A stretch of 64,000 nt of DNA, from the NCBI GenBank assembly GCA_965223845.1, contig CBDCXR010000004.1, positions 608,001 through 672,000 of the forward strand, in the 5' to 3' direction. This DNA is from Planctomycetota bacterium. GTDB lineage: Bacteria > Planctomycetota > UBA8108 > SXIK01. Below are positions 1-64,000 of this stretch, piece by piece; position 1 is the first letter of the stretch; the number at the start of each line of letters is the position of its first letter. Both the position numbers and the translations under genes were made by a program. The notes beneath the pieces are model-generated. The model saw only the letters and a list, made by a program, of their open reading frames with translations, did no database searches and was not told the DNA's origin.

Positions 1-41
1 GGAGTAGAATCTGGTGAGGAATTCGGGCTAAACTTCGCGCG

Positions 42-1091
42 ATGAGCAAGCGTCCACGGAAGATTCTCGTCATCGCGCCGAGCTGGGTCGGCGACATCGT
101 GATGGCCACGGGACCGCTCGCCGCGCTCCGCGCGTCGGCTCCCGACGGGGAGATCGCCGTCCTCGTCCGTCCCGGCCGCGACGGCATCATCTCTGGCTCG
201 GGCGATGTCGATGAGGTCATCGTCGATCGGAGCGGGAAGCGCTGGCGGGGGCTCTGGAGGCTAGCCCGCGAACTCCGCGCGCGACGCTTCGATCTCGCCC
301 TCGTCCTCCCGAACTCCTGGCGTTCGGCGGCGCTCGCCGCGCTCGCGCGGATCCCGGCCCGCGTGGGGTACCGCCGAGACGGTCGGGGGATCCTCCTGAC
401 GGCGGGAGTCGAGTACGAGCGCGACGAGAGCGGGCGCCGCGTCCCCGTTCCGATGCCGCTCTTCTACAAGAAGCTCTTTGCGCGCGCCGGCGTCGAGGTC
501 GCTGATACGCACCCGCGTCTCGGCGTTACCGACGAGTGCGAGCGCGAAGCGACGGCGATCCGCGAGCGGCTCGGAATCGCACCGGGCGAGAAGCTCATCG
601 GTCTCAATCCCGGCGCGTCGTTCGGCGCGAGCAAGCTGTGGCCTCCCGAGTCCTTCGCGCGCGTGGCCGACGCGCTTTTCGAGGCCCGCGGGCTCCGCTC
701 GATCATCTTCCTCGGCCCCGGCGAAGAGGCGATCGGCGACGCGATCGCGGCGCACGCGTCGTCGCCCGTCATCAATACGGCGAGCGAGATCCTCGGGCTC
801 GACGTCCTCAAGCCCTTCGTCCGTGATCTCGTCCTTCTCGTGTCGACCGATACCGGACCCCGCCAGTACGCCGTCGCGTTCGGAGTCCCGGTGGTCGTCG
901 TCATGGGGCCGACGGATCCGCGCTACTCCGGGATCCATCTCGAGCGCTCGGAAGTTGTGCGCCACGACGTCCCTTGCGGGCCGTGTCACCTCAAAGTCTG
1001 TCCGATCGACCACGTCTGCATGGTCGGAATCACGCCGGAGGAGGTGCTCGAGCGGATCGCTGCGCTCGACGAACGAATCGGCGTGTTCTGA
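42..1091 (+). CDS. waaF: Lipopolysaccharide heptosyltransferase II (GT9 family)
   Basis: APSWVGDIVM N-terminus, LPNSWRS, LNPGASFGASKLWP, DTGP, GPTDP and Cys-rich C-terminus (CGPC..CP..HVCM), typical of GT9/WaaF. Confidence 0.88.
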   Translation: MSKRPRKILVIAPSWVGDIVMATGPLAALRASAPDGEIAVLVRPGRDGIISGSGDVDEVIVDRSGKRWRGLWRLARELRARRFDLALVLPNSWRSAALAALARIPARVGYRRDGRGILLTAGVEYERDESGRRVPVPMPLFYKKLFARAGVEVADTHPRLGVTDECEREATAIRERLGIAPGEKLIGLNPGASFGASKLWPPESFARVADALFEARGLRSIIFLGPGEEAIGDAIAAHASSPVINTASEILGLDVLKPFVRDLVLLVSTDTGPRQYAVAFGVPVVVVMGPTDPRYSGIHLERSEVVRHDVPCGPCHLKVCPIDHVCMVGITPEEVLERIAALDERIGVF

Positions 1092-1102
1092 TGTCGCGAC
1101 GT

Positions 1103-2077
1103 TCAACCGCGGTGAGCGGGAAACTCGACGACGACCTTGAGCGCGCCGTCCTTCTTCGCGTGGAACGTCTCGAATGCGGTCTGAATCTCCGCGAGCTCGT
1201 AGCGGTGGGTGAGAAGTGGAGCGAGGTCGATTCGGTCTTCGGAAATCCACCGCATCGCGAGGGGGAAGTCGAGGTCGAAGTCGGGATTCACGCTCGTGTG
1301 AACGCTGATGTTCTTGAAGAACAGCTTTCGCCACGCAACTTCGTGGAGCATCTCCTCCGGGACGCCGAAGAAGAGGATTCGTCCCATGTGACGGCAGAGG
1401 TCGACACAGAAATCGAGCTGCTGATTCGAGTGCCCGACCGCCTCGATCACGACGTCGGCCATGCGGTCATTCGTGAGTCGGGCGACGACCGCCGCTACGT
1501 CCTCTTTCGAGCTGTCGACGATCGTCGTTGCACCCATCGTCTCACTGCTCGCGAGCCGGCTCGCCAGTCGGTCGACGCCGATGATGTGCCGGGCGCCGAG
1601 ATTCCGGAGCGCCGCGTTGAAGATCTGCCCCATCGGGCCTTGGCCGACGACGACGACATCGAGGCCGAGAAGGTTCGGCAGCTTTCTGAGCGCGAAGATC
1701 GCGGTCCCGAGTGGTTGGGCGAGCATCGCGATCTCGGGCGGTCGGCGCGGGTCGAGCGGGATCGCCCGCTGCTCGCTGACCGCGTAGCGCTCGAACAGTC
1801 CAACCTGCCCGACCGGAACCGCGAGCACCTTGTCACCTTCGCGGAAGCGTTCGCCGTTCGTCGCGACGACCGTGCCGATCATCTCGTGCAGGGAGAGCCC
1901 GTCCTCGAGTGGATACGACGGGTGCTCGCCGGCGAAGAAGGGAAGGTCGGAACCACAGAGACAGGTGATCTCTGGCTGGAAGATGATCCGGGGTTCGTCG
2001 CCCGAATTCTCGAGGGTCGGCTCGGCGATGTCGACCAGCTCGATCTTCTCTCTCGCTACGATGCGTCCGGCTAGCAC
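1103..2077 (-). CDS. Zinc-binding alcohol dehydrogenase (MDR family)
   Basis: CGSD, HE and Rossmann GQGPMG motifs, VIEAVG, LKVVV end; GTG start at 2077 chosen because the longer ORF overlaps lysS. Confidence 0.85.
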   Translation of the reverse strand: MLAGRIVAREKIELVDIAEPTLENSGDEPRIIFQPEITCLCGSDLPFFAGEHPSYPLEDGLSLHEMIGTVVATNGERFREGDKVLAVPVGQVGLFERYAVSEQRAIPLDPRRPPEIAMLAQPLGTAIFALRKLPNLLGLDVVVVGQGPMGQIFNAALRNLGARHIIGVDRLASRLASSETMGATTIVDSSKEDVAAVVARLTNDRMADVVIEAVGHSNQQLDFCVDLCRHMGRILFFGVPEEMLHEVAWRKLFFKNISVHTSVNPDFDLDFPLAMRWISEDRIDLAPLLTHRYELAEIQTAFETFHAKKDGALKVVVEFPAHRG

Positions 2078-2180
2078 GTGGGTTCTCTCGGCGTCACTGC
2101 GTCGTTTGCTTTTCGATGGGGGGGAGTATATCCTCTCTCGCCTTTCCCGGACAGACGACCGACCTTTCGAGGCTCTTCCC

Positions 2181-3665
2181 ATGACGGTGGACCCCGAGCT
2201 CGTCGAGAAGCGCGCCGAGCTCATTCGATCCGGAACGAATCCGTATCCGTACTCGTTCGATCGTTCTCATTCGCTCGCCGAAGTCCGAGCGCAGCAGGAT
2301 GCACTCATCGATCGCGAGGTGCGCGTCGCCGGCCGCCTCGTGGCGTACCGCGGGAAGGGAAAGATGATCTTTGCCGACATCGCGGACGCGAATTCGCGTA
2401 TGCAGGTGATGTTTCGGAAGAATCACTACGACGAAGCCGCCTGGGACATCGTTCGGCGGAAGCTCGATGTCGGAGACTGGATCGGCATCACGGGGCCCGT
2501 ATTCATTACGAAGATGGGCGAGCTCACCGTCGAAGCGAAATCGACGGAGCTCCTCGCCAAGACGACCATGCGCGTCCCGATCCCGAAGTCGAAGGACGAG
2601 AAGTCCTTCTTTCAGCTCGCCGATCCCGAGACGCTGTACCGCGAGCGCTATCTCCACTGGATCACCGATCCGTCCGCGCGCGAGATCGTCGCCACGCGGG
2701 CGCGGATCATTCGCGCCATCCGGCACTTTCTCGACGAGCGAGCGTTCCTGGAAGTGACGACGCCGACCATCGAGATGAATTACGGCGGCGCCGAAGCCCG
2801 TCCGTTCGAGACGGAGATCCACGCTCTCTCCGGGCAGCGGGCCTTTCTCCGCATCTCGCCCGAGCTCCCGCTCAAGCGTTTCATCGTCGGCGGCTTCGAG
2901 AAGGTCTACACGATCTGCCAGAACTTTCGGAACGAGGGAATCGACCGCAGTCACAATCCCGAGTTCACAATGCTCGAGTGGTACGAAGCGTTCACCGACT
3001 ACCACTATCAGATGGAGCAGTTCGAGACGCTCGTCTCGACGGTCGCCGAGGAAGTGACCGGCGGAATGAAAGTGGTCTACGAGGGCACGGAGATCGATTT
3101 CACGCCGCCGTGGCGTCGATTGACGGTGCTCGATGCGCTGAAGGAGCGCGGCATCGACGCCGGGGGGATGGATGAGGCCGGTTTGCGAGCCGAGCTCACG
3201 AAGCGGGGGATCGAGGTGCCGAATCCGTTCTCGTGGGGACACGCGGTTGCCGCGCTCTTCGAGGAGCTCGTCGAACACGAACTCGTTCAGCCGACTTTCG
3301 TTTGCGATCACCCCGTAGCCATTTCCCCCCTCACGAAGGCGAAGCGGGGAGACGATCGACTCGTGGAGCGTTTCGAGCCGATGGTTGCGGGGATGGAGAT
3401 CGGGAACGCGTACAGCGAGCTCACCGATCCCATCGAGCAGCGGGCTCGACTCGAAGCTCAGCGCGATTTCGGACCGGATGATGACGGGGTCGAGCACCAC
3501 CCGCTCGACGAGGACTTCCTCAAGGCGCTCAGTTGCGGTATGCCGCCGACCGGCGGGGTCGGTCTCGGCGTCGATCGGCTCGTGATGCTCCTCACCGATC
3601 AGCACTCGATTCGCGATGTGATTCCATTTCCGATGATGCGCCGTCAGGATTCCGGCGGAGATTGA
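2181..3665 (+). CDS. lysS: Lysine--tRNA ligase (class II)
   Basis: OB-fold VAGRL/GDWIG, GGAEARPF, LRISPEL, FRNEGIDRSHNPEFTMLEWY, GMPPTGGVGLGVDRL. Confidence 0.97.
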   Translation: MTVDPELVEKRAELIRSGTNPYPYSFDRSHSLAEVRAQQDALIDREVRVAGRLVAYRGKGKMIFADIADANSRMQVMFRKNHYDEAAWDIVRRKLDVGDWIGITGPVFITKMGELTVEAKSTELLAKTTMRVPIPKSKDEKSFFQLADPETLYRERYLHWITDPSAREIVATRARIIRAIRHFLDERAFLEVTTPTIEMNYGGAEARPFETEIHALSGQRAFLRISPELPLKRFIVGGFEKVYTICQNFRNEGIDRSHNPEFTMLEWYEAFTDYHYQMEQFETLVSTVAEEVTGGMKVVYEGTEIDFTPPWRRLTVLDALKERGIDAGGMDEAGLRAELTKRGIEVPNPFSWGHAVAALFEELVEHELVQPTFVCDHPVAISPLTKAKRGDDRLVERFEPMVAGMEIGNAYSELTDPIEQRARLEAQRDFGPDDDGVEHHPLDEDFLKALSCGMPPTGGVGLGVDRLVMLLTDQHSIRDVIPFPMMRRQDSGGD

Positions 3666-3775
3666 GCCGGCTCCGAAGCGCGGAGCGTTCGTCGTGCGCA
3701 GAGGTCGCGAGAACGGCGGCGATCGGCGAGAATTCGTCCGTCGCTCCTTCGCCTCGTCCGCGAGATAATCGGTTC

Positions 3776-5677
3776 ATGCTGATCTCCGCGCGTTCGATCG
3801 CCATTCTCGGGATCCTGGGGCTCCTCAGCGGGGGCCTTGCCCTCGCGACGAACGAAGAACCGCGCGAGGCCGGTGAGACGATCGAGCTTCCGCGCCGGCT
3901 CGAGGGTGTCACCGGTCCGCTCGATTGGGTGTTCGAGCGCGTCGAGACCGGCTCCGATCCGTTCGTCTCGGAAGAGGTCCACGATCGCATCGCGACCGCG
4001 ATCGAGCGCTGGCTGACGTACGTCCGGGAGGATCGATCGGAATCTTTCGTCGGCCCGCTCCCGCCCGAGGAGCCGTTGCCACCCGATGATCCGCTGCGCG
4101 CATTCCTCGCCGCGTCGTTTTCCGCTGAGCACCCCGCGCCGAGTCCGTTGGAGAGGCGATACGATCGGGGCGGGCTCGTTGTCGAGCGCGCGCGATTTCG
4201 TGCGGCGGGTCGTCCCGGATCGGATCCGGTGAGAGTGGGAGCGCGGTCTCTCCATCGCGCCCTCCGCACTCAGTTCGCGTGGCTGGGGACGCCGCGGGAC
4301 ACGAGACGGAAAATCGTACGCGTTCGCGTCGGGCGAGACGATCGTTCCGCGACGGTCCGCATCCTTTGCGAAGCGGACGGGATCGTTTCGTCGGCGCTCG
4401 GGACTGCGCCCGGCCGGCGCCAGTTCCGCGCGATCTGGGACCTCGACTGGATCCGCGAGCCGGTGGGGTGGCGACTCGCGCGCTTGAAACCGATCGCGTT
4501 CGAGCGCGCAGCCTGGCGCTCTCCGCCGTTCGCCGACGTCACCCGTCCGGCGTTCGGCGAGATCCCCGCGTTTCGGGATCAGCTTGCGCTCGGCACCGAT
4601 GCTTGGCGTGCGCGTCTCGACTCGGCGACGGGGATCGACATCTACGGCCACCAAGGCGTGAGCGTTGGCGATTACGACGGTGACGGTTGGGAAGATCTCT
4701 ACGTCGCGCAGCCGGCGGGCCTTCCGAATCGCCTCCTTCGCAACCGCGGGGACGGGAGCTTCGAGGACCGAACGCGCGGGTCCGGTCTCGATGTTCTCGA
4801 CGTCACCGGCGGCAGCCTGTGGATCGAGCTCGACGAGGACGGTGACGAAGACCTGGTGGTTGCGACGGGGCTCGCAGTGCTCGTGTTCGAGAACCGCGGT
4901 CGCGGAACGTTCCGCCACCGGGCCGATGCGCTCGCCGGAGCTTCGTCCGACGGTGCGTCGGCGATGGGCTGCGCGGCGAGTGACTACGACGGCGACGGCG
5001 ACCTCGACCTCTACGTCTACAGCTATCTCTTCTGGGCCGGCGCCGGCGCGAAGAGTCAGAGCACGTATCCGTACCCGTACCACGATGCGAACAACGGCGC
5101 GCCGAACGCCCTCTTTCGAAACGATGGCGGCTTTCGATTCACCGACGTCACCCGGGCCGCCGGAATGGAGCGCGCGAATCGACGCTTTTCCTTCGCGGCT
5201 TCGTGGTGCGACTACGACGAGGATGGCGATCCGGATCTCTACGTCGCGAATGACTTCGGCTCGAACAATCTCTACCGCAATCGCGGTGACGGCCGCTTCG
5301 ACGAGGTCGCCCGCGAGAGCGGCGTCCTCGATACGGGGAACGGGATGAGCGTCACCTGGGAGGATGTCGACGGCGACGGCCGCTTCGATCTCTACGTCGG
5401 GAACATGTGGTCGTCGGCCGGCGCGCGCCTTTCCGAGCAAGCTCGCTTCCGCGAGTCGAGCGGCGATCTCCAATCGCTCTACCGCCGAATGTCGCGCGGC
5501 AATTCGCTGTTCCGCAATCGCGGCGATGGCGGCTTCGACGACATCACCACACAGAGCGGAGCCGCCTTCGGGCGTTGGTCGTGGTCGGCGCAGTTTCTCG
5601 ATCACGACGGCGACGGTCGGCGCGAGCTCTACGTCGCGAACGGGTTCGTGACGAACACGGAGAAGCGCGATTTGTGA
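3776..5677 (+). CDS. FG-GAP repeat (CRTAC1/ASPIC-UnbV family) secreted protein, N-terminal part; ends at an in-frame TGA that is probably recoded
   Basis: Signal peptide MLISARSIAILGILGLLSGGLALA; repeated DxDxDGxxDLYV motifs; ORF stops mid-propeller at ELYVANGFVTNTEKRDL*. Confidence 0.85.
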   Translation: MLISARSIAILGILGLLSGGLALATNEEPREAGETIELPRRLEGVTGPLDWVFERVETGSDPFVSEEVHDRIATAIERWLTYVREDRSESFVGPLPPEEPLPPDDPLRAFLAASFSAEHPAPSPLERRYDRGGLVVERARFRAAGRPGSDPVRVGARSLHRALRTQFAWLGTPRDTRRKIVRVRVGRDDRSATVRILCEADGIVSSALGTAPGRRQFRAIWDLDWIREPVGWRLARLKPIAFERAAWRSPPFADVTRPAFGEIPAFRDQLALGTDAWRARLDSATGIDIYGHQGVSVGDYDGDGWEDLYVAQPAGLPNRLLRNRGDGSFEDRTRGSGLDVLDVTGGSLWIELDEDGDEDLVVATGLAVLVFENRGRGTFRHRADALAGASSDGASAMGCAASDYDGDGDLDLYVYSYLFWAGAGAKSQSTYPYPYHDANNGAPNALFRNDGGFRFTDVTRAAGMERANRRFSFAASWCDYDEDGDPDLYVANDFGSNNLYRNRGDGRFDEVARESGVLDTGNGMSVTWEDVDGDGRFDLYVGNMWSSAGARLSEQARFRESSGDLQSLYRRMSRGNSLFRNRGDGGFDDITTQSGAAFGRWSWSAQFLDHDGDGRRELYVANGFVTNTEKRDL

Positions 5678-5719
5678 AGTTTCTTCTGGCGGCAGGTCGT
5701 GCCGCGCGCCACGGGGAGA
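5675..5719 (+). promoter_or_regulatory. In-frame UGA plus candidate bacterial SECIS element
   Basis: TGA 5675-5677, 11-nt spacer, stem GCGGCA (5689-5694) / TGCCGC (5700-5705) with loop GGTCG; lower stem TTTCTTC (5680-5686) / GGGGAGA (5713-5719); core GCAGGTC matches the E. coli fdhF SECIS apex. Confidence 0.7.
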
Positions 5720-7798
5720 GCGACGTCGCTCAGTCGCTACGAGGAGACTTGGGAAGCGATCAACCGGATGATCCGCCGGGGCGGCTCGTGGTCCGGTCTC
5801 GAGCGCAACTGCTTCTTCGCGCGCAGTGACGACGGCGGTTTCCTCAACGTGTCGGGGGCGTCGGGGCTCGACGTGCTCCAGGACGGGCGCGCGGTTTGCG
5901 TGTTCGATTACGACCGTGACGGCGATCCGGATCTCGTGCTCAAGAGCCGCGATGCGCCGCAGCTTCGACTCTGGCGGAACGAAACGAACGCGGCGGAGCG
6001 ATGGCTCTCGATTCGACTCGAGGGCGCGGGCGCCGGCCGATCGAATCGATCGGCGATCGGTGCGCGCGTCGAGGCCCGATCCGCCGGGCGCGTCCAGGTA
6101 CAGGAAGTTCGCGCGGGCTCCGGCTTTCTATCCCAGAATTCGAAGACGCTTCGATTCGGCGGCGGCGATGCTCGAGCGTTCGCGCTCACCGTCCGCTGGC
6201 CGAGCGGAGAGACGCAGCGATTCGACGATGTCTCGACCGGTCGCGCCTACATCCTCCGCGAAGGGAAGGCGCTCTCGGAGGACCGCCGCGTTGAGCTCCC
6301 CGGGGCACGCGGCGATGCTGCGCTCGTCGGCGGAGCCGCGGAGGACGCTTCCCGCGGCGAGGGGGCCGATGAGGTCGATTCCGGGCGTGCGGCTCGAGCG
6401 GCGCGTGCGGAGTCGGAAACCGTCCTCGTCGAACCCCTCGCCGTGCCGCCCGTCGAGCTGCGTCGCGCCGACGGCGGTCCGTTTCGCTTCGACTCTCTCC
6501 GCGGCGAGTGGACGGTCCTTACCCTTTGGTCCGAAACCTGTGCCGCATGTCTCGCCGAGTTTGCCGAGTGGCGCGCGGCGCGCGACGTGGACTCCGCCGT
6601 TCGCTGGGTCGCGCTCTCGCGCTGGCCCGAGGACGGCGAGAACTCGCTCGCGATCGCGGCTCGGCGTGCCGAGCGCGCGCAATCCTACGGCGCTGAGCCC
6701 CTTTTTGTCTCGGAGAGGTCACTTCTGATCTTCGCGATTCTCTTCGAGGAGGTCGCGCGCTGGCCGCGCGACCTCGCGTTGCCGTCGAGTGTGCTCATCG
6801 ACCCCAACGGAAACCTCGTCCGACTCTACCGCGGTCGGGTTCCGTGGCCCGTTCTAGCGGCGGCGGTCGCCGAAGAGCAGCGTCCGGGGTGGGACCGGAT
6901 CGCCGGCGCGCTTCCTTTTCCCGGCCGCTACTTCGCGACATCGCTCCGCCGGAGCTATTTTCAACTCGGGGTACAGCTCGTCGAAGCTGGACTCGACGAA
7001 GCCCGCTGGGCGTTTGGACTCGCGCTCGATCGCCGTCCCGGCGATGTCGACACGCTCTACAACCTCGCTGTGATTCTTCAAGAGAGCGGCGAAGACGCAC
7101 GCGCGCTCGAGCTCTACGACGAGATCGTCCGCCTGCGGCGCGATTTCGTCGACGCCTGGGTGAATCGCGGCGTGCTTCTGGCGGAGTCCGAGCAATTCGA
7201 GGCCGCGCTCGCGTCGTTCTCCGAGGCGATCGCGCGGCGACCCGACCACGCCGAGGCGCGCGTCAACGCGGGAAACGTGTATCTCCGCCTTGGGCGAGTC
7301 GAAGACGCGCTCGCCGCCTACCTGAAGGCGGTCGAGCTCGAGCCCGAGCTCGGCGGACTCCGCAAGAATCTCGGCTCGCTCTACCGGCGTCTCGGTGACT
7401 TGCCACGCGCGCTCGAGGCCTACCGCGCCGCCGTCGATCTCGACCCGCGCGACGGCGATGGCTGGAGCGTTCTCGGCGCGGTCCACGCGCAGATGGGCGA
7501 CCTCGAGCGCGCGGTCGTCGCGCTCGAACGGGCCGTCGAGGTCGACCCGCGCTCGGCCGGGGCGCGCAACAATCTCGCCCTCGTCTACCAAGGGCTCGGG
7601 CGAACGCGCGATGCGATTCGCGAGCTCGAGCGCGCGGTCGAGCTCGCACCGAGTTTACCGGCCGCGAGCGTCAACCTCGCGCGCGCCTACGCGCGTGAGG
7701 GTCGAGTCGCGCCGGCGCGGCGCGTGCTCGAGGCACTTCTCGAGAGGGTACCGGACCATCCCGCCGCGCGGCGACTCCTAGAGGGGCTGCCGCGTTGA
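5678..7798 (+). CDS. C-terminal part of the same protein: last FG-GAP blades, ASPIC/UnbV domain, thioredoxin-like CxxC domain, TPR array
   Basis: Same frame as the upstream ORF; SWSGLERN, DYDRDGDPDL, SNRSAIGARV..GSGFLSQNS..VRWPSG (ASPIC/UnbV), LWSETCAAC, several TPRs; no RBS before the GTG at 5699. Confidence 0.85.
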   Translation, partial: SFFWRQVVPRATGRATSLSRYEETWEAINRMIRRGGSWSGLERNCFFARSDDGGFLNVSGASGLDVLQDGRAVCVFDYDRDGDPDLVLKSRDAPQLRLWRNETNAAERWLSIRLEGAGAGRSNRSAIGARVEARSAGRVQVQEVRAGSGFLSQNSKTLRFGGGDARAFALTVRWPSGETQRFDDVSTGRAYILREGKALSEDRRVELPGARGDAALVGGAAEDASRGEGADEVDSGRAARAARAESETVLVEPLAVPPVELRRADGGPFRFDSLRGEWTVLTLWSETCAACLAEFAEWRAARDVDSAVRWVALSRWPEDGENSLAIAARRAERAQSYGAEPLFVSERSLLIFAILFEEVARWPRDLALPSSVLIDPNGNLVRLYRGRVPWPVLAAAVAEEQRPGWDRIAGALPFPGRYFATSLRRSYFQLGVQLVEAGLDEARWAFGLALDRRPGDVDTLYNLAVILQESGEDARALELYDEIVRLRRDFVDAWVNRGVLLAESEQFEAALASFSEAIARRPDHAEARVNAGNVYLRLGRVEDALAAYLKAVELEPELGGLRKNLGSLYRRLGDLPRALEAYRAAVDLDPRDGDGWSVLGAVHAQMGDLERAVVALERAVEVDPRSAGARNNLALVYQGLGRTRDAIRELERAVELAPSLPAASVNLARAYAREGRVAPARRVLEALLERVPDHPAARRLLEGLPR

Positions 7799-7827
7799 CG
7801 AGGCTTCCGCGCCGTGATCCGCTCGGC

Positions 7828-9105
7828 CTACTTCGGCGCGGCAGCGGTCTCGGAGAGGATCTCGTTGTCGAACGAGATTCCGACGAACCCGATCATCATC
7901 TCCTCCCAGGTCTGGTCGCCCCAGCGGACTTCCTGGTCGGGATTCGGATTGAACGGATTCTCCTTCGAGTTGTCGTACACCGCCGTGCACTTGATCACCC
8001 AATCACGCTTGGCGTCGATCGGAGTCGCTAGCTCGTAGGCGTGCTGCCAGTTGAAGTCGTACTCGGGAACATCGAGGACGATCTCCGAGCTGCCGTCCGG
8101 CCGGATGATCTCGTAACGAAAGCTCTTGCCGCGAAGGTGCATGTGCGGCTGGAAGCCGTAGATCGTCCCGGGGCGGCGAAACCGGTAGCTGGCCGTCGAC
8201 TCGTACGCGCTCGCACCCGGAGGGATGCGAAGCCGGTGATTCATGACTGCGCGGAGGCGCATGCGGCGCTTCGGCGGTTCCTTCGCGAAGATGAGTCCGA
8301 CCGAGGACTGATCGAACTCTTCCTTCCCGGTCGGCGTGTAGTGCAGCTGGAGGAGAAGCTGCGAACCCGCCTTGACGAACTTTGCGGCGCCGTCCGGGTA
8401 CACATCGGGAGGAGTACCGGGAGCCATTCCGCAGAGATGGTTCTGCCAAAGATTGCGAATGCGCTTTCCGGGCTCCTGCACGAAGACGAGGATGTGGTGA
8501 ACGACCGCGGGGTTTCCCGGTCTCGCCTCGCCCGCGACGATCCACTTGTCTTCCTTGAAGTTCGTCGGGATCGTGATGTACTGATAGCGAATCGTGCCTT
8601 CCGCCTTGACGCGGAATTTCTTCGGCATGGTGAACACCACGTCGGGCTCGCCGATCCGCCATCCTTTGACGAACTTTTTCGGCGGCGGCAGATCCTTTGG
8701 GTCTCCTTCGACGGCGCCGTCGTCGACCCACTTCACGATCGTGTCGATCTCTGCGCTCGAGAGACGCGGGTCGTTCTTGAACTTGCCGTAGGCCGGATTC
8801 GCTCCCCACGGCGGCATCGACTTGTCCGCCACGTACTTCTTGATCGACTTCGCCCACGGGCGCGCGTCTTCGAACGTGAGGAGAGACATCGGTGCGACTT
8901 CACCGTCTCGATGGCAATCCTGGCAGGCCTTCTGAAAGATCGGGGCGATGTCTTTCGCGAATGTGACCTTCTTCGGTGCCGCACTCACCGGCTCTGCCGG
9001 AGCGGCCTCGATTCGGAGGGACGCTCCGACGACCATCGCGCAGCAAATCGCCGCCGGCGCGGCAAACGACAGGGCGGGGGACAGATTCCCGATCATGCTT
9101 CTCAT
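7828..9105 (-). CDS. Secreted c-type heme plus copper type II ascorbate-dependent monooxygenase-like protein
   Basis: Signal peptide, CQDCH heme motif, MPPW, VVHHIL, HMHLRG, YDFNWQ, EEMM; start 9105 or 9096. Confidence 0.8.
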   Translation of the reverse strand: MRSMIGNLSPALSFAAPAAICCAMVVGASLRIEAAPAEPVSAAPKKVTFAKDIAPIFQKACQDCHRDGEVAPMSLLTFEDARPWAKSIKKYVADKSMPPWGANPAYGKFKNDPRLSSAEIDTIVKWVDDGAVEGDPKDLPPPKKFVKGWRIGEPDVVFTMPKKFRVKAEGTIRYQYITIPTNFKEDKWIVAGEARPGNPAVVHHILVFVQEPGKRIRNLWQNHLCGMAPGTPPDVYPDGAAKFVKAGSQLLLQLHYTPTGKEEFDQSSVGLIFAKEPPKRRMRLRAVMNHRLRIPPGASAYESTASYRFRRPGTIYGFQPHMHLRGKSFRYEIIRPDGSSEIVLDVPEYDFNWQHAYELATPIDAKRDWVIKCTAVYDNSKENPFNPNPDQEVRWGDQTWEEMMIGFVGISFDNEILSETAAAPK

Positions 9106-9271
9106 AGTCCTTTGAGTCTCCTTTGGATTAGGATTCTCCGGTGCTTTAGATCCCGAGTCCACTCCGCGCTTGTCGGTTTTTGTCCGTTCTCGGGACGCGC
9201 ATGCGGCAATCGCCCGACGCTCGCGACGATTCGCGTGATGCACGGGCCGGAGACGAGTGAGGATTCGGTTC

Positions 9272-9607
9272 ATGACGACCCTGTTTCAAAAGATCATCGA
9301 CCGCGAAATCCCCGCGGACATCGTCTACGAGGATGATGACGCGCTCGCGTTTCGCGACATTCAGCCGCAGGCGCCGACGCACGTCCTCGTGATCCCGAAG
9401 AAGCCGATCGCGAAGATCGCCGACATGACGGAGGACGATCGCGCGATCCTCGGCCACGTTCTCTGGGTCGCCCGAACCGTCGCCGCGGAGGCGGGACTCG
9501 AGGACTACCGTCTCGTCATCAACAGCGGAGAAGGCGCCGGACAGACGGTGTTCCATCTTCACGTCCACGTCCTCGGCGGACGGCCGATGGCGTGGCCCCC
9601 GGGCTAG
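9272..9607 (+). CDS. hinT: Histidine triad (HIT) nucleotide-binding protein
   Basis: TLFQKIIDREIPA, PQAPTHVLVIPK, GQTVFHLHVHVLGGR..WPPG. Confidence 0.93.
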   Translation: MTTLFQKIIDREIPADIVYEDDDALAFRDIQPQAPTHVLVIPKKPIAKIADMTEDDRAILGHVLWVARTVAAEAGLEDYRLVINSGEGAGQTVFHLHVHVLGGRPMAWPPG

Positions 9608-9625
9608 GACCCCACTCGGCGGTGA

Positions 9626-10309
9626 TCAATCGGACCCCGGCTCGTTCGGGTCGGCCGGGCTGCCGTCACCGGCGGGCGCGCCCCCGGCGGCGATGTCGGC
9701 GGCGTCGCTCGCCTCGGCGAGCTCGCTCTCCTCTCGCGCGAATCGCCGGCGAAAGAGGGCGAGCGCGATCGTGTCGTAAGCCCAGTGAACGACGATCGGT
9801 ACGAAGAGGTTGTTCGTCTCGACGTAGAGCCACCCGAAATAGATTCCGATGAGTGTCGCGAGCGCGAAGTACGTTGCGGTGAGGGCGTGAAGGAGACCGA
9901 AGAGGATGCTCGCGAGGAGGATTCCGCGGTAGCCATCGCCGAGGAGGTCCTGGAGGACGCCGCGAAAGAGGATCTCTTCACCGATTCCCGCCGCGCCGGA
10001 GAGGAGAAGAATTTCGAGGGCGTTCATGCGCAAAATGCGCGGCCCCAAGACGTCCTTCAGTCGATCGTGGATCGCCCGGAGGGGCGGCAGACTCGACCCG
10101 ACCTTCGTCGTCGCGACGACGGCGAACAGCGCGGGTGGAATCGTCGCCGCGAGCCCGATCCCGAGTCCGTGAAGATCGAGGCGAAGCTCGAACGGGAACG
10201 GGTGCGATCGCGCGATCCAGCCGATAACGGCCGCGACCCCGACGAGCGAAAGCTCGAACAGAAAGCCGACCTTGAAGAGATCGACGCGGCGCTCGGGAGT
10301 GTCGTTCAT
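9626..10309 (-). CDS. CPBP family intramembrane glutamic endopeptidase (CAAX/Abi)
   Basis: EEILFRG, FGLLH and HWAYD motifs, multiple TM helices. Confidence 0.9.
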   Translation of the reverse strand: MNDTPERRVDLFKVGFLFELSLVGVAAVIGWIARSHPFPFELRLDLHGLGIGLAATIPPALFAVVATTKVGSSLPPLRAIHDRLKDVLGPRILRMNALEILLLSGAAGIGEEILFRGVLQDLLGDGYRGILLASILFGLLHALTATYFALATLIGIYFGWLYVETNNLFVPIVVHWAYDTIALALFRRRFAREESELAEASDAADIAAGGAPAGDGSPADPNEPGSD

Positions 10310-10497
10310 GAAAGACTTGCGACTCTTCGTGGAAGGCGGAGATCATACCCCGCCCCGGAACGAGGAGCCAGAAGACGGCATCGCCTTGGCGCCGCGTCGA
10401 TCGTCCGGTTCGACTCGGTTCCGTGGCCGAGCGCCGTGACCCGGGCTTCCTCCGTCCCGACCGAGCTTCAACGATCCCCGAGTCGACCCCTCGCTTC

Positions 10498-13400
10498 ATG
10501 ATCTCGTCCAACCCCGGCCCGCGCGCGATTCGCCTTCGCGGAGTGCGTCAGAACAATTTGAAGAACGTCGACTGCGATCTGCCGCTCGGTCGACTGTCCG
10601 TCATCACCGGCGTCAGCGGCTCGGGGAAGTCCTCGCTCGCGTTCGACACGCTCTACGCCGAAGGGCAGCGGCGCTACCTCGAAACGTTTTCCGCGTACAC
10701 GCGGCAGTTCCTCGAACGCATTCCGCGACCCGACATGGACGAGATCGACGGCATTCCGCCGGCGGTCGCGATCGATCCGTACGGCGCGATCAAGACCTCG
10801 CGCTCGACCGTCGGAACGATGACGGGGGTCAACGACTATCTGAAGCTTCTCTTCGCGCGCGCGTCGACGGCGGTTTGCCCCGAGTGTGGGCGCGAGGTGG
10901 CACCGACCGGACGGGATGCCGTTCTCGCCGCGCTGGCGGACGAGTCCGCGCGCAGCTTCCCCGTCGTCGTCACGGCTCGGCTTTCGCTGCGCGGGTTCGA
11001 TGCGATCGAGGTCGTTCAGCGCGCGTTGACCGCTCAGGGGCTGCTCCGCTGCCGCACGGAATCCGGTGTCGTCCGGGTCGACGAGCTGAGCGCCGACGAC
11101 CTCTCGTCGGGCGAGCTCGACGTGGTCGTCGACCGCTGGGCGAGCGCTCGCGTCTCCCGTGCGCGGCGGGCCGAAGCCGTCGAGCGCGGATTGCGCCTCG
11201 GGGGCGGCGAGCTGCGCGTCTACCTCGCCTCCGGCGACTGCCGCGCGTTCTCCGAGCGGCTCGCGTGCCGCGAATGCGAGATCGACATCCTTCCGCCGTC
11301 GCCGGCGCTCTTCTCGTTCAACCATCCCTACGGCGCGTGCCGCGACTGCCGCGGCTTCGGGCGAGTGATCGAGCTCGACTGGAATCGCGTCGTCCCGGAT
11401 CCGCGTCTCTCTCTCGAGGCCGGTGCGGTGAAGCCGTGGGAGACGAAGCGCGGCCGGGGCGCGAAGCGACGTGCTCTCACCGCGCTTCGTGCTCTCGGAC
11501 TCGCGACGGACGTACCGTTCTCGGCGTATTCCGCCGCGGAACGAAAGCTCGTCCTCGAGGGCGATGGCTCCTTTTCCGGCGTGCGAGGCTTCTTTCGCCG
11601 ACTCGAGTCGAAGAAGTACAAGATGCACGTGCGCGTTTTCCTCGCGCGTTTTCGGGGCTACGAGGAGTGCCCGAAGTGCCGCGGCGGCCGCCTTCGACTC
11701 GGCGCGCTCGCGCACCGCGTCCGCGATCGGACCCTGCCGGAGATCTGGGCTCTTCCGATCCGCGATCTCCTCGAGGTCTTTCCGCGCGACTGGGTCGGAG
11801 CGCTCGCGCGGCCGGCGCGGCTCATCGGAGAGGAGATTCGTTCACGCCTCGAGTACCTGGACGCGGTCGGACTCGGGTACCTCTCTCTCGGGCGGCAGTC
11901 GCGCACTCTCTCCGGCGGCGAGGTGGAGCGCGTCAATCTGACCTCGGCGCTCGGCGCGTGTCTCGTCGATACGCTCTTCGTGCTCGACGAACCTTCGATC
12001 GGCCTCCACGCGCGCGACAACGATCGCCTCCTCGGGATCCTCCGCGCGGTACGCGACCGCGGGAACACGGTCGTCGTCGTCGAGCACGACCCGGCGCTCA
12101 TGAGCGCGGCGGAGTTTCTGGTCGATCTCGGACCGGGCTCGGGCGAGCGCGGCGGGGAAATCGTCGCTGCGGGGTCGGTCGAGCAGGTGATGGCGACGGC
12201 GAAGTCTCTCACCGGCGCTTATCTCCGCGGGGAAAAGTCCGTCGCGGCCGAGCGGACGCCCCGCCCGATCGGGAAGCAGGCGCTTCGCGTCCGCGGAGCC
12301 GAGGAGAACAACCTCGGCGGCGGAGCGCGCGGACTCGACATCGACGTTCCGCTCGGCGGGTGGACGGTCGTGAGCGGCGTGTCGGGATCCGGGAAGAGTA
12401 CGCTTCTCGAGAAGGTTCTCTGGCGCTCGTATCTCCACGAACGGGGCCGCGGCGACGACGGTCCGCCGCGCGTCCGATCGATTTCGGGCTTCGACCTCGT
12501 CGACGAAGTCGTCCTCGTCGATCAATCTCCGATCGGAAAGACGCCGCGCGGAAACCCGGCGACGTACACGAAGATCTTCGATCGGATCCGTGCGCTCTTC
12601 GCCGCGTCTCCGGCCGCGAAGCGAAACGGGTTCGAGGCGGGTCACTTCTCCTTCAACGTCGAGGGAGGACGCTGTCCGGAGTGCAGCGGCGCCGGCTACG
12701 AGCAGGTGGAGATGCAGTTTCTCTCCGACGTGACACTGGTCTGCGAGGCCTGCGCGGGGCGTCGGTTCCGCGACGCGGTCCTCGAGGTGCGAGTGGACGG
12801 TCGCAACGTCGCCGACGTCCTCGAGCTGACCATCGCAGAAGCGGCGAGTGTCTTCGAGCGCGAGCCGGGGCTCGCGGAGAGCCTCGATTTTCTCGCCGCT
12901 CTCGGGCTTGGATACCTGCGTCTCGGACAGCCGATCAACACGCTCTCGGGCGGGGAGGCGCAGCGGCTGAAGCTGGCCGGCCGGGTGCTCGCCGCGCGCC
13001 GCGAGCGGCTTCTCTTTCTCCTCGACGAGCCGACGACCGGTCTCCATCTGGACGACGTGCGCCGACTGATCGCCGTCTTCGACGAGCTCGTCGCGCGCGG
13101 GCACAGCCTCGTTGTGATCGAGCACCATCTCGATGTCATCGCCGCCGCGGACCACGTGATCGATCTCGGTCCGGAGGGCGGCGACGCCGGAGGTCGGCTC
13201 GTCGCGAGCGGCACGCCTCGCGACCTCGCGGCGAACTGGCGCGAGACCGGCTCGGTCACCGGCGACTGGCTCGAGCGGCACTTTGGCGGCGAGCTGGTGG
13301 CGAAGGATCCGCCGGCGCCGACCGCCAGGTCGAGCGATCTCCGTCCAGCCATTCGGGTCGTCGGTGCGCGCGAAAACAATCTGCGCGGAATCGACGTTTC

Positions 13401-16146
13401 GCTCCCGCTTCACGAGCTCGTCGTCGTGACGGGACTCAGCGGCTCGGGAAAATCCTCGCTCGTCTACGATATCGTCTTCGCCGAAGGACAGCGCCGCTAC
13501 CTCGATTGTCTGTCGCCGTACGCGCGCCAGTTCATCGAGGATCTCCGGCGCCCCGACATAGACCACCTCGAAGGGATTCCGCCGACCGTCGCGATCGAGC
13601 AGCGGACGTCCGTCGGCGGACGCCGCTCGACGGTCGGAACGGTGACCGAGATCTACCAGCTACTCCGACTCCTCTACGCGCGGTGCGGCGTGCAGATGTG
13701 TCCCGATTGCGGGGACGAGGTCGCGCCGCGCCCGGAGGCGGACATCGTGCGCGAAGTCGGGCGACTCGCACGCCGCGGAGGTCGGCTCCTCGCGCCCGTC
13801 GTGCGCGGGAAGAAGGGATTTCACTCGAAGCTCCTCGCCGGCGCGAGGCGACGCGGCATCCTCGACGCGAGGGTCGACGGCGAGTGGCTCGCGCTCCTGG
13901 CGGATCGCGAAGTCCGTCTCGAGCGCCACCGCGCCCACGACATCGATCTCGTCGTCGGGTCGTACGGCCGGGACGACAAGCCTCTCGCGCTCCGGGACGA
14001 AGTCGGCCTCGGGCTCGAGCTCGGCGGTGGAGTCGTGCGGTTTCTCGCGCGCGACGGGACCGAGCGCGTCCTCAACCGGCACCGGTCGTGTCCCTCCTGC
14101 GAGCGCGACTTCGATGAGCCGCAGCCGCGAAGCTTCAGCTTCCATTCGACTCACGGTCGCTGTCCGGAATGCGGAGGGGACGGCGTGCGCCTTGCGATCG
14201 AACCGGAGAGGTGGATCTCGCATTGGAACGCGCCTCCGACCCAGCGGGGGCGCGGTCCGTTCGACGTGCTCCTCGATCCGCCGTTCGCCAAGTCGACGCG
14301 TACTCGCGTTCTCCGGTCGCTGCGGTCGCTCGAAGAGGCGGGTCGCCTGCGCGGCGGCGGTGTGGACCGCCCACTCGCCTCCTGGTCGAAGCGCGCGCTC
14401 GCGATCTTGTTCGACGGCGACCGGTCCGGGACGTTCGCGGGGCTCCGCGCGATCGCGGAGGTCGCCCTCGCGCGGCTCGAGCCGGACGCCGCAGACACGT
14501 ACCGGCGCGCCTGGGGGGGCGAGCTCCCCTGCGAAGCCTGCGCCGGCGGCCGACTCGCCCGCGACTCGCTCGCGGTCGAGTTCGCGGGCCGCAGCATCGG
14601 CGAGCTCGCCCAGGCGACGACGACGGAGCTGCGCGCTTTCTTCGCCGGCGTCAAGCTCCGCGGGCGCGATCGAGCGATCGCCGGACCGATCGTCGACGAG
14701 GTGCGCGCGCGCCTCGAGTTCCTCGATCGAGTCGGGCTCTCGTACCTCGATCTGAACCGGAGCGCGGCGACGCTGTCGACGGGCGAAGCGCAGCGAATTC
14801 GGCTGGCGGCTCAGCTGGGGTCGAAGCTGCGCGGAGCCTGCTACATCCTCGACGAGCCGACGATCGGACTCCATCCGCGCGACAACGCGATGCTCCTTTC
14901 GACGCTCCGCGATCTCCGCGATCGCGGGAACAGCGTGCTCGTCATCGAGCACGACGAGGAGACGATCGAAGCGGCGGATACCGTGGTCGACATGGGGCCC
15001 GGTCCCGGGCGACACGGGGGGGAGATCGTCTTTCAGGGAAGTGTCGAGGCCCTCCTCGAGGACCCGCGCAGCGCCACGGCGGTAGCGCTGCGAGAACGCC
15101 GTGGCGTCACGGTGACTCCGAGCCGCCGCGACTGGCACGGTGAACCTGCGGTGGTCGTTCGCGGCGCACACCGCCACAACTTATCCGGGATCGACGTGCG
15201 GTTCCCGCTCGGCGCGGTCACTCTGGTGACGGGGGTGTCCGGCGCGGGGAAGTCGACGCTCGTTCGCGACGTGCTCGAAGAGAGCGTGCGACGTCACCTC
15301 CGCGGTCTTCACTCGGCGGCGAGCGGGTGCGCCGAAGTTGCCGGCGCCGCACTCGTCGACGCGATTCGGGAGGTCGATCAGCTGCCGATCGGACGCACTC
15401 CGCGGTCGACGCCCGCCACCTACGTCGGATTCTGGGACCGCATTCGCGCGGCCTTTGCGGCGACGCCCGAAGCGCGAACCCGCGGCTACGACAAGCGGCG
15501 CTTCTCGTTCAATGTCGGCGGCGGTCGGTGCGACGCGTGCGCCGGACAGGGAAGGCTCCGCGTCGAGATGAACTTTCTCCCCGACGTCGAGATGCGGTGC
15601 GAATCCTGCGGCGGACGGCGGTTCAATTCGGAGACCCTCGAGATCACGTATCGCGGGAAAACGATCGCGGATGTCCTCGCCATGGATGTCGAGGCGGCGA
15701 GCGAATTCTTTGCCGCGTACCCGGAGATCGCGCGGAGCCTCGCCGCTCTCGCCGACCTCGGTCTCGGGTATCTCACGCTCGGTCAAGCGAGCACGACGCT
15801 ATCGGGCGGCGAAGCCCAGCGGGTGAAGCTCGCGGTCGAGCTCGCCAAGACGGCGGGCGGGACTTGCCTCTATCTTCTCGACGAGCCGACGACGGGCCTC
15901 CACCTCCGCGACGTGGAGAAGCTCGCCCGCGTTCTTCGCCGGCTCGCCGAGGCGGGCCACGCCGTCGTCGTGGTCGAGCATCACGTCGAACTCATCGCCG
16001 GAGCGGATTGGGTGATCGATCTCGGACCGGAAGGCGGGAGCGCGGGCGGTGGGCTCGTTTACGAAGGGGCGCCGGCGGGGCTCATCCGAGCGCGGGGCTC
16101 GCACACGGGCCGGGCACTCGCGGGAGCGCTCGAGCGAAGACGCTGA
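10498..16146 (+). CDS. uvrA: Excinuclease ABC subunit A, tandem-duplicated double-length form
   Basis: Four Walker A motifs (GVSGSGKS x2, GLSGSGKS, GVSGAGKS), EGQRRY twice, LSGGE/LSTGE signatures, multiple CxxC zinc modules. Confidence 0.95.
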   Translation: MISSNPGPRAIRLRGVRQNNLKNVDCDLPLGRLSVITGVSGSGKSSLAFDTLYAEGQRRYLETFSAYTRQFLERIPRPDMDEIDGIPPAVAIDPYGAIKTSRSTVGTMTGVNDYLKLLFARASTAVCPECGREVAPTGRDAVLAALADESARSFPVVVTARLSLRGFDAIEVVQRALTAQGLLRCRTESGVVRVDELSADDLSSGELDVVVDRWASARVSRARRAEAVERGLRLGGGELRVYLASGDCRAFSERLACRECEIDILPPSPALFSFNHPYGACRDCRGFGRVIELDWNRVVPDPRLSLEAGAVKPWETKRGRGAKRRALTALRALGLATDVPFSAYSAAERKLVLEGDGSFSGVRGFFRRLESKKYKMHVRVFLARFRGYEECPKCRGGRLRLGALAHRVRDRTLPEIWALPIRDLLEVFPRDWVGALARPARLIGEEIRSRLEYLDAVGLGYLSLGRQSRTLSGGEVERVNLTSALGACLVDTLFVLDEPSIGLHARDNDRLLGILRAVRDRGNTVVVVEHDPALMSAAEFLVDLGPGSGERGGEIVAAGSVEQVMATAKSLTGAYLRGEKSVAAERTPRPIGKQALRVRGAEENNLGGGARGLDIDVPLGGWTVVSGVSGSGKSTLLEKVLWRSYLHERGRGDDGPPRVRSISGFDLVDEVVLVDQSPIGKTPRGNPATYTKIFDRIRALFAASPAAKRNGFEAGHFSFNVEGGRCPECSGAGYEQVEMQFLSDVTLVCEACAGRRFRDAVLEVRVDGRNVADVLELTIAEAASVFEREPGLAESLDFLAALGLGYLRLGQPINTLSGGEAQRLKLAGRVLAARRERLLFLLDEPTTGLHLDDVRRLIAVFDELVARGHSLVVIEHHLDVIAAADHVIDLGPEGGDAGGRLVASGTPRDLAANWRETGSVTGDWLERHFGGELVAKDPPAPTARSSDLRPAIRVVGARENNLRGIDVSLPLHELVVVTGLSGSGKSSLVYDIVFAEGQRRYLDCLSPYARQFIEDLRRPDIDHLEGIPPTVAIEQRTSVGGRRSTVGTVTEIYQLLRLLYARCGVQMCPDCGDEVAPRPEADIVREVGRLARRGGRLLAPVVRGKKGFHSKLLAGARRRGILDARVDGEWLALLADREVRLERHRAHDIDLVVGSYGRDDKPLALRDEVGLGLELGGGVVRFLARDGTERVLNRHRSCPSCERDFDEPQPRSFSFHSTHGRCPECGGDGVRLAIEPERWISHWNAPPTQRGRGPFDVLLDPPFAKSTRTRVLRSLRSLEEAGRLRGGGVDRPLASWSKRALAILFDGDRSGTFAGLRAIAEVALARLEPDAADTYRRAWGGELPCEACAGGRLARDSLAVEFAGRSIGELAQATTTELRAFFAGVKLRGRDRAIAGPIVDEVRARLEFLDRVGLSYLDLNRSAATLSTGEAQRIRLAAQLGSKLRGACYILDEPTIGLHPRDNAMLLSTLRDLRDRGNSVLVIEHDEETIEAADTVVDMGPGPGRHGGEIVFQGSVEALLEDPRSATAVALRERRGVTVTPSRRDWHGEPAVVVRGAHRHNLSGIDVRFPLGAVTLVTGVSGAGKSTLVRDVLEESVRRHLRGLHSAASGCAEVAGAALVDAIREVDQLPIGRTPRSTPATYVGFWDRIRAAFAATPEARTRGYDKRRFSFNVGGGRCDACAGQGRLRVEMNFLPDVEMRCESCGGRRFNSETLEITYRGKTIADVLAMDVEAASEFFAAYPEIARSLAALADLGLGYLTLGQASTTLSGGEAQRVKLAVELAKTAGGTCLYLLDEPTTGLHLRDVEKLARVLRRLAEAGHAVVVVEHHVELIAGADWVIDLGPEGGSAGGGLVYEGAPAGLIRARGSHTGRALAGALERRR

Positions 16147-16166
16147 AGGCTAGGGAGTCACGCCGA

Positions 16167-17156
16167 ATGGATCTCGTTACCGGTGGAACCGGCTTCGTCG
16201 GCTGGCACGTCGTCCGCGCCCTGAGCGAGCGCGGAGACGGTCCGGTGCGCGCTCTCGTGCGGCCGAACGTGGATGCGTCGTATCTCGAGGAGCTCTCGGG
16301 GGTCGAGATCGTTCGCGGCGATCTTCTCGACGCCGAGAGCCTCGAGCGGGCGACACGGGGATGCCGGCGCGTCTTTCACGTCGCTGCGCTCTACACGTTT
16401 TGGGCGCGCGATTCGCGGCTTCTCTACCGGACGAACGTCGATGGGACGCGGGCACTTCTCGATGCCGCGGCGGCGGCGGGCGTCGAGCGCATCGTCTACA
16501 CGAGCACGGTCGGCGCGCTCGGGTACGCCGGACGCGGGAAACCCGCGGATGAATCGACGCCCGTTCGTCTCGAGGACATGGTGGGCCATTACAAACGCTC
16601 GAAGTTTCTCGCCGAACGCGTCGCCATGGAGGCGGTGGCGCACGGAACGCCCGTCGTGATCGTGAACCCGAGCGCGCCCGTCGGCTGGGCGGACCGAAAG
16701 CCGACGCCGACGGGACAGATGATCTACGACTTCATGCGCGGGCGAATGAAAGGCTACCTCGAAACGGGACTCAATCTCGTCGACGTCGAGGACGTCGCGG
16801 CCGGGCATCTCCTCGCGGCAGAACGTGGCGTCGCAGGCGAGAAGTACATCCTGGGGAACCGAGACCTCTATCTGAAGGAGATCTTCGAGATCCTCTCCGA
16901 TCTCACCGGAGTCCCGGCGCCGCGGGTGAAGATCCCATACGCGCTTGCGTGGACGGTCGGCGCGGCGAACAACGCGTGGGCTGCGGTCGCTCGACGCGCT
17001 CCCCCGGTCCCCCTCGAGAGCGTTCGGATCGCGAAGAAGACGATGTTCTTCGATGCGACGAAGGCGCGACGCGAGCTCGACCTTCCGCAAACCGAGCCGG
17101 CGGTCGCGCTCGAGAAGGCGGTGCGTTGGTTTCGCGAGCGGAGCGCGGGTCGATGA
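16167..17156 (+). CDS. hpnA: Hopanoid-associated NAD-dependent sugar epimerase/dehydratase (HpnA-like)
   Basis: TGGTGFVG, FHVAALY, YTSTVGALG, GHYKRSKFLAE, KPTPTG, GLNLVDVEDVA. Confidence 0.85.
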   Translation: MDLVTGGTGFVGWHVVRALSERGDGPVRALVRPNVDASYLEELSGVEIVRGDLLDAESLERATRGCRRVFHVAALYTFWARDSRLLYRTNVDGTRALLDAAAAAGVERIVYTSTVGALGYAGRGKPADESTPVRLEDMVGHYKRSKFLAERVAMEAVAHGTPVVIVNPSAPVGWADRKPTPTGQMIYDFMRGRMKGYLETGLNLVDVEDVAAGHLLAAERGVAGEKYILGNRDLYLKEIFEILSDLTGVPAPRVKIPYALAWTVGAANNAWAAVARRAPPVPLESVRIAKKTMFFDATKARRELDLPQTEPAVALEKAVRWFRERSAGR

Positions 17157-17174
17157 GGCGTCGTCCGCGTCAGC

Positions 17175-17203
17175 TTGACACTCTTCGTACGATCGCCCAT
17201 AGT
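17175..17203 (+). promoter_or_regulatory. Sigma70-type promoter of the trp leader/operon
   Basis: TTGACA (17175-17180), 17-nt spacer, CATAGT (17198-17203). Confidence 0.7.
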
Positions 17204-17281
17204 TGAAAGGACTCGAATCGGAGAAAGCGACTTCCGAACGACGGAGCGCACGGTTCGAACGATCGAACGGACCCCGAACCG

Positions 17282-17416
17282 ATGTCCCGCGTACGTTTCC
17301 TCATTCCCGCCTCGGCCGAGCGTTGGCGTCTCCAGCCGGAAAGGGCCCTCCCGGTGTGGGCCCGTGCCATCGAGGCGAACGGAGGCGACGCGTGCCCGAC
17401 GGAGTCCCGCGGGTAA
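17282..17416 (+). CDS. Candidate trp leader peptide (44 aa, 2 Trp)
   Basis: MSRVRFLIPASAERWRLQPERALPVWARAIEANGGDACPTESRG lies between the promoter and the terminator upstream of trpE; weak RBS. Confidence 0.3.
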   Translation: MSRVRFLIPASAERWRLQPERALPVWARAIEANGGDACPTESRG

Positions 17417-17537
17417 CGAAACGATCTGCGCTGGCTCTCGGCGACCAGCGGGTGGACTCACGGAGAAACGACCGATCGTGTCTCCTGAGCTCTCCGCGGA
17501 AGCGGGCGTCGGCAAAGATTCGGACGAGTGAGCGGCG

Positions 17538-17562
17538 CCTCCCGACGCAGGGAGGTTTTTTT
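17538..17562 (+). terminator. Intrinsic terminator upstream of trpE (attenuator candidate)
   Basis: CCTCCC-gacgca-GGGAGG followed by T7. Confidence 0.8.
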
Positions 17563-17660
17563 GTGTCCGGTGCGTGCGAGCGCGATCGGCGGAAAAGTCG
17601 CGAATCCCGTCGACCCGCCCCCTGCTCCGGACCGCTCAAAGCGAGCCGCGAGGATCACCG

Positions 17661-19172
17661 TTGAAGCGAGAAGAGTTCATCCAATTGGCGGCGGAGAATA
17701 CCGTCGTCCCCGTCTACCGCGAGCTGAGCGCCGACACGCTCACGCCCGTTTCCGTGTTTCTGCGTCTCCGCCGGCGCGGTGAGCCCGCCTTCCTTCTCGA
17801 GAGCGTCGAAGGCGGCGAGCGCGTCGGCCGCTACTCGTTCATCGGCCGAGAGCCGTTTCAGCGGATTTCGGCGACTCCTAACTCGGTCGAGATCGAGCGG
17901 GAGGACGGTTCGCGCGAAACGAGCGAGGAGGGTTTCTTTCGCGTCCTCGCCCGCGAGATCGCGCAGTTCCGGAGCCCGACGCACCCGGGGTTACCTCCGC
18001 TCACCGGCGGCGCCGCGGGGTTCATCGGCTACGACGCAGTGCGGTGGATCGAAGCGATCCCGGATCGCCACGAGAACGATGCATCGATCCCCGACGCGCA
18101 GTTTCATTTCTTCCACTCGCTCATCGCTTTCGACCACGTCCGTCGACGGGTGGTGCTCGTCGCGAACGTGCAGGTCGGCGACGCGCCGCTCGCGAGCGAC
18201 GAGCTCGACGCGAAGTACGCGCGCGCATTGAAGCGCATCGAGCGGATGGCGGATGACCTGGCGCGTCCGGTGCCCGCCGAGGAGATGCCGCGCCCGGCGG
18301 TGTCGCTCGCACGCGAGCGGATCGATCACGGCATGGAATCGAACTTCACGCGCGCGGAGTTCGAGACGGCGGTACGGCGAGCGAAGGAGTACATCGAAGC
18401 GGGGGATGCCTTTCAGATCGTCCTCTCGCAGCGATTCCAGAGGGCGATCGACGTCGAGCCGTTCGACGTCTACCGCGCGCTCCGGATGCTCAATCCCTCG
18501 CCGTATCTCTTTTTTCTCCAGTGGGACGATACGGCGGTGCTCGGTTCGTCGCCCGAGACGATGGTGCGCGTTCAGGACCGTACGGCGATGGTGCGTCCGA
18601 TCGCCGGCACTCGCCGTCGCGGCGCGGATCGCGCGGAAGATGTTCAACTCGAGGAGGAATTGCTCGGGGACGAGAAGGAGCTCGCCGAGCATCGGATGCT
18701 CGTCGATCTCGGTCGTAACGATATCGGGCGCGTCGCTCGATTCGGAACGGTCGAGGTTTCGCGGCTCGAGCAGATCGAGCGCTACTCGCACGTCATGCAC
18801 ATCGTCAGCCAGGTCGAGGGGACTCTGCGCGACGAGTTGAGCGCGATCGATGCGTTTTGCGCCGGCTTTCCGGCCGGTACGGTTTCGGGAGCGCCAAAGA
18901 TTCGCGCGATGGAAATCATCGACGAGCTGGAGCCCACGCGCCGCGGCATCTACGCGGGTGCCGTCGGCTACCTCGACTTCGCCGGCAACCTCGACACCGC
19001 GATCGCCATCCGCACGCTCGTCATCCATCGCGGGGTCGCGTTCGCCCAGGCGGGCGCCGGCATCGTGGCCGACTCCGTGCCAGAGAACGAGTACTTCGAG
19101 ACGATCCACAAGGCCTCGGCGCTCTACGATGCGATCCGGCTGGCCGAGGCGCACCGCGGGGAGGGAGCATGA
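17661..19172 (+). CDS. trpE: Anthranilate synthase component I
   Basis: DTLTPVS, FLLESVEGGERVGRYS, NPSPY, GSSPE, PIAGTRRRG, EHRMLVDLGRND, GTVSGAPKIRAM; TTG start. Confidence 0.95.
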   Translation: MKREEFIQLAAENTVVPVYRELSADTLTPVSVFLRLRRRGEPAFLLESVEGGERVGRYSFIGREPFQRISATPNSVEIEREDGSRETSEEGFFRVLAREIAQFRSPTHPGLPPLTGGAAGFIGYDAVRWIEAIPDRHENDASIPDAQFHFFHSLIAFDHVRRRVVLVANVQVGDAPLASDELDAKYARALKRIERMADDLARPVPAEEMPRPAVSLARERIDHGMESNFTRAEFETAVRRAKEYIEAGDAFQIVLSQRFQRAIDVEPFDVYRALRMLNPSPYLFFLQWDDTAVLGSSPETMVRVQDRTAMVRPIAGTRRRGADRAEDVQLEEELLGDEKELAEHRMLVDLGRNDIGRVARFGTVEVSRLEQIERYSHVMHIVSQVEGTLRDELSAIDAFCAGFPAGTVSGAPKIRAMEIIDELEPTRRGIYAGAVGYLDFAGNLDTAIAIRTLVIHRGVAFAQAGAGIVADSVPENEYFETIHKASALYDAIRLAEAHRGEGA

Positions 19173-19741
19173 TCGTCGTCATCGACAACTACGACTCCTT
19201 CACGTACAACCTCGTTCAGTACATGGGTGAGCTCGGAGCCGATCCCGAAGTGCACCGAAACGACGCGATCACTCCGAGCGAGATCGCGGCTCGATCGCCG
19301 CGCGGCGTGATCATTTCGCCGGGGCCGTGCACGCCCGATGAGGCTGGGGTGTCCGTCGACGTCGCGCACTCGCTCTCGGGTTCGGTACCGATCCTCGGCG
19401 TCTGCCTCGGCCACCAGTCGATCGGCGCCGCGTTCGGAGCGAAGATCGTGCGGACCGCTCCCGTTCACGGAAAGGCGAGTCGCGTCGAGCACGGTGGGGA
19501 TGAGCTCTTCGCCGGGATCGAAAACCCGCTCCTCGCCGGTCGCTACCACTCGCTCGTCGTCGAGGATGTGCCCGAGACGCTTGTCGTCACCGCGCGGACG
19601 GCCGACGGCATCGTGATGGGACTCCGCCACCGCGACCACCCGACGTTCGGACTGCAGTTCCATCCCGAATCGATCCTCACCGGCCACGGCCAGGCGATCC
19701 TGCGGAACTTCCTCATCCTTTGTCAGGAGATCGAAACGTGA
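19169..19741 (+). CDS. trpG: Anthranilate synthase component II (glutamine amidotransferase)
   Basis: IDNYDSFTYNL, ISPGP, GVCLGHQ, RYHSL, QFHPES; ATGA overlap with trpE. Confidence 0.95.
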   Translation: MIVVIDNYDSFTYNLVQYMGELGADPEVHRNDAITPSEIAARSPRGVIISPGPCTPDEAGVSVDVAHSLSGSVPILGVCLGHQSIGAAFGAKIVRTAPVHGKASRVEHGGDELFAGIENPLLAGRYHSLVVEDVPETLVVTARTADGIVMGLRHRDHPTFGLQFHPESILTGHGQAILRNFLILCQEIET

Positions 19742-20757
19742 ACGAGACGGGGATCACGATCGAATCCGCTCTCGCGAAGATCGCCGGCGGTCACTCGCTC
19801 GCGCGCGACGAAGCGCGGGCGGTGATGGGAAGCCTCCTCTCCGGCGGGGCGACGCCCGCTCAGACGGGTGCCCTTCTCATGGGGCTCCGAGTTCGAGGCG
19901 AGACGCTCGACGAGATCCTCGGGTTCGTCGAGGGGATGCGCGCGGCGGCGGTGGCGATCGCTCCCGCCCGCGACGTCGTCGTCGATCTCTGCGGCACGGG
20001 AGGCGATGGCAGCGGGACGTTCAACATCTCGACGGCCGCATCGCTCGTCGTCGCGGCCACCGGCGTCGCGGTCGCGAAGCATGGCAACCGCGCGGCCTCG
20101 AGTCGGTGCGGGAGCGCGGACGTCCTCGAAGCCCTCGGGATCCCGATCGACCTCGAGCCCGAGCGCGCGCGAGCGGCGATCGAAGCGACGGGCTTCGCGT
20201 TTCTTTTCGCACCGCACTACCACCCGGCGATGAAGCACGTCGGTCCCGTTCGGCGCGAGCTCAAGACGCGGACGGTCTTCAACATCATGGGTCCGCTCGC
20301 GAGTCCGGCGGGAGTGAAGCGACAGCTTCTCGGCGTCTTCGACGACGAAGCGCGCCCGCTCATGGCCGAGGTTCTCCACGGTCTCGGCACCGAGCACGCG
20401 TGGGTCGTCCACGGCGAGGGCGGACTCGACGAGATGAACATCGCGGGAACGACGCGCGTGAGTGTCGTCACGCCGGGGGGCATCGAGGAGCGCGAGGTGG
20501 CGCCCGCCGACGCCGGTCTCGAGCTTCGTTCGCTCGACGAGCTCGCCGGCGGGGACGCCGAGGAAAACGCCGAGATGATTCGCGCCATCCTTCGGGGAGA
20601 CTCGGGTTCGCCGCGCGATGCGGTTGTCTTCAATGCGGGCGTCGCGATTCACGTCGCCGGCGCGGCGGTGGATCTCCGCACCGGTGTCGAGGCCGCGGCG
20701 GCGGCGATCGACGACGGGCGAGCCGCTCGCTTGCTCGACGAGCTGAGGTCGAGCTGA
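19738..20757 (+). CDS. trpD: Anthranilate phosphoribosyltransferase
   Basis: CGTGGDG, FNIST, KHGNRAASSRCGSADVLEALG, GLDE; GTGA overlap. Confidence 0.96.
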   Translation: MNETGITIESALAKIAGGHSLARDEARAVMGSLLSGGATPAQTGALLMGLRVRGETLDEILGFVEGMRAAAVAIAPARDVVVDLCGTGGDGSGTFNISTAASLVVAATGVAVAKHGNRAASSRCGSADVLEALGIPIDLEPERARAAIEATGFAFLFAPHYHPAMKHVGPVRRELKTRTVFNIMGPLASPAGVKRQLLGVFDDEARPLMAEVLHGLGTEHAWVVHGEGGLDEMNIAGTTRVSVVTPGGIEEREVAPADAGLELRSLDELAGGDAEENAEMIRAILRGDSGSPRDAVVFNAGVAIHVAGAAVDLRTGVEAAAAAIDDGRAARLLDELRSS

Positions 20758-20784
20758 GAACCGGCGAAGGAGCGAACTCGCGCG

Positions 20785-21594
20785 ATGGGAACCATTCTCG
20801 ATGAGATCGTCGCCCACAAGCGACTCGAGGTCGAACGAGCGGCGCGCGCGGTTCCCCTCGCGGACGTCGAGGCCGCTCTAACCCGCGCGACACCGCCGCG
20901 CGGATTCGCGCGCGCCCTCGAGCGCGACGGCGCCGGCCGGACCGCGATCATCGCCGAAGTGAAGAAGGCTTCGCCGTCACGCGGCATCATTCGAGCGGAC
21001 TTCGATCCCGTCGCCATCGCTCGCGCGTACGAGCGCGGCGGGGCTTCTGCGGTGAGCGTTCTCACCGACGAGAAGTACTTTCAGGGGCGGCTCGAGTTTC
21101 TTCGCGACGTTCGGGATGCGATCTCACTCCCGGTACTCCGAAAAGACTTCATCGTGAGCGACTATCAAATCATCGAGGCGCGCGCTGCGGGAGCGGATGC
21201 GATCCTCCTCATCCTCGCCGCCCTTTCGGACGACCGCGAGCTCGTTCGCTTCGCGCGCCGCGCGGAGGATCTCGGCATGGACGTCCTCTGGGAGGTGCAC
21301 GACCGGGCCGAGCTCGATCGTCTGCTCTCGCTCGATGCCTCGCCGCGGATCGTCGGCGTCAACAATCGCAATCTTCGCACCTTCGCGGTCAGCCTCGAGA
21401 CGACCCGCAGTCTACTCCCGGCGATCCCCACCGCGGCGGTGAAGGTTAGCGAGAGCGGCTTCTTCGGGCGCGCGGAGCTCGCGGAGATGGAGGGCTGGGG
21501 CGTCGATGCGTTCCTCATCGGGGAGAGCCTCATGCGGGCTTCGGACCCGGAGCTCGCGCTCCGCGCGCTCGTTCGAAACGAGGCGGCGTCGTGA
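20785..21594 (+). CDS. trpC: Indole-3-glycerol phosphate synthase
   Basis: IAEVKKASPSRG, SVLTDEKYFQG, LRKDF, GVNNRNL, SESG, LIGESLM. Confidence 0.96.
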   Translation: MGTILDEIVAHKRLEVERAARAVPLADVEAALTRATPPRGFARALERDGAGRTAIIAEVKKASPSRGIIRADFDPVAIARAYERGGASAVSVLTDEKYFQGRLEFLRDVRDAISLPVLRKDFIVSDYQIIEARAAGADAILLILAALSDDRELVRFARRAEDLGMDVLWEVHDRAELDRLLSLDASPRIVGVNNRNLRTFAVSLETTRSLLPAIPTAAVKVSESGFFGRAELAEMEGWGVDAFLIGESLMRASDPELALRALVRNEAAS

Positions 21595-22211
21595 CGGTGC
21601 GGGTGAAGGTGTGCGGGATCCGGCGGCGCGAGGACGCCGAGCTCGCCGTCGATCTCGGCGCGTGGGCACTCGGGTTCATCTTCCACCCGCCGTCCCCGCG
21701 CGCGATCGAACCCGCGGATGCTGCCGCGATCGTCCGGGAGCTTCCGATCGGCGTGGAGAAGGTCGGCGTCTTCGTCGATCGCGACCGCGAGGAAGTCGAA
21801 CGCATCGCGCGCGAAGTCGGGCTCTCGCTCGTCCAGCTCCACGGGCGCGAGTCTCCGGAGTACTGTGCAGCCGTCACGGGAGCGCGCGTGCTGAAGGCGC
21901 TACGGGTCGGCAAGGAGTTCGATCCCGCCCTCGTCGAGAAGTACACGCGCTGGGCGATCCTTCTCGATACGTACCGTCCCGGGCTCCCCGGAGGGACCGG
22001 CGAGACGTTCGACTGGACGGTTGCCCGCGACATCGGCCGGACGACGCCCGTCCTCCTCGCCGGCGGACTCGGGCCCGAAAATGTCGCCGAGGCGATCCGG
22101 ACTGCGGCGCCGCTCGGCGTCGACGTCTCGAGCGGCGTCGAGAGCGCGCCGGGCGTCAAGGATCACGACCGTCTGCGGAAGCTCTTCGACGAGGTGCGGG
22201 CCGCTTCTTAG
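21591..22211 (+). CDS. trpF: Phosphoribosylanthranilate isomerase
   Basis: VKVCGI, SPR, VQLHG, GGTGETFDW, LAGGL, GVDVSSGVE. Confidence 0.96.
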   Translation: MTVRVKVCGIRRREDAELAVDLGAWALGFIFHPPSPRAIEPADAAAIVRELPIGVEKVGVFVDRDREEVERIAREVGLSLVQLHGRESPEYCAAVTGARVLKALRVGKEFDPALVEKYTRWAILLDTYRPGLPGGTGETFDWTVARDIGRTTPVLLAGGLGPENVAEAIRTAAPLGVDVSSGVESAPGVKDHDRLRKLFDEVRAAS

Positions 22212-22335
22212 CGATCTGCGCGAGGAGTTGGCTTCGGCGCCACCCCGACCACCCGGAGATCGGTGGGCGAAGAGGCGAGTCTCACCGTCGGAGAAATCGG
22301 GCCGGGAAGCCAGTGCCGGGGCCCGGGTGAGGCGG

Positions 22336-22473
22336 TCATCCCCGCCAGCGCGAATCGTTACGCTTCTTCCGCGGGCGCGTGAGCAGGAAGTACGCGGGAG
22401 TGACCACGAGGATCGCGGCGAGAACGTACCAATACGCGGGGACGGCTCCGACGGGAAAGAAGGGCGAGGTCAT
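22336..22473 (-). CDS. Small single-pass membrane protein (45 aa), candidate
   Basis: MTSPFFPVGAVPAYWYVLAAILVVTPAYFLLTRPRKKRNDSRWRG: hydrophobic helix plus basic tail, just downstream of rpsU. Confidence 0.45.
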   Translation of the reverse strand: MTSPFFPVGAVPAYWYVLAAILVVTPAYFLLTRPRKKRNDSRWRG

Positions 22474-22526
22474 CGCCGAACGTCGCTCCCGGGTGGCGGG
22501 GGAGTGCGCGAGTCGTCCGCGTGCGA

Positions 22527-22733
22527 TCAGCGGCGGCGCTTTGCCGCGCGACGAGCGGCCTTCGCGAGGGCTCGAACCTGTTCCTTGGCTTCGCGTCGCC
22601 GGCGTTCGGACGGCTTCTCGAAGTACGCGCGCTTCTTGCACTCGCGGAGGATGCCTTCCTTGGAACAGATGCGCTTGAACCGTTGGAGGAGCTTCTCCGC
22701 CGGTTCGCCCGGGCGGCTCGTTACCTTGATCAC
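22527..22733 (-). CDS. rpsU: 30S ribosomal protein bS21
   Basis: VIKVTSRPGEPAEKLLQRFKRICSKEGILRECKKRAYFEKPSERRRR; GTG start. Confidence 0.92.
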   Translation of the reverse strand: MIKVTSRPGEPAEKLLQRFKRICSKEGILRECKKRAYFEKPSERRRREAKEQVRALAKAARRAAKRRR

Positions 22734-22882
22734 TCTGCGGTGTCCCTTCGTTCTCGACGACTCGGAAGAATCAAACGACGAAGACCTCCGAGCGTCGACG
22801 GCTGGCCGTGGCGTCGGGGGGTCGTAGACGGCGTCCGGGGACGCCGAGAGGAGCGTTTGCCCGTAGGAAAGGCAAACCGCTA

Positions 22883-22910
22883 AGTATACCTCGGCGGGAA
22901 GGGGCGGCAA
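22883..22910 (-). promoter_or_regulatory. Sigma70-type promoter for rpsU
   Basis: Minus strand TTGCCG, 16 nt, TATACT; followed by hairpin GTTTGCC/GGCAAAC near the predicted 5' end. Confidence 0.5.
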
Positions 22911-23079
22911 GCCCGTCCGCGCGTGGATTCTCGGCCGGATCGGGAGTTGCGACCACCCTCGCCTCCGGCGGAAGCCCGTCTCCGCCGCTTCGCCGAGTCC
23001 TCCGCGCCCCTCGCGGCCGCATCGTCGCGGCGGGCGGAGGAGTAGAATCGGCGGAACATTCCGGGTAAGACCGCTCGCC

Positions 23080-24723
23080 ATGACGCGGCGAGATCTCGAT
23101 TCCGCCCCCGACGGCGACGGCGACGGCGACCGCGGCTCGGAGCGACCTCTCGAGCCGTCGGCCGACGACGGCGGTCGAGGCGACGTCCGGCGCACGCTCC
23201 TCGTCGGCGGGCTCACGCTCCTCAGCCGCGTCGCTGGTCTCGTCCGAGAAGCGACCCTAGCGCTCTTTCTCGGGACCGGCGTCGCGATGGACGCCTTCCG
23301 CGTCGCGTTCCTGCTCCCGAATCTGCTCCGCCGCCTGGTCGGCGAGGGGGCGATCTCGAGCGTCTTCGTCGCGGTCTACAGTCGCCGGCGCGGCGACACG
23401 ACGGTCTTCGTCGACAAGTTCCTCACCCTGTGGTTCTCGCTCGCCGCACTGCTGACGATCGCGGGCGTCGTTCTCGTCGGACCGTGCGCGCGCGCGGTCC
23501 GGCCGCTCCTCGGGGACGGCGCGCTCGCGGAACCGGAGAACCTCGAGCTCACGATCGACGTCACGCGGGTCGTCTTCTGGTACCTCTTCTTCGTCGGGAG
23601 CATGGCGGCGCTTCACGGCGTCCTCAACGCCCGCGGCCGCTTCGGCGCGCCCGCCGGAGTTCCCCTTCTCTTCAACGTCGTCTTCGTCGGCTCGACGTTC
23701 GCTCTCGCGCCGTTCTTTCCGGCGGACACCGTCGTGTTCGCCGTCGCCTTCGCGGCCGTGTTGGGTGGGATCGCTCAGCTCGCATTTCTACTTCGTGTTC
23801 TCTGGCGGGCGGGTGCGCGCTTCCGCCTGCGGAATCCGTTCGACGATCCCTCGATTCGCGAGATCCTCCGCCTGCTCGTGCCCGGCGTACTCGGTGCGGG
23901 GGTGTACCAAATCAACATCGTCCTCAATACGGTCATCGCTGCGCGGCTCCCCGAGGGCGCAGTCTCTTCGCTCGGCTACTCGAACCGCTTCATGGAATTC
24001 GTGCTCGGAATCTTCGTCGTCGCGCTGAGCACCGTCAGCTTGACGTCGCTCTCGCGCGTCGCGGCGAGCGGTGATCGGGATGAGCTCGCGCGTCGATCGG
24101 CGAGGATGCTGCGACTCGTCGTCGTCGTGACGATTCCGAGCACGGTGGGGCTCTTCTTCATTCACGAGCCGATGATCGCCCTCATCCTCCGCGCGGGGGC
24201 ATTCCAGGACGAGTCACTGCGCCTGACCGCCGCAGCGTTTCGCTTTCACGTGTTCGGACTCGTCTCGGTCGGAATCGTCCGCGCCATCGTCGCTACGTTC
24301 CACGCGCAGAAAAACCTGCGCACGCCGATCCTCGTCTCTCTCGTCGTCGTGCCCGTCGACGTCGTGCTCGCCGCGGTCCTCTCCTCGGGAACGCTCGGTC
24401 ACCGAGGGATCGCGCTCGCGTCGAGCGCCGCCGCGGCGCTCCACGCGACTCTCCTTCTCGGCGCCTATGCGCGCACGCTGCCTCGGGCCTCGCTCGAAGG
24501 CGTCGCCGGGACGATCGGAAAGACGCTGATCGCCTCGGGTGCGATGGCCGGAGTCCTCTACGGGTTCTCGGTCGTCTGGGCTGCGCCCGAAGAAAAGCTT
24601 CTTCAGACGGCTTGGCTCGCCGTCGCCGTCGGTGCGGGCGCGGTGACGTACGCGGGCTCGGCTCGGCTTTTCCGGCTGGAGGAAGTGAGCCTGCTCGTGC
24701 GGAGTGTGATCCCTAAGAAGTGA
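23080..24723 (+). CDS. murJ: Lipid II flippase MurJ (MviN)
   Basis: SRVAGLVRE, DAFRVAFLLPNLLRRLVGEGA, YQINI, YSNRFMEF, RAGAF, many TM helices. Confidence 0.93.
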   Translation: MTRRDLDSAPDGDGDGDRGSERPLEPSADDGGRGDVRRTLLVGGLTLLSRVAGLVREATLALFLGTGVAMDAFRVAFLLPNLLRRLVGEGAISSVFVAVYSRRRGDTTVFVDKFLTLWFSLAALLTIAGVVLVGPCARAVRPLLGDGALAEPENLELTIDVTRVVFWYLFFVGSMAALHGVLNARGRFGAPAGVPLLFNVVFVGSTFALAPFFPADTVVFAVAFAAVLGGIAQLAFLLRVLWRAGARFRLRNPFDDPSIREILRLLVPGVLGAGVYQINIVLNTVIAARLPEGAVSSLGYSNRFMEFVLGIFVVALSTVSLTSLSRVAASGDRDELARRSARMLRLVVVVTIPSTVGLFFIHEPMIALILRAGAFQDESLRLTAAAFRFHVFGLVSVGIVRAIVATFHAQKNLRTPILVSLVVVPVDVVLAAVLSSGTLGHRGIALASSAAAALHATLLLGAYARTLPRASLEGVAGTIGKTLIASGAMAGVLYGFSVVWAAPEEKLLQTAWLAVAVGAGAVTYAGSARLFRLEEVSLLVRSVIPKK

Positions 24724-24725
24724 TT

Positions 24726-24760
24726 CACCACGAAGGGCACGAAGGTAAGAGGGTGGTGGT
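24726..24760. repeat. Short CACGAAGG direct repeat inside a CACCAC/GTGGTG hairpin between convergent genes
   Basis: CACGAAGG at 24729 and 24738 (9-nt period); flanking inverted arms. Confidence 0.4.
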
Positions 24761-24792
24761 CGGTCTCTCCCCCTCTCCGACCCCCTCTAGCC

Positions 24793-27700
24793 TCAGAACT
24801 TCACGAACCAAAAGATCGTGTGAGTCGTCCGCCCCTCCGCCCGGCGCCGACCGTAGAGATTGAACAGCACGCTCAGCTCTTCCTCACCCGTCGTGTCGTC
24901 TCGCGTATACGTGTAGAAGGGATGGATCGCGAACTGCCGCGACGTCTCGGTCTGCCGGTTGAGATAGAGTCCGAGCAGCACTCGTGACTCGAAGTAGTCG
25001 GGACGCTGTGGGTTGCTCGAGCGATCGTAGAGCGCCCAGAGGATCGAGAGGTAGCGTTCGCCGCCTTCCCCCTCGAGGCGATTCACGGGAAAGAGGAAAC
25101 GCCACGGTCGGGTATAGCGGATGGGTGCGTCACCGAAGTCTTCCGAGTAATAGAACGGAAACACGCCCCAGAAGGATGCGTCACCCTTCTTCGCGCCGAG
25201 CGCGAAGGGAATCGCGTGGAACGACCAATCGTCTCCTCGACGGTCGTACGCGAAGAGGTGAAAGAGCGACCCCCAGCCGTGACCGTCCGCTCCGGAGCGG
25301 ATCCAGAAGAGCCACGGGTCGAAGCGATACACGGTCTCCGACGCGGTGGAGAAGCGTTTCGAGAGGAAGAGAAAGCGCGAGACCCAGAAATCGCCGGCGG
25401 ACTCTCCCGTTTCGTCGGCGTGCAGCGGCCACACGCGGACGGCGTGGAGGCTCGCTTCGTTCCGATAGAAGAGCGACGGCCAGAGCTCGAAGCTGAGCGA
25501 GTCGCGCGCGTCCTGCAGGTGAAAGAGCGGGAAGAGCGCGTAGTAGTCGGACCGCGTCGAGCGGCTGTGGTATCCGAAGAGGGGGAAGAGGAAGAGGTGC
25601 TCGCGGTCGAGCTCCCACTCGTTCCCGACGATCTGGCGTTCGCGCTTTCCTTGCCAGTAGACCGGGAAAAACCGGTAGTTCGTCGAGCGCTCCCCACGAG
25701 CCTCTCGAGCTTCGAAGTGAAGCGCGGGCGTAAATTCGAGGACGTACGATTCCGGCGATCGTTCGTAGTTGAACAGCGGATAGAGGAGTCGAAGACGTTT
25801 CGACTGACTCGGCTCGTCGACTTTCCAGTCCGCGAGAAGCTGACCGAATGTCCAGCGGTGGCCGCCCTTCCACGTCTCGCGATCGAAGAGATAAAAATAG
25901 CGGAGGAAGCTGGGACTGTAGGCGCGGGTTTGGTTCTGCCCGAAGTAGAAGGGAAAGAGCGCGAGCGTGTCCGCGTGGTCGTCGTGCGCAGAGTAGTAGA
26001 ACGGAAGGACCCAAGCGCCTCGCTCACCGTTCGCGCGGCGGTACCAGCGGGAGAGCGGCCAGAGGACGCCTCGTTCGGACGAGAGCAACTCCCGCGTCGG
26101 CGCCTCGCCCTCACCGGCGCCGAGCGGGTTCAGATGCGATCCGCTCTCGGCGGAGGGCGGCGACTCGGCCTCCGCTAGGGGGAAGAGATCGGGCGCGCTC
26201 GGATCCGCGTCGCGATCGACTCCTCCCGGCGGCACCGCGGAGTCTTCGCTCGGCGCATCGACCGCCGGGGGCGTGGGCTCCGAAGATTCGTCCGAACTCT
26301 CTCGGGCCCCGCCCTCGAGCGCTTCGGCCTTCGCCGCCTCGGCGACGAGCGCTCTCCCTTCGGGCGTCCAACCGGGTCCGTCCCGCCCCCCGATCGAACC
26401 GTCGCTCGGGAGCGTCGAGTAGACGTCCTTTGCGAGGAAGAGGTTACCGAGCGTAAGCGAGAGGTGGTACTCCTCGCGGACCGCGCTGTCGGCGATGCGA
26501 TGCGAATAGTAGAACGGGGCGACGATGGTGCGGTCGACCGGCGGCGTCCGGGTTTTCCAGTAGAGCGGCGGCAAGACGTGCGAGTGAGATGCGTCGCGGT
26601 CGAACTCGCGCTCGAAGGAAGCGAGCGACCAGAGGAGGTCGAGTCGCCGCCGCACGACATCGCCCGAGTCGTTCCGTTCCTTCGTTCGGATGACAGTGCC
26701 GGCGGCGTAGTAGTCGCGCGACACTCTCTCGGAGTCATAGCGGCCGTAGAACGGGATGAAGTGACGGTGGGTCCCCGCCGGACCGTCCTGCTGGTAATAG
26801 AAGAGTGAAACGAGGAAGTCGCTCGTCTCGCCCTCTCGCGACACCCAGCCGAGCGGGAGCAGTCGGTAGTGATAGCCGTCGTCCCGCGACTCGGCGCGAA
26901 AGATGGGCCACGCGAGTCCGAGCCCGAAGCCCCGAGATTCGCCCTCCGTATCGAAGAAGCGCGTCTGCGAGTAGGCCGGCCAGAGCACGTGAAGCTGGTG
27001 ACGCGACGGGAACGACCGGTGAAGGACGAACGGGAGCGCGTAGACCTCGGTCGATGTCCGGGTCCGTCGATCGAAGTAGAGGGGGATGAAAAGATGCCAG
27101 CTCCGATTGGCGCTCCCAGATTCCCACCACAGCGGAAAGCCGAAGCCGAAGGAATCGTTCGGCTCGCCCCACGCGAAGTACGTCGGAACGCCGTAGCGAA
27201 AAAAGCGGTCCATCTCGCCACCGGCCAGCCGCTGGTGCTCGATGCCGAGCGGGATCACGAACCGCCAGCGCCGCTGTTCGTTGAACGTGTCGTAGTAGGG
27301 GAAGAACCAGCGGTTGCCCCGGCTCCCGTCGGGCTCGACGTCGTGGTAGAAGAGCGGGAAGAGGAAGGACGTCGACGTCTTTCCCGTCTCGATCGTGTGT
27401 CGCCGGCGAAAGAGACCGAGAAGAGAACCCCAGCCGATTTCGTTGTCGTTCCGCCAGTAGTGGTAGAACGGCCGAAACGCGATGGAAAACGCGTCGTCGG
27501 ACCGCGCGTAATGGAAAAACGGAAACGGCGCGTCGATGCGCCGGCTCGTTCCCGGCCCGCCGCCGAACCGGGAGAGAATCGGTCCGACGTACACGTCGAC
27601 CCCCGCTCCGTCGGACGTGTATCCGTAGAAGGGGAACACCCACTGATAGCGATTCGGACCGCGATCGCCGACGAGAAAGAACGGGACGACCGCGAGATGC

Positions 27701-28629
27701 CCGCCGTCGACGTCACGTCCGCGCCAGTAGAACGGAAAGAGGTACGTCGAGCCGTGATCCCGATCGCCGGCGCGCACCCACGACGACTTGTAGAGCGGCA
27801 GTCCGCCCTCCGTCTCGTCCCACCAATTGAAAAGGTTGAGCGCCGTCCGGTCCGTGCGCAAATCGGTGATGCGCGATTCCGCGAGCTCGAGGATGTACGG
27901 CAGACCGAGACGCGTTCGAACGACGGTCTCCTGGGGGTTTCGCTGGTCGGTGCGGTGGCGGAAGAGCGGGAAGAGAACGTGGTGCGTGCTCAGCTGGTGA
28001 CCGTCGGACGCCGTGTGCGCCCAGAACGGGACGAGCGCGCGAAATCCTCCTTGAGCGCTTTGAAAATCGTAGTAGAGCGGCAGAGACAGCCGGTACGACT
28101 CGTCCTCGCTGTCACCGCTGAAGTAGAGAAGCGGGAAGAGATGAAACGTCGATGACTTTGGGTCGACGTTCTCCGACCGATAGAAGAACGGCGCGAGCAG
28201 TCGCGAGTAGCTGCCGTCGGGCCGCGACGTCGTCCGGTAGAGATACAGGATGTTGCGGACGGTAGTTTCGTCGGCGGTGCGGTAGTAGTGCTCGTAGAGG
28301 GGAAAGAGCTGCGGCCCGAGCCACTCGTAGACGTCGCCGCGGTCGCTCGGCGGCGGATCGGCGGACGCCGCCCCGTCCGGGGCGCTCGGCGGGGTGGCCT
28401 CACCGCTCGGCGCCGGTGGGGGAGTGTCCCCGTCTTCGGGCGTCTCCTGCGCCGCGATCGGCCACGTAAGCAGAGTGATCGCGAAGAGAACCGCGACGCG
28501 GGTCCGATCCGCGAGCCACGCCCGTCCGAGAGTTCGGGCGTCTCCTGCGCGGCTTCCGTTCCGCGCTCGCATCCCATCCGCGCTGGCTGGCATCGCCTGG
28601 ATTGCGGCTCCTCGCTGAGTTCTCTTCAC
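24793..28629 (-). CDS. Large exported aromatic-rich repeat protein of unknown function
   Basis: 1278-aa ORF, signal-like segment VAVLFAITLLTWPIAAQ, many (L/F/W)P(L/F)(F/Y) repeats, C-terminal Phe; start uncertain (28629, 28593 or 28572). Confidence 0.8.
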   Translation of the reverse strand: MKRTQRGAAIQAMPASADGMRARNGSRAGDARTLGRAWLADRTRVAVLFAITLLTWPIAAQETPEDGDTPPPAPSGEATPPSAPDGAASADPPPSDRGDVYEWLGPQLFPLYEHYYRTADETTVRNILYLYRTTSRPDGSYSRLLAPFFYRSENVDPKSSTFHLFPLLYFSGDSEDESYRLSLPLYYDFQSAQGGFRALVPFWAHTASDGHQLSTHHVLFPLFRHRTDQRNPQETVVRTRLGLPYILELAESRITDLRTDRTALNLFNWWDETEGGLPLYKSSWVRAGDRDHGSTYLFPFYWRGRDVDGGHLAVVPFFLVGDRGPNRYQWVFPFYGYTSDGAGVDVYVGPILSRFGGGPGTSRRIDAPFPFFHYARSDDAFSIAFRPFYHYWRNDNEIGWGSLLGLFRRRHTIETGKTSTSFLFPLFYHDVEPDGSRGNRWFFPYYDTFNEQRRWRFVIPLGIEHQRLAGGEMDRFFRYGVPTYFAWGEPNDSFGFGFPLWWESGSANRSWHLFIPLYFDRRTRTSTEVYALPFVLHRSFPSRHQLHVLWPAYSQTRFFDTEGESRGFGLGLAWPIFRAESRDDGYHYRLLPLGWVSREGETSDFLVSLFYYQQDGPAGTHRHFIPFYGRYDSERVSRDYYAAGTVIRTKERNDSGDVVRRRLDLLWSLASFEREFDRDASHSHVLPPLYWKTRTPPVDRTIVAPFYYSHRIADSAVREEYHLSLTLGNLFLAKDVYSTLPSDGSIGGRDGPGWTPEGRALVAEAAKAEALEGGARESSDESSEPTPPAVDAPSEDSAVPPGGVDRDADPSAPDLFPLAEAESPPSAESGSHLNPLGAGEGEAPTRELLSSERGVLWPLSRWYRRANGERGAWVLPFYYSAHDDHADTLALFPFYFGQNQTRAYSPSFLRYFYLFDRETWKGGHRWTFGQLLADWKVDEPSQSKRLRLLYPLFNYERSPESYVLEFTPALHFEAREARGERSTNYRFFPVYWQGKRERQIVGNEWELDREHLFLFPLFGYHSRSTRSDYYALFPLFHLQDARDSLSFELWPSLFYRNEASLHAVRVWPLHADETGESAGDFWVSRFLFLSKRFSTASETVYRFDPWLFWIRSGADGHGWGSLFHLFAYDRRGDDWSFHAIPFALGAKKGDASFWGVFPFYYSEDFGDAPIRYTRPWRFLFPVNRLEGEGGERYLSILWALYDRSSNPQRPDYFESRVLLGLYLNRQTETSRQFAIHPFYTYTRDDTTGEEELSVLFNLYGRRRAEGRTTHTIFWFVKF

Positions 28630-28645
28630 ACCCGCGTTCTCTTCT

Positions 28646-28680
28646 CGCGCGTTGTCTCCGCGCGCGTTGTCTCCGCGCGC
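28646..28680. repeat. 15-bp tandem repeat (CGCGCGTTGTCTCCG, about 2.3 copies)
   Basis: Identical units at 28646-28660 and 28661-28675 plus a partial copy. Confidence 0.7.
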
Positions 28681-28897
28681 AATCTACCTGATGGGTCCGG
28701 CAGGCGAAATCAAGAAAACGAGACCCTGCGGCTTGATTTCAAACCCTCCGCATCTATTTTTCTCTACCGTCCGATCCAGCCGATTCCGTCGTCGTTTTCT
28801 CTCCGCGAGCGTCTCTCCACGCGCAGTCGGATTCGCGCTCGCCGGCCGTTCCGAGTGCTTGCGCCGACGCCGCAGTGAATCACCCGAAGGAAGTTCC

Positions 28898-30499
28898 GTG
28901 AACGACGTCCGTCCTTCCCCGACCCGAACGATCGGGCGCCGCGAACTCGTCGCGACGGGGATGTCGGCGGCGCTCGTCGTGCTCGCGTTTCCGCAATTCG
29001 GCTCGGCGTGGGGGCTCGATCCGCTGATCTGGATCGCCTTCGTCCCGTTCTTCCGCGCCGCGGTGGGGCGCGGCGCGCGCGCCGGTGTCCTTCTCGGCGT
29101 CCTCCTCGGGATCGCGGTCGAAGGGAGCGGCTTCCTCTGGGTGTTCCATGCGATCCGCAGCTTCACCGGGCTCCCGGCTGCGCTCGCAGCGCTAGGGTTT
29201 ACCGCGTGGATCGCGTACTCCGCGCTCCCCTGGGCGGCACTCGGAATCGCTGCCGGGCGCGCTAGACATCTTCGTTCCGTCGGCTGGGTGATCCCGTTCT
29301 GGGTCGCTCTCGAGCACTATTTCCCCCGGCTTTGGCCGTGGGATCTCGGAGTCGCGCTCTACGATCGGGCGTGGCTCTCGCAGGTGGCAGACATCTTCGG
29401 GACGAGTGGACTGAGCGCGCTCGTTCTCGTCGTCAATCTCACCATCGCTCGGCTCTGGGGAGCATCGCTTCACGCCGAGCCGCGGCCTCGCGCGACGATG
29501 GCCGTCACTGCCGCGCTGCTGATCGCCGCGGTCGTGTACGGCGCGGCGCGCGAGAGTCGGGTGCGAGAGTACGAGGAAGAGCAGTCGCCGCTCGACGTGC
29601 TCCTCGTCCAAGGCGCGATTCCGCTCGCCGAGCGAGCCCGCTCCGGGCTTTCGACCTACCTCGCGCGCTCGCGCCGCGCGCTCGCGGAATCGGCTCCGGA
29701 GAAGCCGGCACTCGTCGTCTGGCCGGAGGGCTCGATGTCGCAGATCGTCTCGACGGCGGAACGATTCTATTCGCTCGATGTCGACCTCGAGTCGGCGCGC
29801 CCCCTCGCGCTCTTCTTGCGCCACCGGCTCGATCCCCGCGAGCTCGACGTCCCTCTCGTCGCGAATGCGAGAGGCTTCGACGGCCGCCGCCAGTCTCCGT
29901 TCTCGAACCTGAACGTCTACTTCTCGCCGGGCGAAGAGCCGGTTTTCTACGAGAAGATCAAGCGAGTTCCCTTTGGCGAGGTCGTCCCCGGGATCGAGCT
30001 TCTGCCGGATTCGCTGCGTGAGAGCTGGGGGCTCCTCGTCGGAACGCTCGCGGCCGGCAACGAGAGCCCGGTCTGCGACCTCGGCGGGCGGCCGTTTCGC
30101 CATCTCATCTGCTACGAAGCCGTGCTCCCGTCGTTTGTGCGCCGTTACGCGGGGCCGGTCGAGTTCTTCGTGAACACAACCGAGGACGTCTGGTACGGGC
30201 GCACGGCGCACATTCCGCAGCACGTTGCGGTCATCCGATTGCGAGCGATCGAAAACCGCGTTCCCATCGTTCGCTGCGCCAATCTCGGGCCGAGTGGAAT
30301 CGCGACCATGCGGGGAGAGTTTCTCGGCGGTGCGCGGCCCGGCGTGCCGGAGCTCGTCCGGGCCGAGCTCCGCCCGGGAAGACTCTGGACGCTCTACGGG
30401 TCCGGTGGACACCTCTTTCCGCTCGTCTGCGCCGTTCTCGTCTGCGCCCGGTACGTCGCCAGTCGAAAGAAAAGACGTGAAATTCAGTCGTCGCGGTAA
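28898..30499 (+). CDS. lnt: Apolipoprotein N-acyltransferase
   Basis: TM N-terminus, QVADIFG, VVWPEG, KIKRVPFGE, LICYE (E-K-C triad), RAIENR. Confidence 0.9.
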   Translation: MNDVRPSPTRTIGRRELVATGMSAALVVLAFPQFGSAWGLDPLIWIAFVPFFRAAVGRGARAGVLLGVLLGIAVEGSGFLWVFHAIRSFTGLPAALAALGFTAWIAYSALPWAALGIAAGRARHLRSVGWVIPFWVALEHYFPRLWPWDLGVALYDRAWLSQVADIFGTSGLSALVLVVNLTIARLWGASLHAEPRPRATMAVTAALLIAAVVYGAARESRVREYEEEQSPLDVLLVQGAIPLAERARSGLSTYLARSRRALAESAPEKPALVVWPEGSMSQIVSTAERFYSLDVDLESARPLALFLRHRLDPRELDVPLVANARGFDGRRQSPFSNLNVYFSPGEEPVFYEKIKRVPFGEVVPGIELLPDSLRESWGLLVGTLAAGNESPVCDLGGRPFRHLICYEAVLPSFVRRYAGPVEFFVNTTEDVWYGRTAHIPQHVAVIRLRAIENRVPIVRCANLGPSGIATMRGEFLGGARPGVPELVRAELRPGRLWTLYGSGGHLFPLVCAVLVCARYVASRKKRREIQSSR

Positions 30500-30796
30500 G
30501 AGAATTGCTTAGGCTGTTTGCCGTCGCGCTGCGTTTGGGTTCGCCGCGATCGACGAAGAACGGACTAACATTTCCGCTCGGCCGCGACTACGGCGGCTCC
30601 ACGGAACGAAATTGGCCGCCCGTCGGGAGTTGGGTTTCCCCGGCGTGTGCCACGGGTCTCCGGTACGGGTCTCTCTCGCCGCTCGATAGTGGGAGCCCGT
30701 GACCGATATCAATCGACGCGACCGCGGTCCTCTCGCCGCGGCCTGGTTCTGCCGGCGGCGGCGGAGCGCGTCCGGCGACGAACTTTCGGTGTCGCG

Positions 30797-32320
30797 ATGC
30801 GAATGGAACTGGGGCTGGGTCAGCATCAGACGATCAAGCAGATCCAGACGCTGTCCCCCCAGATGTACATGTCGATGGAGATCCTCTGTCTGAGCACAGT
30901 GGATCTCGAGGAGCGCATCGAAACCGAAGTCGAGGACAACGTCGCGCTCGAGCTCCTCGATCGGTCCGGTGAGGGGGACGGCGACGCTCCGGCAGCCGAG
31001 GGCGGCGACCGCGACGTCTCGGCGACCGAGTCGAGCGAGGCGGGAGCCGATTCAGGCGCGACCACCGCCGACGACGACGGCTTCGAGCAGCGCTTCGAAC
31101 AGTGGGCGGAGTACGCGCGCGAAGACCAGGCGGAGGGGCGTCGAGCGTCGTCATACGACGGCGAGCGGGACAGCAAGCTCGAGGCGCTCAGCAACACGGA
31201 GGATCGGCCGGAATCGCTCCAGGACCATCTCGTCGAGCAGGTCGACCTGCTCGAGGACCTGGCCGCGTTCGGGGACGACCTCTCGCCCGAGGACGTCGAG
31301 ACCGTACGTTCCCTCTGCAGGGAGGTGATCTACAACATCGACGATCGCGGGTACCTCCTCTACTCGCTCGAGGAGATCGCCGAGTCCCTCGAGACGCCGG
31401 TGCGGTTCGCGCTCCTCGAGACGGCGCTCCGCGTCGTCCAGAGCCTCGATCCGCCGGGCGTCGGCGGGCGCAATCTCGAGGAGTGCCTCCTTCTTCAACT
31501 CCACCGCGACTGCCAGTCCTATCCCCTCGAGGAGCAGATCGTGCGCGAGCACCTCGAGGATCTCGGCCACAATCGCCTGCCCAAGATCGCCAAGTCGACG
31601 GGGGTGGGGATCGACGTCATCAAAACCGCCGCCGAGACGATCGCGAGCCTCAATCCGCGCCCGGGTCTTCTCTACGGCGGTCGTCTTCCGCCGGTGATTC
31701 GTCCCGATGTAGTCGTCGAGGAAGTCGACGGAAAGTACGTCGTCCGCGTGGAGAACGAGTATTCCGGCCGCCTCCGCATCAGTGCGCACTACCACCGATT
31801 GTTCAAGGAAGCGCGGAAGAATCCCGAGGTGCGAAAGTACCTCAAGAAGAAGATCGACAGCGCGGAGTGGCTGATGGCTGCCGTCCGGCAGAGGCAGTCG
31901 ACTCTCCATCGCATCGCCGAGGAGCTCGTCCGGATCCAGGTCGGCTTCCTCGACCACGGCATCTCGAAGCTGAAGCCACTCAAAATGATCGAGGTCGCGG
32001 AGGTCGTAGGGGTCCACGTTTCGACGATCAGCCGTGCGATCAGCGACAAGTACATGCAGACGCCCCGCGGGATCTATCCGATGAAGTTCTTCTTCACCGG
32101 CGGCGCCTCGAAGAGCGACGGCTCGACCGAGGCACGCGGGAGCGTGATCCACCGGATCAAGGCGCTGATCGAGGCGGAGGACAAGAAGACGCCGCTCAGC
32201 GACATCGAGATCGCTCGTCTTCTCAGCGAGCGTTTCGACGTCAAGATCTCGCGGCGAACCGTGACGAAGTACCGCGAATCGGAGGGGATTCCCTCGTCGC
32301 GGGAACGTCGCGAATATTGA
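30797..32320 (+). CDS. rpoN: RNA polymerase sigma-54 factor
   Basis: Gln/Leu-rich region I, DPPGVGGRNLEECLLLQ, HVSTISRA, TPRG, RpoN box ISRRTVTKYRE. Confidence 0.96.
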   Translation: MRMELGLGQHQTIKQIQTLSPQMYMSMEILCLSTVDLEERIETEVEDNVALELLDRSGEGDGDAPAAEGGDRDVSATESSEAGADSGATTADDDGFEQRFEQWAEYAREDQAEGRRASSYDGERDSKLEALSNTEDRPESLQDHLVEQVDLLEDLAAFGDDLSPEDVETVRSLCREVIYNIDDRGYLLYSLEEIAESLETPVRFALLETALRVVQSLDPPGVGGRNLEECLLLQLHRDCQSYPLEEQIVREHLEDLGHNRLPKIAKSTGVGIDVIKTAAETIASLNPRPGLLYGGRLPPVIRPDVVVEEVDGKYVVRVENEYSGRLRISAHYHRLFKEARKNPEVRKYLKKKIDSAEWLMAAVRQRQSTLHRIAEELVRIQVGFLDHGISKLKPLKMIEVAEVVGVHVSTISRAISDKYMQTPRGIYPMKFFFTGGASKSDGSTEARGSVIHRIKALIEAEDKKTPLSDIEIARLLSERFDVKISRRTVTKYRESEGIPSSRERREY

Positions 32321-32718
32321 CAGTTCGCCCGGTCGGCTCGGGCGCCGGTCGCCCGCGGAGGCGGCGAGTCCCGGGTCTCGCGCCGGGTACGTTCGTTGCA
32401 GACTCGCTCGCGCGGTCGGCCCGGACGGACTGGCAATGGGCGAAAGGCGCCCTAAAATTACGCCGAATGGCCCTCCCGAAATCCGTTCGTCGAGACCCAT
32501 CGCGCAGCCGCGCCGTGATCGCCGTTCGCGATCGGCGCGGCGGTGGCGTCTCCTCCCGCCGCGCGTCTCCCTTCCCGATCGAGTCCCAACGTACCCGAGC
32601 CCGAGAGATCGGCCGCGTGCATCCGTCCCGTGCCGGATCGGCCGCGCGTGGAAGCTCCACCAGCTTCCGACCCACCCTCGAATCCGATCCGCGGCTCGCT
32701 CCGGCGAGGTGAGAACCC

Positions 32719-33657
32719 TTGATCGAAGTTCACGAGCTCACGAAAAGCTTCGGCGGCGTCCGCGCGCTCCGCGAAGTGTCCTTTACCGTCGAAGAGGGTG
32801 AGATCCTCGGCTTCCTCGGGCCGAACGGCGCGGGAAAGTCGACGACGATGCGCATCCTCACCGGCTTTCTTCCCGGCGACTCCGGTACCGTGCGTGTCGC
32901 CGGCCACGACGTGAGCACCGATTCTCTCGTCGTGCGCAGAGAGCTAGGATATCTTCCCGAGGGCGTTCCGCTCTACCCGGAGATGCGGGTCTCCGAGTAC
33001 CTGCGCTTCCGCGCGCGCCTCAAGGGCGTGCCGCGTCGAGAGCGTGGGGCTTTCATCGGGAAGGCGCTCGAGCAGACCGGGACGACGGAAGTGAGCCGCC
33101 AGATCATCGGAACGCTCTCCCGCGGTTTCCGTCAGCGCGTCGGGCTCGCCGACGCCCTCCTCGCCGAGCCGCGGGTGCTCATCCTCGATGAGCCGACGGT
33201 CGGACTCGATCCCGAGCAGGTGCGGCAGTTCCGCGAGCTTCTCCGCAGCGTCGGAAGAGATCGGACCGTCATCCTCTCGACCCACATACTGAGCGAGGTC
33301 GAGATCGTGTGTTCCACCGTCGCGATCATTCGGAAGGGAACCGTCGTCGCGCGCGATCGCGCTTCGGACCTGCGGCGCCGGGTGAAGAGCTTCAACCGCG
33401 TCGTCGCCGAAATCTCCGGACCGGAAGACGCGGTGCGCCGCCGGCTCCGAGGGATCGAGAGCGTCTCCGATGTCACCGTCGAATCGCTCGGGGAGGGGTT
33501 CGGGCGGTTCGTCATCGACATCGAGAACGATGGCGATCTGCGCGCGCAGGTCTTCGACAGCGTTCGCGATTCCGGCTGGCGGCTTCGCGAGCTGCGGCGT
33601 GAGGAATCTTCGCTCGAAGACGTGTTCGTCGAGATCGTCGGCGAGGTGACGACATGA
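32719..33657 (+). CDS. ABC-2 transporter ATP-binding protein (GldA-like)
   Basis: GPNGAGKSTT, LSRGFRQRVG, ILDEPT, STH; C-terminal SLEDVF. Confidence 0.92.
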   Translation: MIEVHELTKSFGGVRALREVSFTVEEGEILGFLGPNGAGKSTTMRILTGFLPGDSGTVRVAGHDVSTDSLVVRRELGYLPEGVPLYPEMRVSEYLRFRARLKGVPRRERGAFIGKALEQTGTTEVSRQIIGTLSRGFRQRVGLADALLAEPRVLILDEPTVGLDPEQVRQFRELLRSVGRDRTVILSTHILSEVEIVCSTVAIIRKGTVVARDRASDLRRRVKSFNRVVAEISGPEDAVRRRLRGIESVSDVTVESLGEGFGRFVIDIENDGDLRAQVFDSVRDSGWRLRELRREESSLEDVFVEIVGEVTT

Positions 33658-34400
33658 CCGCGGCGCTGAACGTCTGGGCGGTGTTTCGCCGCGAGATGGG
33701 GAGCTACTTCCTCTCGCCGATGGCGTACATCGTGCTCTTCGTGTTCCTCCTCGTGAACGGCGCGCTCTTCTGCGTGTTCTCCTACACGTCGGCGGGACAC
33801 CCGCAGCAGATCACCGTCATCATCGAAGACTTGTTTCAGTTCTCTATCTGGTTGCTTCCCCTCCTCACCCCGGTCCTCACGATGCGGCTCTTCGCCGAGG
33901 AGAAGCGCACGGGGAGCCTCGAGCTCCTCATGACCGCGCCCGTTCGCGAGGTCGAGGTCGTCCTCGGGAAGTACTTCGCCGCGCAAGGCTTCTACGCTGT
34001 CGTCTGGCTCTCGCTCGCGCCGCTCCTCGGCATCCTCGCCGTTCTCGGCGACCCGGATTGGGGCCCGGTGATCGCCGTCTACTTCGGGCTCTTTTCGCTC
34101 GGCTTTCTCCTCAACTCGATCGGTGTCCTCGCGTCCGCCGGCACGCGGAACCAGCTCGTCGCGGCAGTCGTCGCGCTCAGCGGCAACCTCTTCTTCCTCC
34201 TTCTCACGATGCTCGGAACGTTTTTTCAGGGGGACGTGGAGGTGAGGCGGCTCGTTCAGTACGTGAGCTTTCGCTGGCACTTTCTCCTCGATTATCTCCG
34301 CGGGGTCGTCGACCTTCGCTACCTCGCGTTCTACCTCAGTTTCGCGGCTCTCTTTCTCTTCTTCTCCGTGCGGGTGCTGGAGGCGCGCAAATGGCGGTGA
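33654..34400 (+). CDS. ABC-2 permease (GldF-like)
   Basis: RREMGSYFLSPMAY, TMRLFAEEKRTGSLELLMTAP, GKY, TRNQLVA. Confidence 0.9.
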   Translation: MTAALNVWAVFRREMGSYFLSPMAYIVLFVFLLVNGALFCVFSYTSAGHPQQITVIIEDLFQFSIWLLPLLTPVLTMRLFAEEKRTGSLELLMTAPVREVEVVLGKYFAAQGFYAVVWLSLAPLLGILAVLGDPDWGPVIAVYFGLFSLGFLLNSIGVLASAGTRNQLVAAVVALSGNLFFLLLTMLGTFFQGDVEVRRLVQYVSFRWHFLLDYLRGVVDLRYLAFYLSFAALFLFFSVRVLEARKWR

Positions 34401-35953
34401 GCACAGCGGCGAGCCCGACGAAGAAGCGATCGGCGTCGTTTGGAGGACGAGCGCGCTGGGCCGGCCGACTCCGCGTCACGGTGGGAGTCGTGCTCTCCTT
34501 CTACATCGTGTTTCTCCTCAATCTGATCGTGTTCCGCCATCCGGTTCGGTTCGACTTGACCGCGGAGTCGACGCATACGCTCTCCCCGGGGACGCGGAAG
34601 CAGCTCGAGCTGATCGGCGAAGAGATCCGCGTTCTCATCCCGCGCTACAATCAGATTCAGAATCCGGCGCACGCGGCCGAGCGGCGCGTGCTCGACCGCG
34701 CTCGGCGTCTTCTCGAAGAGTACATGGTCGCGCAGCCTCGCATCCGGATCGTCGCGGAGGTCGACGTTCTCCGCGAGCCCGAGGAATGGACCAGCGTTCG
34801 GACTCGCTACGGCCTCACGGCGAACCAAGTGAATCGATTCGTCTTCCTCGCCGGGCCGGCGAACGAGTATCGCCAGACGGTCATGCCGAGGGACCTCGCG
34901 ACGTTCAAGGAGTCGCCCGACCCGCGGGTTATGGAGCCGGAAGTCGTCGCCTACCGCGCGGAGAAGGCGCTGACCGACGCGCTCAAGCGACTCGTGTTTC
35001 GCGAACGGAGACCGGTCTACGTCACGCAGGACAAGGGCGAAGTGCCGCTTCAGCCGCGCTCGCAGCTCGAGCCCGGCCTCAGCGTCTTTCGGCGCGAGCT
35101 CGAGACGTCCGGTTTCGAGGTGCGCCCGCTCGCGCTCGGGGCCGTCGACGAGATCCCTCCCGATTGCGCCGTGCTCGCGATCGTGCGTCCGGTGACCGAG
35201 TTCGAGCCGGTCGAGCTCCGGCGCATCGAGCGATATCTGAACGACGGGGGAAAGCTCATCGTCGCGCTGGGACCGACGGCCACGGGCCTCGAGGCCGTGC
35301 TCGAGAAATGGGGCGTCGGCTGCGGCGACGGGGTCGTCGTCGAGCGGCGGTTGTCGGGAACCGCGCGGCTCGATTCGAAGGAGCCGACCGCCACGCGATT
35401 CCACCCGACCCATCCGATCACGCGTGTCTTTCGCGACGCCTCGCGCTTCGAAGTGCAGCTTTACGCGCCGCGTCCGCTCGCTCCCGGCGGAGCGGGACGT
35501 GGGCTCGAGGGACTCAGCTTGCTCGATCTCGTATCGAGTCCGTCGACGGGTCGCAGCTTCTATCTCGTCGATCGAGACCGCCGCGGCGACGCGGCGGCCA
35601 TGGCGCCGACACCGGGAGACTTCAGTGTCGCGGTCGCGGTGCGCCAGCAAGTTCCCGACCGCCCACCGGCCGGATTCCAGCGGATCTCGACGCGCCTCGT
35701 GGTCGTCGCGGGAGCGAGTCTGTTCGCCGACCCGAAGCTCCCTCAGTTCTCCCACCGCGACTTCGTGATGAATTCGATCAACTGGCTCGTCGGCCAGGAT
35801 GAGCTCGCGACGATCGGTGGTGAGGAGTGGGTGAAGCGAACGCTCAAGTCGGGCCGCGAGATTCGCCAGTTCCTGTTTTGGGCGCCGGTGGTCGTCTTTC
35901 CGGGAGTGTGTCTCCTCATCGGTGTCGTCGTCTACTTCGTGAGGCGTTCGTGA
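34391..35953 (+). CDS. GldG-like ABC auxiliary membrane protein
   Basis: RFDLT..TLS..T motif, YLNDGGKL, DFVMNSINWL, N- and C-terminal TM helices. Confidence 0.82.
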   Translation: MAVSTAASPTKKRSASFGGRARWAGRLRVTVGVVLSFYIVFLLNLIVFRHPVRFDLTAESTHTLSPGTRKQLELIGEEIRVLIPRYNQIQNPAHAAERRVLDRARRLLEEYMVAQPRIRIVAEVDVLREPEEWTSVRTRYGLTANQVNRFVFLAGPANEYRQTVMPRDLATFKESPDPRVMEPEVVAYRAEKALTDALKRLVFRERRPVYVTQDKGEVPLQPRSQLEPGLSVFRRELETSGFEVRPLALGAVDEIPPDCAVLAIVRPVTEFEPVELRRIERYLNDGGKLIVALGPTATGLEAVLEKWGVGCGDGVVVERRLSGTARLDSKEPTATRFHPTHPITRVFRDASRFEVQLYAPRPLAPGGAGRGLEGLSLLDLVSSPSTGRSFYLVDRDRRGDAAAMAPTPGDFSVAVAVRQQVPDRPPAGFQRISTRLVVVAGASLFADPKLPQFSHRDFVMNSINWLVGQDELATIGGEEWVKRTLKSGREIRQFLFWAPVVVFPGVCLLIGVVVYFVRRS

Positions 35954-37908
35954 TGACTTGGCGCACGAATCTCACGCTGCTCATCGTCAGCGTTGCGCTT
36001 ACTCTCTACTTCCGCGCGTTCGAAGCTCAGCCGCCCTCCTGGGACCGGCTCGGCCTCGTCTTCGATCGTCTCGAGGCGAGCGAGATCGTCGAGCTCGAGC
36101 TCTCGCAGCCCGCAGCGAGCAACGACGCCGCGGCGGGCGCCGACACGCGAGCCATTCGACTTCGATTCGAAGGGCGTCACGGCGGCCTCCCGGCGTGGTG
36201 GCTCGTCGAACCGATCGAATTTCCGGCCTTCCACCCGCGCGTGCGCGGGCTCACCGGAGAGCTCGCGGACCTCGTGCGCGTGGCGGAAGCACCGGGCGCT
36301 GAGGTGTTCGACGGACCGCCGCAGATTCGGGCTCGATTCAAAACGCGGGATGGCGTCGAGCGAACGCTCGACATCGGTCCGGACCACCCGGACGCGACGC
36401 TCGGACTCTGCTACGCCCGGCTGGGCGACGAGACGTTTACGATCCGCACTCGCGCGCGACTCAACCTGACCGTGAAGCTCACGGACTTGCGCAGTCGAGC
36501 CTTGGTTCCGATCTCCCGCGATCGGATGACCGCGATCGAACTCGCGCGCGCCGGTGAACGAGCTCTTCGCCTCGAGCGCGCCAAGGGGGCGGCGCGAGAT
36601 GAGGGCCTCGTCTGGGAAGATCGCTGGCGCCTCGTCCACCCGCTCGAGTCGCTCGCGGATCGGGACAACGTCGAGACGCTCGCCGACGCGCTCAACTCGT
36701 GGACGATTCGCGAGTTCGTCGACGATGCGGCGACCGACGATGTCCTCGCGCGAGCAGGACTCTCTCCCCCGCGATTCGGCATCGAGGTTTCCCCTAAGGA
36801 AGGTCCCGCGGTCCGCCTCGAAATCGGCGGTGACGTCCCGGAGGTCGACGGGGGGACCGGCGAGCGTTTCGTGTACGTGCGTCCGGCGGGAACGCGCTTC
36901 CTCTTCGCGGCCGAAAGAACGCTCGTCGATTCGCTCGCGAAGCCGGTCGACGAGTATCGGAGTCGATTCGTATTCGATCTCGGGGCGGCCGAGGTCGTTC
37001 GCATCGAGGTCGATGTCCTCTCGGGCGAAGCTCCGCCGATCTCGTTTACTTTGCGTCGCCTCGAGATCTCCCGCGGCGAGCGCCACGCCGGCGAGCGCGA
37101 GCACGCGGAGCGCCACGCTTGGCGCGTGGAAACGGGTGACGATACTTACGCGGCCGATCGCGATCGCATCGCGGAGGTCCAGCGCGAGCTCCGGTTTCTC
37201 GCGATCGAGAAGTTCGTTCCGCCCGCCGAGCGCGCCGCGAGCGGCGTCGACGAACCGCGTGCGCGCGTCCGGTTCGCGCTCGACTCCGGGCGGGAGCTCG
37301 AGCTACTCGTCGGACCGAAGAGCACGGATCCGCTCGACGAGGGCGTCGAGGTGTACGCGGTCGCGCGCGCCGACGAATCGGGCGCCTATCTCGTGCTTTC
37401 GCGTCTCTCTCGGTGGGCCGCGAGCGGCGCGGACGAGTTTCGTGATCGCTTTCTCTCCGACGTCGAGCCGACACGCGTGATCGAGGTGACACTCCAGCAC
37501 GGCGGTCGTTCGTGGTCGGCGATGCGTCTTCCCGGCGAGAAGTCGTGGAACCTCTCCGACGAAACCAGCATCGCTCCGGGGCTGACGCTTCAGTCGCGAC
37601 TCTTCGATGACCTGATCGAGGAGCTTCACCGCGATGTTTTCCGGGCGGAGCGATTTTTCTCGGGCGAGCCGACCGCGGCGTCCGGCTTGGCGGGCGGAGG
37701 GGCGGTGTCGACCGTCGCGGTCGAGGTCGACGGCCCGTCGGCTCGATTTCGGACGCTCTACATCGGGAACCCCGTGGCCGGCAGTTCGCCCCTCGAGTAC
37801 CATGCGCGAGTCGACGACGCGGCGGTGCCGGTGTTCACGATCGGGGCCAAAGTTCCCGAGCTCGCTCGGAAGATCCGCGAGCACATCACCGCGATCTCGT
37901 CGCCGTGA
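35953..37908 (+). CDS. DUF4340-like periplasmic repeat protein
   Basis: N-terminal anchor MTWRTNLTLLIV, repeated WxL..P / AD / GL..P / LEIG / LRSR-YRSR-FRDR modules; follows gldAFG-like genes. Confidence 0.72.
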   Translation: MTWRTNLTLLIVSVALTLYFRAFEAQPPSWDRLGLVFDRLEASEIVELELSQPAASNDAAAGADTRAIRLRFEGRHGGLPAWWLVEPIEFPAFHPRVRGLTGELADLVRVAEAPGAEVFDGPPQIRARFKTRDGVERTLDIGPDHPDATLGLCYARLGDETFTIRTRARLNLTVKLTDLRSRALVPISRDRMTAIELARAGERALRLERAKGAARDEGLVWEDRWRLVHPLESLADRDNVETLADALNSWTIREFVDDAATDDVLARAGLSPPRFGIEVSPKEGPAVRLEIGGDVPEVDGGTGERFVYVRPAGTRFLFAAERTLVDSLAKPVDEYRSRFVFDLGAAEVVRIEVDVLSGEAPPISFTLRRLEISRGERHAGEREHAERHAWRVETGDDTYAADRDRIAEVQRELRFLAIEKFVPPAERAASGVDEPRARVRFALDSGRELELLVGPKSTDPLDEGVEVYAVARADESGAYLVLSRLSRWAASGADEFRDRFLSDVEPTRVIEVTLQHGGRSWSAMRLPGEKSWNLSDETSIAPGLTLQSRLFDDLIEELHRDVFRAERFFSGEPTAASGLAGGGAVSTVAVEVDGPSARFRTLYIGNPVAGSSPLEYHARVDDAAVPVFTIGAKVPELARKIREHITAISSP

Positions 37909-38151
37909 TCGCGGAATTCGGGGCTGGTGTGCCGGGCGCCGAGCCAGCGTCCCCGGCGGTCGGCGCGGGCGCTTAGCCCGCATCTCCCGCCGCATCCGGG
38001 GACCCGGCGAATCGTGAATGGATCCGGGGGCACGGCCCAGACCGGAGGTGCGTTCCGCACGCCGCTCGATCGAGGTGGGGACGCAACCGATGCTCGGTCG
38101 GCGACTTGCGGTCGAGGAGGGAGGATGCTCGTGAGAACTCCGGGCTAACGA

Positions 38152-38538
38152 ATGGACGGTCTGACGTGCGATGCGTGTGACGCCGGTCTGCTGCTCGATT
38201 CCGATGTCCGCTACGTCGTCAAGGTCGAGGGATACGCAGCGTACGATCCCCTGGAGCTGACCGCTGACGATCTGCGCCGGGACCTCGAAGCCGAGATGCG
38301 CGATGTCGTGTCCCGGCTGTCGAGCCAAAGCGCGGCCGAGGCGGAAACCGACGTTCACCGTGCGTTCGAGTTCGATCTCTGTCCTCGGTGCTGGCGGCAG
38401 TTCGCCGGGGATCCGCTCGCCGCCGTGAAGGCGGCTTCGAGCCGAGGATCGCCCCGGGGCACAGAAAACTCGGAGGACGAGCGCGGGGCGGACGGCGACG
38501 CGGGCCGGCCGACCGACGACCCCGGGTCGGAAGCCTAG
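38152..38538 (+). CDS. Small hypothetical protein with two CxxC pairs (putative zinc binding)
   Basis: TCDAC ... FDLCPRC; host-like codon usage. Confidence 0.7.
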   Translation: MDGLTCDACDAGLLLDSDVRYVVKVEGYAAYDPLELTADDLRRDLEAEMRDVVSRLSSQSAAEAETDVHRAFEFDLCPRCWRQFAGDPLAAVKAASSRGSPRGTENSEDERGADGDAGRPTDDPGSEA

Positions 38539-39268
38539 CCCGGAGACGTAGACGCGTCTTAGAGCTGGGGAGCTACGCTCACGCCGGCGAAGCTGGTTGG
38601 GACGCGAGGGAACCGATCGAAAACGTGTAAAAGGATAGAAAAGCCAAGGAGATCAAGAGATTGGTGGTTGGTGGAGTGATCTCTCAATTTTACGTGGTGG
38701 TGGACAACCCCGGCTTTTCTATTCCATTTCCTCTGTTTTCTTCAGTTTCATCGCTGTCCGTGAGGAGCGCGCGATGGTGGTTCGCGGAGCCGTCCCCGGG
38801 CGATTCGCCCGAGCGGATGTCTCTCGACGGAGAGTTCACGCCGTTTGGGGATCGACTGGCTCCTACGCGAGAATCAGGCTGACGAACTTCGCGGGCTCAA
38901 CTCGGCTGCTGCTTCTTCGGGGTCTCGAGAGGGTCTCGCTCGGATGCAACTCTACGGGTGCCGGATTCCGTCCTTCCACCGGACGGCGCGCTCTCGAGTC
39001 TCTTGTTTCGCCTGTCTTCCAAACGCCCGATCGCTTCGAGCACGCTCCGGGGATTCCGGGGGCCAGCGCGTGGCGTTGTTCCTTGGGCGATCGTAGCCGT
39101 CGGCGACGGGGCGCCGATCAGCCGATCAAGTCGGGCACTGGACGATTCGATCTTGCTACCGATTCCTGCGCATTCTTGGGGCCGGTTCCGTGACCCGACG
39201 CGCTGGGTTGGGTATTCTGAGGTCCGAGTGCGACGTCCACCAAATGCCTGATCATTGAGGTCTGTTCG

Positions 39269-40414
39269 GTGCGAGTCAAGAAAAAAAACTCGGTGCTCGG
39301 GCGGTGTTCTCGCGAACGTATCTCCCTCGCCGGTAGGACCTTGTGCTCGCTCGCGGCACTCGCATTGCTGTCCGTCGGAGGAGTCGTCCTGATCGGGGCG
39401 AGCGGGCCCCGCGTCGCTGCCCAGAGCTCGACCGAACCCCCGGTCGCGAACTCGGCGGACGGCGAGCCGGCTCCGGCCGGGAAGGACGAAGGTCGCGCCG
39501 CGGAAGCCGGAGAGGCGCCGGCCGGCGAGGCGGGCGACGCGATGTTCCTCGAGCTCCGCGAGCGGTTTCTGGATCGAGACTCCATCCGGCGGGACGTGGA
39601 CGAGTTCGCCGCCGCCCTCTTCGAGAGGGCTCGCGGCGAGTCTCCCGCGCGGCTCGGTCGCGCTCGTCGCTTGGCCGCGGAGGCCTATGAGATCGCCGGT
39701 CGCTTCAAGGACGCGCGGCGCGTCTACGGCGAGCTCGCGCGGTTGGGTCCGCTCGACGAGCACCGCGCTTTCGGGCTCTTCGCGCTCGGCCAGGATCGAT
39801 TCGAGCGAGAGTTCTACTTCGAGCGACGCGGGAAAACGGGCGCGACGCTCCCCGGCGCGAGCACCTACTGGGATCTCCTCGTGCGGAACCATCCCGATTC
39901 GCGCTGGACGCAGCAAATCGCGCGGCCCCGGCGGTACTTGAGTCTAGCGGCGGGCGGCCAACCCATCCCTCGATTCGAGGCGGAGTTCGCGATCCCCGGT
40001 GGTGCGGCTGAGACCATTTCTTCGGAGAGCCTGGCGGGGAAGGTCGCGTTCCTACACTTCTGGCGCGCGGGGAACGGTGTCGAGCGCGATCGCGGAGCCG
40101 AGATCGACGCCGCGGTGAGAGGCACCCTCGAGAGCTTTCCCGACCTCGCAGGGCGGCTCGTGTACGTGGGGATCAACGTCGACGCAGACGAGGCACTCTT
40201 TCGCGAGGCGCGCTCGCGCTGGAAGACCGCTCGGCCGGAGCACCACGCCGGTAGTTTCTCCGCGCCGCTCGTCGAGGCCTTCGCCCTTCCGCGCGTGCCG
40301 CACTGGGTCGTCATCGGGCACGACGGCATCGTCCGTTTCATCGGGGCCGATTACCCGCGCTTTCAGGAGGCGGGCGGATTGGCGATGCGTCGAGCGCGCG
40401 GACTCGACGAGTAG
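39269..40414 (+). CDS. Exported protein with C-terminal TlpA/redoxin-like fold lacking CxxC
   Basis: Hydrophobic signal segment; SLAGKVAFLHFW, YVGINVD, LPRVPHWVVIGHDGIVRF; start uncertain. Confidence 0.7.
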   Translation: MRVKKKNSVLGRCSRERISLAGRTLCSLAALALLSVGGVVLIGASGPRVAAQSSTEPPVANSADGEPAPAGKDEGRAAEAGEAPAGEAGDAMFLELRERFLDRDSIRRDVDEFAAALFERARGESPARLGRARRLAAEAYEIAGRFKDARRVYGELARLGPLDEHRAFGLFALGQDRFEREFYFERRGKTGATLPGASTYWDLLVRNHPDSRWTQQIARPRRYLSLAAGGQPIPRFEAEFAIPGGAAETISSESLAGKVAFLHFWRAGNGVERDRGAEIDAAVRGTLESFPDLAGRLVYVGINVDADEALFREARSRWKTARPEHHAGSFSAPLVEAFALPRVPHWVVIGHDGIVRFIGADYPRFQEAGGLAMRRARGLDE

Positions 40415-40891
40415 ATCCGCGGTCGGGGAGCCTGCCGCCCTTCGGGAACTCGCTCGACCGCGCACGCTCGCCTCGACCGCTGCGGCTCCGCCACATCTCG
40501 TTGCGTGCGTCGGCGGGCCGAGGTGAATCGAGAGCTGAGTGATGCGCGCGGCTTACGCAGCCGCACTCGTCTCCGAGAGGAGCTTCATCGCCCGTAGCGT
40601 TCAGTGCGCGGGTGCATTTGAGCGTGACGTCGCGCGTGATGGTCGTTCGTTCGGATTCCATCGCCGCCGCGTCCGAGTGTCGCCATGTCCATCGTGTGGG
40701 GTGGTTAGATCCGACCAGGCATTTTGTGCAGGTTTTTTTGCCCGAGGTTTTTTTGTGGATCGCGTTTCTACGGAGATGTAGTTGTCGATAGTCGTCACCT
40801 CTATTAGGCGTTGGAGCTAGTTTTGAATCTACTCTCTAAAGCGTAGTGCAAACGTTTAGGGAGTGTTCAAGCCATTCGGAAGGGGGTTCCC

Positions 40892-42952
40892 ATGCGGCTG
40901 TTGCTACTCTCAACGATGCTCGCGGTGTCCGGTTGGTTTTGTTCTTCGACGGTCGCGCAGAATCCTCCCGCCTGCACCGGCGGAGAGACCTACAGTTTCG
41001 AAGTGCAGACGAGCGTCGACGGCGGCGCAACGTGGCAGTCGGGCGACATCACGCTGTGCAATCACCCCGGCTACACGGTGGAGTTGGCGGTGCGGACGAG
41101 GATGACGATCACCTCCGGACAGACGGAGGCTTGGTCCTTCGGCCTTCGGCACGACGACACGTTCCTGCAGTGGTATTCCGGCAGCGCGACCATCGACGGT
41201 GTCACGACGAACGGTACGGATACGGCGACCGTTCAGAACGGTGCGCCACCGGACACCGATGAGACCGACATCATCACGTCGAGCACCGGGTTCACCCAAG
41301 GAGTCGTCGTGGATCTCGGCGGAGGCAACACGCTGGCTCCGACGGCCAATTTCGTTACCGCGAGCGCGTGCTACACGATCCTCGTCCCGCCGTGGGAGGG
41401 TCAGTATCCCCTTACGTTCAGCTTCGTGAACGACCTGGGAAGTCCGGCCACGCCGTGCATCGTGACTCAGGACGGCCAGAGCAACGCCGCCTGCGCGAAG
41501 AACGTCACGGTCAACATCAACGCCGACTACGACGTCGTGCCGTGCACGGTCTACCCTCCGGCGTGCACGTTGAGCAGCAATGAGAAGGGAGGCGGCGCCG
41601 GCCTTCCTCCGCCTCAGAATACGGCGGGAACCGATTTTCGTCGTGCCGACAGCAATCAAGACGGAACCGTCGACATCACCGATCCCATCGTGACCCTGGG
41701 ATTCCTTTTTCTCGGCAATCCCGCGCCGGGCTGTTTGGACGCAGCGGACTCGAACGACGACGAGGAGGTCGACCTCAGCGATCCCGTCCACACCCTGAGC
41801 CACCTCTTTCTCGGCGGTGACGCTCCTCCGGATCCCGGCACGTCCACTTGCGGCCCCGACCCGACCGACGAGACGACGATAGCCCTCGATTGTCAGGTCT
41901 ACAACGCCTGCGTCCAGACGGACACCGACAACGACGGCTTGACGGACTTCTTCGAGGGAGTGATCGGGACCAATCCGGCGAACGACGATACGGACGGGGA
42001 TAACTTCTCCGATGGAGAGGAGGTTCTTCCGACGGGAGTGCCCGGATGCAACGGTGGGGCGCTCAACATCAACACGCTCGGCGCCGATCCGACCGTGCCC
42101 GACATCTTCGTCGAGATCGACTTTATGGTCCAACCGGGGCCCGGAGGCCACAGCCATCAGCCGATGAATGCCGCTCTGACACTGGTCGTGAATGCGTTCG
42201 CGGCCCAAGGAATCGCGCTCCACCCGGACACGGGCGCCGCGCCGTTCAATCTCGGGGGAGGAAACTCTCTCGGGCACCAGGCCGTTATGGGGTTCGGACA
42301 AGGGAACCCCGACTTCGCGGCCACGAAGACGCAGAACTTCGACAACAACAACCGCTGCAACGTGTTCCACTACAATACGTGGGTCCACGACCACCGACCG
42401 AACAGCTCGTCCTCGGGTCGAGCGGAAATCGGCGGCGACGATCTCATCGTCAGTCTCGGCAGCTGGCCGAATCAAAACGGCACGCTGCTGCAGCAAGCGG
42501 GCACCTTCATGCACGAGCTCGGGCACAATCTGAATCTTCGTCATGGAGGAAACGAGAATCGCAATCGAAAACCGAACTACTCGAGCGTCATGAGCTACAA
42601 CTACCAGACCGTCGGTGTCGACACGAACTGCGATACCGTCGCCGACGGCGTCATCGATTATTCGGGTGTGGCGCTCGCCAATCTCGACGAGAACGCTCTC
42701 GACGAGTCGGTCGGAGTCTGCAACGGCGTGCCGATCGATTGGAATGGCGACGGCGACACGAACGACGTGAATCTGTCGCGGAACATCAATTGCCGAGACT
42801 TTGTGAATCAGACGAGCTGCGCCGATCAGACCTTGAATGTCCTCACCGGCTTCGATGACTGGGCGAACATTGTGTTGTTCATGAACAGCGATCAGGGCGG
42901 CGGCGCTGGGCAGGAAGAGGACGAAGAGTGTATGACGCTCAACGATTTGTGA
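40892..42952 (+). CDS. Secreted metzincin-type zinc metalloprotease with cohesin-like and dockerin-like domains
   Basis: Signal peptide; FRRADSNQDG..D.TD..ADSNDD dockerin-like pair; DTDNDG/DTDGD Ca-binding repeats; HELGHNLNLRH and Met-turn SVMSY. Confidence 0.85.
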   Translation: MRLLLLSTMLAVSGWFCSSTVAQNPPACTGGETYSFEVQTSVDGGATWQSGDITLCNHPGYTVELAVRTRMTITSGQTEAWSFGLRHDDTFLQWYSGSATIDGVTTNGTDTATVQNGAPPDTDETDIITSSTGFTQGVVVDLGGGNTLAPTANFVTASACYTILVPPWEGQYPLTFSFVNDLGSPATPCIVTQDGQSNAACAKNVTVNINADYDVVPCTVYPPACTLSSNEKGGGAGLPPPQNTAGTDFRRADSNQDGTVDITDPIVTLGFLFLGNPAPGCLDAADSNDDEEVDLSDPVHTLSHLFLGGDAPPDPGTSTCGPDPTDETTIALDCQVYNACVQTDTDNDGLTDFFEGVIGTNPANDDTDGDNFSDGEEVLPTGVPGCNGGALNINTLGADPTVPDIFVEIDFMVQPGPGGHSHQPMNAALTLVVNAFAAQGIALHPDTGAAPFNLGGGNSLGHQAVMGFGQGNPDFAATKTQNFDNNNRCNVFHYNTWVHDHRPNSSSSGRAEIGGDDLIVSLGSWPNQNGTLLQQAGTFMHELGHNLNLRHGGNENRNRKPNYSSVMSYNYQTVGVDTNCDTVADGVIDYSGVALANLDENALDESVGVCNGVPIDWNGDGDTNDVNLSRNINCRDFVNQTSCADQTLNVLTGFDDWANIVLFMNSDQGGGAGQEEDEECMTLNDL

Positions 42953-42956
42953 TGTC

Positions 42957-44459
42957 ATGGAGCCGAAGAGACCGGCGGACTTGGTCGTTTGGGTTCTTCT
43001 GCTCGCGGTAGCGATCGCCGGGGGAACGGCTCGAGTCGGCGCTCAAGACTCGGTGCCGTTCCTCGCGGACGAGTGGACGTTCGGCGGCGAAAACGCCGAC
43101 CGTGCGAACGCGCAGATCGTGGCGTCCGACGGGACGCTCGTAGCGGCGGGATTGACCTACACATCCGATGCTGACCACGCGGCGGACGTCTACCTGATTC
43201 GCACCCGTCCGGACGGAAGCTTGATCTGGGAGCTCGCGTTTGGCGGACCGTCCTTCGACGAGGGCGCGTCCGTCGTCGAGGCCCCGGACGGTACGTTCGT
43301 CGTCGCAGGCGTCACCGACCCGGGCGGGCCCTGTCCGCCGTCTTGCGAGCCCGAACCTTCGGATCTTTACCTCGCCTCCGTTCACCCGGACGGGCGAGTG
43401 CTCTGGGAGCGGACCTTCGGTGGCTCCGCATCGGATGCCGCCTCGGATCTCGTCTGCGCGCGAGACGGTGGATTCGTCGCGGCCGGCTCCACCCGTTCAT
43501 CGGGATCCGGGCAGAGCGACGTCTACGTGGTGCGTACCGATGCCCTCGGAATGTCGCTCTGGGAGCGCGCCGTGGGCGGCGAAGGAAACGACGTCGCGCA
43601 CGCCGTCTGCGAAGCGCCCGGCGGAGGATTCGTCGTCGTCGGCGAGACGTCTTCGCTCAGCGATTCCCGGGACGTCTACCTCGTTCACGTCGACGCTCAC
43701 GGGGACACGGTGTGGGAGCGAGCGATCGGCGGGCCCGACGCGGAACAGGGCGTCGACCTCCAGCCCGCCGAGGACGGCGGATGGGTCCTCGCGGCGCGAC
43801 TCTTCCGCGGCCCTGAGGACGGCGGCATTTATCTCGTCGCGGTAGATCGAGATGGCCGCCCGCGGTGGGAGGAGCTCGTCCGGGATCCCGCCGGGCCGGT
43901 TCGCAACTTTCCCGCGGCGCTCGTCGAGGCTCCTGGCGGTGGCTGGATCATCGCCGGTCACACGGACACGTCGACGACCGCCGCGGATGCGTTCCTCCTA
44001 GGCGTGGACCCCCGCGGCCGGCGAGTCTGGGAGAAGGCATTCGGAAACGTCGATCAGTTCGACGTTTTGCGGGCGATCGCGCTCAGCTCGGACGGTGAGC
44101 TCCGTGTGGCCGGAAGCACGGGTGCCGTGAAGTCTCGGTCGCTCTCCGATGACTCCGACGTCTATCTCGCTCGACTCTCGCGGCGGGAGATCGCCGACGG
44201 GGTGTTCGTTCGCGGCGACGCGAACGACGACGGCGAGCTCAACCTGCCGGACGCGGTCTTCACGCTCGCCCATCTCTTTCTCGGAGGCCCGCCTCCCGAT
44301 TGCTGGGACTCGGCCGACTCGAACGACGACGGGGCGATCACGCTCAGCGATCCGATCTACCTGTTGAATCGTCTCTTCGCCGATGGGCGTCCGCTGCCGC
44401 CGCCGTATCCGGCTCCCGGGGAGGACCCGACGGCGGACGGCCTCGACTGCGCGAGGTAG
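42957..44459 (+). CDS. Secreted beta-propeller-like repeat protein with C-terminal dockerin-like domain
   Basis: Signal peptide; six or more DVYL..DG..WE..GG repeats; FVRGDANDDG..ADSNDDG. Confidence 0.85.
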   Translation: MEPKRPADLVVWVLLLAVAIAGGTARVGAQDSVPFLADEWTFGGENADRANAQIVASDGTLVAAGLTYTSDADHAADVYLIRTRPDGSLIWELAFGGPSFDEGASVVEAPDGTFVVAGVTDPGGPCPPSCEPEPSDLYLASVHPDGRVLWERTFGGSASDAASDLVCARDGGFVAAGSTRSSGSGQSDVYVVRTDALGMSLWERAVGGEGNDVAHAVCEAPGGGFVVVGETSSLSDSRDVYLVHVDAHGDTVWERAIGGPDAEQGVDLQPAEDGGWVLAARLFRGPEDGGIYLVAVDRDGRPRWEELVRDPAGPVRNFPAALVEAPGGGWIIAGHTDTSTTAADAFLLGVDPRGRRVWEKAFGNVDQFDVLRAIALSSDGELRVAGSTGAVKSRSLSDDSDVYLARLSRREIADGVFVRGDANDDGELNLPDAVFTLAHLFLGGPPPDCWDSADSNDDGAITLSDPIYLLNRLFADGRPLPPPYPAPGEDPTADGLDCAR

Positions 44460-44472
44460 ATCACGGCCGGAT

Positions 44473-45966
44473 TCACTCGGCGGGGCTCGAGCTCGCCTCC
44501 GGCGATTCGGGCGACACCGTCGGCGATCCCGAATCCGCGCTGCCGTTCCCCGGCTTCAGATTCCCACCTCCGCGGGAGAGTGGATTGAACATCTCGACTC
44601 CGGAAACCTCGTAGACCGGAGCGTCGACGTCCTCGTAGCCCTCGGGGACCTCGACGACCGTGCCGCCGCCCGCGAGGAACTGCCGGATCAGGTGGGTGAG
44701 GGCGACGGTGTCGTAGTAGCCGAACCCGTAGAAGCGGACTCGACCCTCCTCGTTGACGAAGTAGATCCCGGGAATGCCCTCGAGATACACGTCCTTGAAG
44801 TGAGTCGGTTCGAGGAGGCCGACGCGAAACCCAGAGTGACCGCTCTTTGCGAGAGCGTCCTTCACGTACTGCGCGCGACCGTCCTCGATGTGGTTCTCCC
44901 AGGCGAGAACGAGAAACTCGAGATTCTTCTCCTCTGCGAACTCCTTCCGCGCGGCGGCGAGACCATCGAGCACTTTCGCGCCCGTCACGGACCAGCTGCC
45001 CCAGAACAGCACGACGAGCTTCTTCCCGGCGAAGTTCGCGATCCGAAGAGGACGGTTGTCGAGGTCGAGCACGCGCAGGCTGAACTCCCAGGAGCCGGAC
45101 CCGATCAGGTAGGAGCGGAGGCGGCGGAGCTCCTGCGCGAGCGAGACGCGATCGGGTCGGTCGGAGAGAATCGGAAGCGGGCCTCCGCGCCCGGCATCTT
45201 GGACTCCGCGCGCATGGAGTGTCCGCTTGATCTCGGCGAGGGCGGCCCTGAATCGCGCGTCCGACGCGTACGGCTCGAGGGCCTTGCTGGCCGCGAACAG
45301 CGCGGCGTTGTCGACTCCCGCGTCGGCGGCGGCTTCGAGCGTGCCGAGAACGCCCTCGCGGTCTTCGAGCGCCGCGAACGCCTCCGCGAGCAGGCGACGT
45401 CCCTGCGGAAACGCGCGGTCGGCGTCGATGTGAGCCGCGAGACGATCGGCGCACTCGCGGTGTTTCCCGGCGGCGTGGAGCGTGCGCCCGAGCTCGTAAA
45501 CGAGTGCGTCGCTCTGCGGGGACGAGTCGAGCGCGAGCTCGATCGCGACGAGCGCCTCGTCGAAGCGTTCGTCCTCGCGACAGATCTTGGCCTTCAGAGC
45601 GATTGCGGCGAGGTGCGCGGGGGCGTCGGAGAGGAGAGCGTCGAGATGCCCTTCGGCCTCGGAGGAGTTTCCGGCCGAGAGCGCTGCGCGAGCACGCGCG
45701 AGAAGCGACTGCTGCTCGCGGATCGCAGCCATCCGCTCGGCGATCGACGGGCCCTTCGACGCGGAAGTCGCGGGCGAGTCGGCGGCCTCTTTCGGCCGGG
45801 GCGCGGTCGCCGGGAGATCCGTGTCGCTCGCGCCGGATCCCGGCGGCGACGCGGTGGAGGCGACGGGTGGAGGCGAGGTCGTAGCGTCCGCGTCGGTCGG
45901 CGGCGCCGACGGTTCACACGCGAGGAGCGCGAGCGCGCTGGTGACGAGAAGATAGGATCGATTCAT
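44473..45966 (-). CDS. Lipoprotein with TPR-like region and Cys-less TlpA/thioredoxin-like domain
   Basis: Lipobox LLAC, Pro/Ser/Thr linker, helical repeats, GKKLVVLFWGSWSVTG, GIPGIYFVNEEG. Confidence 0.8.
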   Translation of the reverse strand: MNRSYLLVTSALALLACEPSAPPTDADATTSPPPVASTASPPGSGASDTDLPATAPRPKEAADSPATSASKGPSIAERMAAIREQQSLLARARAALSAGNSSEAEGHLDALLSDAPAHLAAIALKAKICREDERFDEALVAIELALDSSPQSDALVYELGRTLHAAGKHRECADRLAAHIDADRAFPQGRRLLAEAFAALEDREGVLGTLEAAADAGVDNAALFAASKALEPYASDARFRAALAEIKRTLHARGVQDAGRGGPLPILSDRPDRVSLAQELRRLRSYLIGSGSWEFSLRVLDLDNRPLRIANFAGKKLVVLFWGSWSVTGAKVLDGLAAARKEFAEEKNLEFLVLAWENHIEDGRAQYVKDALAKSGHSGFRVGLLEPTHFKDVYLEGIPGIYFVNEEGRVRFYGFGYYDTVALTHLIRQFLAGGGTVVEVPEGYEDVDAPVYEVSGVEMFNPLSRGGGNLKPGNGSADSGSPTVSPESPEASSSPAE

Positions 45967-46168
45967 GACGCTGTACGGACTCAGGACGTTTGTACGACGC
46001 GAAGAACAGCTCCCGGCGATCGATAGGAGCCGGCTACGGGGATTCGGATTCGAGAGCAAGTCGCGTGCCTGAATCGGGACCGCCCTGGCCGCTCCCCGAG
46101 GGGACCGCTCGGGTCGGCACGGCGACGACGCATTCTAAACGAGAGTGCGCGTGAACGCCGGCGGCGGC

Positions 46169-46218
46169 AAAAGAAAACCCGCCGAGCGGGCCGCGCAAAC
46201 GGGCCACTCGGCGGGTTC
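46169..46218 (-). terminator. Intrinsic terminator of the 46253-47686 gene
   Basis: AACCCGCCGAG/CTCGGCGGGTT stem followed by TTTTCTTTT on the minus strand. Confidence 0.75.
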
Positions 46219-46252
46219 TCGCCGCACCGATCAGCGATCGGAGGGGGCGATC

Positions 46253-47686
46253 TCAGCAGCCGCTGAAGCTCTCGCAGGTCAGACCGCCGTCGACCGCCGG
46301 AACCGTACCGCAATCGGGGAACGGAGCGGACGGAGCCGCACCACCCTCGAAGAGGTACATGAGGAGGTGCATGATGTCCGGCATGTCGACCATGCCGTCG
46401 TCGTTGGCGTCCGCGGATTCCTGGCACGGCGAAGCCGTCCCCTGACGGAAGACTTCCTCGACGATCCAAATCGGGTCGGAGATGTTGATCCGGCCGTCGT
46501 CGTTCGCGTCGCCGCGGACGAAGGGGCCGAGGTTGTTCCCGCCGCCGCCTTCGATCGTGACCTGAGCCGACGCGGTCGAGATGTTGCAAACCTCGACGCT
46601 CCGACCTTCGACCGTGATCACGTTCTCGACCGGCTGACCTTCGCCGATCAGGCCGTCGATGTAGGCGAGGGTCGAAGACTGACCCGCCGTACCTTCGAGC
46701 GTCATTGCGATCATCGACTCGGTGCCCACCGGCGCGAGCGTGTTCGGACAACCGAAGCAGAGGACGACGGCGCTGACGGCGCCGTGCTTCCCGTTGTTGT
46801 CTTCGGCGGTCGCGAGGCGAGTCTTGTTGAAGCCGCTGTCGAAGCGAGTCTCACCCGAGGTGCCGTCGGTCGTGACCGCGGTGATCATGACGTCGCCCTG
46901 GCTCTCGATACTGAGCGACCAGCCCTGGACGCCGGGATTGTCGGCGTCGTTCGTCGCGGCGCTCGCGTAGATCTTGTCGCCCGAAGCGATCGTGACCGCA
47001 CCGGCCGCGGAGCAGTCGGCGGAGTCGTCGATGAGGCCTTCGCCGGGGTTCTCGTTGACGAGCGCCGCCGTCGAGAAGCCGACGCGGTGCGTCGCGTCGC
47101 AGCAGCCGGGGCCACCGCCGCCCGCCACGTTGAGTGCGACGGAGAGCTCTTCGGTGTTGAACGGCGCGCTCAGCCCGTTTTCGGTGATGACGAGCTCGAC
47201 CGGCTGGCCGTCGCCGACGAGTCCTTCTTCGTACTTGAGCGTTCCGGTGCCGTTCGCATCCGGGATCGTCCACTCGACGCCGAGCGCGAGGGCGGACGCC
47301 GTCATGTTGCGCGGAAGAACGTTCGGGCAGCCGAAGCAAAGGACGACCGCGCTCACCGCGCCTTCCTTGCCGTTGTTGTCTTCGGCGAGCGCGAGGCGAG
47401 TCTTGTTGAAGCCACTGTTGAAGACCGCTTCGGTATCCGTGCCGTCCGTGGTGATCGAGGTGATCTTCCCGCCTTCGGCGGTCATGCCGAGCGACCAGCC
47501 CTGGCAGCCCGCTCCGTCACCCGCGTGAGTGACGTCCGCGGTGTAGTTTCCGGAGACCGTCGCTCCGGCGTCACCCTCGAACGCGTCGGGTCCACTGAAG
47601 CCGATCGTGTAGTCCTGCGCCGACGCGGCGGAGGCCGTCAAGAGAGCTGCACAGATGGCCAAGGCTTGGCGCTGCACTCGCTTCAT
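46253..47686 (-). CDS. Secreted protein with two cohesin-like beta-sandwich repeats and C-terminal dockerin-like domain
   Basis: Signal peptide ..ASAQ, RBS GAGGAG; duplicated QGWSL..SGFNKTRLA.AEDNNGK.GAVSAVVLCFGCPN; FVRGDANDDG..ADANDDG. Confidence 0.85.
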   Translation of the reverse strand: MKRVQRQALAICAALLTASAASAQDYTIGFSGPDAFEGDAGATVSGNYTADVTHAGDGAGCQGWSLGMTAEGGKITSITTDGTDTEAVFNSGFNKTRLALAEDNNGKEGAVSAVVLCFGCPNVLPRNMTASALALGVEWTIPDANGTGTLKYEEGLVGDGQPVELVITENGLSAPFNTEELSVALNVAGGGGPGCCDATHRVGFSTAALVNENPGEGLIDDSADCSAAGAVTIASGDKIYASAATNDADNPGVQGWSLSIESQGDVMITAVTTDGTSGETRFDSGFNKTRLATAEDNNGKHGAVSAVVLCFGCPNTLAPVGTESMIAMTLEGTAGQSSTLAYIDGLIGEGQPVENVITVEGRSVEVCNISTASAQVTIEGGGGNNLGPFVRGDANDDGRINISDPIWIVEEVFRQGTASPCQESADANDDGMVDMPDIMHLLMYLFEGGAAPSAPFPDCGTVPAVDGGLTCESFSGC

Positions 47687-48030
47687 TTCTACCTCTCCTC
47701 AAAAGAAGTGATTCGCACTGGTTTGGTGGCGATCGAGGTTCACACGCGTGATTTCGCTGTCGGCGAATGGTTCGCTCAGCGAGTTGGACGTGTTTTTCTC
47801 GATACGAGCACGTTCACTAGCGCGGACCGGGGTTTTCCTCGGTGCGCGGGTTCGCGCAATCCTCGATCTTTCTTGTACTGAATTCGCTTCGACGGCCGCT
47901 CGAACTCGAGCGTGCTCCCCTCGCCACGAACGCCGAACGGAACGGACTTACGTCACCCGTTCTGCGGCCGCTGCTAGGAGGAACCGTGCTCACGAACGTC
48001 CTGTCTCAATTCGAGACCCTTGGGTTAGCA

Positions 48031-48060
48031 ACTGTACTGCTCGACGTCCGATGTTGTCAA
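48031..48060 (-). promoter_or_regulatory. Sigma70-type promoter for the 46253-47686 gene
   Basis: Minus strand TTGACA, 18 nt, TACAGT. Confidence 0.55.
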
Positions 48061-48270
48061 TCTTTCCGCTCAGTTCCTAACGAACAAAACAAGGGGCGAA
48101 CACGAGCGCCGTTTCGAATCCGTTGAACGTCACCCGTTCGTCCGAATTCGCGCGTCGCTCCCGCTCTTAGCCGGCGGCGTTCCGTTGAGCCGTTCGGTCC
48201 ACAGCGGGAGCGCTCGACCCCCTGGTCGAGTCTCGCGACGGAGCAGCCGAACGAATGGGTCAGCCGACAT

Positions 48271-48310
48271 AAAAAGCGGGCCCGAATCTCGCTCGAGATT
48301 CGGGCCCGCT
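48271..48310 (-). terminator. Intrinsic terminator of the 48375-52385 gene
   Basis: Perfect 16-bp stem AGCGGGCCCGAATCTC/GAGATTCGGGCCCGCT, 4-nt loop, T-run on the minus strand. Confidence 0.85.
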
Positions 48311-48374
48311 CGACGGTACCCGTTTGACGAGGCGCCGACCGAAATCAGCGCCGCGTCACGGTGTCAGTGACGAA

Positions 48375-51300
48375 TCACGGACACGCGCCGACACCGAGCT
48401 CGTCGTAGCTCGGGCAGTCGCCCGGGATCTGGACGCAGTTGAACGCATTCGCGACGTCCGCGAGCACGTGAGCCACGTTACCGGGCAGCTGCGACGCGAA
48501 GAGCCAGTTCAGGCCTCCCGCCGCGTCGGCGATGTTGACGTCGCCGTCACCGTTCCAGTCCGCCAGCGCAAGACCGGCTTCCGTGTAGGTGATGATGCCC
48601 TGGTCGTCCTTCGTGGCGACGCACTCGTTGATCTCCTGCTGTGCGAACAACGCGTTGAGCAGGAAGACCATGTCGGACACGTCGAGCTGAGCGCTCAGGT
48701 TGAGGTCACCCGGAATCAGGTTCGTGCCACCCGAGACGCAGGTGAACGAGCACGACGCCGTCGCCGTGTCGCCGCAGCCGCCGTCGGCGGTCGAGACGCT
48801 CACGGTGACCTCGCCGGTCTCCGCACCTTCGGGGATCTCGCACTGAACCATGATCGTCGCGCCCGTGGCGTCGCCCACGATCGACCCGCCTTCGACGGAC
48901 CACTCGTAGGTGACCGCGCCGTCGGCGCCGCCGACCGCGGCCGTGAGCTCGACGAGGCTGCTATCGGCCGCCTCCGAGGGACAACCCTCGATCGCGACCG
49001 AGTCCACCGCCTCGGTGCAAACCGAAGCGAGGCGGACGTTGTCGACCTCTTGGTGAGCCGTGGCACCACCGGTCGCACCGTTGAACCCGAGCACGAGGTC
49101 ACCCGCGGGGAGCGGAGCGATATGCGTGCTGAGGACGTGCATCCGGTCCGTGCTGCCGTCGTTGGCCGTCACGTACGCGTCGACCTGACCGCTCGGGAGG
49201 TACGTCACTTCGACGTGGACACCCTCGGGCGCGAAGATGCTCGGGAGAGCGTCGGTCGGAACGCCGAAGCGGACGTTGTCCTGAATCGACAGGACGCTTC
49301 CGTTGACGTTCACACCGAGGTGCCAGTTGCAATCGAAGCCCGGCGAACCGGCGTCGCCCGGGTCGTTGCCGCCGACCCAGTTGTCCATCTCGATACCGAA
49401 GCTCGGGAAGCACTCGGCTCGCTGGACGACCGCGCCGCTATCGTAGGCGAGGCCTCCGCCGCCGCCACCGAGGAGCGTCGGAAGGTCGAGACCACCGGGG
49501 AACGGCGCGAGCGCAGACGCGAGGCCGTCCTCGGCACCGGTCGCGATGACCGTGAACTGGAAGCCGTCGGCCGGGTTCGGATCAGCCGCCGGATCGCAGC
49601 CGCCGTCACCCTTCGACATGTAGGCGTCGAACTCGACCGAGAAGCCCTCCGCGATCAGCGCAGCGCCGGCATCACCGGACGCCGGAACGCCGTAGTAGAC
49701 CGCGTGGGCCTGACCACCCGTCCCGTCTTCGGTGACGCGGAGTCGTCCGTCGACAGCCGCCGGCGAGAAGTTGTTGGTGTCGTTGTCGACCACGATTCCG
49801 AGGTCGCTGTCGTCGTCGTACGTAAGGAGCGCAAGCTCGGTGTCACCGGCTCCCGTTCCGAGCGTCTCGACGTCGTCCGACTGGATGTCCATCGAGTAGA
49901 CGACTGTGGTTTGGTTGCCGGAGTGCGCCGTGAGGCTCATGCCGACAAGAACTTCGTCGGGCATCAACCCGGCGTGGTCATCCGAACCGACGAAACAATA
50001 GCCGCCGTCGGGATTCCCCTCGCCGTCGTCGAACGCCATGTAGACCGAGATGACCTGGCCGCGCCGGATCATCATCATGTGCTCGGGACGCCGCGTGATG
50101 CGGTCCGCCGGGTTGCCGAAGCCACCGTCGGGGGTGTTCCGGAGCGCGCCGTCATCGACGACGTACACATTGTCCTGGCTGCCGCGACCCTGATCGCGCC
50201 GGTGGAAACCGTTCACGCGTCGCTGGAGACGCGGGAGGTCGATCGGCTCGTTCGAGGAGGCGACGTTGGTCTGGCACTGGGTGTAGCGGGCGTCGGTGTC
50301 GGTCGAGTACCGAGCCATGATGCCGTGCTTACCCCAGCGGCTTCCGGCGACCGGGTCGACGCGGCTCTTGATGTGCGCGCGCGCCGTGAAGTCTCCCGTC
50401 ACCTTCTTGTAGGCGAAGTGGAAGCTGTCGCCGTCCTGCCAGATATCGCTGCCGTTTCCGACCTGCGTGTAGTCGGTGCCGTCGAAGGCGAGGTCCGGGT
50501 TGTTGGCGTTCCCGGTGTCGTGGGCCTGATCGAAGATACCGACCGGACCGGAACCCTTGAGGACCGTCTCCTTGTTGCCCGCGCCGCGGCGGGTGTTCGA
50601 CGAAGCGAAGCCCATGTTCCGCGTGCCACCGACGCCATCGGCGTAGCCGAAGACGCTCCAGACGTCCGGACCACCACCGAGCTGGTAGCTGACACCACCA
50701 TTCAGATCCTCACGGGAGACGTTTTCCCAGGTGATCGTATTGCCGGTGAAGATCGTGAACACCGAGTCGTCGGCGAAGTTCGGGACGGGGAAGCAGGTGA
50801 TGCCTTCCGTGATCGGAGTGTCGTCGGAGTTTTGGAAACGGAAACGGAAACCGTGTCCGCCACCACCCTCGAACACCTTGATCATGACCTTGTGGTAGCC
50901 AGCGGACAGGTCACCGATGTCGAACTGATCTTGCACGGAGTTCGCACCGCCGAATCCACGCGGGACGCTGCGGGAAAACACCGAGACGCCGTCGATGATG
51001 ACCTGAACGCTGTCGTCGCTCGCGACACCACCACGGACTCCCGTGAGATCATTCTCGAACTTGACGTACGTCACCGAGTACATCATGACGTTGTTGATGT
51101 CGCCACAGTAGACGTCGGCGTTGTAGTCGATCGTGTCGTTCGCATCGAACACGGCCGTCCAGCGTCCATCGGGGCCGAGACAGCTTCCGACGAAACCCGT
51201 CGAAGCGGCGACCCCGAAGTCGATGTTCTCCACATCGCCATCCTGCGGCTCGACGTCGAGTTCGTTGTTGTCACCGGCCAGGTAGTCCATCTCGATGTCG

Positions 51301-52385
51301 GCGACCGCGGGACCGGCGCCGCCACCCTGGGCGAGCGGTCCGAGGTGGACCCAAGCCTTGAGGAAACCGAACTCGTTGACGTTCGATTCGGGCGTGAAGT
51401 CGATCGTGTCATCCGCGACCGTACCGCCGTGCGAGATGTTCGAGATCTCGGCGCCGTGCGGCGTGATGCGCTCGACGACCGTCGCGGTCGCTTCACCGCC
51501 ACCGGTCTCGGACGAGCGAATCGTGACCGTGTTGTCCGCGGTCGGCGCGAACTGGCCGCCATCGGAGAGGACGCGACGCACGGTCGCCGCCGGCGAAAGA
51601 TCGCCGACCGGGTCCGGACCGAGGAACACGATTCCGTCGTCTTCCGAGTCCGTCTGCGCGACACCGTTCCGGTCGAAGATGCGGCAACGACCGTTGAAAC
51701 CGCCGCCACCTTCCCAGACGAGGAGAACGATGCGGTGATTTCCCTCAGCGAGGTAGACCGGAGCGCGGTCCTGGCAGTTGCCACCACCGCGGCAGATGCT
51801 GTTCACGTGGACGATCTGGTCATCGACGATGACCATGATCGAGTCGTCGCTACCGACGCAGAAGTCGTACGTGCCGGCCTGGACGACGTTGATGTACGTG
51901 TGGGAGATCGCGTAGACGTCGTTGTTCGGGATCGCGCCGTCCTCGAGACCGAAGTCCGGGTGATCCTGAACGCGCTCAAGGAACCCGTTGTAGTCCATCA
52001 CGTTGCCGCCGAGCGTGTTGTTCCAGCGGTCGGGGTTTCCGTCTTCCGGCGGGAACGCGGCATTCATCGCATCGACGCTCAGCCAGAACGCACGTCCTTC
52101 GGTAAGAGGAGAAAGAATGTACTGCGGTCCCGGGCCGAGCGTGTCGTCAGCCGGACCTGGAAGCGCGGTGCTGATATCGCGGAGATCGACGCCTGCACCG
52201 GCCCAGTTCTCCGACATCATGCGCGGAATACCGCCGCCGTCGCAGCCCGTTCCGAAACGAAGGACGGTGTGCGTCCACCCCTGTCCCTGAATGAACCCGT
52301 CTGGGTTGTACTGGGCGTGCGCGCTCTGAGCGACCAGGGTCGCGAACGCGAAAGCGCCGAGCACTGTCAGCCACTTTCTATGCAT
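48375..52385 (-). CDS. Large secreted multidomain protein (PA14-like, lectin/beta-sandwich-like domains, divergent dockerin-like C-terminus)
   Basis: Signal peptide ..AHAQ; two GSDDS/ASDDS..V(W/F)EGGGG PA14-like modules; GSDIWQDGDSFHFAY; ADGFQF..IEMDNW..GFNGATGG L-lectin-like; PGDLN..ADWNGDG. Confidence 0.82.
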   Translation of the reverse strand: MHRKWLTVLGAFAFATLVAQSAHAQYNPDGFIQGQGWTHTVLRFGTGCDGGGIPRMMSENWAGAGVDLRDISTALPGPADDTLGPGPQYILSPLTEGRAFWLSVDAMNAAFPPEDGNPDRWNNTLGGNVMDYNGFLERVQDHPDFGLEDGAIPNNDVYAISHTYINVVQAGTYDFCVGSDDSIMVIVDDQIVHVNSICRGGGNCQDRAPVYLAEGNHRIVLLVWEGGGGFNGRCRIFDRNGVAQTDSEDDGIVFLGPDPVGDLSPAATVRRVLSDGGQFAPTADNTVTIRSSETGGGEATATVVERITPHGAEISNISHGGTVADDTIDFTPESNVNEFGFLKAWVHLGPLAQGGGAGPAVADIEMDYLAGDNNELDVEPQDGDVENIDFGVAASTGFVGSCLGPDGRWTAVFDANDTIDYNADVYCGDINNVMMYSVTYVKFENDLTGVRGGVASDDSVQVIIDGVSVFSRSVPRGFGGANSVQDQFDIGDLSAGYHKVMIKVFEGGGGHGFRFRFQNSDDTPITEGITCFPVPNFADDSVFTIFTGNTITWENVSREDLNGGVSYQLGGGPDVWSVFGYADGVGGTRNMGFASSNTRRGAGNKETVLKGSGPVGIFDQAHDTGNANNPDLAFDGTDYTQVGNGSDIWQDGDSFHFAYKKVTGDFTARAHIKSRVDPVAGSRWGKHGIMARYSTDTDARYTQCQTNVASSNEPIDLPRLQRRVNGFHRRDQGRGSQDNVYVVDDGALRNTPDGGFGNPADRITRRPEHMMMIRRGQVISVYMAFDDGEGNPDGGYCFVGSDDHAGLMPDEVLVGMSLTAHSGNQTTVVYSMDIQSDDVETLGTGAGDTELALLTYDDDSDLGIVVDNDTNNFSPAAVDGRLRVTEDGTGGQAHAVYYGVPASGDAGAALIAEGFSVEFDAYMSKGDGGCDPAADPNPADGFQFTVIATGAEDGLASALAPFPGGLDLPTLLGGGGGGLAYDSGAVVQRAECFPSFGIEMDNWVGGNDPGDAGSPGFDCNWHLGVNVNGSVLSIQDNVRFGVPTDALPSIFAPEGVHVEVTYLPSGQVDAYVTANDGSTDRMHVLSTHIAPLPAGDLVLGFNGATGGATAHQEVDNVRLASVCTEAVDSVAIEGCPSEAADSSLVELTAAVGGADGAVTYEWSVEGGSIVGDATGATIMVQCEIPEGAETGEVTVSVSTADGGCGDTATASCSFTCVSGGTNLIPGDLNLSAQLDVSDMVFLLNALFAQQEINECVATKDDQGIITYTEAGLALADWNGDGDVNIADAAGGLNWLFASQLPGNVAHVLADVANAFNCVQIPGDCPSYDELGVGACP

Positions 52386-52818
52386 CTCTCGAAAACCTCC
52401 CGAGGTGATTGAGAAACGAAAACTTTTCAAAACCCATCGCAATCAGCTCGGACCGTTCGCCTTCGGCTTCCACGTTGCGGAAGAACCTGCGAAACGACCG
52501 AGCCCCTTCCTGCCCGAGAACTTCTCTTCCTTTTTCCCTCGTTGCCTTGTCTTTCGTCGTCTCTCCTTTCCTACCTATCCCTCCGCCGCGCAGGTGCCGC
52601 TCGGCTGTGACCACTCGGACAGTGACTCGACTGCTACGAGTGGCCGCGGACGATCGGACGAGCCGACAGAAACGGCAGCGAGGGAAACCCTACTCCACTG
52701 GACGCGCGCGGAACCTTCGGTCCGAACGTGCCTCCGTTGACTTCGACCCAGTTAATCTCTCTGCGCCGGACCTCTCCGCGCGCAGCTTCCATTTCGATCA
52801 CACCCTTGACCGGGTTCC

Positions 52819-52847
52819 ACTATGAAGGCGGATGGGAGGCGCGGCAA
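52819..52847 (-). promoter_or_regulatory. Sigma70-type promoter for the 48375-52385 gene
   Basis: Minus strand TTGCCG, 17 nt, CATAGT (same hexamers as the rpsU -35 and trp -10 candidates). Confidence 0.45.
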
Positions 52848-53114
52848 GTAGAACTCGAGCGCCGTGCCCTGCGCGAACTCACGTTCGGCGCGCCTGAAGA
52901 ACTCGTCAGGGGGAACTTTCTTGGTTCAGACCCGGTGGATTCAGACTCGACCCAAGAGTGCTGAATAGCGCTTGAGTATAGCGACTGCCGCATCCCAAGT
53001 GAACAGTTCGAGCCGCTTTTCTCCGGGTCGGGAGGGCGTGAACGGGGTTTGTTGGGGCCGTGTGAGGGGACGCTCCGGGGGGTGGGCTCGCGTGCGTCAC
53101 GCGTCCCCGACAAA

Positions 53115-55154
53115 TCACCGCTCGATCATCCGCCGGTAGAGATCCTTCACGTCCGCGACGTCCGCCGGAGAGGCGTCCTCCGGGCAGGCCTCCTCCCTCG
53201 AGAAGAGGTCGTCGGCGTCATTCGCGAGCTCCGTGAGAAAACGAGACGGCTCTCGCTCCTTCGACTCGCCGTAAAGATTGCGTGAGCTCGCGCAGGTCAT
53301 GACGAGCTCTTCGCGGGCCCGCGTGATCCCGACGTAAAAGATGCGGCGCTCCTCCTCGATCGCGTGGTCGCCGTCCGCTACGCTCCGCCGGTGGGGGAGG
53401 ATGTCCTCTTCGACCCCGACGAGGTAGACGACCGGGAACTCTAGCCCCTTCGCGCTGTGGAGCGTCATGAGCGTGACGCGCCCGCCGCGCGTCGCGTCCT
53501 CGTCTTTACCGCGCGAGAGCTGCTCGTCGAGAGAAAGCGCGGAGAGAAACTCCGTGAATTCCGCGGTGGGGTCGCGTCGCGCCCACTCACCGACCGAGTT
53601 GACGAACTCGCGGACGGAGCGCCACCGCGCGTCGCGGACGAGCGGGTCGGGATAGAGATCGGTGACGGCCTGCGCGTAGTCGGCTTCGGCGATGAGGGAG
53701 CTCGCCATGTCCGAAAACTCCCGCCGCTCGAGCCGATCTCTCGCGCGCGAGAAGAGCTCGGCGACCTCGGTACAGCTCGCGCGAACCCGCGGCGCGAAGT
53801 CGCCTTCTCCGGCACCGATTCGGGGCAGGGCTTCGCTGATTGAGATCCGCTCCGTGCGAGCGAACGCGTCGAGCTTTTCGATCGTCCCCGTTCCGAACCC
53901 GCGCTTCGGGACATTGATCACTCGGAGGAGCGAAAGGTCGTCGCTCGGATTGGCCGTCGCCTTCCAGTACGCGAGGACGTCCCGGATCTCCTTTCGGTCG
54001 AACCAGGACTGCCCGCCGATGAGGACGTAGGGGATCTGGCGGAGGCGCAGCTTCTGCTCGAACGGTCGGGCCTGCTGGGCCGAACGAACGAGGATCGCCA
54101 CCGGCCGCTCGCGCGTAGCGGGATCACTTCGGAGAAGGTCGATCTCACGGACGACGGTGTCGACCTCCGCCGCCTCGTCCTCGGCGAAGACGAGGCGAAC
54201 CCTCTCCCCGCGCCCGAGCGTGCTCCGGAGCTCTTTATCGTGTCGGTTCGCCCCGGCCGCGATCACCGCGTTCGCGAGTCGGAGGATCCGCTCCGTCGAC
54301 CGGTAGTTTTCCTCGAGCTTGACGACGGTCGCGCCCGGAAAGTCCCGCTCGAACCGTAGGATCTTTTCGCGGTCGGCGCCCCGGAAGCCGTAGATCGACT
54401 GATCGTCGTCGCCTACGACGCAAAGATTTCGCGCCGGGTTGACGAGGCGCTGGAGGAGCTCGTACTGGGCGCCGTTCGTATCCTGATACTCGTCGACCAG
54501 GATGTAGCGGAAGCGATGCCGATACTCGTCGCGAACTTCGGGCTCCCGCTCGAGCAGGGCCGCGGGGAGCAGGATCAGGTCGTCGAAGTCGACCGAATTG
54601 AGGACGCGGAGGTGTTCCTGGTAGCGTGCGTAGACCGTCGCGACGAGCGCTTCGAAGTCGTCGTCTGCCTCGTCGGCCGCCGCATCGGGAAACACGAGTC
54701 GATTCTTCAGGCGTGAGATCGCGGCGAGGATCGCGGCGGGCTGTTTCGCCGGCACGTCGCCGCGGATGTCGCGGGCGATCGTGCGGACGAGGGAGACCTG
54801 GTCGCTCGTGTCGTGGATGCTGAAGTTCCGCCGGTAGCCGAGGCGCTGAGCGTGAGTGCGCAGGATCCGCATCCCGAGGGAGTGGAAGGTCGAGAGGACG
54901 ATGCCCTTCGCGCCGCCGCCGAGTAGGTGACCGATGCGCTCGCGCATCTCGGCCGCCGCCTTGTTGGTGAACGTGAGACCGAGCACGCTCTCCGGGCGCA
55001 CTCCCCGAGCGAGGAGGTACGCGATCCGATACGTGATGACTCGCGTCTTACCCGTGCCCGCGCCTGCGAGGACGAGAACGGGACCTTCGGTCGTCGAGAC
55101 CGCCTCCCGCTGCGCGACGTTGAGTCCGCGCAAGAGCTCGCCGGTTCCCCGCAT
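53115..55154 (-). CDS. UvrD/Rep/PcrA family ATP-dependent DNA helicase
   Basis: LAGAGTGKT, TFTNKAA, VDEYQDTN, VGDDDQSIY, LEENYRS, MTLHSAKGLEF, EERRIFYVGITRA. Confidence 0.95.
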   Translation of the reverse strand: MRGTGELLRGLNVAQREAVSTTEGPVLVLAGAGTGKTRVITYRIAYLLARGVRPESVLGLTFTNKAAAEMRERIGHLLGGGAKGIVLSTFHSLGMRILRTHAQRLGYRRNFSIHDTSDQVSLVRTIARDIRGDVPAKQPAAILAAISRLKNRLVFPDAAADEADDDFEALVATVYARYQEHLRVLNSVDFDDLILLPAALLEREPEVRDEYRHRFRYILVDEYQDTNGAQYELLQRLVNPARNLCVVGDDDQSIYGFRGADREKILRFERDFPGATVVKLEENYRSTERILRLANAVIAAGANRHDKELRSTLGRGERVRLVFAEDEAAEVDTVVREIDLLRSDPATRERPVAILVRSAQQARPFEQKLRLRQIPYVLIGGQSWFDRKEIRDVLAYWKATANPSDDLSLLRVINVPKRGFGTGTIEKLDAFARTERISISEALPRIGAGEGDFAPRVRASCTEVAELFSRARDRLERREFSDMASSLIAEADYAQAVTDLYPDPLVRDARWRSVREFVNSVGEWARRDPTAEFTEFLSALSLDEQLSRGKDEDATRGGRVTLMTLHSAKGLEFPVVYLVGVEEDILPHRRSVADGDHAIEEERRIFYVGITRAREELVMTCASSRNLYGESKEREPSRFLTELANDADDLFSREEACPEDASPADVADVKDLYRRMIER

Positions 55155-55290
55155 CTCGTCCCTCCCCTCCCTTTCCTCTTCCACTTCCCAAACCACCGCC
55201 GCGATCGCCCGCCGTGCTCCGAATCGATCCCGACTCCGCTAGCCCGCGCGAGCCACTGAACGCGCGAGCTTCACGCGAGATTCGATCGAC

Positions 55291-56439
55291 CTACCGCTCC
55301 TCGAGGGGAACCCAGTGGGCCTCCTGCGGCCCGTCGTAGAGCGCGCGCGGGCGGATGAGCGAATTGTCGGCGTACTGTTCGAAGAGGTGCGCGACCCAAC
55401 CTGCGACGCGGCTGCACGCGAAGATCGGCGTGTAGAGGTCGGGCGGGAGGCCGAGGCAGAAGTACGTCGAGGCGCTGTAGAAGTCTACGTTCGGTAGGAG
55501 CCCCTTTTGACCTGTGACGAGCTCTTCGAGCTTGGCGGAGATCTCGTACCAGTGCGGCTGCTTCGTGAGCTCCCCGAGCTTCTTCGACATGCGCTTCAGG
55601 TGCTTCGCCCGGGGATCGCCGTCTTTGTAGACGCGGTGGCCGAAGCCCATGATCTTCTTCTTTTGAGCGAGCTTCTCCTCGAGCCACGACTCGACGCGGT
55701 CGACCGAGCCGATCTCTTTGAGCGACTCCATCACCGCGCGATTCGCGCCGCCGTGAAGCGGTCCTTTGAGCGTCCCGATCGCCGCAGAGACCGCCGAGTG
55801 GAGATCGGAAAGCGTGCTCGCAGTGACTCGCCCGGAAAACGTCGAGGCGTTGAGCTCGTGGTCGGCGTGAAGGATCAGCGCCTTGTCGATCGCCTCCGCC
55901 TCGATCGCGTCCGGCTCGCGGCCGTTTAGCTGGTAGAAGAAATTGCCCCCGAAGTCGAGCGAGTCGCTCGGAGCGACCGGCTCGTGTCCCGAACGCAGCC
56001 GGTGATAGCCGCAGGTCCACGAAGTCAGCTGCGCCGTCGCGCGAATCGCCTTGCGACGATTCGCTTCCGGCGTATTCGCCGCGGCGTCCGGGTCGAACAT
56101 GCCGAGGACGGCCATCCCCGCCTGAAGGACCCGCATGGGGTCCGTATCCTTCGGCATCGCGCGGAGCACGTCGACCGCGCCGTCCGGGAGCCGAAACGCC
56201 TGCCGAAGATCGGCGCGAAGCTCGTCGAGCTCGTTCGCGCGCGGCAGCCTCGCTTCCCAGAGGAGATGGATGATCTCTTCGAACGTCCCGTTGTCGGTCA
56301 GCTCGTCGATGTTGATGCCGCGGTACGTGAGCGTCGCGCCGATGATCGACGAGATCGACGAGCGGTGGGAGATCACTCCCACGAGCCCGGACTTGATCTC
56401 CGGTTCGGCCGCACCCGATTGCGATTGGGCTCCCGTCAT
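55291..56439 (-). CDS. gltA: Citrate synthase (short type I; 2-methylcitrate synthase not excluded)
   Basis: LTYRG, HADHELNAST, GPLHGGAN, GFGHRVY, DPR, PNVDFYS, LIRP. Confidence 0.92.
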   Translation of the reverse strand: MTGAQSQSGAAEPEIKSGLVGVISHRSSISSIIGATLTYRGINIDELTDNGTFEEIIHLLWEARLPRANELDELRADLRQAFRLPDGAVDVLRAMPKDTDPMRVLQAGMAVLGMFDPDAAANTPEANRRKAIRATAQLTSWTCGYHRLRSGHEPVAPSDSLDFGGNFFYQLNGREPDAIEAEAIDKALILHADHELNASTFSGRVTASTLSDLHSAVSAAIGTLKGPLHGGANRAVMESLKEIGSVDRVESWLEEKLAQKKKIMGFGHRVYKDGDPRAKHLKRMSKKLGELTKQPHWYEISAKLEELVTGQKGLLPNVDFYSASTYFCLGLPPDLYTPIFACSRVAGWVAHLFEQYADNSLIRPRALYDGPQEAHWVPLEER

Positions 56440-57039
56440 GTCCGTTCCCTGAGTCCTTCTCTCGTCCGCCGCGAGTTTCACTACGCGGCTTTGCGATGCC
56501 CCTGCCGTGTCCAGCGGTCCGTTCGTGGTTCTCTGACTCGGATTGCTGCCTTGGTTCGCTCGTCGCTCTCGCCCGCCGATGGGCGACCGCCCTCGCCGGC
56601 GGGTGAAACTGGTCGATCCGATCTCGCGATCACCCGGGGCGAGCTCCGCCGCTCGCCGCTTCGGCCTGCTCCCGCGAAACCCCGAACTTTCCGCGACTCC
56701 GCGCCAGCAGATCTCGCCACCGACGTCGGGTAGCCCGGGCCGACGCTTCGCGGGCATGGACGCCGGTCAGCGAACCCAAGGGGTAGCGCGGCCGCGCGCT
56801 CGGGCCGCGTCGTCCGAAAGTTGAAAAGCGAGGGGTTTCTCGCGCCGGCCGGGCCCCTAAGTCCTTGCACTGCTTGACGTTGCGGGCTTGGTCCGCGAGG
56901 CCGGGCGGCAGTCGAGCGCGACGATCTTAGCCCTATCGAGCGGGTGAATTCAACCTTCTTCGGCCGGCCGGGAGCGGGGGATGAGCGGACTGTTCCTCGA
57001 GAGTTCAGCCCGTCGGACCGCCGCACTTCCGCTTGGGGG

Positions 57040-58269
57040 TCACGTCGCGGCGGGTTCGCCGGGCTTACCGGCCTGGAGCACGCGCTTCATGTTTCGCGCG
57101 GCTTGGAGAAGGCGTTGCTCGTTCTCGATCAGGGCCATTCGGACGGCGCCCTCGCCGTCCGGGCCGAATCCGATTCCGGGAGACAGTGCGACTGCGGCGT
57201 CCGCCATCATCTGCTGGGCGAACTCCATCGAGCCGAGCTGTCGGTGCGAGGAGGGGATTTCCGCCCAGACGAACATCCCCGCGCGGGGCTTCGGAACCGT
57301 GCCCCAGCCGCCGCGCTCGAGCGCCGCGACGAGGGAATCTCGGCGTCGCGCGTACTTCTTCGCCTGTTCGCTCGCGAAGTCCGCGCAGTGGCGAAGTCCG
57401 ATGATCGACGCGATCTGGATCGCCTGGAAGATTCCGTAGTCGTAGTAGCCTTTGATCGCGGCGAGCCCCGAGATCACTTTCTCGTTCCCGGCGCAGAAGC
57501 CGATCCGCCAGCCGGCCATGTTGAACGCCTTCGACATGGTGATGAACTCGACACCGACGTCTTTCGCGCCGGGAGTCTCGAGAAAGCTCGGGGCGCGGTA
57601 GCCGTCGAAGCAGAGCTGACCGTAGGCGAAGTCGTGGACGACGATGAGCTCGTGTTTCTTGGCGAGCCGGACGACGTCCGCGAAGAACTCCGGCTCGACG
57701 GTGTGGCCCGTCGGGTTGTGCGGGTAGTTGATGAAGAGGACCTTCGGTGCCGGACGCATCGAGCTGCAGATAAAGCTCACGCGCCGCAGAAACTCTTCGT
57801 CGTCGCGAACCGGCACGGAGATGTAGTTCGCACCGGCGAGGACGACTGCGTTCGCGTGGATCGGGAACGCGGGGCTGGGGACGAGCGCGCTGTCCCCCGG
57901 ACCGAGAAGCGCGAGGCAAAGATGGCTGAAACCCTCTTTCGAGCCGATCGTCGCGATGACCTCGGTCTCCGGCGCCAAGCCGACGTTCCACATTCGATCG
58001 TAGTACTTCGCGACCTCCTTGCGGAGATTGTCGATCCCGCCCGCGGTCGAGTAGCGGTGGTTCCGCGGATCTCTCACCACCTCGCAGAGTTTCTCGACGA
58101 TGACTTCCGGCGTCGCGTCGGTGGGATTCCCCATCGCGAGGTCGATCACATCGACCTGCTCGCGTCGCAGCTTCAGCTTGAGCGCATTGATCCGACCGAA
58201 CATGTACGGCGGGAGCCGGTCCAGTCGATCGCTCAGGTGAATCGGATGGTCTCGGTCGTTCTCGTTCAT
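57040..58269 (-). CDS. PLP-dependent aminotransferase class I/II (AlaC-like)
   Basis: RLPPY, IGSKEG, NYPHNPTG, HDFAY, SKAFNMAGWRIG, DYGIF, VRMALIENEQR. Confidence 0.9.
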   Translation of the reverse strand: MNENDRDHPIHLSDRLDRLPPYMFGRINALKLKLRREQVDVIDLAMGNPTDATPEVIVEKLCEVVRDPRNHRYSTAGGIDNLRKEVAKYYDRMWNVGLAPETEVIATIGSKEGFSHLCLALLGPGDSALVPSPAFPIHANAVVLAGANYISVPVRDDEEFLRRVSFICSSMRPAPKVLFINYPHNPTGHTVEPEFFADVVRLAKKHELIVVHDFAYGQLCFDGYRAPSFLETPGAKDVGVEFITMSKAFNMAGWRIGFCAGNEKVISGLAAIKGYYDYGIFQAIQIASIIGLRHCADFASEQAKKYARRRDSLVAALERGGWGTVPKPRAGMFVWAEIPSSHRQLGSMEFAQQMMADAAVALSPGIGFGPDGEGAVRMALIENEQRLLQAARNMKRVLQAGKPGEPAAT

Positions 58270-58390
58270 GGCTGGGGCGCACGGGAATTGCCCGCGCGAG
58301 GCTCGCGGTTCCGGCTCGGCCCGCCGACGGTCGCGAAGAGGCCGAAGCTGATCCATCTTTCGGGTACGTCCGCGCGGGCGGCAGGCAGAG

Positions 58391-60169
58391 CTACGCGTCG
58401 ACCGAGACGGATTCGGGGCTCCCGGCAGGCGGCGCAGCTACGAGGGCCGCTTCGGAAGGAGTGGCCTCGACCCGAGACGCGGAGCGTCGGCGCGGCTCGA
58501 ACGCCCCGCGACCGGGGAGCGCGAGCCACGTGGAGAGGACACCCGTCAATATCCCAAGAACCGGATAGAGTTTCCAGTCGGCGAACGTCAGCGTCCCCAT
58601 GATCACTACGGGGAGCAGCGTCGAGTGGTAGAGCCGCATGGTCGTCGTCCCGCGGCGCTCCGCCTCGACGAGGCGGCGCGAAACCTGGATCGTGTGCGCG
58701 ACCTGGTCGAGCGATGAGTCGTCGATCTTCACGACCCTTCCGCTCGGGTTCGCGATCTTGAGCGTGTCGTCTCGCCGACTGATCTCGAACGTCACGTCGA
58801 CGAGCGCGCTCGCCTCGGGAAAGATCGGCGAGCCGGAGCGGGCGACGAGCGCCACCCGATTGCCGGCGCGGCGCAGGTTTTCGAGGAACTCGATCCTCTC
58901 CTCGGGACGGAGGCCGGCGCGAACCTCGACGTGCTTCTGATTCGACAACATGGTTTCGACGGTGTCCGGGGTATCACCGCTGATCACCTTGATGCCGATT
59001 CCGAGGCTGCGCAGAGACGAGAAGAACGAGTCCGCTTCCGGATGCCGCGGAACGTAGAGACTCACCGCGCCGACGGTCTTTCGGCTGAGACCCACGTAGA
59101 GCACGGTCTCGCCGCGGCCGTAGAGGGTACTCGTCTCGCCGCGGATCCGCTCGAGCTCGGCCGGCTCCCAGCCCTTCTCCTCGAGCCATTCGAGATTCCC
59201 GAAGATCAGCTCCTGGCCGTTGTACTGCGCGGCGACACCGCGGCCGGGCTCGTGCCGGAAGGTCTTGATCCTCGGCACCGTGCGGAGCGCGCTCCGCACC
59301 CGACGGAGGATCGCCTGGCGAATCGGATTCGGTGTAACGGCGTACTCCGAAACGGCAGCCAAGTGAAGGACATCGTCTTCCGTTCGACTGGCGTCGAGGC
59401 TGAGCACTTCGCGGATTTCGCACTGGTTCGTCGTGATCACATCGCTCCGCTCCACGACGACCCAGTCGATCTCGGAGAGCGCACTCGGCGTGAGCACTTC
59501 GGAGGCCGGAAGGTATTCGCGCGTGAGACGGCGGAGGACCCGAGCCGCGTTTCGAAAGCTGTCCGGAACGACGGTGGCGGAGAAGGCGAGCGCGAGGGCG
59601 AGCGTTCCGGCCATGCCGTGGAGACCCCACCACGACGGCGAGATCAGCGCAAGGAAGATGACGACGATCGCCGGAAGCCCGACACCAGCGACGAACACGA
59701 CGCGGGAATTCCTTGCGGACGCGTCGACGAGCGGCTCGTCATCTCGGAGCGACGAGTACGACCGGCAGGTGACGAGAACGAAGTGACGGAGCGCGAGAAT
59801 CGAGACCGCGCTCGCGTAGTAGTAGAGCGGGGCCGCCGGCTGGTCGGCGAGTGGGGCGACGAGCCGGTGGCCCGCGGTTGCGGCCGCCGTCACGGTGAAG
59901 CCGTACACGATCCCGATGATCGCCGCGAGGCTGGTGAGGGCGTTGTGGTCGAAGCGGCCGAGGATGACGATCGATGCGAGCCCGTTGTTCAGCGTGGACC
60001 GGCAGAGCCAACAGCCGGTGAGAGCGAGCCCGAACGCACCGCACTGAACGAGCAGGTTCGGGGTCGTCGCGAGGGCGGCGGCCCAAAGAAGCGTCAGGAT
60101 CGAGCCGGCGGCAAGGCGAGATAAAGAATCCTTGCGCTGCGCCGGGGCAAGGGGTAGAGGGAAGACCAT
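58391..60169 (-). CDS. Degenerate P1B-type ATPase-like membrane protein (catalytic motifs lost)
   Basis: Colinear with heavy-metal ATPase N/P domains (PGRGV, IFGN, GETVLYV, ISGD, LRPEER) but DKTGT, HP, GDGxND, CPC and the actuator domain are absent. Confidence 0.75.
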   Translation of the reverse strand: MVFPLPLAPAQRKDSLSRLAAGSILTLLWAAALATTPNLLVQCGAFGLALTGCWLCRSTLNNGLASIVILGRFDHNALTSLAAIIGIVYGFTVTAAATAGHRLVAPLADQPAAPLYYYASAVSILALRHFVLVTCRSYSSLRDDEPLVDASARNSRVVFVAGVGLPAIVVIFLALISPSWWGLHGMAGTLALALAFSATVVPDSFRNAARVLRRLTREYLPASEVLTPSALSEIDWVVVERSDVITTNQCEIREVLSLDASRTEDDVLHLAAVSEYAVTPNPIRQAILRRVRSALRTVPRIKTFRHEPGRGVAAQYNGQELIFGNLEWLEEKGWEPAELERIRGETSTLYGRGETVLYVGLSRKTVGAVSLYVPRHPEADSFFSSLRSLGIGIKVISGDTPDTVETMLSNQKHVEVRAGLRPEERIEFLENLRRAGNRVALVARSGSPIFPEASALVDVTFEISRRDDTLKIANPSGRVVKIDDSSLDQVAHTIQVSRRLVEAERRGTTTMRLYHSTLLPVVIMGTLTFADWKLYPVLGILTGVLSTWLALPGRGAFEPRRRSASRVEATPSEAALVAAPPAGSPESVSVDA

Positions 60170-60576
60170 GCCAGTTCATCGGCCTTCACGCGGCGTCGAT
60201 TGAGCTCCTTCCGCTCGGGAGCGAGATGGGTGGGTGATCGCGGTGTTCCGATCTTTGCCGAAAGGAGCTCGCGTCGCTGGGAAGCGCGCGCGGCCGGACC
60301 GCTCGGCGCCGACGACTCGGGCGCGGAGACGCGCCGGTAATCCATCCGCGGCGAGCTGATTTCGTCGAGGTGGTTCTGCCCCCGTCGTTCTGGGAGCGGG
60401 GCGGGTTCCCGCGAGAGAATCGGGGCTCCGGGTTCGATCCGCCGCGAAAGTCGCGCGCGCAGGACCCGCGCGCGACGGCCGGAGCGGGGAATCGTCCGTC
60501 GCGTCCTCGGCGCGGCACTCCGAACTCACCCGAGCTGGCAAAGGTGCGTGAGTCCGAGCGCCGAATCGGTAGAGTT

Positions 60577-61452
60577 ATGCAGTACCCCTCCGTTCAGCTC
60601 GTCGTCGGCGACAGCGTCGAGGACGCCGTCGAAAAGATCTCGGCCGCGGCCGGAAACGCCGGGCTGGAGCTCTATTCGATGCACGCGGTGAACGCGCTCC
60701 ACCCACTCTGCGAAGTCTGTCAATTCTTCCAGACGAGGTTCGACGGGCGCGACGCGATCGTCGTCGTGATGGTCGGCGAGTGGGACGACGAGCGCCTCAT
60801 CCGAATTCTCAACATCCTGCTCGAGATCCGGCTCGAAGTCGGAACTCAGCGCCTCGCGCCGCTCTTTCGGATTCACTCGGCGCACCCGCTCCCTTCGGTC
60901 GTGTCCACGCTGTTTGCGGACGGGCCGGTCGGCGCGTTCGAGTGTCGCGCGGTGCCGGTCGTCGGATTCGGGAGCGATGTCTCCCCGCATTCGGCGCTCC
61001 ATCTCGCGACGGTGGCGAAGTACCTGCTTCGCGAAGTCTTCGCCGTCGAGGTCGATTTTTGGTCCGACAGCGGTGAACAGTCGATCGCGCAGGTGATGCG
61101 CGAGCGCCTCGCGGTCGAATCGTTTCCGGAAGACGGGGCTCCGCTCAACACGCTGATCGCCCTCGGCTTCCTCTTCGGCGAACGGCAGCGCGCTCGTTAT
61201 CGCTACGTGAGCCACTGGGTACAGTTGAAGGAGCTCGGCCCTTGGCCCGGCGTGATCTTCACGAACGAGCAGCAGGATGAAGGTGGCGGCGATGACCCCG
61301 AAGACGGCGCGGAACGGGCGGTCCGGCGCGTCGCCTTCAGTCCGATCTCGATCGTGCTGAGCGCGTACCAGCAGTCCGTTCCCGATGTACTCGTACGCGC
61401 CGCCGCCGAGCTCGCGCGGCGCTGCGAGAGCGAGCTCGGACCGGCGCCCTGA
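60577..61452 (+). CDS. Hypothetical protein
   Basis: 291-codon ORF with host-like codon usage and ordinary globular composition; no motif recognised. Confidence 0.7.
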   Translation: MQYPSVQLVVGDSVEDAVEKISAAAGNAGLELYSMHAVNALHPLCEVCQFFQTRFDGRDAIVVVMVGEWDDERLIRILNILLEIRLEVGTQRLAPLFRIHSAHPLPSVVSTLFADGPVGAFECRAVPVVGFGSDVSPHSALHLATVAKYLLREVFAVEVDFWSDSGEQSIAQVMRERLAVESFPEDGAPLNTLIALGFLFGERQRARYRYVSHWVQLKELGPWPGVIFTNEQQDEGGGDDPEDGAERAVRRVAFSPISIVLSAYQQSVPDVLVRAAAELARRCESELGPAP

Positions 61453-61705
61453 TCGGGGCGCCCGGCCCGGCGCTGGGTGGAGCGTTCGAGCGCTCCGCGG
61501 GAGAAGCCACGCGTGGCCTTGGCGTTCTTCGGAACGGTTTTTCGACGAGCGCTGCGACAAAAAGACGCGCTCGCTCGGCTTGATCCTAAGTCTATGGCAC
61601 CGAAGAATTTGACGGCGGGTTGAGACAGGCCGTTCACACCTCTGTCGGCGTGACTTCGCGAGCCCGCTCGGCGCTCGCGCGCTCGACCTCAGCCGCCCAC
61701 TCGTT

Positions 61706-61780
61706 GATTGGCGAGATGGGGATCCGTGGGCTCCGGATTCGCGAGATTGGGATTCGCGAAATCGGGGCTCGCGACTCGCA
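61706..61780. repeat. Degenerate 15-bp tandem repeat (about 5 copies)
   Basis: GATTGGCGAGATGGG / GATCCGTGGGCTCCG / GATTCGCGAGATTGG / GATTCGCGAAATCGG / GGCTCGCGACTCGCA. Confidence 0.55.
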
Positions 61781-61800
61781 CGATTCGGTGAGTTTCGACC

Positions 61801-63021
61801 ATGGAGTCTTCGTCGCCCACTCCGCGGCCGAGGAAGGCGAGCCCGTCCTTCGGGCAGCTCTTCCCGCAGCTGTTTCTCTTTCCGCTCCTCATCGTCGTCG
61901 TGTGCGTCCTGGTGTATCTCTTCTTCGTTGCGAGCGGACGCGATCACCGCACGATCGATCAGCTCCTCTCCGATATCGAGCGCGGCAGCGATCACGCGCG
62001 CGGGCAGGATGCCTACGCACTCGCGCTCCTCGTTCAGGATCTCGAGCCGGGACAGTTCCTCTCGCGCGAAGCGACCGAGCGGCTCCTCCGCCTTCACGAG
62101 CGGTTCCGCACGGAGCGCGACTTCGCTAAGTACATAGCACTCACGCTGGGACGCGCCGGACAGCCGGAGCTCGCACTGCCGGTGATGCGCGAGATCGCAC
62201 TCGCCGAGGACACCGATCCCGAAGGGCGTTTGACGGCCGTGACGGCGCTCGGGCTCACGAGCACGACCGGCGTCGCCGAGAGCGCGGCCGTCCTCACGCA
62301 GCTCGCCCGCGAGTACCAGCGCGACGACCAGTGGGAGATCCGTTGGCGCGCGCTCGGTGGCCTCGCCAACCTGCGGGCCGAAGCGGCCGTAGAGCTTCTT
62401 CGCGGTGCGCTGGGCGATCCCCGCCGCGAGATTCGCTGGAGCGCGGCCTGCTGGCTCGCGAACGTTTTCCGCGACCCGGCCGGCATCGATGTTCTCGAGC
62501 AACTCGTCTCGTGGGAGTTTCTCAGCGAGCAGCGCGGTGACCGCGACCGCGAGTTGCATTTTTCGGAGAAAGAAGGCTATATGATCCAGGCTCTCCGCGG
62601 GCTCGCTGAGCTTCGCGGGGCCGCGTCGCATGCGCTTCTCCGTGAGCTCCAGTCTGAATCGCCGAGCTTCAAGGTTCGCGACGCCGCCAGTCGAATTCTC
62701 GAGGCGGCGGCGGCCGGCGCGCCAACCGGCGGCGCGGGGCCCGAGGAGCGGGGAGGTGTGCCTCCAGCCGAGGATTCCGGTGGTGGGAGTCCGAAGGACA
62801 CGAATTCAACGGTGAACGGTACGGGCTCGGACGAACAGCGCGACGCGCCGCCGGATGACGAAACGGCGGTCGAGAACGAGGCGAGCCGCGCGCGGAGTGG
62901 AGACAGATCCCGCCCGCGCGGGCGATCGCTCATCGCGATGAGGCGAACGCGCTCGAACGAGTTTCCGACGCGGATGGATCTTCGGACGGCGGTTGGAGCG
63001 TCTAAAGGAGTGCCACTATGA
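61801..63021 (+). CDS. Membrane-anchored HEAT-repeat protein
   Basis: N-terminal TM helix; repeats ALTLG, AVTALG, IRWRALGGLA, IRWSAA, VRDAA; disordered C-terminus; ATGA overlap with the Rieske gene. Confidence 0.8.
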   Translation: MESSSPTPRPRKASPSFGQLFPQLFLFPLLIVVVCVLVYLFFVASGRDHRTIDQLLSDIERGSDHARGQDAYALALLVQDLEPGQFLSREATERLLRLHERFRTERDFAKYIALTLGRAGQPELALPVMREIALAEDTDPEGRLTAVTALGLTSTTGVAESAAVLTQLAREYQRDDQWEIRWRALGGLANLRAEAAVELLRGALGDPRREIRWSAACWLANVFRDPAGIDVLEQLVSWEFLSEQRGDRDRELHFSEKEGYMIQALRGLAELRGAASHALLRELQSESPSFKVRDAASRILEAAAAGAPTGGAGPEERGGVPPAEDSGGGSPKDTNSTVNGTGSDEQRDAPPDDETAVENEASRARSGDRSRPRGRSLIAMRRTRSNEFPTRMDLRTAVGASKGVPL

Positions 63022-63548
63022 GCAGCGAGACTTCGACCTCGGGTGGGACGACGCGGAGAAGCTTCATGGAGGGGGTAGCCGCGGGGTGGACCGCGTTTAC
63101 TCTCGCGACCGTGACCGGGCTTCTCGCCACGGCGCGGTTCATGTTCCCGAACGACCTTTTCGAGCCGCCGACCAAATTCAAGATCGGGAATCCGGCTGAC
63201 TTCCCCGCTTCGGCGGCGGGGGAGGTGAAGGACTTTCCCGAGCACCAGATTTGGGTCGTGCGTAATTTCGAAGGCTTCTACGTTCTCTCGACGATCTGCA
63301 CTCACCTCGGCTGCACGCCCAACTGGCTCAGCACCGAGCGAAAGTTCAAGTGCCCCTGCCACGGAAGCGGTTTCTACGTCTCCGGGGTGAACTTCGAGGG
63401 GCCGGCGCCGCGACCGCTCGAGCGATTCAAGGTGTCGCTAGCGCCGGACGGTCAGATCGAGGTCGACAAGACGCGAAAGTTCCAGCAGGAGCTGGGGCAG
63501 TGGGAAGACCCCGAGGCCTTTCTAAACCTGCCCTACGCGCAGGCCTGA
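63018..63548 (+). CDS. petC: Rieske [2Fe-2S] subunit of a cytochrome bc complex
   Basis: Twin-Arg TRRSF plus TM helix, CTHLGC, CPCHGS, GPAPRPL. Confidence 0.92.
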   Translation: MSSETSTSGGTTRRSFMEGVAAGWTAFTLATVTGLLATARFMFPNDLFEPPTKFKIGNPADFPASAAGEVKDFPEHQIWVVRNFEGFYVLSTICTHLGCTPNWLSTERKFKCPCHGSGFYVSGVNFEGPAPRPLERFKVSLAPDGQIEVDKTRKFQQELGQWEDPEAFLNLPYAQA

Positions 63549-63624
63549 GCCCAAAGAGATAGAAAGAATCGCGCGTGGAACTCTTCACGCGCGTTTTCGC
63601 GCCGGACCCCACAGGAGCGGCCCG

Positions 63625-64000
63625 TTGACTCTGTTTAAGAAAATCACGGACACCCAGATCTGGAAGTCGATCTTCCGGCACAAGTATCCGGACAACGCGC
63701 GCGATCAGGCGCTCGCGGTGCTGTCGAACGTCTTTCTACACCTTCATCCGATCAAGGTGCGGAAGAGCGGCGTGCGCATGAGCTTCACGTGGTGCATGGG
63801 GGGGATCACGTTCTTCCTCTTCCTCGTGGAGACGATCACCGGCATTCTCCTCATGTTCTACTACCGGCCGACGGTCGAGTACGCCTTCAATGACATCAAA
63901 GCGCTGAGGGAGCACGTTCCGCTCGGCATCATGCGCGAGCTCCATCGCTGGGGAGCCCACGCGATGGTGATCACGGTGTGGCTCCACATGCTGCGGGTGT
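63625..64000 (+). CDS. petB: Cytochrome b/b6 N-terminal subunit (partial, runs off the window)
   Basis: RBS AGGAG, TTG start; translated by hand: IWKSIFRH..FLHLHP..WCMGGITFFLF..TGILLMFYYRP..RELHRWGAHAMV..HMLRV. Confidence 0.9.
   Translation, partial: MTLFKKITDTQIWKSIFRHKYPDNARDQALAVLSNVFLHLHPIKVRKSGVRMSFTWCMGGITFFLFLVETITGILLMFYYRPTVEYAFNDIKALREHVPLGIMRELHRWGAHAMVITVWLHMLRV

Follow-up and report, generated by a model that had tools for sequence, protein, structure and literature searches.

A candidate selenoprotein combining an FG-GAP propeller, an UnbV/ASPIC domain and a TlpA-like CxxC domain, encoded across a conserved in-frame UGA in a member of the Planctomycetota

Known thioredoxin-fold bacterial selenoproteins carry selenocysteine (Sec) within the redox motif of that fold (UxxC, CxxU or UGC). 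The protein described here, encoded within a window of 64,000 nucleotides from a Planctomycetota bacterium, would share with them UGA recoding by means of a bacterial SECIS (bSECIS), a fold of the TlpA/AhpC-TSA type and, probably, a redox role outside the cytoplasm, but it differs from them in that its thioredoxin motif, CAAC, is all-Cys, with the predicted Sec located 288 residues upstream in a beta-propeller. The propeller relates the protein to the CRTAC1/ASPIC-UnbV family, which includes human cartilage acidic protein 1 and the bacterial 'CRTAC1 family proteins', as both display an FG-GAP calcium-motif propeller followed by UnbV_ASPIC with Pfam scores above the cut-offs; the best PDB relative of the propeller region is human CRTAC1 (9etn, E 8.4e-34, profile A2) in an alignment that leaves out the Sec-bearing stretch (query residues 334-450 of a 611-aa segment). 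CRTAC1 is without a TlpA-like or TPR domain, unlike the present protein, and we know of no biochemical function for the CRTAC1/ASPIC-UnbV family. For residues 871-1060 the best solved relative is TlpA of Bradyrhizobium (1jfu), a periplasmic thiol:disulfide reductase which has the CxxC in common with our protein, the similarity being weak (E 1.5e-6, 31.5 bits); TlpA is stand-alone and membrane-anchored, whereas the domain found here is part of a fusion, flanked by the UnbV and TPR modules. The neisserial PilB protein (Trx-MsrA-MsrB) reportedly couples a periplasmic catalytic domain to a TlpA-like CxxC domain that recycles it in cis. To our knowledge PilB contains no Sec, and as its catalytic domain is unrelated the likeness is one of design and not of membership, which provides a working analogy for the cis recycling proposed below. 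Literature searches for selenocysteine in the CRTAC1/ASPIC-UnbV family found nothing relevant, and a catalogue from 2026, listing 119 families of prokaryotic selenoproteins, does not include the propeller selenoprotein, in agreement with the initial annotation of the locus, which had placed CRTAC1/ASPIC-UnbV proteins outside the classical selenoprotein families. The protein would, on the sequence data, be the founding member of a selenoprotein family outside current catalogues.

The open reading frames 3533/3776..5677 and 5699..7798 lie in a common frame, and the sole interruption of the 1340-codon frame is a TGA at codon 634 from ATG 3776, precisely as initially described; translation across this TGA reproduced the proposed junction, ...ELYVANGFVTNTEKRDL-U-SFFWRQVVPRA.... 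The TGA is retained in Logan contigs of four runs (2 samples of 1 study, possibly the assembly's own source) with zero mismatches over 5400-5701. A GGAGG-like word was found neither upstream of GTG 5699 nor upstream of ATG 3776. We consider it probable that 3776-7798 constitutes a single gene for an exported selenoprotein of ~1340 residues, in which UGA is decoded as Sec and a cis relay operates (Table 1), and that the UGA at 5675-5677 specifies selenocysteine is very probable indeed. The order of domains is probably signal peptide, unassigned N-domain, FG-GAP propeller with Sec634, UnbV/ASPIC, TlpA-like CxxC domain and TPR array. Export is suggested by the N-terminus, MLISARSIAILGILGLLSGGLALA/T, which by eye resembles a signal peptide, and the natural Cys-type homolog P0045 also opens with a signal-like sequence, MKKSHLLLVLLPLVAALPWAGA. 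Pfam analysis of the joined protein returned FG-GAP_3 in five stretches (E 4.2e-43) and FG-GAP (E 5.4e-22), with a DxDxDG blade on each side of the Sec site, thereby bearing out the earlier view that the break falls inside the propeller. AhpC-TSA scored 22.4 bits in the whole protein and 29.7 bits for the domain alone, against a cut-off of 26.

Table 1. Features of the candidate selenoprotein gene, numbered as in the window
Feature	Position	Strand	Remarks
Complete gene, putative selenoprotein	3776..7798	+	1340 codons, then TGA stop 7796-7798; one polypeptide, Sec at 634
Probable Sec-pathway signal peptide, residues 1-24	3776..3847	+	A-L-A before putative cut; by eye
FG-GAP (integrin-alpha-like) calcium-motif beta-propeller, ~residues 290-730	4643..5965	+	Pfam FG-GAP_3, FG-GAP
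Predicted Sec codon UGA, residue 634	5675..5677	+	motif D-L-U-S-F-F-W-R-Q-V-V; same column in 71/71 unique Sec-type genes
Bacterial SECIS-like hairpin	5689..5705	+	arms GCGGCA 5689-5694 / UGCCGC 5700-5705, loop GGUCG 5695-5699
Cys679 in S-W-S-G-x-E-R-N-C	5810..5812	+	45 residues past Sec; candidate resolving/relay Cys
UnbV_ASPIC domain, residues 760-825	6053..6250	+	Pfam PF07593, 62.1 bits, cut-off 23.4
TlpA-like thioredoxin-fold domain, residues ~890-1013	6443..6814	+	AhpC-TSA; PDB 1jfu
CxxC, C922-A-A-C925, in TlpA-like domain	6539-6550	+	intact in 64/64 Sec-type genes
C-terminal TPR array, residues ~1085-1335	7028..7780	+	TPR_1, TPR_2, TPR_11, others, E 1e-40 to 1e-15

The UGA is conserved across homologs to a degree that chance would not produce. 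Within 41 related genomes exactly one in-frame stop was present in 88 of 100 matches, in every case TGA rather than TAA or TAG, while in a 301-genome sample of the phylum exactly one in-frame stop, again always TGA, was present in 131/150 among the matches listed. The TGA occupied the identical alignment column in all 34 loci checked, none of which has a second stop among the 611 codons surrounding it, and it was found at the site in 45 of 80 named loci; once the single TGA is read through, the related genes are open frames of ~1000-1480 aa. As kin are not independent, raw homolog counts overstate the support, and a de-duplicated Sec-type set of 71 unique genes was used, in which the initial expectation of a conserved TGA at DL-x-SFFWRQ was realized. 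The family carries at least three NCBI phylum labels (Planctomycetota, Acidobacteriota and Verrucomicrobiota), and the source genome itself holds eight copies of the Sec-type gene. The S-F-F codons 3' of the UGA, which lie outside the hairpin, vary mainly at the third position (C53/T16, C58/T12 and C60/T8), and this, together with the long open frame past the site (median 614 residues) and the break between blades, argues for translation past the UGA.

A stem-loop is present in the coding region immediately 3' of the UGA, within the W-R-Q-V-V-P codons, and was assessed by the criteria of the published bSECIS model as set out in section 5 of PMC13188914 (UGA-to-loop spacing 16-37, upper stem 4-16 bp, -7.5 kcal/mol). 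The hairpin is within these limits, with 11 nt from the UGA to the 6-bp stem (6-7 bp for the upper stem as measured), 17 nt to the loop, a 5-nt loop starting G-G-U, and -10.0 kcal/mol for the bare hairpin of the window copy. In all 71 genes the loop starts 16-21 nt past the UGA with a G among its first two positions, and 62 of them have both the 17-nt spacing and the 5-nt loop; only 43 reach -7.5 kcal/mol or lower on the contiguous stem alone, a further 24 lying at -7.3. All 31 aligned genes form the six core pairs (alignment columns 15-20 with 26-31), and one of the stem pairs, joining an Arg wobble base to position one of a Ser/Pro/Ala codon, covaries through five types (AU 14, GU 8, GC 6, CG 2, UG 1; unpaired 0). 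Of 79 TGA genes, 73 have every pair of the stem intact, as compared to 2 of 42 non-TGA homologs and none of 10 Cys-type genes (counts not de-duplicated); the stem is degraded where homologs encode the same peptide without TGA. All hairpin criteria were passed by only 132 of 1420 shuffles. The local fold of the window copy was no better than shuffles of its GC-rich sequence (z -0.91 over 38 nt, -1.25 over 91 nt); the case for the hairpin is therefore one of conservation and covariation, not energy. Rfam gave no match to the hairpin. Its GGUC loop and 11-nt spacer presumably resemble the SECIS of E. coli fdhF, and a hairpin that fits the bSECIS model in this manner may direct decoding of the UGA, with SelB as its predicted ligand.

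Sec and the CxxC evolve together. The CxxC is intact in 64/64 scorable Sec-type genes and in 24/24 C-terminal half-ORFs of such genes; among 114 non-Sec homologs just 10 retain it. The two traits change jointly on a 178-row FastTree tree, where the site changed 16 times and the CxxC 15 times: across 8 independent pairs on supported branches the CxxC changed the same way in 5.6, showed no difference in 2.4 and changed the opposite way in 0 (sign test, median p 0.031, range 0.031-0.125, on ~6 informative pairs and the FastTree topology). This coupling supports the initial suggestion that the CAAC thioredoxin domain might recycle Sec in cis, and we lean towards the CxxC domain being the redox partner of Sec. 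In the mechanism we propose, the SelA/SelB/SelD/tRNA-Sec system of the genome would decode UGA 5675-5677 as Sec, and Sec634 would be the residue through which the propeller/UnbV module is redox-active. Its oxidation would yield a selenenic acid or a selenenylsulfide, Cys679 being a possible intermediary, and the first Cys of the TlpA-like CxxC, acting as nucleophile, would then reduce it again in cis. The TlpA-like domain would receive its electrons from a membrane reductant, in the direction suggested by other periplasmic TlpA-like proteins. The Cys679 column holds Cys in 66% of the 71 Sec-type genes and V/I in Ser/Ala/Gly-type homologs (Cys in 1/30), and Cys is absent among the residues listed for the Asp/Glu/Arg and Cys types. 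Assignment of any particular reaction, such as that of a peroxidase or a reductase, is doubtful.

The initial annotation had anticipated TGA or Cys at the homologous position, and while TGA was found in 71 genes and Cys in a few, the TGA-less homologs carry mostly Ser, Ala, Asp or Glu. The 80 named loci include Ser 17, Ala 11 and Gly 2, as well as Glu, Asp, Asn and Met, with Cys in just one, and at this site Asp, Glu or Arg is found in the closest TGA-less homologs from the same phylum; Cys occurs in one close homolog (L162), in the representative proteins P0045 and P0040, and, among 19 TGA-less loci, in the 8 of a distant short subfamily. The family may have been overlooked by Cys-pair searches owing to this rarity of Cys. 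As non-Cys residues are tolerated, the fold does not depend on this residue, and some function may likewise do without it. Furthermore, 4 of 5 Ser/Ala/Gly-type genomes possess selA, so that the use of Sec is open to them, yet it was not adopted. Such tolerance in otherwise well-conserved homologs, the rare Cys replacement and the selA of these genomes are compatible with a non-catalytic Sec acting as a selenium-dependent switch, whereby a 1340-residue protein is made with selenium and a 633-residue fragment with an incomplete propeller without it. We regard this as unlikely, as it fails to predict that the nucleophilic Cys of the CxxC is kept in 64/64 Sec-type genes and lost in 104/114 others, or that Cys should fall exactly at the site in the distant subfamily and some close homologs, and as the shortened product would stop between propeller blades.

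Gene callers, as was predicted, split the gene, beginning the second ORF at GUG 5699, and 24 half-ORFs in the representative library start 8-10 residues past the site (MPRATG..., MSQSP...). Since codon +8 is GTG in ~66/71 genes, and the hairpin is missing where TGA is missing, it might be argued that the UGA is an ordinary stop of a conserved split gene, its first half yielding an exported propeller protein, with the second protein re-initiated at GUG 5699 and the hairpin serving translational coupling. This explanation is very unlikely, as the site has TGA in 71/71 genes whereas the 39 terminal stops covered by the loci are TAA 8, TAG 16 and TGA 15; the seven codons from UGA to GUG are under amino-acid-level selection, reading S-F-F-W-R-Q-V as in uninterrupted homologs; and some members, for example L063, are without an in-frame GTG near the site. 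In addition, a separate second protein would lack a signal peptide even though its sequence includes propeller blades together with UnbV and a TlpA domain of periplasmic type, the GGUCG loop and 11-nt spacing match SelB-type elements, and the CxxC coupling would be left unexplained.

The machinery on which selenocysteine decoding was initially made to depend is complete in the source genome, which encodes tRNA-Sec (68.1 bits, cut-off 47; SeC with anticodon tca by ARAGORN) as well as selB, selA and selD (320, 536 and 308 bits, respectively, all above cut-off). The anticipated co-occurrence of TGA with sel genes was examined for selA: of the 61 genomes in the phylum sample that bear the TGA, 59 possess it, as compared to 221 of 301 overall (tallied by hand), and so do 5/5 TGA-bearing genomes under other phylum labels. 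The co-occurrence discriminates weakly because selA is common in the phylum (73%), and it failed in the TGA-bearing, 90% complete genome G258, where neither selA nor selB scored above cut-off. The inserted residue is not readable from sequence alone, and a suppressor tRNA or a reassigned code could insert Trp, Gly or Cys; nothing specific favours such read-through, and we judge it highly improbable given the full Sec machinery, the single internal TGA per family member, and the use of TGA to end both the class II tRNA synthetase gene (3663-3665) and the present gene. Viewed alone the gene is a long frame with a single stop, but a nonsense mutation, pseudogene or assembly or sequencing error in one genome is refuted by the same TGA in 71 unique genes over several phyla and in eight paralogs, with concordant contigs from four runs. 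Among the outcomes named beforehand as contrary to a selenoprotein, namely a sense codon in the reads, absence of sel genes, homologs never with TGA, and TAA/TAG or out-of-frame homologs, none was encountered, and no homolog examined was out of frame or had TAA or TAG at the site.

A large and probably secreted selenium protein, belonging to a widespread family, would thus be cut in two by routine annotation. One C-terminal half is named "tetratricopeptide repeat protein" at NCBI.

For the gene at window positions 3776-7798 and its homologs, the analysis established the signals for recoding, the domain architecture, the presence of Sec machinery and a coupling between Sec and a downstream CxxC motif. 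The open reading frames 3533/3776 to 5677 and 5699 to 7798 lie in the same frame, the sole interruption being a TGA at codon 634 as counted from the ATG at 3776, and Pfam analysis of the joined protein, coupled with structural matches, identified FG-GAP, UnbV_ASPIC, thioredoxin-fold and TPR segments (see table). The initial annotation had proposed both the single frame split by one TGA and a product combining FG-GAP, ASPIC-UnbV, thioredoxin (CAAC) and TPR domains; the former was borne out by ORF and codon reading, and the latter by Pfam and by the match to TlpA (1jfu), which is the best solved relative of the thioredoxin-fold domain (E 1.5e-6). FG-GAP repeats followed by UnbV_ASPIC, with 9etn as best PDB match, place the protein among the CRTAC1/ASPIC-UnbV proteins, while profile score, 1jfu match and the motif W-S-E-T-C-A-A-C (C922-A-A-C925, hereafter CxxC) would assign the thioredoxin-fold domain to the TlpA-like/AhpC-TSA group. 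Residues 1-24 look like a signal peptide when judged by eye, and residues 1-285 matched no Pfam family. The gene itself and the upstream tRNA-synthetase gene both end in TGA, which is thus a normal stop in this organism. The internal TGA, for which confirmation in sequencing data had been sought, was found in Logan contigs of four runs matching positions 5400-5701 with zero differing letters; as these runs represent two samples of one study, and maybe the source sample, they confirm the letters without adding independent support. In each of the four runs, the Logan unitigs are interrupted precisely where the UGA and the hairpin lie (5672-5705); summed depth climbs there from 2-35 to 89-335, with several different loose ends, and many genes in the metagenome, perhaps from many organisms, appear to share the 31-mers of the element.

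Features of the selenoprotein gene, its surroundings and its homologs (w, window coordinates; aa, residues of the joined protein; G000, the window's genome; other G, genomes of the phylum sample; C, contig)
Feature	Location	Strand	Details
Gene	w 3776-7798	+	1340 codons
Internal TGA	w 5675-5677	+	codon 634
Terminator TGA	w 7796-7798	+	
Hairpin stem	w 5689-5694, 5700-5705	+	GCGGCA/UGCCGC
FG-GAP_3 (PF13517)	5 stretches		Pfam, joined protein, E 4.2e-43, 146.2 bits, above cut-off
UnbV_ASPIC (PF07593)	aa 760-825		Pfam, 62.1 bits, cut-off 23.4
Thioredoxin-fold domain	between UnbV and TPRs		AhpC-TSA, 29.7 bits, cut-off 26, domain alone
TPR array	aa 1085-1335		Pfam, joined protein
Neighbours			heptosyltransferase, class II tRNA synthetase, unassigned 481-aa ORF, Rce1-like protease, UvrA-like ORF
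481-aa ORF	w 7828-9273	-	
1907-aa UvrA-like ORF	w 10423-16146	+	
Seven other TGA paralogs (L057-L063)	G000:C4 2896056-2897006, 952028-953008, 354869-355843, 6221748-6222752, 3012124-3013131, 4394857-4395888, 2068732-2069712		41-54% identity to window copy, TGA in same column
TGA-less relative	G000:C4 5742453-5743349		
selD match (L017)	G000:C4 5317241-5318161		
Tandem array	G259:C253 28648-40646	-	4 copies
Tandem array	G316:C204 20447-28118		3 copies
Tandem array	G229:C19 1363-13776		4 copies
Tandem array	G209:C1 9489368-9493219		2 copies

A six-frame search of 41 related genomes with residues 480-800 returned 100 matches in 25 genomes, at identities as low as 35%, of which 12 are free of in-frame stops and the other 88 each contain a single one, which is TGA in every case. 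The window's genome, whose family-level relatives are labelled Planctomycetota, carries eight TGA-type copies and one TGA-less relative. The TGA column is identical in 34 of 34 loci examined, inside the motif D-[LT]-U-S-[FV]-[FY]-W-R-[QH]-V-V, and a second stop within 611 codons around the site was found in none of these 34 loci. A homolog at E <=1e-30 was present in 74 genomes of a 301-genome phylum sample, with one TGA in 131 of the 150 matches listed, and across 185,579 species genomes at least 554 of 588 pattern matches were confirmed, with TGA at the site in 45 of the best 80 of these confirmed loci; kin are not independent, so that such raw counts overstate the support. The de-duplicated set comprises 71 unique genes with TGA in the column of codon 634 (Sec-type genes), and no homolog has TAA or TAG there, in accordance with the conserved TGA initially predicted. 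As the terminal stops of the 39 Sec-type genes whose locus reaches them are mixed (TAA 8, TAG 16, TGA 15), the exclusive use of TGA at the internal site argues against an ordinary terminator, which would have drifted among the three codons. By NCBI labels the TGA carriers belong to Planctomycetota including Phycisphaerae, to Acidobacteriota (Bryobacterales, Solibacter, Thermoanaerobaculia, Aminicenantes and Marinacidobacterales) and to Verrucomicrobiales. Two loci, L116 and L117, share the same identity (54.206%) and sequence context, but one of them is labelled Bryobacterales and the other Candidatus Latescibacterota; one label or bin is probably wrong, and Latescibacterota was for this reason not counted among the carrier phyla. 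Some phylum-sample genomes harbour TGA-type copies in tandem arrays, spaced by approximately 3.4-4.7 kb; listing the ORFs of one such locus with TGA as U told nothing about it, since this reading also passed through ordinary TGA stops.

A hairpin with the loop GGUCG starts 11 nt past the UGA. Its six core pairs (alignment columns 15-20 with 26-31) are formed in all 31 aligned distinct genes, and one stem pair occurs as AU in 14, GU in 8, GC in 6, CG in 2 and UG in 1, being unpaired in none. This covarying pair brings together the wobble position of an Arg codon and position 1 of a Ser/Pro/Ala codon, and its covariation score was 0.186 as compared to 0.093 in shuffles (reached by 0 of 500), slid partners scoring at most 0.074. 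Divergent members (those with W-R-H-V-V-A, the paralog L063, and the copies in genomes G258 and G260) have other sequences, but the hairpin is still at the same place. The bSECIS criteria set out in passages of PMC13188914 specify a 3-9-nt loop that has G within its first two positions, a stem of 4-16 bp, a distance of 16-37 nt from the UGA and an MFE of <=-7.5; by these passages the window copy, with its 6-bp stem, 17-nt spacing and -10.0 kcal/mol, fits a bSECIS, and the geometry is shared by all 71 unique genes, 62 of them with 17-nt spacing and a 5-nt loop. On the bare stem the energy limit of the same passages is passed by 43 of the 71, with 24 more at -7.3, and all four criteria are passed by 132 of 1420 shuffles. 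Single-sequence fold energies and z-scores were no better than those of shuffles of GC-rich sequence, so that energy alone is not evidence and the case for the hairpin was built on comparison; Rfam, at a permissive E-value, returned only a chance miRNA match. In TGA-less homologs encoding the same SFFWRQVV peptide the stem has decayed: full pairing is seen in 73 of 79 genes with TGA, in 2 of 42 without it and in none of the 10 Cys-type genes (counts not de-duplicated).

The Sec machinery that the initial annotation had named as a prerequisite is present in the window's genome: a tRNA-Sec scored 68.1 bits, above the cut-off of 47 (ARAGORN: SeC, anticodon tca), and selA (536 bits), selB (320 bits) and selD (308 bits) each scored above the curated cut-off. 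The selD match lies in an 809-aa open frame, as compared to 311 positions in the selD model, and may represent a fusion protein. The proposed co-occurrence with sel genes was likewise observed, selA being found in 59 of 61 TGA-carrying genomes of the phylum sample (a hand tally from two tables) versus 221 of 301 genomes overall, and in 5 of 5 TGA carriers under other labels. Of the two selA-negative carriers, G260 retains selB, while G258 (90% complete) has neither selA nor selB above cut-off, yet its copy has the TGA and the hairpin. This locus (L163, G258:C36, site near locus position 1975) is divergent, reading ...APDG-U-S-C-V-W-Q-A-V-V, with a 7-bp hairpin GGCUGUG/CACAGCC.

The residue that takes the place of Sec in homologs with a sense codon (non-Sec) is Glu (4), Asp (2) or Arg (2) in the nearest TGA-less homologs of the phylum, and Ser (17), Ala (11), Gly (2) or, once each, Glu, Asp, Met, Asn and Cys in the best 80 of the at least 554 confirmed loci. 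Cys was found at locus L162, in the library proteins P0045 and P0040, and, within D-Y-C-T-x-F-W-x-H-D, in a distant short subfamily (8 of 19 TGA-less loci; 26-35% identity) that ends approximately 200 residues past the site. The expectation that homologs would carry TGA or Cys was thus upheld for TGA, and for Cys only in rare cases, as Ser, Ala, Asp, Glu and Gly prevail. Four of five genomes with Ser/Ala/Gly-type genes possess selA, indicating that missing machinery is not the reason for the absence of Sec. Three Glu-type proteins (P0098, P0106, P0107) and an Ala-type protein (P0118) have a Cys six residues past the site (F-[FY]-W-R-C-V-[VI]) and no CxxC; this may be a shifted thiol or chance.

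When 130 unique genes were aligned over their full length, the columns in which half or more of the Sec-type genes have Cys were the site itself, Cys679 (66%; 45 residues after Sec), Cys922, Cys925 and column 415, the last of which is Cys in non-Sec genes too. Every Sec-type gene with sequence in this region (64 of 64) has both CxxC cysteines, and the motif occurs in 24 of 24 Sec-type half-ORFs of the representative protein library. None of the 30 Ser/Ala/Gly-type and none of the 6 Asp/Glu/Arg-type genes has the first, nucleophilic Cys; 20 of the 30 retain the second. When 80 full-length non-Sec proteins were added, CxxC was found in 64 of 64 Sec-type, 10 of 114 non-Sec and 2 of 4 Cys-type rows. 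Rows with <330 residues past the site or <20 residues in the CxxC region were left unscored, P0005 and P0056 (two of 63 full-length library rows) were dropped from the counts as misaligned repeats, and the blast database did not include L042-L044, which match FG-GAP weakly. A 178-row FastTree tree, from whose alignment the site column and the thioredoxin domain were left out, contains 16 changes of site state and 15 of CxxC; across 8 independent pairs on supported branches CxxC differed in the same way in 5.6, in the opposite way in 0 and not at all in 2.4 (sign test, median p 0.031, range 0.031-0.125). This set replaced an earlier loci-only tree, in which 3 of 3 pairs were concordant (p 0.25), which is too few, and seven 'far' rows (F, P, T, V, L, K or I at the site) were excluded from both trees because the motif is missing. 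The direction is consistent, albeit statistically modest, and suggests that CxxC is kept only where a selenol (or thiol) is kept; the earlier suggestion of the CxxC domain as a possible recycler of Sec in cis gains support from these joint changes.

We consider it about as likely as not that this is the founding gene of a large family of exported beta-propeller selenoenzymes spanning several phyla, in which Sec, placed on a CRTAC1/ASPIC-type module, is serviced in cis by the fused TlpA-like CxxC domain. The protein would be exported, with Sec634 on the propeller/UnbV module as the reactive centre; once oxidised, Sec634 would be reduced by Cys922 of the tethered domain, possibly via Cys679, and the TlpA-like domain would in turn regain its reducing power from the membrane, like other TlpA-type proteins of the periplasm, while the TPR array may bind a partner or substrate. 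PilB, a Trx-Msr fusion, is of similar design to this relay. Complex prediction for P0045, which has Cys at the Sec site, with residues 255-850 against 880-1050 (alignment A4), gave scores of 0.01 and 0.00 and speaks neither way on binding. A non-catalytic Sec acting as a selenium-dependent switch would accord with the tolerance of Ser and Ala at the site, but leaves the CxxC coupling unexplained and is improbable.

Directly 3' of the UGA, and outside the hairpin, the S-F-F codons vary chiefly at third positions (C53/T16, C58/T12, C60/T8) and encode a peptide identical to that of uninterrupted homologs, and the frame remains open for a median of 614 residues after the site. The representative library (1.84 billion proteins) contains 24 'proteins' that start 8-10 residues past the site (MPRATG..., MSQSP...) and are gene-caller halves of Sec-type genes; the anticipated splitting of the gene by gene callers is evident in these half-entries, one of which is called 'tetratricopeptide repeat protein' by NCBI. 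A conserved split gene with a second protein re-initiated at the GUG of the hairpin is very unlikely, given that the internal stop is TGA only, that the S-F-F-W-R-Q-V codons are translated, that a second signal peptide is absent and that some members have no nearby GTG. We regard read-through of the UGA by a route other than the Sec system as scarcely credible, since TGA ends the gene itself and each TGA-type match in related genomes has one internal TGA. An error or pseudogene is of negligible likelihood, the same TGA being found across related genomes and the Logan contigs agreeing, and a nonsense mutation was ruled out by the TGA in the same column in 71 unique genes.

The gene probably represents a new selenoprotein family in which the recoding mechanism is standard, and the substitution pattern and the redox partner in cis are unusual. 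Among the 119 families and subfamilies of prokaryotic selenoproteins catalogued in 2026 (Table 1 of PMC13188914) there is no FG-GAP, ASPIC, UnbV or CRTAC1 entry, and passages of the deep-Sep, BSepDB and planctomycete genome papers (PMC12013277, PMC13326102, PMC4807772) do not mention the family, their supplementary tables, including S9 Table of PMC4807772, lying outside these passages and possibly listing a candidate. A literature search found no prior description of an FG-GAP/ASPIC/UnbV/CRTAC1 selenoprotein, and NCBIfam (June 2026) returned for the joined protein only TPR-type models and no selenoprotein model. That the Sec/Cys pair is rare may plausibly account for the absence of the family from the results of Cys-homolog searches. 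Relatives that lack Sec have Ser, Ala, Asp or Glu in its place instead of Cys, which would defeat the Sec/Cys-pair logic of selenoprotein finders and exposes a blind spot of methods that depend on Cys homologs. Confirmation would provide a widespread selenoprotein family in the FG-GAP propeller/UnbV fold, hitherto without a selenium link, would correct a systematic annotation error by which each gene is now called as two proteins, and would add eight selenoprotein genes to the window's genome. Should the family be real, its paralogs (up to 8 or more in one genome) and tandem arrays could rank it with the most numerous selenoprotein families of Planctomycetota and Acidobacteriota, and it would provide a first catalytic (redox) handle on the CRTAC1/ASPIC-UnbV superfamily, which has no assigned function. 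Bacterial CRTAC1-like proteins are plentiful in soil and aquatic members of both phyla, and we know of no activity for them; the link between Sec and CxxC yields a directly testable hypothesis on their function.

A functional clue was not found among the adjoining genes, and promoter and terminator scans around the gene gave nothing informative. The 481-aa ORF is directly downstream and convergent, and had no Pfam match at E <=1e-5. The 1907-aa ORF combines UvrA DNA-binding and interaction domains with several ABC/AAA matches, and is approximately twice the usual length of UvrA.
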